Assembly (NCBI GenBank): GCA_965644315.1 | Contig: CBFFRQ010000074.1 | Coordinates: 1 to 64,000 of the forward strand | Source: Caecitellus pseudoparvulus | Lineage: Eukaryota > Protista > Bigyra: Bicosoecida | Direction of reading: 5' to 3' | Length of the DNA: 64,000 bases | Part shown: piece by piece, positions 1 through 64,000 of the stretch | Numbering within the stretch: position 1 is the stretch's first letter | Layout of the letters: the number at the start of each line of letters is the position of its first letter | Position numbers and translations under genes: made by a program | Notes under the pieces: model-generated | The model's database searches: none | The model's input: the letters and a program-made list of their open reading frames with translations, nothing else | Told to the model about the DNA's origin: nothing

Positions 1-1
1 G

Positions 2-2965
2 GAAGTGGATGTGCACGCCGCCGATGGGGATGGACCTGAGGCCGCCTTCAGAAAGGCATGTGCCAATGGCCACACAGACGTTGTGCGTGACCTGCTTGGC
101 CTGACTGGGGCGCGGGAAGTGGATGTGCACGCAGCATGCTGGAGCAGACCTGAGGCCGGCTTCCGGAAGGCATGCAAGGCTGGCCACCTCGATATTGTGC
201 GTGACCTGCTTGGCCTGACTGGGGCGCGGGAAGTGGATGTGCATGCAGGGGATAGGCGTGGACCTGAGGCCGGTTTCCGATGGGCATGCCGCAATGGCCA
301 CACAGACATCGTGCGTGAGCTGCTGGCTCTGACTGGGGCGCGGGCAGTGGATGTGCACGCGGCGGCATGGGGTAGACCTGAGGCCGCCTTTAGGGGGGCA
401 TGCGCTAATGGCCACACAGATATCGTGCGTGAGCTGCTGGGCCTCACTGGGGCGCGGGAGGTGGATGTGCATGCGGCGGATGGGGATGGACCTGAGGCCG
501 CTTTCCGAGAGGCATGCGCCAATGGCCACACAGACATCGTGCGTAAGCTGCTGGCCCTGACTGGGGCGCGGGAAATCGATGTGCACGCCGCGGATAGACA
601 TGGACCTGAGGCTGCCTTCCGAAACGCATGCGCTAATGGCCACACAGACATTGTGCGTGACCTGCTGGTCATGACTGGGGTGCGGGAAGTGGATGTGCAC
701 GCGGCATGTTGGAGCAGACCTGAGGCCGGCTTCCGGAAGGCATGCGAGTGTGGCTACGCAGCCATTGTGAGCCAGCTGCCAGGGCTTACTGGAGCACGAG
801 CAGTGGATGTGCATGCATCATGTTGGAGTAGACACGAGGCTGCCTTCCGAGAGGCATGTGCCAATGGCCACACAGACATCATGCGTGAGCTGCTGGCCCT
901 GACTGGGGTGCGGGAAATCGATGTGCACGCCGCGGATAGACATGGACCTGAGGCCGCCTTCCGAGAGGCATGCGCCAATGGCCACACAGACATTGTGCGT
1001 GACCTGCTGGCCCTGACTGGGGTGCGGGAAGTGGATGTGCACGCCGCGGATGGGGATGGACCTGAGGCCGCCTTCCGAGATGCATGCGCAAATGGCCACA
1101 CAGACATTGTGCGTGACCTGCTGGTCATGACTGGGGTGCGGGAAGTAGATGTGCATGCGGCGGATGAGGAGGGTCCTGAGGCTGCCTTCCGAAACGCATG
1201 CGCCAATGGCCACACAGACATTGTGCGTGACCTGCTGGTCATGACTGGGGTGCGGGAAGTAGATGTGCACGCGACGAATAGACATGGACCTGAGGCTGCC
1301 TTCCGGAAGGCATGCGCCAATGGCCACACAGACATTGTGCGTGAGCTGCTGGCCCTGACTGGGGTGCGGGAAATCGATGTGCACGCCGCGGATAGACATG
1401 GACCTGAGGCCGCCTTCCGATACGCATGCGCTAATGGCCACACAGACATTGTGCGTGACCTGCTGGGTCTGACTGGGGCGCGGGAAATCGATGTGCACGC
1501 CGCGGATAGACATGGACCTGAGGCTGCCTTCCGAGATGCATGCGCTAATGGCCACACAGACATTGTGCGTGACCTGCTGGTCATGACTGGGGTGCGGGAA
1601 GTAGATGTGCATGCGGCGGATGAGGAGGGTCCTGAGGCTGCCTTCCGAAACGCATGCGCCAATGGCCACACAGACATTGTGCGTGACCTGCTGGTCATGA
1701 CTGGGGTGCGGGAAGTGGATGTGCATGCGACGAATAGACATGGACCTGAGGCCGCCTTCCGAGGGGCATGCACCAGGGGCCACACAGACATCGTGCGTGA
1801 CCTGCTGGCCCTGACTGGGGCGCGGGCAGTTGATGTGCACGCGGCGGGTGGGGATGGATCTGAGGCCGCCTTCCGATACGCATGCTTCATGGGCCACACA
1901 GACATTGTGCGTGACCTGCTTGGCCTGACTGGAGCGCGGACAGTTGATGTGCATGCGGCGGATGAGGAGGGTCCTGAGGCTGCCTTCCGTTGGGCATGCG
2001 CAAATGGCCACACAGACATTGTGCGTGACCTGCTTGGCCTGACTGGAGCGCGGACAGTTGATGTGCATGCGGCAGATGAGGATGGACCTGAGGCTGCCTT
2101 TCGATACGCATGCGCCAATGGCCACACAGACATCATGCGTGACCTGCTGGCCCTGACTGGGGCGCAGGCAGTTGATGTGCACGCCGCGGATGGGGATGGA
2201 CCTGAGGCCGCCTTCCGACGGGCATGCCGCAATGGCCACACAGACATCATGCGTGACCTGCTGGCCCTGACTGGGGCGCAGGCAGTGGATGTGCACGCCG
2301 CCGATGGGGATGGACCTGAGGCCGCCTTCAGAAAGGCATGCTTCATAGGCCACACAGACATCGTGCGTGACCTGCTTGGCCTGACTGGGGCGCGGGAAGT
2401 GGACGTGCACGCCGCGAATGGGAGTGGACCTGAGGCTGCCTTCCGAAACGCATGCTTCATGGGCCACAAAGACATCGTGCGTGACCTGCTGGCCCTGACT
2501 GGGGCGCGGGCAGTTGATGTGCACGCGGCGGATGGGGATGGACCTGAGGCCGCCTTCCGAGAGGCATGCGCCAATGGCCACACAGACATTGTGCGTGACC
2601 TGCTTGGTCTGACTGGGGCGCGGGCAGTGGATGTGCACGCCGCGGATGGGAGTGGACCTGAAGCGGCCTTCCGAAACTCATGCGAGTATGGCCACAAAGA
2701 CATTGTGCGTGAGCTGCTGGCCCTGACTGGGGCGCGGGCAGTTGATGTGCACGCGGCGAATGGGAGTGGACCTGAGGCTGCCTTTCAAGTTGCATGCAAG
2801 GCTGGCCACCTCGACATCGTGCGTGACCTGCTGGGTCTGACTGGGGCGCGGGCAGTTGATGTGCACGCGGCAGATGAGGATGGACCTGAGGCCGCCTTCC
2901 GAGGGGCATGTGCCAACGGCCGCACAGACGTCGTGCGTGAGCTGCTGGCCCTCACTGGTCAACGA
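2..2965 (+). repeat. Coding tandem repeat, 26 x 114 bp (ankyrin units)
   Basis: GATGTGCA..CCTGAGGC..GCATG..GGCCACACAGAC..CTGACTGGG recurs with a 114-bp period. Confidence 0.97.
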
Positions 2966-3679
2966 GCGATCCCAGCTCATATGTGGCAACAAAGAGAGGA
3001 CTTCGTCGCGCAAGCTGCGCGTGATGCAGTGTGGACTGGCACCAGCACTCGACCAGCGCGACGAGCTTTGCTGTTGATGAGATCTAGTGCTGCGAGGCAG
3101 GCGCGAGGAGAGGTCCGACTTCTTCACCTCGCCACGCTCTTCCCTCTCGCTCTCTTTCAAAGTCCCCCAGCACTCGTAAAGTGTCCTGCAGTGAGGATCA
3201 GCACTCTGTTTCCATTCTTGAACTGCATTAAAGACTTGCTTTTGCCCAGTACTTTGAACTTGGTATTCTGCAGTCTTTCAAGGCACGCCAACCATGTGGA
3301 GTGCACACATGTTCTCATTGCCAAACACCCCCAAGTAGCTTGGAACGTCACAGAGACGTGGATCGTGCAAGCCAGCATCATCGCATTTGTCCATCGCTGT
3401 GCAGTACACAAAGAAGAGCTCCACATCTTCTGGTCGAGAGATGGAGTCAATGAAGGTGGCAGCGCGTCGCCCATCTTCGCTACAGGATCCGGCGCTGACC
3501 GTCGAGGCCTCCGCTTCAGCCTCCAGCACTTTGCGCAAATGCTCTTGCAGTTCCGACCTGTGCTTAGGGTCCACAATTTCAGGCCGCATGCTGAGCACAG
3601 GTTGACCACCTTCGTTCCTGCGGATGTGGCCTGGGACAGCAACTGGGACGCCAAAGCTCCACAGAACACTGCTCGCTAA
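2..3679 (+). CDS. Ankyrin-repeat protein with highly internally conserved 38-aa repeats (5' end outside window)
   Basis: 26 tandem units like EVDVHAADGDGPEAAFRxACxxGHTDIVRDLLxLTGAR (ankyrin core AC..GH.DIV..LL), then a short cap (..AVWTG..ARRALLLMR). The frame stays open to 3679, but the part after ~3110 is antisense to the next gene and may not be functional. Confidence 0.88.
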   Translation, partial: EVDVHAADGDGPEAAFRKACANGHTDVVRDLLGLTGAREVDVHAACWSRPEAGFRKACKAGHLDIVRDLLGLTGAREVDVHAGDRRGPEAGFRWACRNGHTDIVRELLALTGARAVDVHAAAWGRPEAAFRGACANGHTDIVRELLGLTGAREVDVHAADGDGPEAAFREACANGHTDIVRKLLALTGAREIDVHAADRHGPEAAFRNACANGHTDIVRDLLVMTGVREVDVHAACWSRPEAGFRKACECGYAAIVSQLPGLTGARAVDVHASCWSRHEAAFREACANGHTDIMRELLALTGVREIDVHAADRHGPEAAFREACANGHTDIVRDLLALTGVREVDVHAADGDGPEAAFRDACANGHTDIVRDLLVMTGVREVDVHAADEEGPEAAFRNACANGHTDIVRDLLVMTGVREVDVHATNRHGPEAAFRKACANGHTDIVRELLALTGVREIDVHAADRHGPEAAFRYACANGHTDIVRDLLGLTGAREIDVHAADRHGPEAAFRDACANGHTDIVRDLLVMTGVREVDVHAADEEGPEAAFRNACANGHTDIVRDLLVMTGVREVDVHATNRHGPEAAFRGACTRGHTDIVRDLLALTGARAVDVHAAGGDGSEAAFRYACFMGHTDIVRDLLGLTGARTVDVHAADEEGPEAAFRWACANGHTDIVRDLLGLTGARTVDVHAADEDGPEAAFRYACANGHTDIMRDLLALTGAQAVDVHAADGDGPEAAFRRACRNGHTDIMRDLLALTGAQAVDVHAADGDGPEAAFRKACFIGHTDIVRDLLGLTGAREVDVHAANGSGPEAAFRNACFMGHKDIVRDLLALTGARAVDVHAADGDGPEAAFREACANGHTDIVRDLLGLTGARAVDVHAADGSGPEAAFRNSCEYGHKDIVRELLALTGARAVDVHAANGSGPEAAFQVACKAGHLDIVRDLLGLTGARAVDVHAADEDGPEAAFRGACANGRTDVVRELLALTGQRAIPAHMWQQREDFVAQAARDAVWTGTSTRPARRALLLMRSSAARQARGEVRLLHLATLFPLALFQSPPALVKCPAVRISTLFPFLNCIKDLLLPSTLNLVFCSLSRHANHVECTHVLIAKHPQVAWNVTETWIVQASIIAFVHRCAVHKEELHIFWSRDGVNEGGSASPIFATGSGADRRGLRFSLQHFAQMLLQFRPVLRVHNFRPHAEHRLTTFVPADVAWDSNWDAKAPQNTAR

Positions 3680-6600
3680 GCTTCCCAGCTTCGGCTCAGC
3701 ATGGCCCCATAGCTCTGCCCTCTCTCCACTGCTGCAGCTCAAGGCCATTGTTTGGGCGAGATGGCCAGGCTGGACATGCCAAGATTCATCTGCAATGAGC
3801 CTCAAGAAGCGCATGAGCGAGCCAGAGTTGAGGAGCTCTGCTGCCTCGACATCTCTGACGTCACTCTTCAAGTTCTGGAGAGGCTGGAGGTCGGTCTTGA
3901 ATGACAGTGGCGCTGTGGTCGTGACCAAGAAGCAGATTTGGAGTCTGTCGCGGCCATCCCGCTTGGCGCGACGAAAGACGACAAAGTCGAGGTTGGGGAA
4001 CGCCTCGTGCATCTGGACAGTGTGGACGCCGTCCACTGGGAGCCCATGCAGCGCAGCAATGTCGGTGAAGGCAACAGTGTTTATGCCCTTGTTATCTAGA
4101 CGGGGAGAGTCTCGCATACGGCGGAGCTGCAGGAACCCCGAGCATCGTTGGGGGGTGAGGGCCCAGTTGCCCAGCATCTGCTCTGGCGTCGGTCCGCCTG
4201 CAATGGACAGCTGGTCATACTGCCCACCGAACAGCCCCATCTTGAGGAGCATTGCAACACACATAGAATACTGCTGATCGTGTGCAAAGTCTGGCACAAC
4301 CGCAGCCAATTGCTGCATCGCTTGACTTAGCTCATCTTTGGCGTACAGGTACAGTTGCTTCTGACTTCTTTCGGTCTCGAGCAGGGCTTCAATCAATGTC
4401 TTGAAGCCTGTGTACGTCGAGCATTGTGTGTTGCCAGCGAGGTCCATGTCCAGCGGGTTCTTGCGTTGAAGAACGTAAAAGCTCATCAACATGCCAGCGC
4501 TCATCAGCTGCGGGTAGACAGTCGCATCTGCCCCTTTGGCAATGCGTTGCTTGACATGACGTGTCAGGAAACCACCCAAGCGGAGCGATTCGCCCTCGAC
4601 CAACTGTTTGAAATCCTCGACCACCTTGTCCTTGGTGTGCGAATGCAGGTCGCAGAGCGGTACAAGTTTAATCAGCATCCGGGGTTCTGCTGCAACATGC
4701 TTGACGAACTTGTGCAGCTTGGAGAGGACGTCGGGATCAGACGACAGATTCTTGTGGTATCTCCTTGACCACATGAAGTCAGTGACCGTTCCGACCGGCG
4801 TGTTTTCAAGCGTGTCTTCTTCATGCTTGCCAGGGCTCGTGTTTGGGGCCTGTCCACACAACAAGTGCATCGCCAAGTTGTGAGAGAAGTTTCCCAGTTC
4901 CATGAACGTGTTCCGCATGTCCGTACGAGGTGGAAACTTGAAGAACTCCTTCCTGTCTTTCTTTCCGAAATCGCTCAGACGGTGAACCTCTGGGCCGTAC
5001 GCAATCACTTTGTTGCATGGGTCAGCCCACGTCAGGAGCTGCTGCACCACTTGCCAATGTTTGGTATCCCTCGTGCCACGTTCCTCCAGCAGCTCCTCGT
5101 GAAGGAAGAATGCGTTCTTAACAATCATCATTCGGGGCGGGGCTCCGGTTTCGCCTCGTTTAGCAGTGTAGTGTCCCTTGGTTGGGTGGAGCAGCTTTGC
5201 CAACGCCCGCCAGCGCGTCGCGCTGTTCTCCAACTCCCCAAACAGTGAATGCAGCTCTTCACTGACAAGCGCCTCCCCGCATGAGTACCCAAGGCCAAAT
5301 TCAGCCAGATGGCTGCCCAGGGACAGCATGCTGCGAGACAGAGAGCATGCAGATGGAAAGAACAACAGGTCACCACCGGCTCCCACAGTGAGCATCAAAG
5401 CGAGAGCTTGCAAAGTCGCAGTTTTGCCAGAGCCAACAGGGCCAGTGACCAACAGCCCGTGTCTGTCGGGTTTGGGAAGTTCTATTGCTCTGGACAGGAT
5501 CTGTGCTCGTTGGGGTGTCAGGACAAAAGTCATGAGCCCCAAGCGGTTGGAGCGGCCTGCGTACTCCTTGCTGTCCCATACAACTCCGCCAAAACCAACG
5601 GGGAGAGGACGAAGATTAAAGTCGCCTTCAGAATAGGCGACGCGGCAAGAATCATTTCCTCCATACGGGTGAGAGGGAAAGAATTCCGAGTACGGCAACC
5701 GCAGCACCACAGCCTCCAGTTTGCCATCCACGACTACAGGTTGGCAGCCAGGAGTCCACAGGTCGCCGAGCTCATCCGCCAAACCCTCGGCAAGGTGGTT
5801 TGGTGTAGGATCTGCACTTTCTGGATCGGTGAGCATGCTGAGCTTGTGCAGGAGGGGCCAAGCTTTGGGGTCACGGGCGAGGAACGCTTGCTCTGTGTCG
5901 CGCAGCCAGCCGAAGTTGTCCCGGATCATGTCCAGTTCAGCCACGCCAAGCCCTTCGAACAGTCTGCTGACATCCTCTTTCGAGCAACCAAGTATCTGCA
6001 GGGCCGGGGGCACTTGCAGCTCGCTTGGGCTTTCTCCTGACAGGCTTGCCTGGATCAGCGCTCGCAGGGTGACTGCGGAGTTTGCCACAGTCGGAGCTGG
6101 GTACAAAGTACTCCAGCTCCACTTGTTGCATGGCTGTTGCCTGGCAGGCTTCAAGTGGTTGCGAATAAACGTTTTCCACAGGTCAGGGCTCACGCTGTGT
6201 GGCCCACTGTCAGAAGCAGCGGCCAGCTCAGAAAGCGACCTCCAGCCACCGTTCCGAAGGCAATGTTGGAGTGTGTCGAGGAAGCGAGCACCAATTAATC
6301 CTCCAACATCTGGGGGAGCAAAGAGGCGGAAAGCTGCGCCCAGTACGTTCGGATCCAGAAGGGGGAGGACGTGGGAGACGCCTCCCGGTGCCTGTACGTT
6401 CCGAGAAGCTGGGTGTACGGGAGCGTGCTGCGCTGGGCATTGCTGGCACACGCACCGGGCTGTGAACGAATGCGTGCTTGACAGTTAGCTTTGCTGCATC
6501 ACAGCAAGAACTTGCGTCCAGCTTGGACAGTGCCTCTTTCAGCCTTTCTTGCCCGCCCAAGCCGTATTTGGCGGCACACTCAAGCACGGCGGCTTGGTCA

Positions 6601-7369
6601 ACACCGTGCATGCTCGCGAGCTCTGCAGCATACAGGGCAGCGCGTCGAGCTGCAGGCTGTAGGTTCATGAATGCCTCCGTGTTGAATGCTGGAGTCTCTG
6701 CGTTGTGCGGCTCCCTTGTGCCGCAAGGTTCAGCCATAGGGCTCGAGTCCCACAGCACAGCTCCGTCTGGCCCAAGGAAGGCTAACAAACACGCCTCCAG
6801 CCCGCCCAACGCTGCCACGAGGGATGTGTTTACGGTGTCATGGCACATCACGCTCCCGATGAAGGCTGGTGACATCAGCTCGCATGCAGCATCAATGCAC
6901 GGGGGTGCGGCCTGTGCACAAACAAACACACCCGCCGCTCGTGACGCTCGCCATCCCCAAGTCGCGCTCAACGCGACGCACGCACCTCGCACTCCGCCAA
7001 CACGCCCAGCGCCACCTCCACAGCTTGACCGTCTGCCGCACTCGACTCCAGCGCATCCACTGCGCCCGCCAGACGCAACTGGTCACTTCCGCTCAGGGCT
7101 CCCCACCACGATACACCCTCCAGCCGTGCCCGCCACACCCCGCCCCCCTCGCCGCTCGCAGCCTCGCCCTGCCCACTGCCCGCCACACTGCTCAGTGACA
7201 AGCGAGCAGTGAGCACTGCTAAGGGGTGCGGCGCGGGCAGGAGTGCCGGCACAGCTGCTGGTGTGGCTGCGCCAACTTCCGCCCTGCCACCACGCAGGCA
7301 CCGCCAGCGCGGCCGCCCTGCAGCCTGACATGCCCTCACAAGTCTTGCAGTGTGCAACATGATTGGCAT
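3278..7369 (-). CDS. Crinkler/RHS(CR)-type P-loop NTPase + restriction-endonuclease-fold protein with mitochondrial-presequence-like N-terminus (~1317 aa; exons 7369-6986, 6911-6456, 6391-3278)
   Basis: Phase-0 GT-AG introns 6985-6912 and 6455-6392 join three ORFs in frame. Walker A LLVTGPVGSGKT, AEPRML after the NTPase, and REase-like HEAFPNLDFVVFRR..LQICFLVTT. The leader MPIMLHTARLVRACQAAGRPRWRCLRGGR is Arg-rich and lacks acidic residues. Confidence 0.72.
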
Positions 7370-7472
7370 GGGTGTGAAGTGCCTCCCCTGCAGTGCGGGG
7401 AGGAGGCGCGATTGCAGGCGGTGTTGTTGTGTCTTGAGGCACTCTTTGCCAGTGAGTCACAGGTGAAACGCA
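6886..7472. repeat. Direct repeat copy A (~587 bp): 5' flank + exon 1 + intron 1 + first 9 codons of exon 2
   Basis: Aligns by eye with 9791-10374, from GCAGCATCAATGCACGGGGGTGCGGCCTG to GAGTCACAGGTGAAACGCA, with scattered substitutions. Confidence 0.95.
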
Positions 7473-8146
7473 AGGCCTTCCGCTTCTGACAGTACGGCAG
7501 GCTGCAGGGCCGCGCAACGCCGCAAGCACATGGCGATTCTTGTCATTTTTCGTGGTGAGTGGTGTTCATGTGGACCACCTTGACACACAGTTGGCTGCTG
7601 TGGAGCGCTCCCCTGGTCGTACGGACTGAGCATAGTGGCAGTTCCACGCATGGTGGCAGTTCCACGCACGTGGGCAAGCCTGGAGGCTGCATTTTCGAGT
7701 ACGTGCAAAGGCATGGTAAGGTGGCAATAAAGTGCGACTCTTTTGCGCTACAAGCGATACGTGCTCCACGCAGCCCAGCGCCAATCTGCGCGTGCCCCAT
7801 GACCAAGGACACACGGATTGATATTGGCGGGTGCCATCAAGCGGTATGAATGCAGAAGTCGGTTCCATTTCCTTGAAGGCCTGTAGAATCAGTGAACGCC
7901 ATCCGGGGATGCAGGCGCCGTTCACGGATAGTCATCACTCCCACCTGCCCCGCAAGAATGCCGTGCGGTTCACTCAGCAGAGCAGCGCGGACCAACACAT
8001 GCGTTGACAGCAGCGAAAGGGTTGTCAGTGCCCACTTCCTTCCACAATACTCTGCTCTTTGCCACCACTTGGATAGGCTATCGTTGCACCAAGGGGCTAC
8101 AATGTGCGCTGTGAACGCCGACCCCTAGCCCTCACGTGCATCTACG

Positions 8147-10274
8147 CTAGCCTCCGCGCAATGCATGCTTGAACTTTACGAGAAAATCGTTCCAAGTGTG
8201 GTACTCCTTCACGTAGACCGGGGGAAAGCGGTCGTTTGGGGCCGCCTCAATCCCATCGATGCTCCTTCTCATGCAAAAGTGCAGGAAGCCCTGCAGGTCT
8301 TTGCCTCCAGCGCCTTCAATGGTTTCAGACTCCCAGAACTTGCAAACAGTCCTCAACACCTGCTGCGTAAGCAGTGCCTGCACCGTTTCCGCATTCACCG
8401 ATCCCTGCGAAAGGAGCATTCGCTGATGTTCCAGCTGCGGAAGCCACGCGAGTTGCACAGCCCTGGCTCACGCACCGCTGTCTGCACAAAAGCGTGCTTC
8501 GCCATGAGCACCAAATTTTCGGCGAATGATGAGTTTTCCAGATTCGCGATCGCTTCGGCGACGCGTTTCCTCTCTGGCTCCGGGAGTCGTTGCAGGGTTG
8601 GGTGCAGCAAGGCTTCAACATCTGGCCGAACTTGAGCAGCTCTGACCGTCACCCAAGCCCACTTTACCTGAAGGTCAATATATTCCCTGCTCCACCGCCC
8701 CCGAAACCAGTCGGGATCAGCTCCATCAATCGAGAATGCAAGCGTTCCGTGCATGTCATGCAGGAGACGCCCAAGGTCAACGCTGAATACATGCTTAAAA
8801 AGCTCGACCAGTCCCGGATCCACATCCCCAAACGGCGCCTTGAAGTCAACCAGTCTTGCCAGTGAGGAGAGCACTTCGGGGTGGAATACTTGCTCCAGTG
8901 TCTCAACATTCACTGTCCCCTGCGAGCGAAGCAGTGCAGCAATCCTGCGGCACACTGCGAGCGTGTCGTGGCAAGTCGCAACGCACTGGAGTCTGCACGA
9001 AGGCCAACTTCGCCATGAGCGTGGCTGACTTGTGTTCTCCTGATTCTTCCATGGCTGCAATTGCTTTGGCAGCCCGTGTCCGTTCTGGCTCTTGAAGTCG
9101 CTGGAGGGCTGGCTCCAGCTGGGCTTCAACCTCTGATCGTATTTGTGCAGCTCTGATTCTCGCCCATCGATCCTTCAGCTCTTCAGACAGAGTGTGTTCA
9201 ACAAACGAATCCCAATACTCTCCAATGGGCTTAGGTGGCGCAACGAAAGCCCCAAGGTGAATCTCAGCGAGTAGCTCAGTGAGGCTCTTCCCTGAACAGT
9301 GGACCCGCAGATCCCGAAAGAACTTGTCCACGATGTCAGAGTTGGAATGCTTTTCAAAGCAAGAAGGCAAACCATCCAGCACGTCATAAGAAAGGAGCAC
9401 ACAAAGGACCTCCTCATCCAGCGGCTCCTGTGGCACGGTTGGTCCTGGAGGAATGCCCTCGGTAGCGAGAACGGTGCAAGTGTCGCCTCACTCCACACCT
9501 TCTCGTCGTGAAGAGCCTGGCGCATCCGCGATAACATTGCTTCATAACGAGATAGCTTCCTGCGGGGAGATCTTCGTCGCGAGAGCAACAAACTTTGGCG
9601 AAGCAACGCATCAACCTTCGCCTGGCCAGGATGCCGCACGGGCTGCGATGCGTCGCCGTACAGATCTGGCGTGCCTGCGAGGCAAGTGCCCACAAACAGC
9701 CGAAGATCATCCTCCCATCCAGAGGAGCGGCCGTAAGCTGAAAAGGCTTGGGAGTACAGCTGAACCCTGGAAGGCTCCAAGGTGAGGAGAGCAGCATCAA
9801 TGCACGGGGGTGCGGCCTGCGCACAAGCATTCACACCCGCCGCTCGTGACGCTCGCCATCCCCAAGTCGCGCTCAAGGCGACGCACGCACCTCACAACCC
9901 ATCAACACACCCAGCGCCACCTCCACAGCTTGACCGTCTGCCGCACTCGACTTCAGCGCATCCACAGCACCCGCCAGCCGCCTCTGGTCACTTCCGCTCA
10001 GGACTGCCCACCACGAAACATCCTGCAGCCGCGCCCGCCACGCCCCGCCCTCCTCACCACTCACAGTCTCGCCCTGCCCACTGCCCGCCACACTGCTCAG
10101 TGGCAGGCGAGCAGTGAGCACCGCTGCGGGGTGCGGCGCGGGCAGGACCGCCGGCACACCTGCTGGTGTGGCTGCGCCAACTTCCGCCCTGCCACCACGC
10201 AGGCGCCGCCAGCGCGGCCGCCCTGCAGCCTGGCATGCCCTCACAAGCTTTGTCGTATGCAGCATGGTTGGCAT
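8147..10274 (-). CDS. Uncharacterised helical-module protein (~614 aa) sharing exon 1 with the 3278-7369 gene (exons 10274-9891, 9816-9499, 9427-8987, 8919-8476, 8404-8147)
   Basis: Four phase-0 GT-AG introns (74, 71, 67, 71 nt) join five short ORFs in frame. Exons 3 and 4 end in homologous RAAQ.R..VEA.L.P.LQRL.EPER.R.A.AIA..E.S......LMAK.AFVQT. Confidence 0.7.
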
Positions 10275-10374
10275 GGGTGTGAAGTGCCTCCCCTGCAGTG
10301 CGGGGAGGAGGTGTCGGTGCCGGTGTTGTTGTGTCTAGAGGCACTCTTTGCCAGCGAGTCACAGGTGAAACGCA
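9791..10374. repeat. Direct repeat copy B (~584 bp)
   Basis: Second copy of 6886-7472. Confidence 0.95.
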
Positions 10375-10656
10375 GGGAGGACACTCAATGTACGTGCGTC
10401 CTTTGTGGCCAGCCTCAAAAATCAGGAGATCCCTTGGCATACCAAGCCGCTTCCTCGTCTCACTGCAGGAGGACACAAGTGCGCCCCATTCTCGGCCTGC
10501 TCCTGCCAGTTTCACAGATGCGGCAAGCTTTCTCCACACCAACCACTGCGGCGTGGTGGCCCCACGCACTGGCATTCAGCAGCCAATGTCACATCATGCT
10601 CCAGACTTGATCAAAGGTGTGTCTTTACTTCCTGGGCCCCCCTTCCACCCCCAGCC

Positions 10657-12258
10657 ATGGCGTTGCTCGCCAGATGCCGAGCCTGGCAGACTTGGAGTCT
10701 GAGGCCAGGTCCAGCAGCATGTGCCGGGCAGCTGTGCACTGCCGCCACCGCCGTGTCTGCATATGGCCTCGTGGGGCAAAGCTTCGAGTCGCTGGGTGTG
10801 CATGCAAGCTTGATCGGGCGCCTTGGGCGGACCGGCGTGCACCGCCCGTCCAAAACGCAAGCAGCTGTGCTTCCGGTTGTGGCAGAAGCGAATTCCGCAC
10901 CAGACACTGTCTTCCACGCACCTACTGGTGAGTGCTTCCCGCGCCACCTTCCGCACCACACTTGCCTCGTCCTGTTCTTTGCGTGTGCCCTCCTGCACTG
11001 TTTTCTTGCTTGCGCCCAACCGTGCACAGGCTCTGGGAAAACTCTCGCGTACCTGCTGCCCATGCTGAGCAGCATAGCGGCGCTGCCTGCCCGGCAGCGC
11101 ACCTTTACCAGCGGGATCATCATGGTGCCCACACGCGAGCTGGCGTTGCAGGTGGCGGGCATTGCCAGTGCACTGGGCATGCCCTCGGGCAAGCGCCAGA
11201 GGAGCCAGGTTTTCGCCCGCTTGGTGGGCAGCCACAAGCACCGTGCTGGGGGGGGGCGGCAGGCGCCCAGTCCGGACGCCTTGGAGGCTGCGCTGGAGGC
11301 CAGCGCCCGCGAGGGAGACTGGCATGTCGCCGTCGCGAAGGGCGTGCTGACTGCACACAAACTTGCCGCCCTGCAGCGGCGCCCCCCCCACGTCCTGGTG
11401 GGCACCCCTCGTGCCCTGGACGCCTGCGTGCCGGGGCTGGTGTCGGCTTCGCGCCTCAGGCACGTCGTCTTTGACGAGGTGGACAGTCTCCTGCTCCCCC
11501 ACAACAAGCCCTACGCAGAGTCCCTCATGCAAGTCGTCCGCAAGGCACGTCACCGGCGGGCGCGTGCACACGCCGAACCCACCCCGCTGCAAGCCCTGCT
11601 CTGCGGCGCCGTGCCCACCTCCACCACAACCGCATTCGCCGCCAGTCATTGCCGGGCAGGGTGGCGGTCTGTGGACGTGCTGGCTGGGGGACAGGTGGAC
11701 GCGGCGCCCGACACCCCGCCGCCCAGCAGCCTCGTCGGTCGCCTGCCCTCCCACCTGCACCACCGGGCCATCGTCACCTCCTCCTCCCTCGCTGCTGAGG
11801 TGCCTGCAGCCGTGGGCGCGGGGGGTGGGCCCACCCTGGTCTTCGTCCCCAGCGCTGGCGTGGGGGAGGAGGTGCAGGCGGCGCTCAGTGCCGCGGGCGT
11901 CAAGGCGGCCCTCTTCGGCGGTGCAGGCATGGCGCTGCAGCACAAGCGCCGGCTCATGCGGCGCCTGCGCGAAGGCCGTGTCGCGGCAGTGGTGGCGACA
12001 GACGCGCTGAGTCGGGGCCTGGACCTGCCCCGCCTGGCGCACGTGGTGAACGTTGGCGCACCGCCGGACGCGGCGACGTACCTGCACCGCGCCGGGCGTG
12101 TGGGGCGGCTGGAATCTGCGCGGCCCGGCTCGCCGCGCCCTGCCTCCACCACGGTTCCTGTGCGGCAAGGGCTCGTCACCTCCATCGTGGGGGGGCAGGA
12201 GGGGTGGACTGCTCTGCAGGGCCACGCCGCGCAGCTGGGCATTGAATTCACGCGTTGA
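10657..12258 (+). CDS. DEAD-box RNA helicase, probably mitochondrial (in-frame intron 10928-11029)
   Basis: Q motif (FESLG..PSKTQ), APTG|SGKT split by a GTGAGT..CACAG intron, PTRELA, GTP, DEVD, TDALSRGLD and YLHRAGRVGR. N-terminus MALLARCRAWQTWSLR is presequence-like. Confidence 0.9.
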   Translation: MALLARCRAWQTWSLRPGPAACAGQLCTAATAVSAYGLVGQSFESLGVHASLIGRLGRTGVHRPSKTQAAVLPVVAEANSAPDTVFHAPTGECFPRHLPHHTCLVLFFACALLHCFLACAQPCTGSGKTLAYLLPMLSSIAALPARQRTFTSGIIMVPTRELALQVAGIASALGMPSGKRQRSQVFARLVGSHKHRAGGGRQAPSPDALEAALEASAREGDWHVAVAKGVLTAHKLAALQRRPPHVLVGTPRALDACVPGLVSASRLRHVVFDEVDSLLLPHNKPYAESLMQVVRKARHRRARAHAEPTPLQALLCGAVPTSTTTAFAASHCRAGWRSVDVLAGGQVDAAPDTPPPSSLVGRLPSHLHHRAIVTSSSLAAEVPAAVGAGGGPTLVFVPSAGVGEEVQAALSAAGVKAALFGGAGMALQHKRRLMRRLREGRVAAVVATDALSRGLDLPRLAHVVNVGAPPDAATYLHRAGRVGRLESARPGSPRPASTTVPVRQGLVTSIVGGQEGWTALQGHAAQLGIEFTR

Positions 12259-13423
12259 GGCTGCCGTGGAAGCTGATGTCCCGCAGGAGGGGCTGGGACA
12301 GCTTGCTGCTGCTGCTGTCGCCTGCAGGCGCAGCCAGGTCGGGGGGGTGCGCACCCCCCCCCGCCTGCCCCTCTGACACCGGCGGCTGCTTGTGGCAGCA
12401 GGGCACCGCCTCCGCCTCCTCAGCCACCAGCGCTGCGTTGAAGCCCACCAGGACATTCTGCAGGGCGACGGAGTTGGCCAGGAGGATGGACGCCAGCACT
12501 CGGTAGGCGTGGTCGGCGCTGTTGCCCTGCACGATGGCCACCAACTGCCACACGGCGCCCGGCGTGAAGGTGCAGAGGATGGCCACCAGGAAGAACGGCA
12601 CACCCGCGCCGTGGAAGTCCCACGCCCACATGAGCTGCCCCGCACTCTCCGCCACACCCATCACCAGCGCCACGAACTGGGGCCCCGTCACGCCCCGCAC
12701 CAGCCCTGCCGCGTCCCAGAACAAGTACCCCACCGCAGGCGCCGCCACCAGCCCCACGACACGCCATGTGCCGCCTGGCTGGGTGGTGGGCCAGTGCGAC
12801 CGGTGGTCGGAGTCCGTGTACAGCCAGTGCATGAACACCACCGCAGCCAGCACCAGCAGCGCGTCGGTGCCCAGGAACAGCCCGAACTGCCAGCTGGCGT
12901 CCTCCAGCGTCGGCAGCAGCTCCTGCCCCGCCTCGTCGGGGCTCACGCCGTACAGCGCCATGAGCTGCCACAAGAAGTCCCGCAGCAAGTTCTGCAGCAC
13001 GGGCAGGTCGCCCAGTGCCCAGAACAGGCGGCGCAGCAGGGGCTGCTCCTCGGCAGGGCGCAGGCCAGGCTCGGGCGTCACGGCCATCTCGTACTGCACC
13101 GTGCGGTGCGCGTGGGAGGGCATGGCTGCCAGCTTCGCGACGATGAGGGCGATCTGGGCGATGTTCAGCAGCGCGCAGGCTGCCAGGCGCTGCGCAGCTT
13201 CGTCACTCTCCAGACTCAACGGGCCAGTGTCGTGCGGCGATGCTTCGTACCACTGCGCCACCGACGCCAGGCTCCAGAGGGCAACGAGGAGCACGACATC
13301 AGACAGAGTGAACAGCGCCAGCATGAAGCGCGACGTGGACCTCTTGCGCTCGTGGTGCTCGCTGTCATGCTCCGCATGCGGAGGGGGGCCAATTTCCGCA
13401 GCGCCCTGGGGCTGCGCCGCCAT
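12248..13423 (-). CDS. Multi-pass membrane protein of unknown function
   Basis: Single ~390-aa ORF with strong GC3 codon bias and several hydrophobic segments (FMLALFTLSDVVLLVALWSLA, FLGTDALLVLAAVVFMHW, VPFFLVAILCTF). Confidence 0.7.
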   Translation of the reverse strand: MAAQPQGAAEIGPPPHAEHDSEHHERKRSTSRFMLALFTLSDVVLLVALWSLASVAQWYEASPHDTGPLSLESDEAAQRLAACALLNIAQIALIVAKLAAMPSHAHRTVQYEMAVTPEPGLRPAEEQPLLRRLFWALGDLPVLQNLLRDFLWQLMALYGVSPDEAGQELLPTLEDASWQFGLFLGTDALLVLAAVVFMHWLYTDSDHRSHWPTTQPGGTWRVVGLVAAPAVGYLFWDAAGLVRGVTGPQFVALVMGVAESAGQLMWAWDFHGAGVPFFLVAILCTFTPGAVWQLVAIVQGNSADHAYRVLASILLANSVALQNVLVGFNAALVAEEAEAVPCCHKQPPVSEGQAGGGAHPPDLAAPAGDSSSSKLSQPLLRDISFHGSLNA

Positions 13424-13698
13424 CGTTGCTCCAACAGCACTTTCATAGGGAGGTGGAAACGACTGCGCGCATGGCGCGGGCCACACTGCACGTGGCGTGC
13501 AGAAGTGTCCCCGCACTGGAGATGCCCCTGCTTGGGGCCCCGTCGCTTGACTTGAAGGTGCAGTCTCGCCTGGCTTCTGCTGCCTCTGGCTTCACCGCGC
13601 TGCCCACACAGGGCGCCACACCCCCGCCCTGCGCACCCACATCGCAAGCGTAGTCTCGAACACGCACCTGTCACCACTACCTCGCTCCTCGTCACGGC

Positions 13699-14998
13699 AT
13701 GGCCAGGCTCGCCATCGTCGCCTCCTGCACGCCAGCCACTGGCAACCTGCACACCGCACTGCGCCTGCGCAGCCTCCTGCAGCGCCTCAAACACACCGTG
13801 CAGCTGCTGGACTGCCACTCCCCACACCTGCACCGCGAGCTACAGGCCTCTGATGCCGAGCTCTTCATCGCAGTGCACGCGCTCCGTTCCGGCCTACCCT
13901 GCCTGCGAGCTGGCGTGCGCTACCTGCTCCTGTGCGGAGGTGAGGCGACCCAGACTGCACCGCTGCCCCAGCGCCCTCACACCGCCCCCACCTGTCCCCT
14001 GTCTCGCAGGCACAGACGTGAACGTGCACGCGAGTGAGCCAGCGCGCCGCCAGCGCCTGTGCGCCGTGGTGGCTGGTGCGGTGCAGGTGCTGGTGTTCAC
14101 ACCCGCCATGGAGGCCCGCCTAGCCGCAGCACTGGCGCTTGCTGCCGGCGAGGAGGAGCATGCCGCCGCAGTGCCTGCGCCTATCGTGCTGCCCCAGGCG
14201 GTGGACGTGTCGGAGGCGGCGCCCCCCGACAGCCTGCCCTGCCTGCGCAGCCTGTGTGGCGTGCCAGCTGACATGCCCCTGGCACTGCTGCCCGCTGGCA
14301 TCCGCCCCGTCAAGGACGTGGGTTTCGCTGTGACGGCCTTCCAGGCAGCCAACGCCACTGCCCTGCGAGCTGCCTTGGTGGTGGTGGGCCCACACCTTGA
14401 CCCAGGCGAGCTGGCCCGCCTCGACAGCTACCTGCCTGGCCTGCAGAACGCAGCCACGGCGCTGCCTGGGCCAGGCGAGGCGCTGGCAGCGCAGGCGGAG
14501 GCAACCCCCCTGGCTTCCTGCAAGGGCGTCTTCCTCTTGCCCCCCGTGGACCGCCCCACTCTTCTTGGCTGGATGCAGCAGGCCACCGCCGTCCTGAACA
14601 GCAGTGTGGCGGAAGGCATGCCGAATGCTGTGTTGGAGGCCATGGCGCTGGGCACGCCAGTCGTTGCGCGGCGCAACGAGGGCACTGTGGCCCTGCTGCA
14701 GGCGCCGGCAGCAGACGCCGCGGAGGGGAGTGGCTGCTGCCGTGGGGTGCTGGTGGACGGGGGAGAGGCCATGGTGCAGGCGGTGCAGGACGCCGGTGCC
14801 GCGGGCGAGGCCGTGCAGGCCATGGTGCAGGCTGGCAAGGCAGCTGTGGAAGAGTGCTTCTCCGCCGCTGCGGAGCAGGCAGCATGGGCTGGCATTCTGG
14901 AGAGCGCCCTTTCCCCAACGCCAGCCGCCGCGGCAGGCGGGGCGGCGCAGCCGCCCGCTGCAGAGGACGACGCCGGTCAAAAATACACACCCCTGTGA
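13699..14998 (+). CDS. GLT1D1: GT-B glycosyltransferase (GT4 / Glycos_transf_1), GLT1D1-like; intron 13940-14009
   Basis: [18 protein letters not shown]|[12 protein letters not shown], and [20 protein letters not shown] (E-x7-E signature). Confidence 0.82.
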
Positions 14999-15110
14999 TT
15001 CACCACAGCATGATCCCCATGGGCGTTGCCGTTGCCACCCTAGCCCTCTGCTCGTGACCCACCGTGCCCCCGTTGGTGCGGACTTTGAGCAAAAACGCGC
15101 ACCTGCCACC

Positions 15111-16946
15111 ATGTCTCTTACTTTTGACGAGTACGGCCGGCCGTACATCATTGTGCGCGAACAGGGTGCCAAGTCACGTTTGAAGGGCCTGGAGGCGCAG
15201 AAGGTGCGTGCTGGGCTCCCCCTCCGGCCCTGCGCGCTGCTCCCAGCTGCTGCCGGTGGCATGCCGTTGCGAGGTACTGACATGCACTGGCGGCGCCCCC
15301 CGCTCCCTCACAGGCCAACATTTTGGCTGCCCGCACCGTCACGAACTTGCTGCGAACGTCTCTTGGTCCCAAAGGTGCGTCTCGCGGCGGCGGCGCGCCT
15401 GTGGCAGCGCTGCAGCCTGGCAGCGGGCTATGCTGGCGTTGCGCTGAGTGTGCCTGGCTTCACCACGCTGCCTCCTCCTCCTCCCCCGCCAGGCATGGAC
15501 AAGATGCTGGTGTCCCCAGACGGAGACGTGACTATCACAAACGACGGCGCGACCATCCTGCAGAAGATGCAGGTGGAGCACCAAATCGCCAAGCTCATCG
15601 TGGAGCTGTCCACTAGCCAGGACGACGAGATCGGCGATGGCACCACTGGCGTCGTGGTGCTGGCTGGGGCGCTGCTGGAGCAAGCAGAGCACCTGCTGGA
15701 CAAGGGCCTGCACCCTGTCCGCATTTCAGAGGGCTTCGAGCAGGCGTGCAGCATCGCTGTTGAGAAGCTGGGCAGCATCGCGCAGACGGTGGACTTCACG
15801 CCGGAGGACCTGGAGCCGCTGTACCTGACGGCCATGACCACCCTCAGCAGCAAGATCGTGAACAAGCACAAGCGCATGATGGCGGAGATCGCCGTGGACT
15901 CCGTCCTCGCCGTCGCCGACGTGGAGCGCAAGGACGTCAACTTCGACCTCATCAAGGTGGACGGCAAGGCGGGGGGGAAGATGGAGGACACCGCCCTCGT
16001 CCGCGGCATCGTCATCGACAAGGAGTTCAGCCACCCTCAGATGCCCAAGGACATCCGGGACGCCAAGCTCTGCGTGCTCACCTGCCCCTTCGAGCCGCCC
16101 AAGCCCAAGACCAAGCACCACCTGGACATCACCTCCCCCGAGGCGTACCTGGCCCTGCAGGAGGCGGAGGCCAAGTACTTCACAGACATGGTGGCCAAGG
16201 TCAAGGCCAGCGGCGCCAACGTCGTCATCTGCCAGTGGGGCTTCGACGACGAGGCCAACCACCTGCTGCTGCAGAACGGCCTGCCCGCCGTGCGGTGGGT
16301 GGGCGGCTCCGAGCTGGAGCTCATCGCCATCGCCACTGGCTCCCGCATCGTGCCGCGCTTTGAGGAGCTGAGCGCGGACAAGCTGGGCAGCGCCGGCAAG
16401 GTGCGGGAGGTGAGCTACGGCACCACCAAGGACAGCGTGCTGATGATTGAGGAGTGCGCCAACAGCCGCGCCGTGACGGTGTACGTGCGAGGTGGCAACC
16501 ACATGATCATCGATGAGACCAAGCGCTCCCTGCACGACGCCATGTGCGTCACCCGCAACCTCATCCGCGACAACCGCGTCGTGTACGGCGGCGGCGCGGC
16601 GGAGGTGGCCTGCTCCCTCGCCGTCGCGGCGGCCGCCGACACAGTGGGCGGCATGGAGCAGTACGCCCTGCGCGCCTTCGCCGATGCGCTGGACGACATC
16701 CCCATGGCGCTGGCAGAGAACTCGGGGCTGGGCCCCATCGAGAGCCTGAGCGAGGTCAAGGCCAAGCAGCAGGCAGAGAGCAACCCGTTCCTGGGCATTG
16801 ACTGCATGGGCGCGGGCACCCACGACATGCGGGAGCAGAACGTGTTCGAGACGCTCATCGGCAAGCAGCAGCAGATGCTGCTGGCGACACAGCTGGTCAA
16901 GATGATCCTCAAGATTGACGACATCATCAGCCCCGCTGACTTCTGA
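15111..16946 (+). CDS. CCT5: T-complex protein 1 subunit epsilon (introns 15204-15313, 15375-15492)
   Basis: [24 protein letters not shown]|[47 protein letters not shown]. Confidence 0.97.
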
Positions 16947-17238
16947 GCCAGCTCCCCAATGCAAACTTCACACGCAGGGTGCAGGGGCGTCGCTGTTGAG
17001 GATGCATTGAGGCGCTTGCGAGCACGAGCCACAGAATCACAAAGCAAGCCAGCGGTGCCGGGAGGGGAGCGGCCCCCACACAGTGCTGCCCGGACCATCA
17101 CAGCACTGCCCCGCAGTGTGCTGCGCCCAAGCAACGCCAAGAGGACCCACTAAGCAGGTCTGCGCCGTGCAGGTGGGGAGCGCGGTGCGACGCTGCCGCG
17201 GCGAGGGACAGCGGCAGTCACACTCACATGCGACGCAA

Positions 17239-17924
17239 TTAGCCGGACTTGAAGAGCAGGATGGCGATCTGGCCCAAGTAGAAATAGATGAAGTGCTTCT
17301 GCTCGTGTGTGACGTAGGAGCCAAAGTTGCGCCCCACCACCACGTGCCAGGTGGGTGTGTACCTGCGCGAGGTCAGGCCAGCGAGGCGTGCGACGGCGCG
17401 GTGACAGAGTGCACACATCAAGGTGGTGGCAACAAGCTAGCAGTGGTCAGAGATGGCTCGCGCGCCGCTCCCTGCCTTCCGCGGAGGCTCCCACGGCGAT
17501 GCAAAGATGGGAAGGCAGCGCAGGCACGCGGGCGTTTCCGCCGCCTGCGCAACGACCTCAGGCTGTACGTTGGGCAGGCGCCGCAGCGCGCCGGCCCACA
17601 CGCCGGCCAAGCTGGCCAAGACAGGCATGCCAAGCAGACCAGGACGCGAGCAGGAGGCACGCTGTCCCCACTCACTTGCGGTCAAACTCCTTCTTGATGA
17701 AGGCGGCGACCTCCTTCTCCACGCTGAACTTCTCCAGTGCTGCCGCGGCACAGTCAATGGCGTCCTGCTGCATGTCCTCGGACATGTCAGCGTTCTTAAT
17801 CACAGCCTTGCGCTCTGTGCGGGGCGCCGGGAACCGTGGCGCACAGCTGGCGTGACATGCTGCCGACAGAGCTGCGCAGGCGCAGGCGTTGAGCGGCAAA
17901 ATCCGCACCTGTGGAAGCAGCCAT
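17239..17924 (-). CDS. DYNLL1: Dynein light chain LC8 (3 exons)
   Basis: MAAST|[30 protein letters not shown]|[40 protein letters not shown]. Confidence 0.96.
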
Positions 17925-18197
17925 GGCGGACACGTGCTGGTGGGTAGTGCGGGGATGAGGCTTCGATAGCAAGGCATGTGCTGACCACAATGTGCTGGGG
18001 GGCGAACGGCGTGGGCGGGAGTTTGACCTTGGTGGGCCACTGCTGTGCCTGACGTACGGCGCTCATCTGCGCAACGGCAGCGGCTTCTGCCAGCAAGCGA
18101 GCATGAGATGCACAAGCTGTCTCCATGTGTTTGAATTCCTCCACGGCGACTCCCAACTCCGACCACAGTTCCTGCACGCTAGCTATGCCCAGTCCGC

Positions 18198-18639
18198 TCA
18201 GATGGTGCTGGGGTACAGCATGATGCGCACCTGGCTCCCCAGAGTGGAGGGGGGCAGGTTGCTGCGGAACTTAGCGCGCACGACGCCAGAGGTGCCGTGT
18301 GTGCGGGTAATGCGGCCCCAGATGACGCGCAGGTTGGTCTGCTCGCCAGTGCGGGGGTTGCGCTTGGAGTTCTTGGCCTGGACAGGAGGGCAGCGAAGGT
18401 TGTCTGGTGCAGGGACCGCAGACTGGTGGACAGCGCAGGCACTACAATGAACTCACCTTGTAGATGTAGGCCACGCGCTTGCCCAGGTAGAAGCCGGCGT
18501 CCTTAGCGTCGCTCAGGTTCTGGACCTTGATCAGGCTGGTGTGGTGGTACTGGTTCACCTTGGAGCCCTTGTACCCCACCAGGGCACCCTTGACGTACAG
18601 GCGCACGGGCTGGCCGCCCTTGGACTTGCTCTCAGCCAT
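18198..18639 (-). CDS. RPL35A: 60S ribosomal protein L35a / eL33 (one intron)
   Basis: [28 protein letters not shown]|[36 protein letters not shown]. Confidence 0.96.
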
Positions 18640-19466
18640 GACTGATGTTGAGGGGGTTGAGACTACACAACGCCTGTGCACTCTGCGAAGGGGGGAGCGA
18701 GGCGCAGGCCAGTGCATGCAAGCACCCAGTGCGCTGCGATCAGGCACCTCGGCAAAGCACTCCAGCACGGCACAGACACGTGGGCACATGTACATGACGA
18801 ACAGAATGCTGCCCACCTCATGGGCAGACGGAGGGCGCCTCAAATGAAGCAGGAGCCAGCCTCTTCGAGCGAGAGGGAGGGCGCTGCGAATTCCGCAACT
18901 TGGGCCACGGCAGCTGCAGCAGGCAGCTATTGCCAGGGACACAGGTGCCGGGCCCAGGGGCAATCGTGTTCCACATGACACGTGCCTGGCTGATAGGCCC
19001 CCACTGAAGCGGACACGTGCCCAGGTCCCACCACTCCCTGCAGCTGCTATGCCCAAGACACAAGCTGACGCCTCCCTCTGCCCACAAAACAAGCTGCCGG
19101 CGTCACATCACAGCGAATTGGACTGCATGGCGTAACTTTATCACGTACCTAACAGAACACACGATTCAATATCTTGGAAAGTGCTCTGCGTGGCTGCAGA
19201 AGCTCAAGTGGACGGTCCGCGGTCTCATTATGTGTTCCGCGAATGATATGTAAATGAGTTGTGCATGCCCCCTGCCAGGTGCTCGGCACGCTTGCCGCGC
19301 ACCAGGACCCAAGCGCTGCGAGACGGCAAAACACATGATCAAAAATTCCATTTCAATGTGCTGCCAGTCGCCACCGCGCAGCACCCTCGTTCTCAGCTGC
19401 ACGCAATTGCTGCTGTGCTGCACGAGCGTTGCGGCGTTTCATTGTCTGCTCTCAACGGTCGCCACC

Positions 19467-22400
19467 ATGCACCTTGAGGAGCTCATCATCGATGGCTTCA
19501 AGGCGTACGCGCGGCGCACTGTCGTCACTGGCTTTGACAAGCAGTTCAATGCCATCACTGGTCTGAATGGCAGTGGCAAGTCGTCCATCGCAGATGCACT
19601 CATGTGGCTTCTAGGCGCGCGCCTGGATTTGCTGCGCGTGGCAAACCCCACTGAGCTCATCTACAAGAATGGCCAGGCCGGTATCACCAAGGCCACAGTC
19701 ACTGCAGTGTTCAACAACGAAGAGGAGGGTGCCTCCCCCGTCGGCTACGAGCAGTACGAGAAGGTCACCGTCACCCGCCAGGTGAGCGCCCGTTACGGTG
19801 CAGTTTCCGCAGCGCTGCTGCAGGCCAAGCACACGCGCCTCCTGTCCACACCCCCGCACAGGTCGTCGTGGGAGGCCGCACAAAGTACCTCATCAATGGC
19901 CACAACGCCACCACCACTCGGGTGCAGAACCTGTTCCACTCCGTGCAGTTGAACGCTGCCAACCCACACTTCTGCATCATGCAAGGGCGCATTACCAAGG
20001 TCTTGAACATGAAGCCCGCTGAGATCCTCGGCATGCTGGAGGAGGCTGCCGGTACCCGCATGTACGAGACCAAGAAGCAGGCCGCCTTGAAGACCATCGA
20101 GAAGAAGGCCAGCAAGGTTGCGGAGATCAACGCCATCCTGGCGGAAGACATCACGCCCACCCTGGAGAAGCTGCGCAAGGAGCAGACGGCGTACCTGCAG
20201 TGGGCTGCCAACAACACTGAGTGCGAGCGCCTGGCGCGCTTCTGCGTCGCGCACGACTTCGTCAAGGCGGAGGCGCTGGCGGGCAGCGGCGAGGAGGAGC
20301 TGGCGGCCATGGCGCAGCAGCTGACGGCAGAGCGCGACGCTGAGGCGGCTGCCACGGCAGAGGCTGGCATGAAGGAGGCAGAAATCACTGCCCTGCGCTC
20401 TCAGCGCGATGGCGCCCTGGCCGCTGACGCCCAGCGCGCCGCCACGCGCGAGGCCACCGCATCCAAGGCTGCCGTAGCCGCTGCCGCCGCCCACGAGACC
20501 AAGGCGGCCGCCGCCGCAGACGACGCAGCGGCACTGGCGTCTGCCACGGCTGCAGTGGCAGATGCTGAGGCGGCACTGGCAGCTGCCGAGGCTGACGTGG
20601 CGGCCAAGACTGCAGCAGCGGAGGCAGCGGGGCAGAGCGCTGAGGAGGCGGCCGCTACCGCCTCCAGCCTCCAGGAGGAGCTGGCTGCAGTGTCTGCGGG
20701 CTTCGCGCACGCCGGCGCCGGCATGGGGTCCACCGCCCAGGGCGCCCTCATGGAGGCCAAGCGGTCCCTGGCCGCGGCACAGGCCGACCGCACCGCCGCC
20801 ACCATGCGCCTGCAGCACACGGAGAGCGCGCTGGCTGAGGTCAAGGCAGCCATCGCCTCTGCCTCGGGCAAGCAGGCCTCCGTGCAGCGGGCCCTGGACA
20901 AGGCCTCCGCCACCCTCACCTCTGCCAGGCACGTGGCGCAGGATGCCACCGAGGCGGCGGCAGGCGTGCGCCTCCCAGAGCTCAAGGCGGCAGCGCGAGA
21001 GACGGCGCGGGCGGCCACCGCTGCCGCTGGCAAGGTGGACGCGGCAGAGGCGTCCCTCAGTGCCGCCCTCAAGTTCAGCTACGATGGCCGGCACATGCCA
21101 GCAGGCTTCCGCCCCGAGGCGGTCAAGGGCGTCGTGGCCAACCTCATCGAGGTGGCGGACCCGTCCGCCGCCACGGCCGTGGAGGTGGCTGCAGGTGGCA
21201 AGCTGTTCAACGTCGTCGTGGACGACCAGGCCACGGGGAAGGCCCTGCTCAAGCACGGCCGCCTGCAGCGCCGCGTCACCCTCATCCCCCTCGCCAGCGT
21301 CTCCTCCCGGGTGCCCAACGCTGCCGCCGTCAAGGCAGCGGCAGTCAAGACCAAGGGCGCCGCTGTGCCTGCCCTGAGCCTGGTGGGGTACCCAGAGGAG
21401 GTGGAGGCGGCCATGCAGTTCGTCCTGGGCCGCCACTTCATCGCTGACACGCCCGAGGCGGCACGCGCCGTGGCATACACGCCCAGCATCGCCTTCCCCG
21501 CCGTCACCAAGGCAGGCGACTCGTTCGACCCCAGCGGCACACTGGAGGGTGGTGCCAGTGCCGCCCCCGGCTCCTCCATCCTGCTGCGCCTGGCCAAGGT
21601 GGCCACCCTGAAGGCTGCCGCAGCAGAGGCGGCTGAAGCTGCTGCCGAGGCCAAGGCCGCCCTCGCGGCGGGCCAGGCAGCGCTGGATGCCGCCGCCGCC
21701 GCGAAGGCTGCTGTGGGGGCGGCTGAGCACGATTTGGAGCTGGTGCGTGCCAAGCTGGGCAGCAGCGAGTGGGGGCGCCTGACCGCCAAGCAGCTGACAC
21801 TGCAGGGCACGCTGCGTGAGCTGCAGGATGCGCTGGCCACCGCAGAGGACGCCGTGACGCAGCACTCGGACGAAATCGCACGGCTGCAGGGCAGCATGGC
21901 GGGGGGTGATGCGGCACGGGCCGGTGAGGAGGCACGCCTGGCGGCAGCCCTGGCAGAGGCGCGTGCCAGCGCCGATGCGGCCGCAGCCACTGCTCAGGAG
22001 GCCAGCTGCGAGGTGGAGACAGCCGAGGCGGACCTTGCCTCTGCCCGGACGGAGCTGGAGGCAGCCCAGGCGGCGCTGAAGGAGGCACAGACCGCCGCGG
22101 CGGCGTCAGCGGAGGCTGTGCAGGGCGCGGCAGTGGCACTGGAGGCTGCCAACGCAGAGGCCAGCCAGGCTGCCGAGTTGCTGGCTGAGAAGCAGGGCGT
22201 GCTGTCCCAGTCCGACGGCGAGCTGCGGGCGCTGTGTGAGGCGCGCGACGCCGCCGCCAAGGCTGCTGCCGCCGCGGCGCGCGCAGTGAAGAAGCTCAGC
22301 AGCACGCTGGCCAGCCACAAGTCTGCCGTCGCAGACGCCAAGCGCCGCGTGGCCCACCTGCTGTCTGCGCATGCCTGGATCGCCCAGGACAAGGCGTACT

Positions 22401-23224
22401 TCGGCAAGCCCGGCTCAGACTTTGACTTCGAGGCGGTGGAGCCGGAGGCGGCAGCGAGCCGCCTGGCAGTGCTGGAGGCAGCGCAGGAGTCCCTGGGCGC
22501 CGGCCTGAACAAGAAGGTGCTGGGCATGATGGAGAGCGCGGAGCGGGAGTACGCCGCCCTCATGGACAAGAAGCGCATCGTGGAGAACGACAAGGCCAAG
22601 ATCCAGCGCGTCATCTGCGAGCTGGACGAGAAGAAGGCCGAGGCACTGGCCAAGACCTGGGCGCAGGTCAACACGGACTTCGGCTCCATCTTCAGCACGC
22701 TGCTGCCGGGCGTCAGCGCACAGCTGGCCCCCCCAGAGGGCGCCGACCTGGCTGATGGCCTGGAGGTGCGTGTCGCCTTCGGCAGTGTGTGGAAGGAGTC
22801 CCTCACGGAGCTGTCGGGGGGGCAGCGCTCCCTCCTCGCGCTCTCCCTCATCCTGGCCCTCCTGCGCTTCAAGCCGGCGCCCCTGTACATCCTGGACGAA
22901 GTGGACGCCGCGCTGGACCTGTCCCACACCCAGAACATCGGGCACATGCTGCGCTCCCACTTCAAGGGCTCTCAGTTCCTCGTCGTCTCCCTCAAGCAGG
23001 GCATGTTCTCCAACGCCAATGTCATCTTCCGCACCAAGTTCGTGGACGGCTCCTCCGCCGTCACGCGCACAGTGCCGGCCGGTGCCAGCTCCCACTCTGC
23101 TGCTGCTGGTGGTGCCGCCGCCGTGGCGCCCCCTGCCGGGGACGAGAACATTGGCGCTGGCGCAGCTGCCGGCTCCAAGCGGGCAGGTGCCCGGGGCCGC
23201 TCCAGCCGGGCTGTCCTGGCGTGA
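19467..23224 (+). CDS. SMC2: Condensin subunit SMC2 (intron 19782-19861)
   Basis: IIDGFKAY, FNAITGLNGSGKS, FCIMQGRITKVLNMKP, hinge AAGGKLFNVVVD..RRVTLIPL, WKESLTELSGGQRSL, YILDEVDAALDLSHTQNIG. Confidence 0.96.
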
Positions 23225-23289
23225 GCTGCAGGTATGCATTTGCTGTGTGTGCCTGCGTGCAATGCAAGCGTCGCTGTGTGTGGGCGGTG

Positions 23290-26245
23290 TCACCGCTCCG
23301 CCGCCTCCTCTCGGCTCGTGGCGCGTAGAGCCGCATAGGCGGACTCGTGCCCACCCACATACGCCACCTCCGCCAACCCATCCATGTCCCCCCGTGTGAA
23401 CACCCCGTGCATGCTGCCGTCCCCGCCCCCCTTGCGCAGGGCAGTGGCCACTTTCAGCAGCGCAGTGCGCCCCGCAGCTGCTCGCTGCGCCTCAGCTGAC
23501 GCCCGCAACAGCAGTGGTGGGCGTGCTGCCTGTGCCTTGCGCACCCGCTCAGCGTTGGACCTCGCACGGCGCTTGGCGTCTGCGCGCCACGCCGCTCGCC
23601 TCGCCTGCGCCTCGGGAGTGGCTTCGTCCAACTGCCAAGCCAGGCGCCGTGTCCCCAGCCGACTCTCCTCAAGCTGCCGCACAAGGGGTGTCACCTCAGC
23701 GGACGCCTGGGCGGCAGCCAGCGCCCTCGTCTCCGCCTCAGCTGCCAGCTGCTGCTCTGTGATTTGCTCCTCGCGCAGCTTGGCCTGTGTCGCTGCCATG
23801 CGCAGGGCCACAGACCGGGTCATGGCGGGGGGCGGGGTGGCGCTGGCAGCCACAGGCCTGCGACTCTCACCCCGGGAGCCCCCTGCGCCCACAGACGTGC
23901 CGGGCAGTGACGAGGAGCTGGCACTGCCTGTGAGCTTCAAGGAGTACTCCCCGTGCCACTCCTCCCACTGCGCCTCGCGCTTGGCGGCCCGGGCGGTGCG
24001 TTTCGCCTCCTCCTCCTCCTGCCGCTGCCGCCGCTCGAAGGAGAAGGGCGCGGGCTCCGTCAGCGGCTTGCTGCGACGGGCAGCGGACAGCGTCGAGTCG
24101 AACTTGCTCTGCAGCCGCTTGAAGTCGGGCACCTTGTTGTGGTACTTGAACCCTCGGCGGCTGCGACCTGCCACGTCCCCGCTCAGCTGCTCAGGCGCGC
24201 GACCCCGCGCCCTCGCCCGCGCAGCCCGCTCCAGATCTCGCTTGGCTGCCGCCTCAGCCCACATGGCCATGCGAGGGGGCAGGGAGGCGGCAGAGGCCAG
24301 CTCAGCCGCCCGTCGGGCCGCTGCTTCCTTCCGCTGCGCCGCCTCCTCCTCCATACCCGCCTTGATGATGGCCTGCCCGCCGCCCTGCACCGTGGCGGGG
24401 ATGGGGTTCGCGCGGAACCGGGCGCGTTCCCGCAGCTGCCGCTCGCGCTCCAGCCGAGCTTCCGACAGCCGAGCCTCCTTCGTCGCGTGCGCGGCCGCCT
24501 CGTGCGTTTCAAGACCCTCAAACGGCGCCATGCTGCGCTGCAGCTCGCTGCGCCGCGCCTCGTGGTTCAGCCGCCGGCGCGTGTCTTGCTGCCGCATGAT
24601 CTGCTGGAACAGCGGCAGCTGGGTGGAGGCGGGGATTGGCTTGGCTTTAAAGCGGTACTTCCGAGCAGCCTCCTCAGCCTCGGCCGCTGCCGCCGCCTCC
24701 GCTGCTGCCCGTCGAGCGGCGATGGTGCTGCCCCCAGCGCGCGCCTTGGCCGCCAGTGCATCTCGGCGTTCGCGACGTGCTTCCTCTGCCGCGCTCAGCA
24801 GTCGTCGCACGGCTGGGGTGTCTGCCTTGCGCTCAGCGGCGCCGCCCCCCCCCTGTGGCGCGCTGTCGCTGGCCGTGTGCGAGAGGCCCCCCCTCCCCGC
24901 ACGCACACCCGTCGGCACATAGCTCAGGCGCTGTTCCTCTGCGGGCTGGTCAGCTGACCCCGACGCCGCCACAGCGCGCACCGCCTCTGCCCACGCCACA
25001 TCCCCCTGCCAACTGCTCACCGTGTCCGCCGCCGCCGCCTCTGCCTCCCCGTCGGCCGCCAGGGCCTCAGAGCCAAGTGGGCCTGGGGCAGGGGCGGACG
25101 AGCTGGCGTCGTGCGACGCCGCAGCGGCGGCAGCTGCGACACGCCCCCCTCGCCCACGGCGCCTGCGCTGCGCCGCCACTGCCTCCAGCGCCGCCACACG
25201 CGCCTCACTCTCCAGGCGCTCTTTGAACAGGCCCTCCAACTCAGCCACATTGGAGGCGTGTTCCGCCTTCAGCCGCGACACGGTGCTGTGGAAGCCCCGG
25301 GCCTGGGCTGAGTTGGGCGGCACCGTCGCTGCCGCCGATTCCGCAGCAGTACGGGCCCCCTCCTGAGCCAACTCCGCTTTGAAGGCGGCCACTTGGCGCT
25401 CCAGCAGCGCTGGGACGGCAGAGGCGGGTCGCCTGCGCTGCGAGCTGCGACTGCGAGGGGCGCTGCCTGGGCGGCGCGAGGGGCGCTGGCGACTGCGAGG
25501 GGCGCTGGCAGGTCGCTTGGAGCGAGGGCCGGCGGTGGCAGGTCGCTTCCGCCGACGGGCAGCGGCGCCTGGTGACGTCACTGCCAGGTTCCGCGCACTC
25601 TTCGGCGTCCCACTGCGCATGGTGGCGCTGGTGGCGCTGGCGTGTGCGAGGTTGGCGGCGGCCAGGCCGGGCCGTCGACCCTGTGTGCCTTGCAGCACCC
25701 GTGCCCGGGCCTGGGAGCGCACTGCAGCTGCCAGACGCATGGTGTGTGTCATGGAGCCCCCTCCTTGTGCCGCGAGGGCGGCGGTTTTGGGGCGGGACAG
25801 GGACCGGCGCACTGCCGTGGAGGTGGGTGTCTCAGCGCCCCAAGCCTGTGGCGAGTTGCGACGGGGTGGTGTGGGGGAGGCAGGCGGGTGAGCGAGCTGG
25901 AACCAGCACACACCTTGCGTCCTTCAACAAAGAGGTCGGGGTGGTCGATCATCTCCTCGAACATGCGTGCCTCTTCCTCCTGCGCAGAGGGAGACAGGGG
26001 CGTTTCACCTCGTCGCGCGCGGCACAGAGGACGGGCCCGCTGCAGGCCCCCTCCACGAACCTGCACTTTCTGCTCCGTTTCATCCAGCACGTGCAAGTTG
26101 TATGGGATGCGCTCCTCACTCGCTTTCGACTCGGGGGGCGCCCGGACCCTGCGACGAGACGCCGTGGCGCGTGCGGAAATTGCTTGCGCGCCCACATGCA
26201 CCCTTGCCCTTACATGCGCTGCAGCGCCGGCGAAGACAGCGACAT
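23290..26245 (-). CDS. FAM161: FAM161 (UPF0564) family microtubule/centriole-cilium protein; three short 5' introns
   Basis: FKAKPIP, RFRANPIP, VPDFKRLQSKF..KPLTEPAPF. Upstream exons MSLSSPALQRM|VRAPP..KVQ|EEEARM..GRK|AWGAET can be joined by GT-AG introns. Confidence 0.75.
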
Positions 26246-26728
26246 GTCCGATAGGGATTTGTGTCGTCACAAATTAAAACCCTGGTCGCTTGCTCAGTCG
26301 CCTGCTCAGGGCTGGATGCTCGGCTGATCGCGGAGGCAGCACAAGATGCCGCGCCTCGCCGTCCACACTCGTTGCAGCGTGTCAATGGGTGCCCAAGCAG
26401 CAAGGCTGAGAGCTTTTGGGCGTCAATGGGACTGGTTCGCAGTTAGAGATGGATGCGCCTCGATGTTTGCAGAATTCTGCCACAAACCGACAACTGGAGC
26501 GATAATTCGGCATCTCGGCGTCCCGTCAGGGGGGAAAGTTAGGGCCGCTTAGTCTATTGATCGCTCCATCTCGCCTGCCCATCTCGTCCCCTCGTGGCTT
26601 GTCATCAACACTACCATTCTCAAGAAAGGTCCGTTCCCATGACCGGCGCTGGGTACTTGCGCCACACGGCACTGCCGGGCGTGCAGTTTGTGTGATGTCA
26701 GTGCATTGCCCTGCCGCTGCCTGGCCCC

Positions 26729-28287
26729 TCAAGCTGAGCGCTCGAGCTGCTTCTCGACCACTTCAAAGTGCTCCGCCAGCAGGTTGTCCAGCTCGGCCCG
26801 CGACATGCGCGACTTGACATCGGGCACGCCACACACTGACATGAGCTTGTACAGCGAGCGCCGGTTCACGCCTGCCTCCTGCATCAGCCCCTGCTCTCGG
26901 GCCAGGTCCAACGCATCAGCCACACGTTCGGGGGAGACTCTCTTGGCAGGCGCAGCATCCTCAGCGTCCACCTGCTCAGCAGCAGGCTTGGCAGCAGCAG
27001 GCTTGGCAGCAGGTGGTTTGGCGGCTGGGGTGGGGGGAGCGGCGGTCTTGGCACCACCTGCCGGGGCGCCAGCCCCAGCTGCCGCCAAGCCTGCCAGCCC
27101 AGTGGTCTTGGGGGACACAGGCTCCACGGTGGGTGCCTTGGCGCTAGCCTTGGCTTGCACAGTGTAGGTGCCAGCACCCTCCTGCCGCAAGGCAAAGTAC
27201 TCGGGGAAGAGCTCCACGAGCTGGCGGGCGCCACACTTGCGCGCGCTCATGAAGGGGCGCAGGCCCGCCGCGGTGAGGTGGGAGTGCAGTTCGGAAGACG
27301 GCACCTTGCCGCCGGCGCACAGCAGCTGCTGGTGCAGGCGCCACACGGCCGCCTGTAGCAGAGGCCCCTTCTCCTTCAGCAGCGCCAGCGGCTGCAGCAG
27401 CTCGGGGAAGACGTCATCGAGGTGGATGGGCAGGATGTGGCTGCGGGCAGCGGGCGGCAGTACCGCGTGCAAGCGCGAGACATCCTGCGCAGTGGCCGCC
27501 ACGAAGACGTCCCGCCCCGCCTGGGCCAGTCGGGCCACAGCTGGCGCGTAGGAAGCGCTGCCCGAGACGAGGATGAGTGCTGGGGCAGGGTCGGCCTTGC
27601 TTGTGCCGGCCAAGGCAAGCTCCGGCTGGAAGGCGGTGTGGAAGAGGTCGGAGGTGAGGGCGATGGCGGGGGCCAGGACGGGGCCATCCGTGTCAACCTT
27701 GAAGTCGCGCATGAGCACGCCTGCCTCCTGCAGGGCAGTGCTGACATTCCGATGGACAGGCACCTTCGTGCCTCCTGGCGCAGATGAGCTGTACCCAGCA
27801 TGTTGAATGCTCTGAATTTGCGGTCTGCGCGCAGGCGACTCATCGTGTGCAAGCGTGTACTTCGGGGCTCGCAGGGCCACGCGAGCCACGCACTCAGCTG
27901 ACATGTACGCTTCATTCACACGCTTCAGGATGAACCTGCTCAGTGCCGACGCGTCGATGGCCACTTCCTCCTCTGCCTTGAACGCCTGCGTGGAACTTGA
28001 AACGCGCGTGAAACGCAGGAAGACGGCGGGCAGCTCAAGCACGCTCACCTGTGGCGCATACCACTGCATGAGCCGGCTCTCCAACCAACTGGCATCAATG
28101 AACGACACAGCACTTGCTGGCGTGGCAACTGTGGCACCGGGGAGGGGCAGGCGGCGGCAGTGCGCTCATGGCCACTTTCATCCGGTGATGCTGAGGAACG
28201 CTCACCTGGCTTGGGCTTGGCGTTCGCAAAGCAGCGAACCAAGGAGGGAAGGCCAACCCGAACTCGAGCAGCATGGGCCATGGCCAT
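26729..28287 (-). CDS. Degenerate NYN-domain + OST-HTH/LOTUS-like + C-terminal Rho-N/HeH-like protein, presequence-like N-terminus (2 introns)
   Basis: VSFIDASWL and ILVSGSASYAPAVARLAQAGRDVFVAA..PIHLDD follow the NYN layout. GGKVPSSEL..GARQLVELFPEYF is LOTUS-like, and RRSLYKL..GVPDVKSRMSRAELDNLL is Rho-N-like. Leader MAMAHAARVRVGLPSLVRCFA. Confidence 0.62.
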
Positions 28288-28496
28288 CGTGTGAGCGTCG
28301 GCGTAGGCGGAGGCGCTTCTTCTGCTCTCTCGCTGCCTTCTTGCGCAGGTGGTGAGAAGACAGCTGCAGCCAGGAAGTGGCAAGGCAAGCACTTGACCAA
28401 AAAAAGCGAGACACAGGGCGACGCAAGTCAGAGAGATTTAGCCTTGGGCCTCCCAATGCCACTGTTGCTTCGCGAAGCTCCTGGTGACTGTGCGCC

Positions 28497-31400
28497 ATGG
28501 CAGGGGCCTCCTTGTTGGCAGAGGGCGGGGCTCAGCCGACCAGCCCAGCGTCGGCTGTGCTGCTGCCAGCCGCCAAGGCGATGCAACGAGTGCTCCTTGC
28601 AGCGCAGCTGCCCACTGTTGCCTTCCCCGCCCAAGAGGACTTCCCTGTCAACGCATCCAGCCTGTCTGACATGCTGCTGTTCTTGGCAAATCTCCTGAGG
28701 GGTGTCGCCGACATTGGTCCCGGGGAGCAGGGCCAATTTCCGCACCCAACGGCAGCAGAGCGGCTGCTGAAGCGGTGCATCAAGGGCTTCCCACAGGCTA
28801 AACTGCTGCAGATGGAGATATCGCGACATCTACTTGCCAATGGCATCCAGATGTACATGCATGACTCCCGTGTGGGGGCAAGCAGCCCCGGCCGAGCACG
28901 CCACAAAGCAGCAGCGCGACAAGCCGTCCACCTGCTCGAGTGGCCGCCGCTCAAGCATGCAGGGGCACAGGCTACACCAGCTGCCGAAGCTAATCTGAAG
29001 GCACTGGTGCACAGCGTATTCAGCCACCTCCAGCCTCGCTCCCCAGGGGCCGCCTCGCCCCCGCAGCTGACGCTACTGCCTAGCCAGTGGGAAACAGAGC
29101 TCATTCCGGCCTTGTCCGCGACGGCGGGGAGTGGCCCAAGCCCCCAACGCAGCCCAGAAGCCGTGAGTCCACCTGCCATTCCCCGAAGGGCTGTGGCGTC
29201 AGGCGGTGCCGACCAGCAGCAAGCTGCTGCGCCGGCCAAGCGCCTTGCTGCGCTTGAACCGTCAGGCCAAGCCAGCATTTCCCATGCCGCGTTCGAAGAG
29301 GCAGTCGCAGATGCAGTTCAACGCACAGAAACTGCGGCATGGAAAGCACACGAAGATCGCGTTGAGCGCCTGCAAGCCTCGCATGCTGCAGAGCTTGCAG
29401 CCGTGCGGCAGCAGCTCACGCAGCAGCACCGCAGCGCCCTCGAAAGCCACACCCAACGCGCAGTGCAAGAGGCTAAAGCAGAGTGGCAGGACTCAATCAC
29501 TGCCGCCCAAGACCAAGTTCACACCCTTCAGGACCTGCTCCGAAAACGGGAGCAACAGCGTGCGGCAGCGGAAGCTGCGCACCGTGCAGCCTCTGACACT
29601 GACCAAGCCATCATCAAGCGCCTGCAAAGCGACCTGGTGGAAGCCACACAGGACCTGAAACTGGCAAGTGGTGAAGCTCAAGCCCAGGCCAAACTTGTCG
29701 CACCCCTGCGCAGCCGCTGCGAAACCCTTGAGGCAGCACTGACTAGGGCTCAAAACAAGCTGACAGCCCAGCAAGAAGCCGAGCGTAGTTTGACCGACCG
29801 ACTCCGAGAGCAAGAGCACTCCACAGACTCCGCAAACGCTCGCTGCCGCCGGACAGAGGCTGAGGTATCCAGACTTCGGCGTGCAGTTGCAGTAACCCAA
29901 GCGGCTTTGGAGCGCAAGTCGCAAAGCCTGCTGGCGGCGCAAGAGTTTGCTGCAACGCAGAAAAAGGCGGCCGCCTTGAAGGCTGAGCTCTTGGACAGTG
30001 CCCAAGCGAAGTTGACCTCAGCCTCCCAGAGCGCCGCAGCCGCGCAGGCTGAAGTCGACCAGCTTCGCCAAGAGCTGGAGGACGTCAAGAAACGTGCTGC
30101 CAGCGCTACGGCTGCCGCAGAGCGCATGCAGTCCTCGCACCAGCAACAAGTCGAAGACTTGGAGCAGTCTTGGCAGCAAGCGTTGGCGACTACAAGGGCA
30201 GAACTCGATCAGGCCGTGAAAGGGGAAGCTGCTGCAAAGGACAGACTTCAAGACTTGCGACTTTCTTTCTCGGCAGTGTCGCAGCACCGGGACGAATTGA
30301 CGGAGGAACTGGCTGAGTGCAAGAAAGCAACTGAAACTCTTGAACACCGCTTGCAGCGAGCAGCACAAGCAGAAGACCGCTGCTCCAAACTAAAGCAACA
30401 GCTTGACCAAGAGAAGCAGGCTGCCACGCAAACCAAGCAATCCCTCGCTGAGGCGTACTTGCAACAGCAGCAGCTGGAATTGCTCGCCCAAAGCCACAAG
30501 CAAGAATCCCAAAAACTTGTCGCAGAGGCTGACAAAGCAAGGACAGAGAAAATGCGGCTCGCAGCTGAGCTTGAGCGCGTGCAAGAACACCTCCAACAAG
30601 AGCTAGCCCACCGCAAACAGTCTGAGCAGGCTGTGCTTGACCTTCGACAGTCGCTCGCAAAAGCGCATACCGCCTTGAAAACTACCGAACTAGAATTGAA
30701 GCGTCTGCGGGGTGTGGTGTCTGAGGCTGAGGCGGGTCGGGCAGAGTCCGAGGCGGAGGTGGAGCGTCTGCGGGGCGTGGTGTCTGAGGCTGAGGCAGGT
30801 CGGGCGGAGTCCGAGGCGGAGGTGGAGCGTCTGCGGGGCGTGGTGTCTGAGGCTGAGGGGCGTCTGGCTGCAGCTGCTGAGTCTGAGGCGGAGGTGGAGC
30901 GTCTGCGGGGTGTGGTGTCTGAGGCTGAGGGGCGTCTGGCTGCAGCTGCTGAGTCTGAGGCGGAGGTGGAGCGTCTGCGGGGCGTGATGTCTGAGGCTGA
31001 GGGGCGTCTGGCTGCAGCTGCTGAGTCTGAGGCGGAGGTGGAACGTCTGCGGGGTGTGGTGTCTGAGGCTGAGGCAGGTCGGGCAGAGTCTGAGGCGGAG
31101 GTGGAGCGTCTGCGGGGTGTGGTGTCTGAGGCTGAGGCAGGTCGGGCGGAGTCTGAGGCGGAGGTGGAGCGTCTGCGGGGTGTGGTGTCTGAGGCTGAGG
31201 GGCGTCTGGCTGCAGCTGCTGAGTCTGAGGCGGAGGTGGAGCGTCTGCGGGGCGTGGTGTCTGAGGCTGAGGCGGGTCGGGCGGAGTCTGAGGCGGAGGT
31301 GGAGCGTCTGCGGGGCGTGGTGTCTGAGGCTGAGGGGGGTCGGGCGGAGTCTGAGGCGGAGGTGGAGCGCCTGCGGGGTGTGGTGTCTGAGGCTGAGGCG

Positions 31401-34400
31401 GGTCGGGCGGAGTCTGAGGCGGAGGTGGAGCGTCTGCGGGGTGTGGTGTCTGAGGCTGAGGGGCGTCTGGCTGCAGCTGCTGAGTCTGAGGCGGAGGTGG
31501 AGCGTCTGCGGGGTGTGGTGTCTGAGGCTGAGGGGCGTCTGGCTGCAGCTGCTGAGTCTGAGGCGGAGGTGGAGCGTCTGCGGGGTGTGGTGTCTGAGGC
31601 TGAGGCGGGTCGGGCGGAGTCTGAGGCGGAGGTGGAGCGTCTGCGGGGCGTGGTGTCTGAGGCTGAGGCGGGTCGGGCGGAGTCCGAGGCGGAGGTGGAG
31701 CGTCTGCGGGGTGTGGTGTCTGAGGCTGAGGGGCGTCTGGCTGCAGCTGCTGAGTCTGAGGCGGAGGTGGAGCGTCTGCGGGGTGTGGTGTCTGAGGCTG
31801 AGGGGCGTCTGGCTGCAGCTGCTGAGTCTGAGGCGGAGGTGGAGCGTCTGCGGGGTGTGGTGTCTGAGGCTGAGGGGCGTCGGGCGGAGTCTGAGGCGGA
31901 GGTGGAGCGCCTGCGGGGTGTGGTGTCTGAGGCTGAGGGGCGTCTGGCTGCAGCTGCTGAGTCTGAGGCGGAGGTGGAGCGTCTGCGGGGCGTGGTGTCT
32001 GAGGCTGAGGGGCGTCTGGCTGCAGCTGCTGAGTCTGAGGCGGAGGTGGAGCGTCTGCGGGATGTGGTGTCTGAGGCTGAGGGGCGTCTGGCTGCAGCTG
32101 CTGAGTCCGAGGCGGAGGTGGAGCGTCTGCGGGGTGTGGTGTCTGAGGCTGAGGCGGGTCGGGCGGAGTCTGAGGCGGAGGTGGAGCGTCTGCGGGGTGT
32201 GGTGTCTGAGGCTGAGGCAGGTCGGGCAGAGTCTGAGGCGGAGGTGGAGCGTCTGCGGGGTGTGGTGTCTGAGGCTGAGGGGCGTCGGGTGGAGTCTGAG
32301 GCGGAGGTGGAGCGTCTGCGGGGTGTGGTGTCTGAGGCTGAGGCAGGTCGGGCGGAGTCCGAGGCGGAGGTGGAGCGTCTGCGGGGTGTGGTGTCTGAGG
32401 CTGAGGGGCGTCTGGCTGCAGCTGCTGAGTCTGAGGCGGAGGTGGAGCGTCTGCGGGGTGTGATGTCTGAGGCTGAGGCAGGTCGGGCGGAGTCCGAGGC
32501 GGAGGTGGAGCGTCTGCGGGGCGTGGTGTCCGAGGCTGAGGCAGGTCGGGCGGAGTCTGAGGCGGAGGTGGAGCGTCTGCGGGGTGTGGTGTCTGAGGCT
32601 GAGGGGCGTCTGGCTGCAGCTGCTGAGTCTGAGGCGGAGGTGGAGCGTCTGCGGGGTGTGGTGTCTGAGGCTGAGGGGCGTCTGGCTGCAGCTGCTGAGT
32701 CTGAGGCGGAGGTGGAGCATCTGCGGGGTGTGGTGTCTGAGGCTGAGGGGCGTCGGGCGGAGTCTGAGGCGGAGGTGGAGCGTCTGCGGGGTGTGGTTTC
32801 TGAGGCTGAGGCGGGTCGGGCGGAGTCTGAGGCGGAGGTGGAGCGTCTGCGGGGTGTGGTGTCTGAGGCTGAGGCGGGTCGGGCAGAGTCCGAGGCGGAG
32901 GTGGAGCGTCTGCGGGGCGTGGTGTCTGAGGCTGAGGCGGGTCGGGCGGAGTCTGAGGCGGAGGTGGAGCGTCTGCGGGGTGTGGTGTCTGAGGCTGAGG
33001 CGGGTCGGGCGGAGTCTGAGGCGGAGGTGGAGCGTCTGCGGGGTGTGGTGTCTGAGGCTGAGGCGGGTCGGGCAGAGTCCGAGGCGGAGGTGGAGCGTCT
33101 GCGGGGTGTGGTGTCTGAGGCTGAGGGGCGTCTGGCTGCAGCTGCTGAGTCTGAGGCGGAGGTGGAGCGTCTGCGGGGTGTGGTGTCTGAGGCTGAGGGG
33201 CGTCTGGCTGCAGCTGCTGAGTCTGAGGCGGAGGTGGAGCGTCTGCGGGGTGTGGTGTCTGAGGCTGAGGGGGGTCGGGCGGAGTCTGAGGCGGAGGTGG
33301 AGCGTCTGCGGGGTGTGGTGTCTGAGGCTGAGGCAGGTCGGGCAGAGTCTGAGGCGGAGGTGGAGCGTCTGCGGGGTGTGGTGTCTGAGGCTGAGGCAGG
33401 TCGGGCAGAGTCTGAGGCGGAGGTGGAGCGTCTGCGGGGTGTGGTGTCTGAGGCTGAGGCAGGTCGGGCGGAGTCTGAGGCGGAGGTGGAGCGTCTGCGG
33501 GGTGTGGTGTCTGAGGCTGAGGCAGGTCGGGCAGAGTCTGAGGCGGAGGTGGAGCGTCTGCGGGGCGTGGTGTCTGAGGCTGAGGCGGGTCGGGCGGAGT
33601 CTGAGGCGGAGGTGGAGCGTCTGCGGGGTGTGGTGTCTGAGGCTGAGGCGGGTCGGGCGGAGTCTGAGGCGGAGGTGGAGCGTCTGCGGGGTGTGGTGTC
33701 TGAGGCTGAGGCGGGTCGGGCAGAGTCTGAGGCGGAGGTGGAGCGTCTGCGGGGTGTGGTGTCTGAGGCTGAGGCGGGTCGGGCGGAGTCTGAGGCGGAG
33801 GTGGAGCGTCTGCGGGGTGTGGTGTCTGAGGCTGAGGGGCGTCTGGCTGCAGCTGCTGAGTCTGAGGCGGAGGTGGAGCGTCTGCGGGGTGTGGAGTCTG
33901 AGGCTGAGGCGGGTCGGGCGGAGTCTGAGGCGGAGGTGGAGCGCCTGCGGGGTGTGGTTTCTGAGGCTGAGGCAGGTCGGGCGGAGTCTGAGGCGGAGGT
34001 GGAGCGTCTGCGGGGTGTGGTGTCTGAGGCTGAGGCAGGTCGGGCAGAGTCTGAGGCGGAGGTGGAGCGTCTGCGGGGCGTGGTGTCTGAGGCTGAGGCG
34101 GGTCGGGCGGAGTCTGAGGCGGAGGTGGAGCGTCTGCGGGGTGTGGTGTCTGAGGCTGAGGCGGGTCGGGCAGAGTCTGAGGCGGAGGTGGAGCGTCTGC
34201 GGGGTGTGGTGTCTGAGGCTGAGGCGGGTCGGGCGGAGTCTGAGGCGGAGGTGGAGCGTCTGCGGGGTGTGGTGTCTGAGGCTGAGGGGCGTCTGGCTGC
34301 AGCTGCTGAGTCTGAGGCGGAGGTGGAGCGTCTGCGGGGTGTGGTTTCTGAGGCTGAGGCAGGTCGGGCGGAGTCTGAGGCGGAGGTGGAGCGTCTGCGG

Positions 34401-35600
34401 GGTGTGGTGTCTGAGGCTGAGGCAGGTCGGGCAGAGTCTGAGGCGGAGGTGGAGCGTCTGCGGGGCGTGGTGTCTGAGGCTGAGGCGGGTCGGGCGGAGT
34501 CTGAGGCGGAGGTGGAGCGTCTGCGGGGCGTGGTGTCCGATGCGGACTCTCATTTGTCGTTTTCAGCCCAGGCTGAGGTGGAGCGTTTGCGTGGGGTTGT
34601 GGCTGAGTTGGAGGCTCGCCTTGCTACTGTTGCTGATACCGAGGCGGGTGTTGAGCATTGGCGAAGAGTTGCTTCCGACGCTGATTCACGTATGCTCGCC
34701 GTAGCACATGCGGAGATAGATCGACTTCGCGGAGTGTTGAGTGAGGTCGATGCCCGGTTTCAAGCAGACCTGGATTCTGCGTATTTCAGTGCTGCGCAGG
34801 ATGCCCGTTCGGAGTGCAGTGTCTTGCTGCAGTCTGTCGCTGCATTTGTCCATACCAACATGGACCACCTCGAAGCAACACTGCATGCTTCTGTTGGTGC
34901 CCAAGAGGCCCAGCTGACCGGTATGCGTGACACGGTTGAGGCTCTTGCCCAACGTGTAGCAGGGCAGCCTCAGCCTTCAGGCCTTCAGGCGCCCCCATCC
35001 ACCCCAGATCGCCCACCACCGCTAGCAGGCGCAGGTAAGACACCGGCGGGGTATGCTCTTAGGTCCCCTCCAACCTTGAGATCGCGAGAAGATCGGTTGC
35101 TGTCGCCATCCCTGCCCATGAGGCAGCCGGCAGTACTTCACTCTCCGCAAGCAGCAAACGGAGCCCCCGCTCCTGGAGGCCAGGAAGAACTTGCCGGGGA
35201 GCGCAGCAGCGACGACGTGTACGACGAAGGCGGAGAACATGCAGGCTCTGCAGAGCAGGGGAGTGGCATGCCTGGTGTGGCTTCCTCGCCAGGTGGGTCA
35301 GGTGGGTGGCGGCCTGCCCCACACGCCGAGCAGCGGTCACCTGGAGCTGCAGAGGCGGCTGCCTCGGATGCACGGACAGTGGGATACCAGATGCAGCTCG
35401 ACCAAGCAAAACTTCAACGGGCCCACTTTGGTGCGAGGCATGCTGACGTCCTCGCCTCGACACGCCAAGTGCTGAGCGCAGTCAGTCCAGGGCGGTGGTC
35501 CCAGCCCCAGGCTCTGCCTGGAACAGTGGAGCCTGTTGACTACGTGGAGGGCGTGAGCAGCGTGGGCAGCTTGAGTTCAACTGACGATGAGGACGCTTGA
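28497..35600 (+). CDS. Giant coiled-coil protein (2367 aa) with internal tandem array
   Basis: Uninterrupted ORF with E/Q/A/L/R/K-rich heptad segments and a ~1280-aa repeat block. Confidence 0.8.
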   Translation: MAGASLLAEGGAQPTSPASAVLLPAAKAMQRVLLAAQLPTVAFPAQEDFPVNASSLSDMLLFLANLLRGVADIGPGEQGQFPHPTAAERLLKRCIKGFPQAKLLQMEISRHLLANGIQMYMHDSRVGASSPGRARHKAAARQAVHLLEWPPLKHAGAQATPAAEANLKALVHSVFSHLQPRSPGAASPPQLTLLPSQWETELIPALSATAGSGPSPQRSPEAVSPPAIPRRAVASGGADQQQAAAPAKRLAALEPSGQASISHAAFEEAVADAVQRTETAAWKAHEDRVERLQASHAAELAAVRQQLTQQHRSALESHTQRAVQEAKAEWQDSITAAQDQVHTLQDLLRKREQQRAAAEAAHRAASDTDQAIIKRLQSDLVEATQDLKLASGEAQAQAKLVAPLRSRCETLEAALTRAQNKLTAQQEAERSLTDRLREQEHSTDSANARCRRTEAEVSRLRRAVAVTQAALERKSQSLLAAQEFAATQKKAAALKAELLDSAQAKLTSASQSAAAAQAEVDQLRQELEDVKKRAASATAAAERMQSSHQQQVEDLEQSWQQALATTRAELDQAVKGEAAAKDRLQDLRLSFSAVSQHRDELTEELAECKKATETLEHRLQRAAQAEDRCSKLKQQLDQEKQAATQTKQSLAEAYLQQQQLELLAQSHKQESQKLVAEADKARTEKMRLAAELERVQEHLQQELAHRKQSEQAVLDLRQSLAKAHTALKTTELELKRLRGVVSEAEAGRAESEAEVERLRGVVSEAEAGRAESEAEVERLRGVVSEAEGRLAAAAESEAEVERLRGVVSEAEGRLAAAAESEAEVERLRGVMSEAEGRLAAAAESEAEVERLRGVVSEAEAGRAESEAEVERLRGVVSEAEAGRAESEAEVERLRGVVSEAEGRLAAAAESEAEVERLRGVVSEAEAGRAESEAEVERLRGVVSEAEGGRAESEAEVERLRGVVSEAEAGRAESEAEVERLRGVVSEAEGRLAAAAESEAEVERLRGVVSEAEGRLAAAAESEAEVERLRGVVSEAEAGRAESEAEVERLRGVVSEAEAGRAESEAEVERLRGVVSEAEGRLAAAAESEAEVERLRGVVSEAEGRLAAAAESEAEVERLRGVVSEAEGRRAESEAEVERLRGVVSEAEGRLAAAAESEAEVERLRGVVSEAEGRLAAAAESEAEVERLRDVVSEAEGRLAAAAESEAEVERLRGVVSEAEAGRAESEAEVERLRGVVSEAEAGRAESEAEVERLRGVVSEAEGRRVESEAEVERLRGVVSEAEAGRAESEAEVERLRGVVSEAEGRLAAAAESEAEVERLRGVMSEAEAGRAESEAEVERLRGVVSEAEAGRAESEAEVERLRGVVSEAEGRLAAAAESEAEVERLRGVVSEAEGRLAAAAESEAEVEHLRGVVSEAEGRRAESEAEVERLRGVVSEAEAGRAESEAEVERLRGVVSEAEAGRAESEAEVERLRGVVSEAEAGRAESEAEVERLRGVVSEAEAGRAESEAEVERLRGVVSEAEAGRAESEAEVERLRGVVSEAEGRLAAAAESEAEVERLRGVVSEAEGRLAAAAESEAEVERLRGVVSEAEGGRAESEAEVERLRGVVSEAEAGRAESEAEVERLRGVVSEAEAGRAESEAEVERLRGVVSEAEAGRAESEAEVERLRGVVSEAEAGRAESEAEVERLRGVVSEAEAGRAESEAEVERLRGVVSEAEAGRAESEAEVERLRGVVSEAEAGRAESEAEVERLRGVVSEAEAGRAESEAEVERLRGVVSEAEGRLAAAAESEAEVERLRGVESEAEAGRAESEAEVERLRGVVSEAEAGRAESEAEVERLRGVVSEAEAGRAESEAEVERLRGVVSEAEAGRAESEAEVERLRGVVSEAEAGRAESEAEVERLRGVVSEAEAGRAESEAEVERLRGVVSEAEGRLAAAAESEAEVERLRGVVSEAEAGRAESEAEVERLRGVVSEAEAGRAESEAEVERLRGVVSEAEAGRAESEAEVERLRGVVSDADSHLSFSAQAEVERLRGVVAELEARLATVADTEAGVEHWRRVASDADSRMLAVAHAEIDRLRGVLSEVDARFQADLDSAYFSAAQDARSECSVLLQSVAAFVHTNMDHLEATLHASVGAQEAQLTGMRDTVEALAQRVAGQPQPSGLQAPPSTPDRPPPLAGAGKTPAGYALRSPPTLRSREDRLLSPSLPMRQPAVLHSPQAANGAPAPGGQEELAGERSSDDVYDEGGEHAGSAEQGSGMPGVASSPGGSGGWRPAPHAEQRSPGAAEAAASDARTVGYQMQLDQAKLQRAHFGARHADVLASTRQVLSAVSPGRWSQPQALPGTVEPVDYVEGVSSVGSLSSTDDEDA
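30702..34537 (+). repeat. Coding minisatellite of interspersed 63-bp and 72-bp units (~58 units)
   Basis: Core GAGTCTGAGGCGGAGGTGGAGCGTCTGCGGGGTGTGGTGTCTGAGGCTGAG, followed by GCRGGTCGGGCR (AGRA) or GGGCGTCTGGCTGCAGCTGCT (GRLAAAA). Confidence 0.97.
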
Positions 35601-35650
35601 GGGTGTGAGAATGAATGCAATGTACATTTCCGACGCCTGCGCGGGCCACG

Positions 35651-38600
35651 CTACACGAGGCCCAATTTTGCCCTCCTGCGCTTTGCCTTGGTGCCTCCAC
35701 CAGCGGCTTTCCCCGCCCCTCCACCTCGGACGGTGCCTGCCTTGACCTGCTCATGGAAAGTCGCTTGCTGCTGTTGCATCTCTGCCATGAAGCCCTTGTA
35801 CGTTGCTTCGCGTTGCGCCTCGCGGGATGCCTTGGCTTTGTCCACGGCGCGTGTGCGGGTTTCAGTTTCCCGGCGCAGCTCGCGGGCAAAGCTCCGCTTC
35901 TCACGGTTGATCTGCCGCTTGAGCTTGCGTTGCTCGGCCATGTCCGCTTCGCGTGCAGTGCGGAAGGTCTCCTTTCCGGTGCGCTGCAGTTTGATGTCCA
36001 CCTCCGGGTCGAACACGGCAATGTGCACAGGTGCCTCGCGGAAACTCTGCAACCGTAGGGCACCCCTCCCCTGCGCGGCAGCCGATGCAAACTGCCGCAG
36101 CTCCTTGCGCACACAGACATGCAAGTCTTTCAGGGGCCCAGTCATGATCTTGCTGCGAACGCCATGCACCAGCTGCAGCGTGCACAGCACCGGCGAGAGT
36201 AGCTCGGGTGCGGTGCGCCCAGAGCCTGTTCGGACGGCAGCACTGCCTGCTGTGCCAGCCAAGCTGGCAGGCGGCCTCTGCCCAGCCACAGTGGCCATGC
36301 TCATGACAGCAGTGTGTGCCAGTCGGTACATGCTGGCCACCACCTGCGCTGCGAGCTGGGCGGTGGCGGCCTCACTGGCCCACGCACTGGGGCGAGCCAA
36401 ACACCCGACACTGAGGCGGGGGGGGTCCGCACTTGGGTTGGCCTTGCTCCAGGCCTTCAATGCGACGGGCAGCCAGGGCAGGGGCTGGTGAGCCTGCTTC
36501 GCGCGGTGTGCTGGCTGCACGCCGAAGAGGGGTGACAGAGGGCGCTGGGGGGGGACGCACGCGGCAGCCGCTTGCCATGGCGCCAGGGCGAGAAGCACAT
36601 CGTGCACCAAGGCCAGCACCTGTGGCGCCGTGCGCCGGGCTGCGACGGTGAGGTTGCTGAGCAGCGTGGCAGCCACTGTGGCGGCGGCTGCGTCTGCGGG
36701 CGTGAGGATGGGGGCGCTGGCCAGTGCCTGGGCCAGTACCAGCGCCACTGGGGACAGCACGACATGTGAGAAGTCCGTGACGGGGAACAGCCACAGCGCC
36801 ACGGCCATGAGGCTGAACTGCCCCGGGGAGGGCCAGGCAGGGTGCAGAGGAGCACCGGCAGCGTCAGGCAGGTCCAGCTCTGCTGCGGGGTGCAGGGTGG
36901 GGGGGGCACCCTGCCTGGCGGGCCGCAGGCGTGCCGGGTGGGGCAGGGCGGCGTCTTCCCGTAGCTGCTCCGCCATACGCTGGATGTGCGTCTGCCACAA
37001 CAGCACCGTCTCTGTGCGCACCTCTGCGGAGAGAGCGTACAGGAATGCCAGCACGCCATGCATGTGGCAGGCGCCACTGGGGTTGACACGGCGCACGTCG
37101 GGGTCGCCTGCGCGCGCGGCACACAGGCTGGTCCACTCGGGGACATTGTACGCGCGGTGCGGCTGTGCGGTGAAGCCGTCCGTGCAGGCGATGTAGTCCA
37201 GCAACACGCCGTAGAAGGTGAGCAGTTTGCGCTTGTTGTCGCCGCCCAGGTGCAAACTGTGCACGGTGTGGATGCGGTGGCACAGCTCTGCGAGGGCCAG
37301 GCGCTGCAGTGTGACCTGCCGCACACCGGGCTCAGGCTCGTCGAAGGTGCAGCAGTGCCGCAGTACCAGCGCACACCACTGCTGCAGGGTGCTGGGGCAC
37401 TCGGGCGTGAACGGCATGTCTTGCTGCACAGGCAGCGGGGCAGGCAGCTTGCGTTTCTTCCCGCGCCGGCCGCTGGGTGTGGCTGCAGGTGACTCCTCCG
37501 CTGCCGTCGGGAGCGGCAGCGGCGCTGGCGTGGCCGGCTGCACCTGGAAGCACCGTAAGTCACTGCCCCCCTGCTCATCGTCAGAGTCCGAATCTGAGGC
37601 TGAGTCGGCGGTGCTGCCCTGGTCACCGTCGGAGGCCTGTAAGTCAGCATCGGAGTCACTCCCTGCGTCTGCCTGGGCGGGCTGGAAGCCACGCAGCCCA
37701 GCTGCCGCCGCCAGCTGCTGGGTGAAGGCGGCCGCCGCCTCCTCAGCACCGCCGTCACCTGTCGCCCGTGTACCGTCAGCATTCACCCTCTGCACACCCT
37801 CCGCGCCCATGAACTCGACACCTCCTCCGAAACGCACGGCAAAGGCCCCCGACCCCGCCAAGTCGTCTCCCCCAGCCACGTGCTCGGCGGCGTCGGGGGC
37901 TGCTGCGTTGCCGAAGGAGTCAACGCCCGACATGCCCACCGTGCCGCCTTGCTGCCGGCCCAGGCGTGCCGCTTCCAGCTCTGCCAGGCGCGAGGCAGCC
38001 GCTTTGGCCGCCTCTGCCGCCGACGCCGTGCGGTCTGTCGCGTGTGCTTCCCGAGCTTCGCCCCGGATGCGCTCCACGAGGTCGTCGAACTCGTCATCCC
38101 CCAGCGGAGCAGGGGCGCCATCTGAGGTCCCCGCCCTGGAGTCCGCTGCAGCATCCTGCTCCGCTGCCTCGTCAGCGTCACTGGTGTCGCTGCTGTCGCT
38201 GCTGTCAGTGGAATCGCTGCTGTCGCTAGCACTGCCAGTCGACCCAGGCTGGGCCTCAGCCTGCCCTGCTTCGGCAGCCTGCCGCAGGAGAGACTGCACT
38301 TCATCCGCCTGAGCATCCAGCATGGCCACGCGGTGCTGCTGCTCTGCCTTCTCCGCCTGCCGCATGGCCTTGTACATCTTGCTCTTGGCCACCACCTCGG
38401 CCATGATGTCTTTGTGGCTTCGCCGCTCGGTGCCAGGCGGCCCTGCCTCATCCAAGCCTTCACCTCCGAAGGCCAGTGCTGCCATGGCGGCTTCATCCAC
38501 GGCACCTGTGCAGGGGGGGGCGTGTCTCGCACGTTGCAGGCGCCTGGCCGAACATGCGGAAATCGAACGCGACGCACCTGATGAGGCGTATGCATCGTCC

Positions 38601-38904
38601 TGCACGTCCACAGCGTTCATGGACTCCAGCGTCAGTTTCTGCAGAGAGGGCAGGTAGAGTGAGGAGGCAGGCAGTGGAGTTCAAGGCACCAAGGCGGACG
38701 CACAGCTCCTCCATGGGTCAGCACATCTTGCCCGCCCAGTGAGCCGCCGGCCGCGGCTTCCGCTTCCAAGTTAAACTTTGCTGCCCGTCGAAGCTGGCGC
38801 GACCTCTCCTTCTGGAAGCGTGCCAGGCGTTTCGCCTCTGCACTGAGACTGGGGTTGGATTCACCGAACCGGCGGTCTTTGAAGGTGCTGCCTTTGCCCT
38901 CCAT
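35651..38904 (-). CDS. NOP14: Nucleolar protein 14 (SSU processome); introns 38703-38639 and 38577-38506
   Basis: FKDRRFGE..RLARFQKER..FNL..LTHG, RSHKDIMAEVVAKSKMYK, ATDRT, FPVTDFSHVVLSP, REKRSFARELRRE. Confidence 0.9.
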
Positions 38905-39044
38905 GGCCGCGAAAAGGAGCGAGGCAGGCGCGGAAATTGCTTGTGCAGGCGCAAGCTGGCCGCCCTTCCGGCTGCTCAAGCCGTGAAGAAAAAGGAAGTG
39001 GGCGGGTCCTGCATTCGATGGACACGCAACAAGGGGGGAGTTCC

Positions 39045-42000
39045 TCATGCGGTGTCTTCGGAGAAGTGTCCTCCAATGGCCAATGACGTGCCGTGCCCTC
39101 GGCTGCGTTTGTTGTCTGGGGCAGTGGCCACTTGGCTGGTGGCGGGCCGCTTCGCGCCTCCTTGCTGCTGTGCAGTGGGGCTGAGCAGATCCGTCATGAG
39201 GTCTGAGGCTATGAGTGTGAACATCATGCCCGCAGTGCCCCACATCGTCGGCTGCGTCTTGGCGGGTGGGGTCTCGGCAGACACTGCGAGCTGCAGCTTC
39301 ACAGCCCTCGGCATGAACACATGCTGCAGCACCGTGGCAGCCCACGGGATGGGGTGGCACGGGACGCGTTCACTGCGTGTGGACAGGTACATGGGTGCCG
39401 ACACCACCTGCAGCAGTGCTGCTGTGTTCCGCCTCACGCACAGCGAGTGTTCCACGAAGCGGAACCGCGTCGGCAGCGCGACACCTGCATCCCTGTGCAG
39501 CCAGCCAGCGACGCCCCCCTCGGGCAGGCGCCCCCCCGCCTGGGAGATGAGGCTGGGCAGCACTTGCTCAGTGGCGTGCAGCACTTGGCCGGGGCCTGTG
39601 GCTGCCAGCGCCCCCCCTGTGGCCAGACAGGGCAGTGCTGTGGGCATGCCCATGGCCCGCTTGACGTGTGCCACGACGGCCTCCGTGGTCGTCTCATCAT
39701 TCACAGGGACATGCAGGAGTGCCTGCCCCGCAGTCTGCCTGCCTGGCTTGAGGACATAGTCCGATGGCGCCAGTGTCGCCAAGAAACGCTTCACCTGGGG
39801 GGGCTGCCCTGGCACTGCAAAAATCGGCTGCATGCCCGTCTGCGGCCCACACAGCACTTGGTCGTTGAGCACCAGTGGACTCTCTGCCAGGGATTCCTTC
39901 AACTGGCGCACGGCGCCACAGGCAGGCAGGGAGGCTGACAGGAGCAGGGGCGCCGCCGCTGTTGCAGACAGTCCGCCCCAAATGACAGGCAGCAGGTGCG
40001 TCGGGCGGCGGCACTCTCCCCATGGTTGCATGGCAGTATACCGCAGGCGCAGGGGTGCCGAGGGGGGGAAGTCAGTCCTACCGCCTCCTGTGCGCCAGGC
40101 GGCTTCAACAGGGCCGGCGGGGTGGGGCAAGCTGGGCAGGCACGTGTACCACTCCGGCGCGAAGGCGAAGCAGTCCACGGAGCACCAGCCAATACCAGCA
40201 TCCCGGAAAAGACCTGCCAAGGCTCCGGCGATGTCTTGCAGCGTCGACGCGGCAGGCACGGCGATGTGCAGCTTCGGCATGCCGCTGAAGGGAGCCCCCT
40301 TGTTCTGCGCAGTGCAGCGGAATGGCTGACGCGCGGCGGCCCGGGTCCACGGCACGTCGAGGGCGGGTCCGAGCGGCTTGACCCACGCTGGGTCCAGCTC
40401 AATGTGGGTGACGGGGGCAGCCAGGCTGACCAGCAGTGGAAGCGCTGGTGCGTCGGTGCCGACGTGGATGAAGAAGGCCGGTTGCACGCCTTGCTGCGCG
40501 AGGATGCTAAGAGTGCAGTCAGCGCTGGCTGTGGAAAGGTCTACCAGGGAGCCGTTGGTCCCAGCTGCCAGCAAGCGAGTACAGGTGAAGGGCACTTGAA
40601 GCAGGGATGCGAGAGCCGAGTGCACTGCCGCGAGCAAAGTGCCGGTTGTTGCGCCGAAGGAGGCGACAAATTGAACAGCTGGGAAGGTGCCGGTGACACT
40701 GTGGTGGCTGTTCAAGAGGAAGGCTGAGGCCAGCCGAGTCTCATGCGAAACGTGCTCCCAGGTGTGCACTGGCTCGACACCCGGTCGGTGCATGAGCTCG
40801 TGCACAGGGTCGGAGAAGTGTGCTGGAGCGGAGGGGGCTGCGCGCATTTCAGCATGGCGTGTGAATGTGCAGTGCGGCTGTGCTGGACATGTTGACGCAC
40901 AGGCCGCTTCCACAGCTGCCCAAGCATCCTCAGACACGGCGAGTCCCAGCGCCTCTGCGAGCTCCCGCATGGGACTGCTCACAGGCGAGGGGAGTCGCTG
41001 ACCCATGTGCACCCCCCCCAGCGGAAGCCCTTCCACCCAGCTGCCTGGCTCAGACCCCAGCCCTGTCGCTGGACTGTCCGCGCAGCTGAGGGCTTGGGCG
41101 GCGGCACGTGCAGTGGGGAACGCTCGCTGGCTGAGGGTGTACACGTGAGAGGCGGCAGGTGGAAAGGGCAACGCGCCAAGCGCTGCCTGGTGCAGCTCTG
41201 GGCGGCAAATGGCGAACGGGGAGCTATGGGCCAGCCCCTCATCAGCCAAGGCAATGACGTTGCCAGTGCTGGCTGCTGCATGTGCTGCAACCCTCTGCCA
41301 CGTTTCTCCGCCACTGAGGGCGCCCTGCACAGGCTTCAACACGTGTCGGCCCAGCAAGTCACGCAGCGTGTGAGTCATTTCGGATACTACCTGCTCTGGG
41401 AGGCTGGCGAGGATGGGCGGCAGTGCAGCTGTGGGCGCCGGCTGGTCAGGGCCAGGCGATTCGGCGACACAGGCGTGCACAGCGACCCCAACGCCCGCCT
41501 GAGACAGAGCCTGTGCTGCCACCTTCCAGTCCTCGGCACCAACTCGAGCAGCGTGCAGGGCAGTGGCGGGGTCTGAGGCAAGTGTGGCCGCCGTGTCGGA
41601 CATCAAGAGCCGCTGGTGGATGTCTTCAGACAGCACCTCGCCCAGCAGCACACCGGACACAAAGCTCTGCCCATCCAGGCCCAGAACAGGGCCACGTGCA
41701 AGGTGGCCGTGTTGCTGACTTTGGGACTGGCCATGTACTTCCAGGGAGCCTGCTACAGGGTGCAGCGATGCAAGCTGCTCAGGCGACATGTCCGGTACCT
41801 GGCACAGCCCCGACCCTGCGTCGGTCGCAGGTTCCCCCCACGGCTGCCATGCATCCCAGAACCGCGGAGCTGGGCCCGAGCTTGTGTCTCCAGGTGATGG
41901 CGACAGGGTGGGGGCTGGGATGGCTGGTCCTGATGGAGTCATGCTCGCATCGCCGCCAGCGCTTTTCGACACTTGGTGCCAATGAAGCCGCAGAGCACGC

Positions 42001-44486
42001 CATGGGACCCCCAGCGCCTCAGCGACTTTGAAGTACACGAATGACAGTGGTTCCTCGAGAGACACACGTACAGGAATGAAGTGATCACCCCTTTGCAAGC
42101 CAGAAAGGAAGGAGTAGTCACAGGAGGGTGACACGGCCAGCGTAGTGGCAGAACTTGCGGCCCCTGGTACAGACCAGTCCAAGGGGGGCCTCGTGCCCGA
42201 CTTGAACGCCTCGGACGTGGACACCCACAGTGTAATGAGTCGTGCTTCCTTTGCCCTCACTTCCGCTTCCGCACGCTCCAACTGCACCATCCTCTCGCGA
42301 TGCTCCTGCAGTTTGGCGGGTGGCTGAATGCAGGCTTGCCCAAGGTTCTGCACTGGCACATCATGGAGCACCAGGTGCTGTGCAAGGAGACTGGAGGCAG
42401 CACTCTCCAGCTGTGTCTTTCCTTCATCGCTCAGGAAAGCCTGTGCTGGCTGGACGCAGTCCTCGACCGACGCAGTCATGCTTTGGAAGGGGTCCAGCAC
42501 CGTTTGAGCACAGCTTTCCTTCACGTACATGAGCATGTACGCGCAAGTGCTGCCTTCATAGTGGTTCTGCGTTGCTTCCTCATGAGACACTGGCCGCGTG
42601 TGCTTGTCATCAACCAAGCACCACTGAAGTGCAGCCGCGATTTGCTTGCCATGTTCACTGCCGCAGCCAGCCCCCCTGGAGAGTTCATCACCGAGCAGAG
42701 AGCCCGCAACGAAGGAGTCTGACATGGAGCACGCCTCCAGGACATGCTCAGGCGCACCAGCCAGCGCAGCATCGGCACGGCTCTGAGTCCCTGCACTCAA
42801 ACTGAATGCAGGAGGCGATGGGCAGGGTGGCAGACCCTGCTCCGGGGACTCAGCAGGAGCGGCAGTTTCAGCCGGGAGAAGGCCGAGGTTTGGTCGGACG
42901 TATGCGAAGTAGTGTCCACTGCTTCCATCGTCACCCGCATGCACGATGACTGTGTGCAGTCGGTACACTGTGCCGGGAGCCTGGCGCGCCTCTGACGCAG
43001 CCGCAGCTACCCGCTGTGAAAAGGGACACTCAGCTGCAGGCCCACCCTCAGCATCTCCAGCATCTTCAGCATCTGTGGTTGGCACCCCTTGCTCGTCCTC
43101 AGTGAGGGGCTCGTAGAATGGAGCCATGTCCAACCTGTCCGGGAACTTAAGTTTTCCGCAATTCTTCTCCAGCGAAAACGTCACAGGGTTGTACTGCACC
43201 CGGGCCAAGTTGATGCCCAAGATGGGCGGCAAGGTGCTGATCTTGGTTTGCTCTTCAGCAGCTTGACGGCCGTGCGAGTCAGTGTCGTAGCCTGTGATGT
43301 CTTGCGGTGCTGTGAGTTGCCGCAGCGAGTCCAGGAGCGTGCCCTTTGCCGTGATGGGCACCAAGAGGTCTTCGAAGCACTCCTTGTTCTTGCGCTGGTA
43401 GTCCACATGCTTGCACGTCCGTGACACCACCATCTCCCCGCGGACCAGGCTCGGCAGAACGCGGGCAAGCGCGGTGCCTTTGCAGCGCTGCTCCAGGTAC
43501 TCGTGCACAGCGCGCTGCAGCTCTTGCACATCTTGCTGGTGCTGCATGACCGACGCCTCCCATCCAAAGCCGGCAGTGAGGGCTGCCGTGCTGCCGACGT
43601 TGCCCTGCGTCTGCATCGTCTCCATGGTCTCTTGCAAGTGCACGAGGCCAGCTGCGTTGCGCTCTCCAGCTGCAAACGGGTCTGCCGCGAAAATCAGCGC
43701 CCGGATGAGTGGAACATGGAACATGTGCTGTACAAGCACGTTCAAGTAGCATGTGGTGCCCTGATTGAGCAGGCCCACTGGGTTGCTCCAGAGGGGCTCA
43801 ACTGCAGGAGGCCGCGGCAGGCTGCACAGCACTTCGCGCTTCACTTGCGACACGAGGACGAAGAGAATGACCAGTGGGGATGCACTGGGCCCATCTCCCA
43901 GCAAAGGGGCAGATTCGCCACGCCTTGGGGGAGTGTAGGGTACGTGCATCTTTGCTTTAGTGCTGGTGGACAGGACAACTGGTTCGGCACTGCTCTCCAG
44001 CGGCGACTGCGAAGTGTCGCTCCACGCAATCGTGCCCAGCACTTTGGCAGAGAAGTGCAGGGAGGGATCTGCAGCCACACCCACGTGGATGGACAGGCCA
44101 GAGGCGGTCCTTTCTGCTGTTGCCTGCCAGACGCTTGAGCTGGGTCCCACGCACTCTGCACTGGCGAGCGCCTGCCCCTCTTTGCAGCACACTTGTAGGC
44201 GGAGCACGCGAAGACCAGTGGCTGCGTTGCCAGTGACTGTCGGAGCAGGAGTAGGTCTCCAGCCACCGGGGCTCTGTTGGCCAAGGAAGGCCCCAGTATC
44301 CCCGCCACTGCCAGCTGCCACGGCGCCGTAGTCCCCCCATGCTCCTGGCCACGCTGGGCAGGCTTCACCACCGCCTGGAGGCTGGCTCCGCGCTGCAAGT
44401 GGATTTCCCGCTTGAGAACCCAGATAAAGACCCAAGGCTCCAAGCACACTGCTCAAATCAATGGTTCCTGTGGGCTTTTGTGCCAT
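39045..44486 (-). CDS. Ubiquitin-specific protease (peptidase C19; USP7-like catalytic domain)
   Basis: Cys box GLLNQGTTCYLN, QQDVQEL, LKFPDRLDMAPF, His box VHAGDDGSSGHYFAYVRP, WCLVDD, AYMLMY. Confidence 0.9.
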   Translation of the reverse strand: MAQKPTGTIDLSSVLGALGLYLGSQAGNPLAARSQPPGGGEACPAWPGAWGDYGAVAAGSGGDTGAFLGQQSPGGWRPTPAPTVTGNAATGLRVLRLQVCCKEGQALASAECVGPSSSVWQATAERTASGLSIHVGVAADPSLHFSAKVLGTIAWSDTSQSPLESSAEPVVLSTSTKAKMHVPYTPPRRGESAPLLGDGPSASPLVILFVLVSQVKREVLCSLPRPPAVEPLWSNPVGLLNQGTTCYLNVLVQHMFHVPLIRALIFAADPFAAGERNAAGLVHLQETMETMQTQGNVGSTAALTAGFGWEASVMQHQQDVQELQRAVHEYLEQRCKGTALARVLPSLVRGEMVVSRTCKHVDYQRKNKECFEDLLVPITAKGTLLDSLRQLTAPQDITGYDTDSHGRQAAEEQTKISTLPPILGINLARVQYNPVTFSLEKNCGKLKFPDRLDMAPFYEPLTEDEQGVPTTDAEDAGDAEGGPAAECPFSQRVAAAASEARQAPGTVYRLHTVIVHAGDDGSSGHYFAYVRPNLGLLPAETAAPAESPEQGLPPCPSPPAFSLSAGTQSRADAALAGAPEHVLEACSMSDSFVAGSLLGDELSRGAGCGSEHGKQIAAALQWCLVDDKHTRPVSHEEATQNHYEGSTCAYMLMYVKESCAQTVLDPFQSMTASVEDCVQPAQAFLSDEGKTQLESAASSLLAQHLVLHDVPVQNLGQACIQPPAKLQEHRERMVQLERAEAEVRAKEARLITLWVSTSEAFKSGTRPPLDWSVPGAASSATTLAVSPSCDYSFLSGLQRGDHFIPVRVSLEEPLSFVYFKVAEALGVPWRALRLHWHQVSKSAGGDASMTPSGPAIPAPTLSPSPGDTSSGPAPRFWDAWQPWGEPATDAGSGLCQVPDMSPEQLASLHPVAGSLEVHGQSQSQQHGHLARGPVLGLDGQSFVSGVLLGEVLSEDIHQRLLMSDTAATLASDPATALHAARVGAEDWKVAAQALSQAGVGVAVHACVAESPGPDQPAPTAALPPILASLPEQVVSEMTHTLRDLLGRHVLKPVQGALSGGETWQRVAAHAAASTGNVIALADEGLAHSSPFAICRPELHQAALGALPFPPAASHVYTLSQRAFPTARAAAQALSCADSPATGLGSEPGSWVEGLPLGGVHMGQRLPSPVSSPMRELAEALGLAVSEDAWAAVEAACASTCPAQPHCTFTRHAEMRAAPSAPAHFSDPVHELMHRPGVEPVHTWEHVSHETRLASAFLLNSHHSVTGTFPAVQFVASFGATTGTLLAAVHSALASLLQVPFTCTRLLAAGTNGSLVDLSTASADCTLSILAQQGVQPAFFIHVGTDAPALPLLVSLAAPVTHIELDPAWVKPLGPALDVPWTRAAARQPFRCTAQNKGAPFSGMPKLHIAVPAASTLQDIAGALAGLFRDAGIGWCSVDCFAFAPEWYTCLPSLPHPAGPVEAAWRTGGGRTDFPPSAPLRLRYTAMQPWGECRRPTHLLPVIWGGLSATAAAPLLLSASLPACGAVRQLKESLAESPLVLNDQVLCGPQTGMQPIFAVPGQPPQVKRFLATLAPSDYVLKPGRQTAGQALLHVPVNDETTTEAVVAHVKRAMGMPTALPCLATGGALAATGPGQVLHATEQVLPSLISQAGGRLPEGGVAGWLHRDAGVALPTRFRFVEHSLCVRRNTAALLQVVSAPMYLSTRSERVPCHPIPWAATVLQHVFMPRAVKLQLAVSAETPPAKTQPTMWGTAGMMFTLIASDLMTDLLSPTAQQQGGAKRPATSQVATAPDNKRSRGHGTSLAIGGHFSEDTA

Positions 44487-44641
44487 TCTGCCTTGTGGCA
44501 AGTGCCTGGCCGTTTCACACAAGCAGGTGCCACAGGAGAGTCCGCACCACGCCAAGTGTGCTGCGGCGCTTTACACCGTGAGAAGCGGCCCAGTGCAAGT
44601 CTAGTATGGACAAACAGATCATGAAAGAAGCCATGAATTTG

Positions 44642-46604
44642 CTACTGCTCCACAGTGACCGCCACTGCATCCGTGTCAGCCTCCTTGCTGCGGCGCCGGT
44701 GGCGAGGGGGCTGAGGGTCCCGTGGCGTCAGGGACGTGCCAGCCAGCCCCGGCCGCGAGTGCAGCCGGCGCTGGTCAGCTGACTCCAGCACCCGAGCTGC
44801 ACCCTGTGCCTGTGTCTCTGGGGTGTCCCGCCGGGCAGAAGCGCTGGCCTCACTGACGACCGAGTCAGACTTGGGGCGCCCTGGGGCTGCCGCAGCGCCG
44901 GCGTCTGGAGCAGCTGCCGCCGCCCCTGGCGCAGCGCCTGGCCGCGCGAAGAGCAGGGCGTCGGCGTACTCGTCACGCGCAATGCGCAGAACCCTTGCCG
45001 TGCCGCTGCGCAGCCTGGCCGAGAAGTCTGCGACGTACGTGCCTGGTGCGGCGGTGAGGGCTTTGGAGGCCAGCAGCTCGAAGGAACGCTTTACACTCTT
45101 GATGCCGTCACTGCCGGACGTCACCTCGAACTCGCCATTCAACACCATGGTGCAGACGGTGTACACATTGCCACGCACGTACAGGTCGCTGCCAGGCGCT
45201 GTCGGTGTGCCTTCATCGTCAGGCTTGTCTGCGCCGGTGGGGGACGCCTCTGGTGCCACCAGGTCCAGCACCCTGCTGCCCGAGACGAGGTCCTGGATGG
45301 CCTCGAAGGACATAGGCACGCCAGCTGGCGTCAAGGCCTGGAAGGCGGGCACTGTCGCCTGCAGCGTCGCAGCCACCGCCCGAACCAGGGCAGGCTCCAG
45401 GTCGTTGTGGCCGCGGGAGGTGTCCAGCAGCCGCAGCGTCTCGCTGCCGAAGGCGGCCCGCTTGGTGCGGCGGTCCCCAGCGCTGGTCTCGAACTCGTCG
45501 AACTCGTCCACGAGCTCCATCTGCAGGATCTGCTCAATGACGTCCTCCAGGGTGACGAGGCCGACGAGGGAGTAGGTGGGGTCTTTGTCTGACTCGGTGT
45601 CGTCGATGTCCCGTACCATGGCCAGGTGGGTGCCGTTGGTAGTGAGGGCGCTCAGGCACTCCTCCACGACAGTCGTCGCGTCCACAGTGAGCACTTCGTC
45701 CCGCTCGAAGAAGGAGACGACGGTGATGACAGGCACCTCGTCTGCCGGCACCACTAGCATGAGGTCCTTAGCGAACAGCATGCCGACGACGCTCTCCCCC
45801 GCGTCGTCGAAGACCGGCACGCGGCTGAAGCCTGACTTGAAGATGCGGGACATGACCTCGAAGGTGAGCTTGTCGCTGGAGCGCACGGAGAAGATGGCGT
45901 CGCGCTTGGTCATGATGTCTGCGACGGTCTTGGTGGTGATGGCCAGGGCGCCCTGCATGATGAGGCGCCGGGGCGGGGAGATGATGGCGGCGTGCTGCTC
46001 GATGAGGGAGTTGAACTCGCTCTCGTTGTAGAACTTGCCCAGCTCCTCGCCCAGGGCCCAGTCCAGTGCCATGGAGATGGGCTTGGCGACGATGTACAGC
46101 AGCAGCATGATGACCCGCACCAGCGGCACGGTCTTGGCGCCGATGTACAGAGCGTAGCGGGAGCACAGGGCTTGGGGGATGATCTCGCCGAAGATGACGA
46201 TGAGAGCCGTGGACACCAGGAACCCCAGCAAGCCAGAGGTCAAGGCGGCCGTCAAAATGGACAGCTGGGCGTTCACCGCCACATTGCCCAGCAGCAGCGT
46301 GCACAGGAGCAGGTTGCCGTTCTGGCGAATGGGCCAAATGGTGCTGGCCCAACGCTTCTCGTCCACACTGCCTGCCTCGCGCACGATCTGCACAGGGGCG
46401 ATGCGGGCGGTAGCTGGCCGGGGGTGGCACTGCATTGGCCCGTGCAGTGCAGCAGGGTGCTGCTGCACTGCAGCTTCGCTTTCGCACCTTCAGTTGGTTC
46501 GTGTCCAGGCCCAGCAAGCCCAAGGTCAAGCCCGAGAACAGAGCTGACAGCGCCACAAGCACGACGATGGCAATGTACTGCAGGATGATCTCGCCGATGC
46601 TCAT
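44642..46604 (-). CDS. CNNM: CNNM / DUF21-CBS metal transporter-like protein (one intron)
   Basis: SALFSGLTLGLLGLD, GNLLLCTLLLGNVAVN, IVIFGEIIPQA, GFSRVPV, GLVTLEDVIEQIL, and a C-terminal cNMP-binding-homology-like segment. Confidence 0.93.
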
Positions 46605-47000
46605 GGTGAGTGCAGGTTTGTGGCTTGGGGTGGAGGCGGAAATTGAGAAACAGCTGCTTGCCTGCAGCCAACGCACTCAGCCGTGAGCGGGACAGGGGAG
46701 GAATCCAGCGAGCTCGCACGGCGCACAACCTTGCAGATGCTCTTGCATGGTGTGTGGTGGGAAGTGCATCCCCGCTCGGTCTGACAGTGGCGGGTGCAGG
46801 AGGGGAGAGAGGTGCCCTTTCTGTTTGCCAGGTTTCTTGGCTGTGAGATGTCGCCTACCGCCAGTCATCCGGCGGCGCCTCTCGCCCCACACATTTCAAT
46901 GCCGCCACCTCCGCACCCCCTCCACATTGATGCAGGCACGTCACATGTTGCAGATTTCGCAGAGCAGCGCACTCCATCCCAGGATCTTGACCCATTGAGC

Positions 47001-48273
47001 ATGGCTGCTGAGTCTGGCTCCCCCGGCTTGAAGGCCCTCATCCTCGTGGGTGGCTTCGGCACCCGACTGCGCCCACTGACGTTCACAAAGCCCAAGCCCC
47101 TGGTCGAGTTCGCGAACCTCGCCATCGTGCTGCACCAGATTGAGGCACTGGCTCAGGTGCGGAATTTGTGCGGCGTGCTGGAGCAGGCGGCGCTGTGCTG
47201 ACACCACCCTCAACTCCGTGCTGTCAGGTGGGAGTGACAGAAGTCGTGCTTGCCATTGGTTTCAAACCGGAGGCCATCAACGCCAGGGTGCCTGAGATCG
47301 AGAAGAAGGTGAGTGCAACAACACGCACTGTGCGCAGCGTGTGGCTGGTGCTGGGCAGGATGCTCACGACCTGCACCCCTGCTCGCTCCGTCCGCAGTAC
47401 GGCGTGAAGGTGACGGTGTCCCTGGAAGAGACCCCCATGGGCACAGCAGGCCCCCTGGCCTTGGCCCGTGAGCACCTGAAGACGCCCACCGACGAGCCCT
47501 TCTTCGTGTTCAACTCGGACGTCACGTGCGAGTACCCGCTGGCCGACCTGCTGGCCTTCCACAAGGCCCACGGCAAGGAGGGCACCATCATGGTGACACA
47601 GGTGAAGGACCCCTCCAAGTACGGCGTGGTGGTGTACGGGGAAGACGGCCGCATCGAGCGCTTCGTGGAGAAGCCGACGCAGTGGGTGGGGGACCGCATC
47701 AACGCTGGCCTGTACATCTTCAGCCCCTCCATCCTGGCCCGCATCCCCGACGCACCCACCTCCATCGAGCGGGAGGTGTTCCCAGTCATGGCGGGCGAGG
47801 GCAACTTGTTCGCCATGGACCTGCCTGGGTACTGGATGGACATCGGGCAGCCCAAGGACTACCTCACCGGCTCCGTCATGCACTTGGCGTCCCTGGCCAA
47901 GCGCGCGCCACACCGCCTGGCGACAGGGGAGGGTATCAAGGGCAATGTGCTGGTGCACGAGAGCGCCACCATTGGTGCTGGCAGTGTCGTGGGGCCTGAC
48001 GTCATCATCGGGGAGGGTGTCGTGGTGGGGGCCGGCGTGCGTCTGCAGCGGTGCACACTGCTGCAGGGGGCCATCGTGAAGGACCATGCATTTGTGAAGG
48101 ACAGCATCATCGGCTGGAACAGCACGCTGGGCGCCTGGACCCGTGTGGAGGGCAGCAGTGTGCTGGGGGAGGACGTGCAGTTGGCAGAGGGGCAGACGCT
48201 GAACGGCACCATCGTCCTGCCACACAAGGGCGTAAAGGACTCCTGGCGGGAGCCGGGCAAGATCATCATGTGA
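47001..48273 (+). CDS. GMPPB: Mannose-1-phosphate guanylyltransferase (GDP-mannose pyrophosphorylase), 2 introns
   Basis: [57 protein letters not shown], hexapeptide C-terminus. Confidence 0.95.
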
Positions 48274-48309
48274 GCGCGGGGAGGCAATGCACCGAGGCAC
48301 ACTGGCAGG

Positions 48310-49167
48310 TCACCCGCAGGCGCAGCCCCCCGCAGGCTTGGCCTGTGCAGGCTCCTCCTCGTCCAGCAGCACCAGCTTGGGGCGGCGGCCACGACGGCCA
48401 CGGCCCCCCTCGCCCCCCATGCCGCCTGTGGCGGCCCTGGCGCCTGCCATTTCTGCAAAGTGGAGCGGCGGGTGCCGTTGGGGGGTTGTGTCGTGCTGGT
48501 GGCGGTCATGGCGCGGCACTCACTGCGCGTGAGTGCGGCAAAGGCGTCGTGGAGACCAGCCCCCGTCTTGGCGGAGGTGAGCACGTGTAAAGCCCCCACT
48601 TCGTCGGCATAGGCCTGGGCAACGTCAGCTGGCACGTGGCGCTTGCTTTCCAGGTCGCACTTGTTGCCGGCGATGGCCAGGGAGATGGAGGGCCCCACCA
48701 CCTTGCGTAGCTCCTTGACCCACGCCTTGACGCGCTCGAAGCTGTGCGAGTCGGTGATGTCGTACACCAACAGCGCGCCGGTCGCGTCACGGTAGTACAA
48801 GGGGGTCAGTGCATGGAATCGCTCCTGCCCTGCCGTGTCCCAAATGCTGAGCTTGTGGTCCTGCGCCGGCGCGTGGCGGCGTGGCGGGGTGAGGCAGGCT
48901 GGGTTTCAGCACTGAAACGCCGCTGTCGCCACTCACCGTGCCGTCCACGCTCACCACCTTCTCCATGTAGGAGGCATCCATGGAGGAAGCCTGTTTGTCA
49001 TCGAATTCATCCTTCACGAACTTCAGCAAGATGGACGTCTTGCCCACTCGCCCTGCGCGTGCGGCAACGTGTGGTGCTGGTGCCGCCGGCCATGCGCCGC
49101 AGCTCGCCCTGGCACACTCACCCTCCCCCAGCAAGCACACCTTCAGCCCAGTGCTGGCAGCAGCCAT
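48310..49167 (-). CDS. RAB21: Rab21 small GTPase (3 introns)
   Basis: LLGE|GRVGKTS, WDTAGQERFHAL.P.YYRD, WVKELRK, NKCD, TSAK, C-terminal GGCACG. Confidence 0.92.
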
Positions 49168-49412
49168 ACCAACAGGTTCCTGGCGCACGGTGTGGAGGGC
49201 AACTGCTCTTCGAACGTGTGGCAGACTCGCTGACCAGGGTTAGAGTGGGAGCTGCCTCCTGCAGGGTTGCCTGGGTGCAACTGCTTTCCGACGTGGCAGA
49301 CTCAGTGGTGCCTGGGGCGTGCAAGGGCGCAGTGGCACGTGGTCAAATTGTTTTGACCGTCTGCAATGGCGCAGCTTCCTTTGGGCGTGAGCACTGCACG
49401 CTCTCGCCCACC

Positions 49413-50006
49413 ATGGCCAACACTCGCGGCACAAAGCGAGCTTTGGAGGAGCCCACGCCAAGCAACCCAGACAAGCGCCTGTGCGGAGTGGAGGGCCAGG
49501 AAACACCCCAGCACGCTGCCACCCAAGTCCCCCTGCACTCGCTTCCCGCACCGTATGCTGGGGTCAATGGCACCTTGAGGCAATTGCACGTGGCACGCAT
49601 GCAGCGCAGAGCAAGAGCTGCACAAGCAGAGGCAGGGCAGGTGGAGCAGCCGTCGCTGAGGGTACGGGTGCGGCTGGCTGGTGCTGCTGGGGCGTACATT
49701 TCCCCACCAGGAAGCCAGCCGCGTTTACAGTCGCCTTCGTGGGGGGCTCCAGCCGGCGTGACGGGCGCGGGACCAGGCCAGCGTTTCGCCGGCGTTGCCC
49801 AAGCACAAAGCCTGCCGAACCCAACTGGTACAGCGGCCGAGCAGTTCCCCCTTCACCACACACACAATGGAATGGATGCATTGGGTCGGCCCACCGCACT
49901 CCCCAGCCAGGGGTTCGTTGCTCATGCCAGGAGCAGCGACTCTGGACTCGTGCGTGGATCTGGCAGAATTGGAGGGTTCAAGCGACAGCGAGACACGGGC
50001 CTCTGA
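49413..50006 (+). CDS. Small disordered protein with FAM104/VCF-like helical motif
   Basis: NLS-like KR..KR near the N-terminus and YAGVNGTLRQLHVARMQRR, resembling the Y-x2-N-x2-LR-x2-H motif of FAM104. ATG context CACCATGG. Confidence 0.45.
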   Translation: MANTRGTKRALEEPTPSNPDKRLCGVEGQETPQHAATQVPLHSLPAPYAGVNGTLRQLHVARMQRRARAAQAEAGQVEQPSLRVRVRLAGAAGAYISPPGSQPRLQSPSWGAPAGVTGAGPGQRFAGVAQAQSLPNPTGTAAEQFPLHHTHNGMDALGRPTALPSQGFVAHARSSDSGLVRGSGRIGGFKRQRDTGL

Positions 50007-50072
50007 AGCGGCCCAGCAGCACACTTGCATGCAGTCCTCCCAAACCACGGCCGGAGTGGGTCGCAGAGCGCT

Positions 50073-50766
50073 TCATGCGGCAGGGTCCCCGTCCCCCGGC
50101 CCCTCCCCAGCCCCTGCAGCTTCGGCAGGTTCAGGCGCCGCAGCTGCGGCACCGGCTGCATCCGCGGCGGCTGGCTGAGCAGAGGCGACGCTGTCGCTAG
50201 CTGCTGCACTGGCTGCATCTTCATCTGCGCTGTCTTCATCTGGAGGGTTCACTTGCCCCAGCTTCTGCAAACGCTGGCCGAAAACTTCGGCTGCTTGCTC
50301 CAGCTGCGCAGAGGGAGTGGGAGTTCAGGCTACAGGCGGGCAGAGTTCCACAATGCAAGCGGTGGACTCACCTTGAGCTTCAGCATGCCCCACATCGCAG
50401 TGGGTGCGGCGACGCAGGCCAGCAAGTACTCCTCATCCACCGCCGCCACGCCAATGCGCCCCGCTTCCATGTCCAGCAGCAGCAGCTGGAGCTGGCGCCC
50501 ACCCAGGCTCTTCTCAGAGGCCTTGGAGTACTCGGCCCAGATGCTGGAGGTGACGGCAGCTACCCGGGCGTTGTCTGGGATGTGCCGGCTGGCACAGGCG
50601 ATGCCGAGCAGTGCGCCAGTGGCCGACAGCAGCCTGCACAGAGGGAGGGTGCATCGTGTGAGCATGGCACGTGACGCAGGGCATTGCGCAGTACGCACAT
50701 TGACGTGTGCACTCCGTCACCGTTGACAGCCTGCAGGGCGTCAGCCACAGCGGCGTTGCGAAGCAT
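50073..50766 (-). CDS. LAMTOR2: Ragulator subunit LAMTOR2 (roadblock/LC7 fold), 2 introns, acidic/Ala tail
   Basis: MLRNAAVADALQAVN..|LLSATGALL..ARVAAVTSSIWAEY..LLLDMEAGRIGV..GMLKLK|LEQ. Confidence 0.85.
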
Positions 50767-51108
50767 GCTTGCGTTTCAGGCGAAACGCCCCTGGAGCCCT
50801 GGGACACTCTGAGGGGGCTGACTCGGGCTTGAGCGGGGCGAGCCGCGGGGCCTACGTGGGATTCAAGAAGACAGGCTCTGTGGGTGGCCGACCGGGTGCT
50901 CATTTTTGTGTCCAGGCTGCAAACTGCAGAGGCAGCTCGCTGGGCGGCAGCGCCTGTGATGGGCACACCTGAGCTCGCCGTGGCACTTTTCAGTTCCCTG
51001 CGACTCCCTGCCTCCCACGCCACGGCCCTGTGCCTGACCCACAGTGCTTACACCTGCCCCATCAAGTCGCCGCACCTGTTCGCTGTGCCCCGCCTCTTGA
51101 GCAGCGCC

Positions 51109-52910
51109 ATGGCAGCCGACCCCCCCCAAGCCATGACCGTGGGCTCGTCGTGAGTGCAGCACCAGTCGAAGGCAGGCGCGCGGTGCTTGCAGGCGCGCCA
51201 CCCCGCCTCGACCACGCCTCGCACAGCCTCATCCAGCGGTACTACCAGTGCTTGGCCCACGAGCCGGAGAGCCTGCCTGAGCTGTTCCACGCAGATGCGT
51301 GCCTGCAGCACAGCATCGGCAGTGAGGTGCGAGAGGCTGGCATGGGGTCAGTTGCCGCACCCGCTCACAGTGCCCCGTTGCCGCACAGGAGGCAACTGTG
51401 CATGAGGGCAAGGAAGCCATCAACAAGTTCTTCCTGGATCTGCCCTACTCCGCGGTGGCACTGAACGTGGAGGATGGCGCTGTCGATGCCCAGGCCTGCG
51501 GGAAGAGTGCGTGCGGCACTTGGCCACGCCAGCGCCCGGCGCAGTGTTGCAGCGCTGTGCTTGCGCTGTGCCTCGAGTGAGCGCAGTGGTGACAGTCATG
51601 CGTGCTAGATGTGTCCCCTGAGCTGCCGCGGCGTTTTACTCGTCGTGTGCCCTGTCCATGTGCTGCATTCTTGCCGGCCAGCGGCAGTGGTGCTGACGCT
51701 GGTGCTGCCTCGCAGGCGTCGCTGCCACCCCCCTCCACACGCGCCTGCCGCCTGCTCCCCGCCCACAGACATCATCATCATGCTGACTGGCCTCATTGGA
51801 TACAACGGCGCTCCTGCCACCATGCGTTTCGCCCACACCCTCATGGTCTCCGAAGTCCTCACCGCGACGGGCGTCTCCTACAGCATCAAGGCTGACATCT
51901 TCCGCGCGTACGCCGCACCCCTCCCGCCCAAGGCAGCCCCCCCCGCCGTGCCTGCTGTGGCAACGCAGCCCCTCCCCAAGGCAGCTCCTGCCCCCGCCCC
52001 TGCCCCCGTGCCGGAGCCTGAGCCGGAGCCGGAGGTCTTCGCTGAGCCACCAGCAGAGGAGGCGGTGGCGCCCGCACCTGCCGCGCCAGCTGACGAGGTG
52101 GTGCCGGCAGCCGCCAAGAAGACCGCCAAGCCCGCCGCCAAGGGCAAGGGCAAGGGCAAGGCCGAGGCCAAGGGTGAGGGCAAGGGGCGAGGGCGCCCCC
52201 GCGGCAAAGGCAAGGGCAAGGCGGCACAGGAGACCAAGGCTGCCGTCCCTGCCCCTGCCCCTGCCCCTGAGGCTGAGGCTGCGCCTGCCCCCGTTGAGAG
52301 CCAGCCCGCCGTGGCCAAGGCGCCCATGTCATACGCATCAGCTGCCAAGGCGAGCGGGGACGCACCGGCCCCCGCCCCTGCCCCTAAGCCCACACGTGCT
52401 CGAGGGCAGGGCAAGGCCCGTGCTGCGGCGGCCAAGGCACCGCCTGCCGCCCCAGTCGCAGCTGAGTCTGCTCCTGACGCCGCCGGCGACAAGACGGCCG
52501 ACAAGGAGGGGGTGTGGGCCAAGAGCAAGCCTGCTGGCGCACGCCGGGAGCGCGGCTCGGGCGGCGGGCGCCGTGGCCTGCAGGCGGCAGGCAGTGTGCG
52601 CCTGTCGGGCGACCTCAGCGACATCAAGCCCGACAACATCAAGAGCGTGCTGAAGAAGTTCGGGACCATCGCTGGGCTCAGCGCCAACACCATGTCCAAG
52701 GACTACGTGTTCGTGGACTTCACGACGCAGGAGGCTGTGGCCAAGGCCGCCTCTGCCGGCACTGTCACCATCGGTGCCGTCACCTTGGACGTGCAGGTGA
52801 ACAAGAACTTCGTGGCGGACCGCGCTGTGCGGGGGGGGTCTGGCCGCCGCAGCCCCAAGCGGGGCGGGCGCGGTGGTGCCAAGCGGGCTGCCCCAGCAGC
52901 CGCCATGTGA
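51109..52910 (+). CDS. G3BP: G3BP/Rasputin-like NTF2 + RRM + RGG protein (3 introns)
   Basis: NTF2 segment VG..LIQRYY..L...PESL..F, G.EAI, VDAQ, IIMLTG..RF; Pro/Ala linker with SYASAA; RRM (KKFGTI..YVFVDF); RGG tail. Confidence 0.82.
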
Positions 52911-53180
52911 GCGAGGGGGGTGCCAGCATGCATCGGCGCGTTCCGCGTGGCTGGAGGGAAGGTGTGCTTGCAACCACCACCCCCCCCCTTCCAGCGCTGA
53001 AGCCGGTCTCAGTGACGGTGACGCAGAACCCACGGGCGGGGAGTAAAATGCACAACCTGGATGATCCTTGTGACTGGGCGAGGTTCTGCGGGACTCGTGC
53101 GTGGCTGCAGCTGAGGCAGAACGTGCTCGCAAGGCGCACGGCGTGGTGGTGGTTCCCCAAATTCCGCGCACGACGTCAGC

Positions 53181-56100
53181 ATGAAGCTTTCCATGGGCGT
53201 CTTGGACCTCGTGGCCCTGGTGCGCGACATCCGCAGTGCCTGCGTAGGCATGCGTGTGCACCAGGTGTACGACAGTGACCAGCGCACGTACCACTTGCGC
53301 CTCAGTGAGACGGGCGGGCGAAAGGTGCCGCTGGTCATCGAGTCCGGCGCACGCATGCACCCCACCCGCTTCCAAGTGGCCCGGCGGTCAGTTCGGGGCG
53401 GCCTGTGCATGAAGCTGCGCAAACACTTGAAGGGCAGGCGCCTGACAGGTGTGCGGCAGCTGGGTACCGACCGTGTCGTGGACCTGCGTTTCGGCAGCGG
53501 TGCCAACGAGCTGCACTTGCTCGTGGAGTTCTACGCTGGCGGCAACATCATCCTCACGGATGCCAGCCTGCGCATGCTAGCGGTGCTGCGCATCTTCCAG
53601 TACGAGTCTGGCGCACGTGTGGCGCCTGGGGAGGTGTACCCGCTGGCTGAGGCTGCTCGAGCAGTTGTGGCTGGGGAGGGTGACTCCGCCGCCACGCCAG
53701 GCGCCGCCCCGCCCAGCACAGTCTTTGACTTCACCCTCCCCGATGCCGCCATCGCGGAGGAGCTGGCACAGCGCTTGGCAGCTGCCATGAAGCGCACCAA
53801 GCCTACACGCAAAGCCCGCGGCGGCTGCACCCTCAAGGCGCTGCTGCTGGCGCCTGACATGGGCTTGGCGTTGTTCGGCGCCGACCTCCTGCAGCACGCC
53901 GCGCTGGGCGTGGGGTGGAGCTTGGATGCTCTGCTGCATGAGGGTTCTTCCGGTGCTACAGTGCCGGATGCGTCGGATGTGTCCACTGCACGCGCCTTTG
54001 TAGCGGGGTGCCGGGGCCTGGCCGCCACTCTGAGCAGCGTGCAGGAGGGGGCGGAGGGCGTGGCTGGCTACCTGCTCGTGCAGCGCAAAGAGGCAGATGC
54101 CACTGGGGAAGCAGGGCTGCTCACTGGGGAGGTGGCGTCGTGGGATGAGGTGCTGGGGGCGGCTGGTGCAGCGGCGACGGCAGCGGCGGCGGCTGCGGCG
54201 GCGGTGGAGGAGGAGGAGGAGGGGGAGCCTGGGCGAGGTGAAGCCGACGTGCTGGCTGGTCTGCAAGGCGACGCAGAGGCACAGGCGGGGCCCCAGCAAA
54301 CCTTCCATGATGTGTGGGAGGTGGTGGGCGTGACCCCTGTCTTGCTGCGGCAGCACGCCAACGCCGCCTATGTGCTGGCCCCCACTTTCGCGGAAGCGTA
54401 CGACGAAGCTGCTGCGCGAGTGGTGGCGCAGCGCCAGGAGAAAGCCCGCTCCTCTGCCCTGTCTGCCGCCCATGCCAAGGTGCAGGACGCCAAGGACAAG
54501 GTGGAGGGGCACGTGGCTGCTATCCGGGCAGCCCAAGCTGCCGCGGAGCGCTCAGCTGCCGCTGTGGAGGGCAGTCGGAGCCATGTGCAGGCAGCTCTGG
54601 ACGTCGTGAACCGGGCAGTGGCGTCGGGCATGGACTGGGGTGACTTGGAGCGTATGGTGGCGGCAGAGGCGGCAGGCGGTAACGCCGTGGCCGCCAGCAT
54701 CGTCAAGCTGGATGTGGGGGGTGGCCGCATGACCCTGGCCCTGCCAGACCCGTACTGGCAAGAGGGGCAGGAGGAGGACGAGGCTGGAGGGGACAGTGAC
54801 TCGTCAGAGGATGGAGAGGGGGGGGGCGGTGGCGGCACGTGGAGGAGCCCAGCAGCCAGCATGGACCCAGCCGCCCGCCTGGCCGCCGCCCAAGCCCTTT
54901 TTCACGGGGGGGAGGAGTGGTCAGAAGGTGGGCGGGGGGATGGCACTCCACAGGAGGCGGCCAGCACAGCGCCTGCACACGCCGCGGCTGGTGCGGGGGA
55001 GTCCCCCAGCACTGGCGGGCCCACGGTGCAGGTGCAGGTGCGGCTGGACTTGTCGGCGGCAGGCAACGCCCGGGAGCACTGGCGCAGCGCCAAGGCTGCA
55101 AAAGGCAGCGAGGACAAGGCTGCCGCCGCTGGCGCGCGCGTGGTGGCCGAGGCAGAGGCCAAAGCAGCCCACACACAGGCCACCCTGCACCGCATCGGCA
55201 CCGGCAAGGGCAGCAAGCAGGCGGTGGGCATGGCAGAGGGCCGCAAGGCGCCGTACTTCTCCAAGTTCCGCTGGTTCATCTCCAGCGAGGGCGTCCTGGT
55301 GCTGGCTGGGCGAGACATGCACCAGAACGAGACGCTGGTGAAGCGCTACCTGCGCCCGCAAGACGCATACGTGCACGGCGACGTGCACGGTGCCGCCTCC
55401 TGCATCGTGCGGAACCCCAGCACCTCTCCCGAGGCGGCGGCACTGCTGCCCACCCTGGCCATCACGCTGAACCAGGCAGCCACCTTCTCCGCCTGCCTGT
55501 CCAAGGCGTGGAAGGGCGGCATGCCCTGCAACGCCTGGTGGGTGCACGCCAACCAGGTCAGCAAGACTGCGCAGTCGGGGGAGTACCTGCCCACTGGCAG
55601 CTTCATGATCCGTGGCACCAAGAACATGCTGCACGTGGCCAAGCTGGAGCTGGGCATCGCCCTCCTCTTCAAGGTGGAGCAGGAGGTGCTGCAGAAGCGC
55701 GGCACTGACCGCCTGCCCCGCGCCCGAGAGCAGTGGCAGGCGGCGCTGTCTGGGGAGACCAGTGCAGTGCAGGCGAGTCCTCCACAGCCACCCCGCGCTG
55801 CCTCGCCTGCCACTGCCGTGGAGGAGACGCCGCCCCCCCGCCCAGGCAGCCCCCCCGCTGCCGCCACATCTGCCGGCACTGCGGCGGAGGCGGCGCCCCA
55901 GACACAGCCTGACAGCGACGCCGCCCAGGCCGACGCCGCCCAGCCTGAAGCTGCCCAAGAGGTGCCGGATGCGGCCAGTCCACCTGCCAAGCGCAGCGAC
56001 GGGCAGCCGAAGCGAGGGCAGCGCTTCCGTCGCCGCAAGGCCAAGGCGAAGTACAGCGACCAGGACGAGGAAGAGCGAGCGTTGGCCATGGCGGCGCTGG

Positions 56101-56861
56101 GACACGGCGTCAGGGAGGCGGACGAGGGTGGGACGCCGGGCGCCAGCGGCTCAGGTGTGGCTGGGGGCGATGATGAGGAGGAGTGGGATGGGTCTGCTGC
56201 GCCAGCCACGGCCTCTGCGCCGGTGGTGTCTGTGGCGGCCGCTGCTGTCGGCATCCGCGGCGTCGGTGGCGCGTACTTTGAGGAGGGGCAGGAGGGGGAG
56301 GTGGCGCCGTGGCTGGCCCTGGACCGCGACGTGGCTGAGGCGGCCCCCGTGGAGAGCTCCGGGGAGGTGCTGGTGCACGGCATGCCTCTGCGAGGGGAGT
56401 TCCTGGACGTGGCACGCCTAGTGCCGAGCTTGGGCCGGGGCGATGTGAGCACCATGGCTCTGTTCATGCTGGCGCCGTGGGGGGCGTTGGGGGCTGCCTA
56501 CCCCTTCAAGGTGCGCCTGCAGCCCGGCACCCTGAAGGCAGGCAAGGCGCTCAAAGCGGCTGTGCCCATCATGCAGGCGCTGCTGACGGAGTGGCGGCCC
56601 AAGGGCGGCCCAGGCACGCCCGATGCCGGCTCAGATGCACGCAGTGTGACGACAGCGGGGACACGGGATACCCTTGCCGGGGGCGGCTCGCGTGTGGGGC
56701 AGCGCTGCATGGCCCTCGCGCGGGCCGTGCCAGAGGAAGAAACCATGCGGACGATGCTGGGTGATGTCAAGGTGATGGCGCCGGCGTCCGCCTCGGCCGC
56801 CGTGAAGAAGGCTGCGCGGGCAGCAGGCAAGGGCAAGGGCAAGAAGGGCGGCCGCAGGTGA
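53181..56861 (+). CDS. NEMF: Ribosome quality-control factor NEMF/Rqc2
   Basis: IESGARMHPT, MKLRKHLK.RRL, QLGTDRVVD, EFYAGGNIILTD, KFRWFISSEG.LVLAGRD..QNE.LVKRY, QVSKTAQSGEYLPTGSFMIRG, FKVRLQPG..KAGKA. Confidence 0.95.
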   Translation: MKLSMGVLDLVALVRDIRSACVGMRVHQVYDSDQRTYHLRLSETGGRKVPLVIESGARMHPTRFQVARRSVRGGLCMKLRKHLKGRRLTGVRQLGTDRVVDLRFGSGANELHLLVEFYAGGNIILTDASLRMLAVLRIFQYESGARVAPGEVYPLAEAARAVVAGEGDSAATPGAAPPSTVFDFTLPDAAIAEELAQRLAAAMKRTKPTRKARGGCTLKALLLAPDMGLALFGADLLQHAALGVGWSLDALLHEGSSGATVPDASDVSTARAFVAGCRGLAATLSSVQEGAEGVAGYLLVQRKEADATGEAGLLTGEVASWDEVLGAAGAAATAAAAAAAAVEEEEEGEPGRGEADVLAGLQGDAEAQAGPQQTFHDVWEVVGVTPVLLRQHANAAYVLAPTFAEAYDEAAARVVAQRQEKARSSALSAAHAKVQDAKDKVEGHVAAIRAAQAAAERSAAAVEGSRSHVQAALDVVNRAVASGMDWGDLERMVAAEAAGGNAVAASIVKLDVGGGRMTLALPDPYWQEGQEEDEAGGDSDSSEDGEGGGGGGTWRSPAASMDPAARLAAAQALFHGGEEWSEGGRGDGTPQEAASTAPAHAAAGAGESPSTGGPTVQVQVRLDLSAAGNAREHWRSAKAAKGSEDKAAAAGARVVAEAEAKAAHTQATLHRIGTGKGSKQAVGMAEGRKAPYFSKFRWFISSEGVLVLAGRDMHQNETLVKRYLRPQDAYVHGDVHGAASCIVRNPSTSPEAAALLPTLAITLNQAATFSACLSKAWKGGMPCNAWWVHANQVSKTAQSGEYLPTGSFMIRGTKNMLHVAKLELGIALLFKVEQEVLQKRGTDRLPRAREQWQAALSGETSAVQASPPQPPRAASPATAVEETPPPRPGSPPAAATSAGTAAEAAPQTQPDSDAAQADAAQPEAAQEVPDAASPPAKRSDGQPKRGQRFRRRKAKAKYSDQDEEERALAMAALGHGVREADEGGTPGASGSGVAGGDDEEEWDGSAAPATASAPVVSVAAAAVGIRGVGGAYFEEGQEGEVAPWLALDRDVAEAAPVESSGEVLVHGMPLRGEFLDVARLVPSLGRGDVSTMALFMLAPWGALGAAYPFKVRLQPGTLKAGKALKAAVPIMQALLTEWRPKGGPGTPDAGSDARSVTTAGTRDTLAGGGSRVGQRCMALARAVPEEETMRTMLGDVKVMAPASASAAVKKAARAAGKGKGKKGGRR

Positions 56862-56878
56862 TTCGCTGTGCAATGCAT

Positions 56879-57628
56879 TCAGTGGTAGCCGCCACGCCCA
56901 CGCCCGCGGCCACGCCCCCGTCCACGCCCCCGACCGCGACCACGTCCTCGACCGCGACCACGCCCACGCCCGCGACCCCGTCCGCGACCCCGTCCGCCCG
57001 CACCCAGCGCAAAGGAAGGCACATTGGTGCGCTTGGGGACCACTCGGATCTCCCTATCGTTGAAGTGTGTGCCGTTCAGCACCAGCGCGTTCTCCACAGA
57101 CGCTTCATCGGCAAACTCGACGTAGGCGAAGCCCTTGGGCTTGCCACTGAACTTGTCGGCGACAATGGTCACTCGCGTGACGACTCCGCAGGTGGAGAAG
57201 TACTCCTTTAGCTGGGCAGCCTTTACGGCGAAGTGCACGTTGCCGATGTGCACGCTGCGGCGGTCAGCAGCCTCCGCTTGCGCGTGGCGCTCTTCAGCAG
57301 CTGCCACCGCTGCGTCCACGTTGGACACTGCTTCCGAGTGGCTCTCCAGCAGCTTAGCATTGGCAGCCAGGATGTCACTCAGGACAGACTCCATCTCCTG
57401 CAGTTCAGACTGCAGCACGCCCGCCTCTGCGGCGCCCTGGGACCCCGCAGGCGTGCTTGTGCCAGCCTCCTCGTCCGAATCGGGAAGGCCGCTGATGGTG
57501 TGGCCGCCCGATGCACCGGGCCCAGCACTGTGCTCAGACGGCTCTGTAGACTGCACTTGATCAGGCACGGCTGTGCCTTCCCCTGCCATGCCCGTCTCTG
57601 CTTCGGCAGCTGCAGCGGTGGAGGCCAT
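56879..57628 (-). CDS. PABPN1: Nuclear poly(A)-binding protein (single RRM, GR tail)
   Basis: ADRRSVHIGNV, RVTIVADKFSGKPKGFAYVEF, IRVVPKRTNVP, (GR)n tail. Confidence 0.9.
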   Translation of the reverse strand: MASTAAAAEAETGMAGEGTAVPDQVQSTEPSEHSAGPGASGGHTISGLPDSDEEAGTSTPAGSQGAAEAGVLQSELQEMESVLSDILAANAKLLESHSEAVSNVDAAVAAAEERHAQAEAADRRSVHIGNVHFAVKAAQLKEYFSTCGVVTRVTIVADKFSGKPKGFAYVEFADEASVENALVLNGTHFNDREIRVVPKRTNVPSFALGAGGRGRGRGRGRGRGRGRGRGRGRGRGRGRGRGRGRGGYH

Positions 57629-57922
57629 GCCAGCAAGGGCTGACGGCGCAAATACCGCAGACCACAACACCCAACACAAGGTGCTTGGACTCACCACACG
57701 CAAAGCACACAGCAACGGGGGGAAGCTGAAGCCTGCCTGCGATGCGTTGTTACGTTCACTTTTCTCCCATCCACACAAATGCACCCACCTGCATCCCCAC
57801 ACCCCTTGTGCTGCTGGCCGAGCTCTGCCTGAGCTTGCTACAGACCAGCGTAGCGTTTCGCTGTTCTGGGGGTGCACGCCGTGCCCGCCTTGCAACTCGC
57901 CTGCCGGCCATAAGTCGAGACC

Positions 57923-60179
57923 ATGGCTGCGGCGTCCGACAAGAAACTCCGCATTGCAATTGTCAGCAATGACAAGGTGAGCCACGCAGGCGCTCCCGCG
58001 GCGCAAGCAGGCGCCAGGGCAGTCGTTTCGTGCCTCTGGTCCGCACCCACGGACTTGGCGACACGCACTCCTCCCCACCGCGCAGTGCAAGCCCAAGAAG
58101 TGCCGCCAAGAGTGCCGCAAGTCGTGCCCTGTCGTGCGAATGGGTGCGTTTGCTGCCGCCAGTGCCAGTCCAGCTGCAGCCGCCTCACACTTCCGCACAC
58201 GCTGGCTGGCGCAGGCAAGCAGTGCATCGAGGTGACGCCTGCCTCCAAGACCGCCTTCATCTCCGAGACGCTGTGCATCGGCTGTGGCATCTGCGTGGAC
58301 CGCTGCCCCTTCAGCGCCATCAGCATCATCAACCTGCCCAAGGTGCGCAGCAGTGCTGTCCACGCCGTACGACTTGCCCCACCGACCCTGCACTGTGCCT
58401 GCTCCCGTCCCCGCACAGGACCTGGACGGGCACACCACGCACAGGTACGGGCCCAACAGCTTCAAGCTGCACCGCCTGCCCACGCCCCGTGGCGGCCAGG
58501 TGCTGGGCCTGGTCGGCACCAACGGCATCGGCAAGAGCACTGCCCTGCGCATCCTGTCTGCCAAGATGAAGCCCAACCTGGGGCAGTTCGAGGACCCCCC
58601 CACGTGGGAGGCCATCTTGAAGAACTTCCGAGGCAGCGAACTGCAGGGGTACTTCACCCACATCCTGGAGGAGAAGATCAAGGCCGTCATCAAGCCGCAG
58701 TATGTGGACAGCATCCCCCGCGCAGTGCAGGGGCAGGTGGAGGCCATCATCGCAGGCAAGGACAAGCGCGGCGTGCGGGACACCATGATGGTGGACCTGC
58801 AGCTGGACCACGTCAAGACCCGCGAAATCGCGTTCCTGTCGGGCGGCGAGCTGCAGCGCTTCGCCATCGCCGTCGTGGCGGTGCAGGATGCCGACGTGTA
58901 CATGTTCGACGAGCCCTCCTCCTACCTGGACGTCAAGCAGCGCATGCGTGCCGCCAACGTCATCCGCTCCCTGCTGGACGGCGAGGGTGCCGACCGCAAG
59001 TACGTCATCTGCGTCGAGCACGACCTGGCCGTGCTGGACTACTTGTCTGACTTCATCTGCTGCTTGTACGGCTCCCCCGCCGCGTACGGCGTGGTGACCA
59101 TGCCCTTCTCTGTGCGCGAAGGCATCAACGTCTTCCTGGCCGGCTTCGTGCCCACAGAGAACCTGCGCTTCCGAGAGGAGGAGCTGACGTTCAAGGTGGC
59201 CAGCGTCGCAGAGGAGGACGCTGCCGCCGCCGCCGCCGCTGCCGACACGGGCAAGTCCGGGAAGAAGAGCAGGGGCGCCGCCGCAAAGAGTGCCACAAAG
59301 GCAGGCGGCAAGGCAGGCAGCAAGGCCGCTGCCGCCCCGGCTGCTACCGCTGCTGCTGAGGAGGAGGTGGCCACCCCAACCGCTGGCACCCGCACCTACC
59401 CTGCCATGTTCAAGCACTTGGAGGGCAAGAAGGGCTCCTCCTTCAAGCTGCACGTGGAGCCTGGCTCCTTCAAGGACAGCCAAATCATCGTCATGCTGGG
59501 CGAGAACGGCACGGGCAAGACTACCTTCATCCGCATGCTGGCTGGGCTCATGCAGCCTGACGTGCCAGAGGGCACGGAGCCCCCCAAGCTGGACGGCTTC
59601 TCTGTCTCGTACAAGCCCCAGAAGATCAACCCTCGCTTCGAGGGCAGCGTGCGCCTGCTGCTGCACAAGAAGATCAGGGACGCGTACCTGCACCCACAGT
59701 TCGCCACCGACGTCACTAAGCCCCTGAACTTGGAGAACATCATCGACCAGGAGGTCAAGAACTTGTCTGGAGGTGAACTGCAGCGCGTTGCCCTGGTGCT
59801 GGCGCTGGGCAAGCCGGCAGACGTGTACCTCATCGATGAGCCCAGCGCCTACCTTGACTCCGAGCAGCGTATCGTGGCCGCCAAGGTCATCAAGCGCTAC
59901 ATCCTGCACGCCAAGCGCACTGCCTTCATTGTGGAGCACGACTTCATCATGGCCACGTACTTGGCTGACCAGGTCATTGTGTACGACGGCACCCCGGGAG
60001 TGGAGGCCACCGCACACAGCCCCGAGTCCCTCGTCACTGGCATGAACAAGTTCCTCGCCGCAGTGGGCATCACCTTCCGACGAGACCCCACAAACTTCCG
60101 CCCTCGCATCAACAAGAAGAACTCTGACAAAGACAGGGAGCAGAAGAAGGCTGGCGCCTACTTCTACAACGACGATTGA
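57923..60179 (+). CDS. ABCE1: ABCE1/RLI1 ribosome-recycling ATPase (introns 57977-58085, 58144-58214, 58343-58418)
   Basis: RIAIVS.DK|[31 protein letters not shown], two [31 protein letters not shown]. Confidence 0.98.
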
Positions 60180-60349
60180 GGTGTGCCAAAAATTCCCTGC
60201 GGGCCAACTGGAAATGCACGACGCAGCATGATGAGTGCCAACCGGAACAGCACCAGCACGTCAGATACACTCGAGGTGCACAACCAATAATCGGAACACC
60301 AAGTATCAAAACCACTGCCTCAGTAAGGCAGCACCAAGGAAAGAACGCG

Positions 60350-60354
60350 AAAAA
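60350..60354 (-). terminator. Pol III T-tract terminator of tRNA-Arg
   Basis: TTTTT on the minus strand, beginning 5 nt after the tRNA 3' end. Confidence 0.75.
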
Positions 60355-60358
60355 GATA

Positions 60359-60431
60359 AGTCCGACACGGGCCTCGATCCCGCAACCTCTCGATCCGTAG
60401 TCAAGTGCGCTGCCAATTGCGCCAACCGGAC
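60359..60431 (-). tRNA. tRNA-Arg(ACG)
   Basis: Minus strand GTCCGGT TG GCGC AATTGGCA GCGC A CTTGA CTACGGA TCGAG AGGTT GCGGG ATCGAGG CCCGT GTCGGAC T folds into a full cloverleaf with anticodon ACG. Confidence 0.92.
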
Positions 60432-60453
60432 GCTCTAGTGAAACAAAGTTGTG

Positions 60454-60460
60454 TATATAA
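60454..60460 (-). promoter_or_regulatory. TATA-like element upstream of tRNA gene
   Basis: TTATATA on the minus strand, 23-29 nt upstream of the tRNA 5' end, in otherwise GC-rich DNA. Confidence 0.5.
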
Positions 60461-61110
60461 TGTTATGCATAATTACCCTTGCCACATTTCCGACTGTCGA
60501 ATTCGATCGTCACCACACTGACCCTGAAGCGCACCGTGCAGAGGATTCATGTGAAACGTGTTGCCTTACCTGACAAACGGTGCTCCATGATACGGTTGAG
60601 AATGGCCACTGCTGGATGTGGAAACGTGGAATGGCAGGCAACCGAAGAAAGCAGAGCTGGCTGTGGAGTTGCGCAGGTGAGCAATGTTGAGACCTCGGCG
60701 CATGGACTGCCGAGAGCACATGCAGACGCGACGTACGAGGGTACAGCATGCGCGAACGCTCATCCTGGATCGGTGTGCACGTCTGAAGGGGGCTTGACAC
60801 CCATTGCGCTCAGCGCAGCAGCATTCTCGCTGCCAACGGCATTCACTGTGCCACACCAAACTCCCCATCACGCCCATCGCCACCTTCGCACTCGGCCCAT
60901 CATACTTCATGTGTAGCACATTGTGGTTTTCGGGGGTTGCTTGCTCTTGCTTGCGCCTGGCTGGGCGCGGTTGGCGCTGGCGTTGCGAAGTGTGTAGCGG
61001 CTCAATTTCCGCACTGCACAATTTTGCAAGCAGCGTAGGCATCGAGTTCGAAGCTGTGCGTCCCCGTTGTACAATAGAGGTGAATGAAAAACACCAAGAA
61101 CAAGTAGTGA

Positions 61111-64000
61111 GTGCAGGTTTGCGACGTGAAGTGGCGTCCATTGCGAGATCTCATGGCTGCTGCTGCGGCCGCGTTGCCAGCCCTTGCGCCGGTAGAACCC
61201 GCCTTGCATGATCTCGCAGGCATGGCGGCAGCAGAAGCACCCCCGGAAGTCGGAGCTTGTGAACAGGAGATGGGGCCGTTTGAGAAGCTGTGCTTGTCTG
61301 GTTTGTCCTTTGACTTCGAAGACCGCATGACTGAGGAAGCTGCAGAGTTGGTGAAGAAGATGGTGCTCGACAAGGAGTGTGCCTTCCTGCCAATGGACCA
61401 CCTCGACCGAGCGATCGATGTCCTGCAAATCACGAGCAGCTGCATACACAGGCATTCATTGCCACAAGCTCGTTTGTTCACTGGTCCAAAGGGCGTTGGC
61501 AAGACACACCTCTTCGAAACGGTTGCCGAAGTGATGGACGAGGAGAACAAGAGAGCAGCGGACGGAAGGCTCACCATTTGCTGCCACATCGACCTCCAAG
61601 AACGCAGCAACACAGACTTTGATTCCTTCCATGAGGTTTTCTTCAAGGCCATCGCCTACAAGCTTGGCCTCTTGCATCTACACCCAGACGTGGCAGGGGT
61701 TCTTACCAATCTCGCCGCTCACACTGCAGGCTCGCCAGATGACATTGTGGAGTTGGAGCACCTTCCAGGCATCTTCACGTTGCGCGGGAATCCCGAGGCT
61801 CTGTCGCCCGCACTGCGGGAGAAGTTGTCGAAAGCCGGAGCGCGTGGGCGGTTGGCAATTGCAAGCGCTTTGCTGAGGCAAGCTGGAATCGGCGTCATCG
61901 TGTTCGTTGATGAAGCGGAGTGCCTCTTTCAGCAGAGCAAATTCGACTCCGCAGTCGCGGATCGATGGCGCGAGCAACTGTATGGGATCCTGAGCTTGAA
62001 GAAGAGCGCCATTGGCATGGTGGTCTGTGCAAGCTTTCAACGCGCCCGACAGCTGTTCCTGTCCGACGGATCAGCCCATGACTTCCCGCCTGACTACGCG
62101 CATTTGTCACTGCGGGCGGACTGGAACGGGAGCAAGTTCAAGCAAGTTCGTTTGGGGGGGGTGAAATGGACGCGATCGTCTCTGATGAACTTCCTGCTCA
62201 CACACACATGCAGGGTGGTGGACCCTTCATTCACTCTGTACCGAGAGGAAGAAGAGACGCAGACTCCTGGTGCAGCGGTGGGCGCAGCACAGGAGGCATC
62301 AAGTGCAGTGGCTAAGGAGGACAAGCAGCCTTCAGAAGCAGCGCTGGAAATGGCGAGGAAGCTTGACGCGCTGTTCATGCAGCGCTGGAAGGGAAGATGA
62401 GCTTCGTGACGAGGAGAAGCTCGACAGTCCTCCCTGGAACAGTGCCCTGGAGATGTACGGGCACACACCCCGGGACCTGGCGCGTGCTGCAACGGAGCAC
62501 TTGTGTTCATGGATGCCACCTCGCCCCTGGCCAATCCCCTCTGAGTCTCGACGCCTGTCTGGCAGCAAGCTTCCAAGCGCCGCATTCAACCTGGTGATGA
62601 CCTCGTTCCTGGAGCTCTTGCCGGAGGCCGTGAGGGCAGGGCTGCCGAAAGCCACAATGCTTGGCTTTCGCTCCGCTGAGTACACTGTCCAGGAAGAGCA
62701 GCTGGAGAGGCACCTGATGAAGCTTCCCCAAGAGACACTTGCGGCAGCAGCAGGCGTCAGCACAGCGCAGGGGGCAGCTACAACCACACCAACCGCCACA
62801 CGACTTGTGGACAACGCAGTTGACAAGGGTTGGCTTGTGGAGCACGAAGACTGCTTGGGCCTGGGCAGTCTGGGGGTGTACCGCAGGTTTGGGCGTGGAG
62901 GTGTGCACGCTGACGTCATGGTGTGGATACGGTACAATGGGTACGGGCAGGAGGCCGAGCTGCCCATTACCCGTGCCCTAGCGAGGATGCCAGACCAAGG
63001 CGGGCATGTCCTTGTGACAGTCGACAGTGTCGTGGAGAAAGCCCGAGTGGGAGCCGCGAATGCCACGGAGCGAGACGTGAAGGCAAACAAGCAAGCGGCG
63101 AAAGCAAGGAAGCAATCGGCGAAAGCAAGGAAACAAGCGGCGAAAGCAAACAAGCAAGCCGTGAAGGCCAGCAACAGCGACACCGAAGGCGGGCAGCTGG
63201 CGGGGGTGCGCATGACAGTCGTGACAAATAGCACAGCAGACCTGCCTGCACAAGCGGCTGCGCCAGCGGAGAGTGTTGGGGCACCACACGCCGCAGCGGG
63301 AGCTGGCGGAGCAGGTGGTGGGGGTCAGGCAGCCGGGGCTGAGGCAGATTGGCGTGCACGTGCACGGGCTGCGTACGAGGCGCTTAAGCAGGTTCATGAG
63401 AGTCTGTGGGAGTACTTGGCTCTCCGCAAGGGTGCATTCTGGATGAAGGAGCTCCCAGATGTTTACGGTGGCGACGTGATTCGGGTGTCCTACGAAGTGA
63501 GGGGCCGCGTGACAACAGTGTGGATCATGCGTGTGCAGGTGAAGCGAGCCAACCAGAAGACACTGGAGAAAGGGGACAAGAACAAAGCGGGAGCTGCTGC
63601 AGTGCGGACGGCAGTGGAAGGCTTGATGGGTGTGGGGTCCTACAGCGAAGCGAAGCGGGAGCACATCGAGGGGAAGCACATACTCGTGGTGCGTGCAGTT
63701 GGTGACTTGATTGCTGCCGCGAAAGCGATGTACAACAAGCCCAAACTAAGGCCTGATCAGATGCCAGCATGGGACAGGCTCTTCAAAGCCTACGTCGGGG
63801 GGGAGAAGTTTCACGTTGAGGATGGCGGCGCCATGATTGCCTTGACGCACACAGTCCCAGACGGCATGCGAGAGCATGTGGAGGGGCAGCTTGGCATCCG
63901 CGTCGTGGACGGGACCAACCTGCGAGGGCACTGGGGTCCCTTGGGGCTTGCAAGCAAGGGGGAAGGACTGTATTTGGAGACTGCCGGCGCCAAACCAGAC
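61111..64000 (+). CDS. CR-type P-loop NTPase + PD-(D/E)xK-like nuclease, split by a +1 frameshift near 62390-62400; start uncertain, 3' end outside window (possible pseudogene or sequence error)
   Basis: ORF 61111-62400 has LFTGPKGVGKT and VIVFVDEAE. The +1 frame is stop-free from 62189 to 64000 (missing from the ORF track) and reads EDELRDEEK..MYGHTPRDLAR..ELPDVYGGDVIRV..WIMRVQVKR. Confidence 0.7.
63080..63166 (+). repeat. Coding 21-bp tandem repeat x4 (KANKQAA/KARKQSA/KARKQAA/KANKQAV)
   Basis: AARGCAA..AARCAA.C.G.G units. Confidence 0.85.

Follow-up and report, generated by a model that had tools for sequence, protein, structure and literature searches.

The Crinkler-RHS (CR) proteins described so far either are exported as effectors or reside in the nucleus. 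CR proteins with a tail made of a CR-NTPase, a helical region and a CR-REase have been reported (Zhang et al., 2016, cited through the summary in PMC5289972). Two genes, A and B, lie on the minus strand of the window (the whole 64,000-nt stretch of DNA that was analysed), and the family to which they belong resembles these proteins in joining an N-terminal alpha-helical header to a STAND-type NTPase and REase, in being expanded and recombining, with pseudogenes, and in its occurrence in a free-living eukaryote. It differs in that the header opens with a presequence-like leader, phase-0 exon duplication has given the header module from 0 to 6 or more repeats, and there is a single tail type, with many tail-less members and with catalytic sites that are eroded in the A/B clade. 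Unlike the oomycete and fungal CRN effectors (PF20147), the family has no Ubl/LxLFLAK header; Pfam searches of headers and modules matched nothing on any exon, and the module model is all-helical. No report of an organelle-addressed CR family was found in the literature searched, which excluded the founding CR paper.

The closest solved NTPase fold is that of mS29/DAP3 and RNA12-type STAND NTPases, which are mitochondrial and with which CR-ATPases have been grouped (PMC8195603). However, mS29 is single-copy and has neither a REase domain nor a module array, and the family NTPase gave no sequence match to PF10236. Identity with mS29 was rejected, since the genome's own separate mS29 has only the P-loop in common with the family. 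Inactive STAND domains have been proposed as sensors (PMC8195603), and these, together with CARD-/PYD-only regulators, resemble A and B in that a switch whose NTP motifs are eroded stands next to a partner consisting of the N-terminal module alone, although the module here is not a death-fold match. The features of the locus are as follows.

9791-10377, minus strand: shared block attributed to gene conversion, gene B copy; 5' flank, exon 1, intron 1 and first 9 codons of exon 2
6886-7475, minus strand: shared block attributed to gene conversion, gene A copy
10098-10265, minus strand: gene B leader, presequence-like; 7 R/K and 0 D/E in the first 25 aa; ~56 aa up to the SSVAG boundary
9891-10274, minus strand: header exon (exon 1) of gene B; the leader with the final third of the repeat module (its 'b' half); start probably at 10265
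9499-9816, minus strand: exon 2 of gene B (106 codons); diverged copy of the module's first half; E 1.2e-4 against a shuffled minimum of 0.22
8987-9427, minus strand: exon 3 of gene B (147 codons); complete module; E 7e-12
8476-8919, minus strand: exon 4 of gene B (148 codons); complete module; predicted model all-helical and two-lobed, matching no known fold
8147-8404, minus strand: gene B exon 5, 85 codons and stop; first half of the module; E 5e-8
7193-7360, minus strand: gene A leader, presequence-like; 6 R/K and 0 D/E in the first 25 aa; hydrophobic moment 0.76
6986-7369, minus strand: header exon (exon 1) of gene A; start probably at 7360
6456-6911, minus strand: exon 2 of gene A (152 codons); copy of the module; E 1.7e-6
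3278-6391, minus strand: gene A exon 3, 1037 codons and stop; half module, STAND NTPase, helical region and REase-fold domain
6137-6391, minus strand: first 85 codons of gene A exon 3; first half of the module, counterpart of gene B exon 5; E 4e-8
4622-5920, minus strand: predicted STAND/CR-type NTPase domain of gene A, limits approximate
3401-4279, minus strand: predicted PD-(D/E)xK/REase-type domain of gene A, limits approximate
3224-3229, minus strand: AATGCA hexamer, candidate poly(A) signal, 48 nt past the gene A stop

The ~590-bp block that the preliminary description had noted in both genes was recovered as 590 nt at 90.3% identity (6886-7475 against 9791-10377), and no further copy was found in the window. 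All six introns are phase 0, as had also been noted, and every one runs from GT to AG, with lengths of 74 and 64 nt in gene A and 74, 71, 67 and 71 nt in gene B. An in-frame GT closes all 14 header exons that were read, down to ~30% identity, and the second exons that were read begin after an in-frame YAG; these conserved borders support the splice model of A and B. The first exon, described earlier as having 128 codons, stands as an exon, but translation is likely to start at its second ATG (7360 in gene A, 10265 in gene B), giving 125 codons, because the first ATG reads AAG in the C87 copy. The AATGCA hexamer is also present 47-48 nt after the stop in two paralogues.

All exons that follow the leader in genes A and B are copies or half-copies of one helical exon module of ~147 codons. 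The module has 106 matches genome-wide, with many module arrays known by coordinates alone. Arrays open and close with half modules, and the family build consists of a leader and second half-module, then n phase-0 exons that each combine a first half with a second, and finally a first half-module with an optional NTPase-REase tail. Gene B has the architecture of gene A minus the tail, making it a module-only member, and its exon 5 ends at the point where the NTPase would start in gene A. No link to the module emerged for exon 2 and the start of the NTPase exon in the distant MSLKAA clade (E 0.18). Searches with the spliced models were run exon by exon. A fold search with the module gave a best Z of 5.8 and no known fold, the Atlas feature search and PDB sequence searches produced no useful match, and a word search returned two close metagenomic relatives only. 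The earlier view that A and B belong to a gene family and are not a lone pair is upheld by the module matches and by 29 intact header exons, which together identify, at the level of sequence, a multigene family that is expanded in the lineage and holds A and B as two maintained members.

It had been suggested that one header leads to different payloads in A and B, and that a breakpoint shared between copies be looked for after AAPPCIDAA; neither was borne out for the family. Unrelated payloads were rejected, since every downstream exon is homologous to the module and both bodies are arrays of it; the described stop in similarity after AAPPCIDAA is real at the DNA level but not at the protein level, where the downstream exons are distantly homologous. 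AAPPCIDAA is confined to the A/B clade, which led us to reject it as a family-wide hotspot, and it marks the end of a putative conversion tract. Among the intact header exons, 24/29 lead to the same NTPase-nuclease exon, 4/29 lead to tail-less genes and 1/29 is cut by a contig end; no third payload type was found after these 29. The leader exon is thus common to genes with and without the enzyme tail, as first described, and the sole variable payload is the presence or absence of one NTPase-nuclease tail. With 24/29 sharing that tail, the CR-type joining of a conserved header to diverse unrelated C-terminal toxin domains was not found. Tail-less genes adjoin tail-bearing ones at C74, C196, C54, C38 and C67, where the sequence was read, and the same pairing is seen by coordinates at C32, C26 and C93.

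Family motifs and fold searches agree with the earlier assignment of the tail, which is, by its models, a Crinkler/RHS-type STAND NTPase with a PD-(D/E)xK domain. The NTPase model has a pLDDT of 82, and the REase region shows alpha-beta-beta-beta order. In the PDB fold search of the NTPase, mS29/DAP3 and archaeal STAND ATPases ranked on top (Z 10.3-12.2, rmsd ~4 Å over 257-289 residues). The Atlas shape search placed a Crinkler cluster on top over residues 1-833, with a moderate score (TM 0.46 by target), and the shape matches spanning the REase region were the Crinkler cluster and an ATPase+DUF234 cluster. Language-model neighbours include Crinkler clusters at 0.92, Pfam gave sub-threshold P-loop matches only, and the viral fold search gave generic AAA+ only. 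The family consensus has a Walker A and an IxDE Walker B, and its nuclease residues, of the E..D..ExT..H type, are present in 36 (E), 47 (D), 36 (E) and 42 (H) of 52 rows, with the full catalytic set retained in most family members; the C137 and C46 genes are examples of naturally intact paralogues. For gene A itself, the reading of an NTPase and REase stands as regards fold and the presence of motifs, but the motifs are eroded. Its Walker A (GPVGSGKT, 5420-5443, minus strand) is intact, whereas the Walker B position reads IVKN (5114-5125, minus strand), with K and N in place of the family's D-E. The aspartate of FPxxD is kept (3986-3988), and the two family glutamates and the histidine are replaced by S, V and K, leaving gene A without three of the four nuclease residues. 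The nuclease residues are lost across the gene A clade, and the Walker B loss is added in this copy. Gene A is unlikely to be active as a nuclease or ATPase.

The leader had been likened to a mitochondrial presequence, and a likeness to the genome's own presequences was found. Its composition and moment match three native presequence controls, although the simple composition test used is also passed by 16% of random frames that start with ATG in the GC-rich window. As in this genome's PDH-E1a, citrate synthase and BCKDH-E1a, the leaders of several unrelated subfamilies are rich in Arg and free of acidic residues. A signal peptide was rejected, since the control presequences have as much of a hydrophobic core. 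The A/B-clade site, ARLSLSS, is less canonical than in the paralogues. N-termini are acidic and not presequence-like in C54, C44, C32 at 786 kb and a relative in SRR24000141, so import would not be family-wide. This absence of leader character in several members, like the background pass rate, would fit an ordinary CR/RHS-like family that works in the nucleus or cytosol, with giant viruses or mobile DNA as possible targets, and in which the leader is a basic low-complexity header that owes its presequence look to GC-rich codons; the CR proteins known so far are found in the nucleus, and for some of those in plants an action against intracellular invasive DNA has been proposed (PMC5289972). Such a family is nevertheless a rather unlikely explanation, given that just 0.6% of the family's internal coding windows pass the composition test, that in three divergent clades the acid-free stretch stops at R-x-x-S/A-S-type motifs (RH|ASS, RF|AST, RFF|SHS) with acidic residues after, and that the leaders of C11, C95, C67 and C32B have the presequence-like property in common despite little or no sequence similarity. 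We consider the leader probably a real mitochondrial presequence.

The reading that we prefer, with a probability of roughly 45%, is that A and B are members of a CR-type STAND NTPase-nuclease family with an imported leader, gene A acting as a non-catalytic sensor/adaptor and gene B as a module-only regulator or decoy. The leader would be a cleavable mitochondrial presequence and, on that basis, A and B would be co-expressed and imported together. The module array would provide an interaction or sensing surface, and the NTPase would be an oligomerising switch that, in intact paralogues, would license the nuclease to attack nucleic acid of foreign or selfish origin inside the organelle. The roles of A and B would be comparable to the tuning of NLR complexes by CARD-only proteins, and a physical interaction between A and B is something that we purely infer. 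We regard as doubtful a wider surveillance system, nuclear-encoded and fast-evolving, that would operate within the mitochondrion of this free-living protist. In it, dozens of imported STAND switch-nucleases with variable arrays of an undescribed helical exon module would be tuned by pseudo-enzymes (gene A) and by partners consisting of modules alone (gene B), both imported alongside them, with promoter and import signal matched by gene conversion. If import is real, the family would make NLR/CR-like defence or cytonuclear conflict inside the mitochondrial matrix testable; if import fails, it would be another lineage-specific CR expansion with a new helical header. Import aside, the locus shows a header domain of unmatched fold that grows through symmetric duplication of exons, together with genes of modules alone that selection maintains next to full-length ones.

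Import would also suit a role in mitochondrial gene expression in place of defence. The proteins would then combine helical repeats with a degenerate nuclease fold, would bind mitochondrial RNA or DNA or process it, and would diversify in step with the organelle genome, as do OPR-RAP/NCL and FASTK proteins. By analogy only, the OPR-RAP/NCL proteins of Chlamydomonas and FASTK are likewise organelle-addressed helical-repeat proteins with an endonuclease-like end and tandem duplication, matching the leader, helical repeats and nuclease-fold end seen here; the RAP domain resembles an endonuclease, and the NCL genes have undergone tandem duplication (PMC13126933). Among solved folds, that of the RNA-binding mitoribosomal mS29 is the nearest, and the gene A clade can dispense with catalytic residues. 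However, those families have no NTPase and a repeat of 38 aa, compared with ~147 aa, exon-encoded, in the present family, and no sequence homology to them was found in Pfam (OPR, PPR, RAP, FAST). The separate mS29, the full catalytic set in most members, and the many broken copies and deletion derivatives, which suggest fast birth and death, also argue against a role in gene expression, which we regard as unlikely.

Whether or not the sensor and decoy roles preferred above apply, the history of the two headers can be read from their divergence. The dS between A and B headers inside a locus is 0.07-0.19, compared with 0.26-0.28 for the header and 0.40-0.87 for the tails of the same gene between loci. 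Because A/B headers are closer within a locus than same-gene headers between loci or tails, the sharp similarity edge is, judging by dS, the border of a gene-conversion tract; the proposed recombination at the header boundary is borne out in this form, and the two genes have, by the same measure, their promoters and leader exons kept alike by gene conversion. No telomere array was seen in the window or the other loci examined. Every exon has a dN/dS of 0.24-0.48, indicating purifying selection on both genes. That unequal crossing-over in a recombining cassette produced gene B and the shared header as neutral by-products, or that the family is a selfish mobile element, could account for the duplication of the cassette with a convergent ankyrin gene on several contigs, for four cassette copies that are internal-deletion pseudogenes and for two frameshifted A copies, but is very unlikely in view of the dN/dS of the B exons, whose frames and splice sites are intact at dS up to 0.87, of a B-type gene at ~30% identity on C32, and of the recurrence of tail-less genes in other subfamilies.

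The tandem minus-strand genes A and B share a block of 590 nt at 90.3% identity (6886-7475 and 9791-10377), which ends nine codons into exon 2. Both this block and the six phase-0 introns claimed in the preliminary description were borne out, all introns being GT..AG and 64-74 nt long. An in-frame GT closes all 14 header exons read (exon 1, comprising the presequence-like leader and half a module), at loci down to 30% identity, and an in-frame YAG precedes the start of those second exons that were read; this conservation backs the splice model. On sequence grounds, translation more likely begins at the second ATG (MLHT), since the first is absent from the copy on contig C87.

To evaluate the gene bodies, we searched them exon by exon, using a profile of the ~147-codon helical module built from independent modules of other contigs, and later an enlarged version of it.

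Exons of genes A and B and their matches to the module profile
Gene A, minus strand: exons A1-A3 of 128, 152 and 1037 codons
Gene B, minus strand: exons B1-B5 of 128, 106, 147, 148 and 85 codons
B3: module profile, E 7e-12
B4: module profile, E 2e-10
A2: enlarged profile, E 2e-6
B2: enlarged profile, E 1e-4
B5: enlarged profile, E 5e-8
A3, first 85 residues: enlarged profile, E 4e-8
Header exon end: enlarged profile, E 8e-4 directly, 2e-6 via other first exons

The lowest E obtained with column-shuffled controls (header end, B2 and A2) was never below 0.09, and the same helix motif closes A2, B3 and B4 ahead of the donor. Genome-wide, there were 106 module matches arrayed at ~510-nt spacing, with arrays typically starting with a second-half exon and ending with a first-half exon. 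From this layout and the matches in all body exons, the gene plan is a leader and half module, n whole-module exons, and a half module, followed by a stop (gene B) or an NTPase-nuclease (gene A). The predicted B4 structure consists of helices only, arranged as two lobes linked via a long helix (pLDDT 79), and even the best hit of the fold search (Z 5.8) was not convincing as a structural relative.

In the 30.6 Mb eukaryotic assembly around the window, the close header occurs 7 times, and the B-then-A tandem is found a second time, on C196. A header profile search detected 29 intact copies, with the same NTPase-nuclease exon within 1 kb after 24, B-type exons after 3, a short tail-less gene after 1, and a contig end after the last. 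Behind these 29 headers, genome-wide, no payload of a third kind turned up. The proposal of mix-and-match payloads therefore fails, since 24/29 headers lead to one tail and the body exons are all one module. At least ~37 tail loci are present, and tail-less genes lie directly upstream of or adjoining tail-bearing ones at five loci read (C74, the contig of the window, C196, C54, C38 and C67) and beside them, by coordinates, at three more (C32, C26 and C93). Outside this genome, the header profile matched only 53 representatives among 1.8 billion, and none of the 10 looked up was named. Gene A copies at L012 (C87:2-3032) and L015 (C109:22226-25340) have a frame-broken last exon, reflecting either pseudogenes or assembly error. 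In four pseudogenes (L017/C150, L019/C53, L020/C148 and L018/C115), the header's first ~90 codons are fused to the tail's last ~70; about 3.6 kb was lost by internal deletion, and the deleted form was duplicated afterwards.

Between C74 and C196, dS was 0.26-0.28 for header exons, compared with 0.40-0.51 for the body of A and 0.57-0.87 for that of B, whereas A and B headers within one locus differed by only 0.19 (C74) or 0.07 (C196). Because headers are closer within a locus than the same header between loci, and bodies are farther apart, the divergence pattern is that of gene conversion, with promoter, leader exon and first intron homogenised between old paralogues. C32 carries a third B-type gene, whose own header is very different. 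AAPPCIDAA, the last residues of the shared block, marks the end of the conversion tract and is not a family-wide junction, exon-2 starts being different in other clades. Values of dN/dS were 0.24-0.48 across all exons, including B's exons and the leader, indicating purifying selection that maintains both A and B as proteins.

The family conserves NTPase motifs (Walker A, IxDE Walker B and A-x-S-P-D) and a nuclease signature, E...FPxxD...ExT-x-S-x-L-x-x-H...VY. A confident model of A3 residues 98-1030 (pLDDT 82, pTM 0.82) had mitoribosomal mS29/DAP3 and archaeal STAND ATPases as its top PDB folds (Z 10-12, rmsd about 4 A). Its top Atlas shape match was a Crinkler cluster that aligned to both domains over 415 residues (TM 0.46 by target), and Crinkler proteins were among the tail's language-model neighbours. 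CR-ATPases sit beside S29/Dap3 (PMC8195603), so a fold match to mS29 is to be expected of a CR-type NTPase. Identity with mS29 itself was rejected, since this genome has a separate mS29 sharing only the P-loop with the family; CRN effector identity was rejected for want of a Ubl header. The fold class of the suggested Crinkler-type NTPase-nuclease thus stands, but gene A's active sites are eroded. Walker B reads K-N instead of D-E, in this copy alone, and three of four nuclease signature residues are changed, the ExT-position change being common to its clade; from these losses, A is most likely a pseudo-enzyme. At the level of the tail the family resembles CR proteins and is probably a member of the class. 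CR proteins, however, join one header with many unrelated toxins, a feature that the 29 headers here do not show.

The leader looks presequence-like, as the preliminary description proposed. The first 25 residues of A and B contain 6-7 R/K and no D/E, a simple composition test also passed by 16% of random ATG-started frames in the GC-rich window, and their hydrophobic moment (0.72-0.76) equals or exceeds that of three control leaders from the same genome (PDH-E1a, citrate synthase and BCKDH-E1a; 0.47-0.75). The acid-poor stretch of three divergent clades runs for 50-60 residues, up to motifs like RH|ASS, RF|AST and RFF|SHS, of a form typical for processing-peptidase sites. The same holds for the character of leaders on C11 and C95, despite little or no sequence similarity. 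These features make mitochondrial import of A and B a fairly likely prediction. Counting against import are the 16% pass rate of random frames and some members whose N-termini are acidic and lack presequence character (L028, C54:341000-349200; L036, C44; L033, C32:786 kb; and L044); the latter suggest organellar and non-organellar branches of the family. A short A-E/D-hydrophobic-G/A motif at about residue 28-32 (RAEVG, GAELA, TAEYA, AAELA or RADFG) is kept in otherwise divergent leaders.

We propose, with a probability of roughly 0.45, that the leader would bring A and B into the mitochondrion, where the module array would serve as an interaction or sensing surface; in intact paralogues, an ATP-driven oligomeric switch would license the nuclease, while A would act as a non-catalytic sensor or adaptor and B as a module-only regulator. 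A CR family of the cytosol or nucleus would suit the acidic-start members; for this pair it seems unlikely. RNA/DNA factors of the organelle, like OPR-RAP/FASTK proteins, would share the layout of leader and helical array; we consider this doubtful as well. That gene B and the header sharing are neutral by-products is improbable under such constraint.

An ankyrin-type array of 38-aa repeats (window 5-~3100, plus strand) is convergent with gene A. Its tail-to-tail arrangement with A recurs on C196, C109 and metagenome contig L026, and the gene also occurs at deletion-derivative loci, indicating that it moves together with A as one duplicated cassette. Downstream of it, at L018 near the cassette, a 714-codon frame encodes a P-loop protein of a different family (GPRGIGKT, VFVDE), and a 597-codon open frame beside a deletion-derivative locus (L019, oriented 5440-3650) may be a transposase-like gene. 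On C87, between two family genes, a 1181-codon frame (L012:5312-8854, minus) with a long K/E/A coiled-coil repeat represents a second, more distant NTPase-REase subfamily; C101, C106, C107 and C136 have weak matches that may be further members. Elsewhere in the window, a long tandem array of 63/72-nt repeats, strongly GC-skewed, occupies ~30500-35000.
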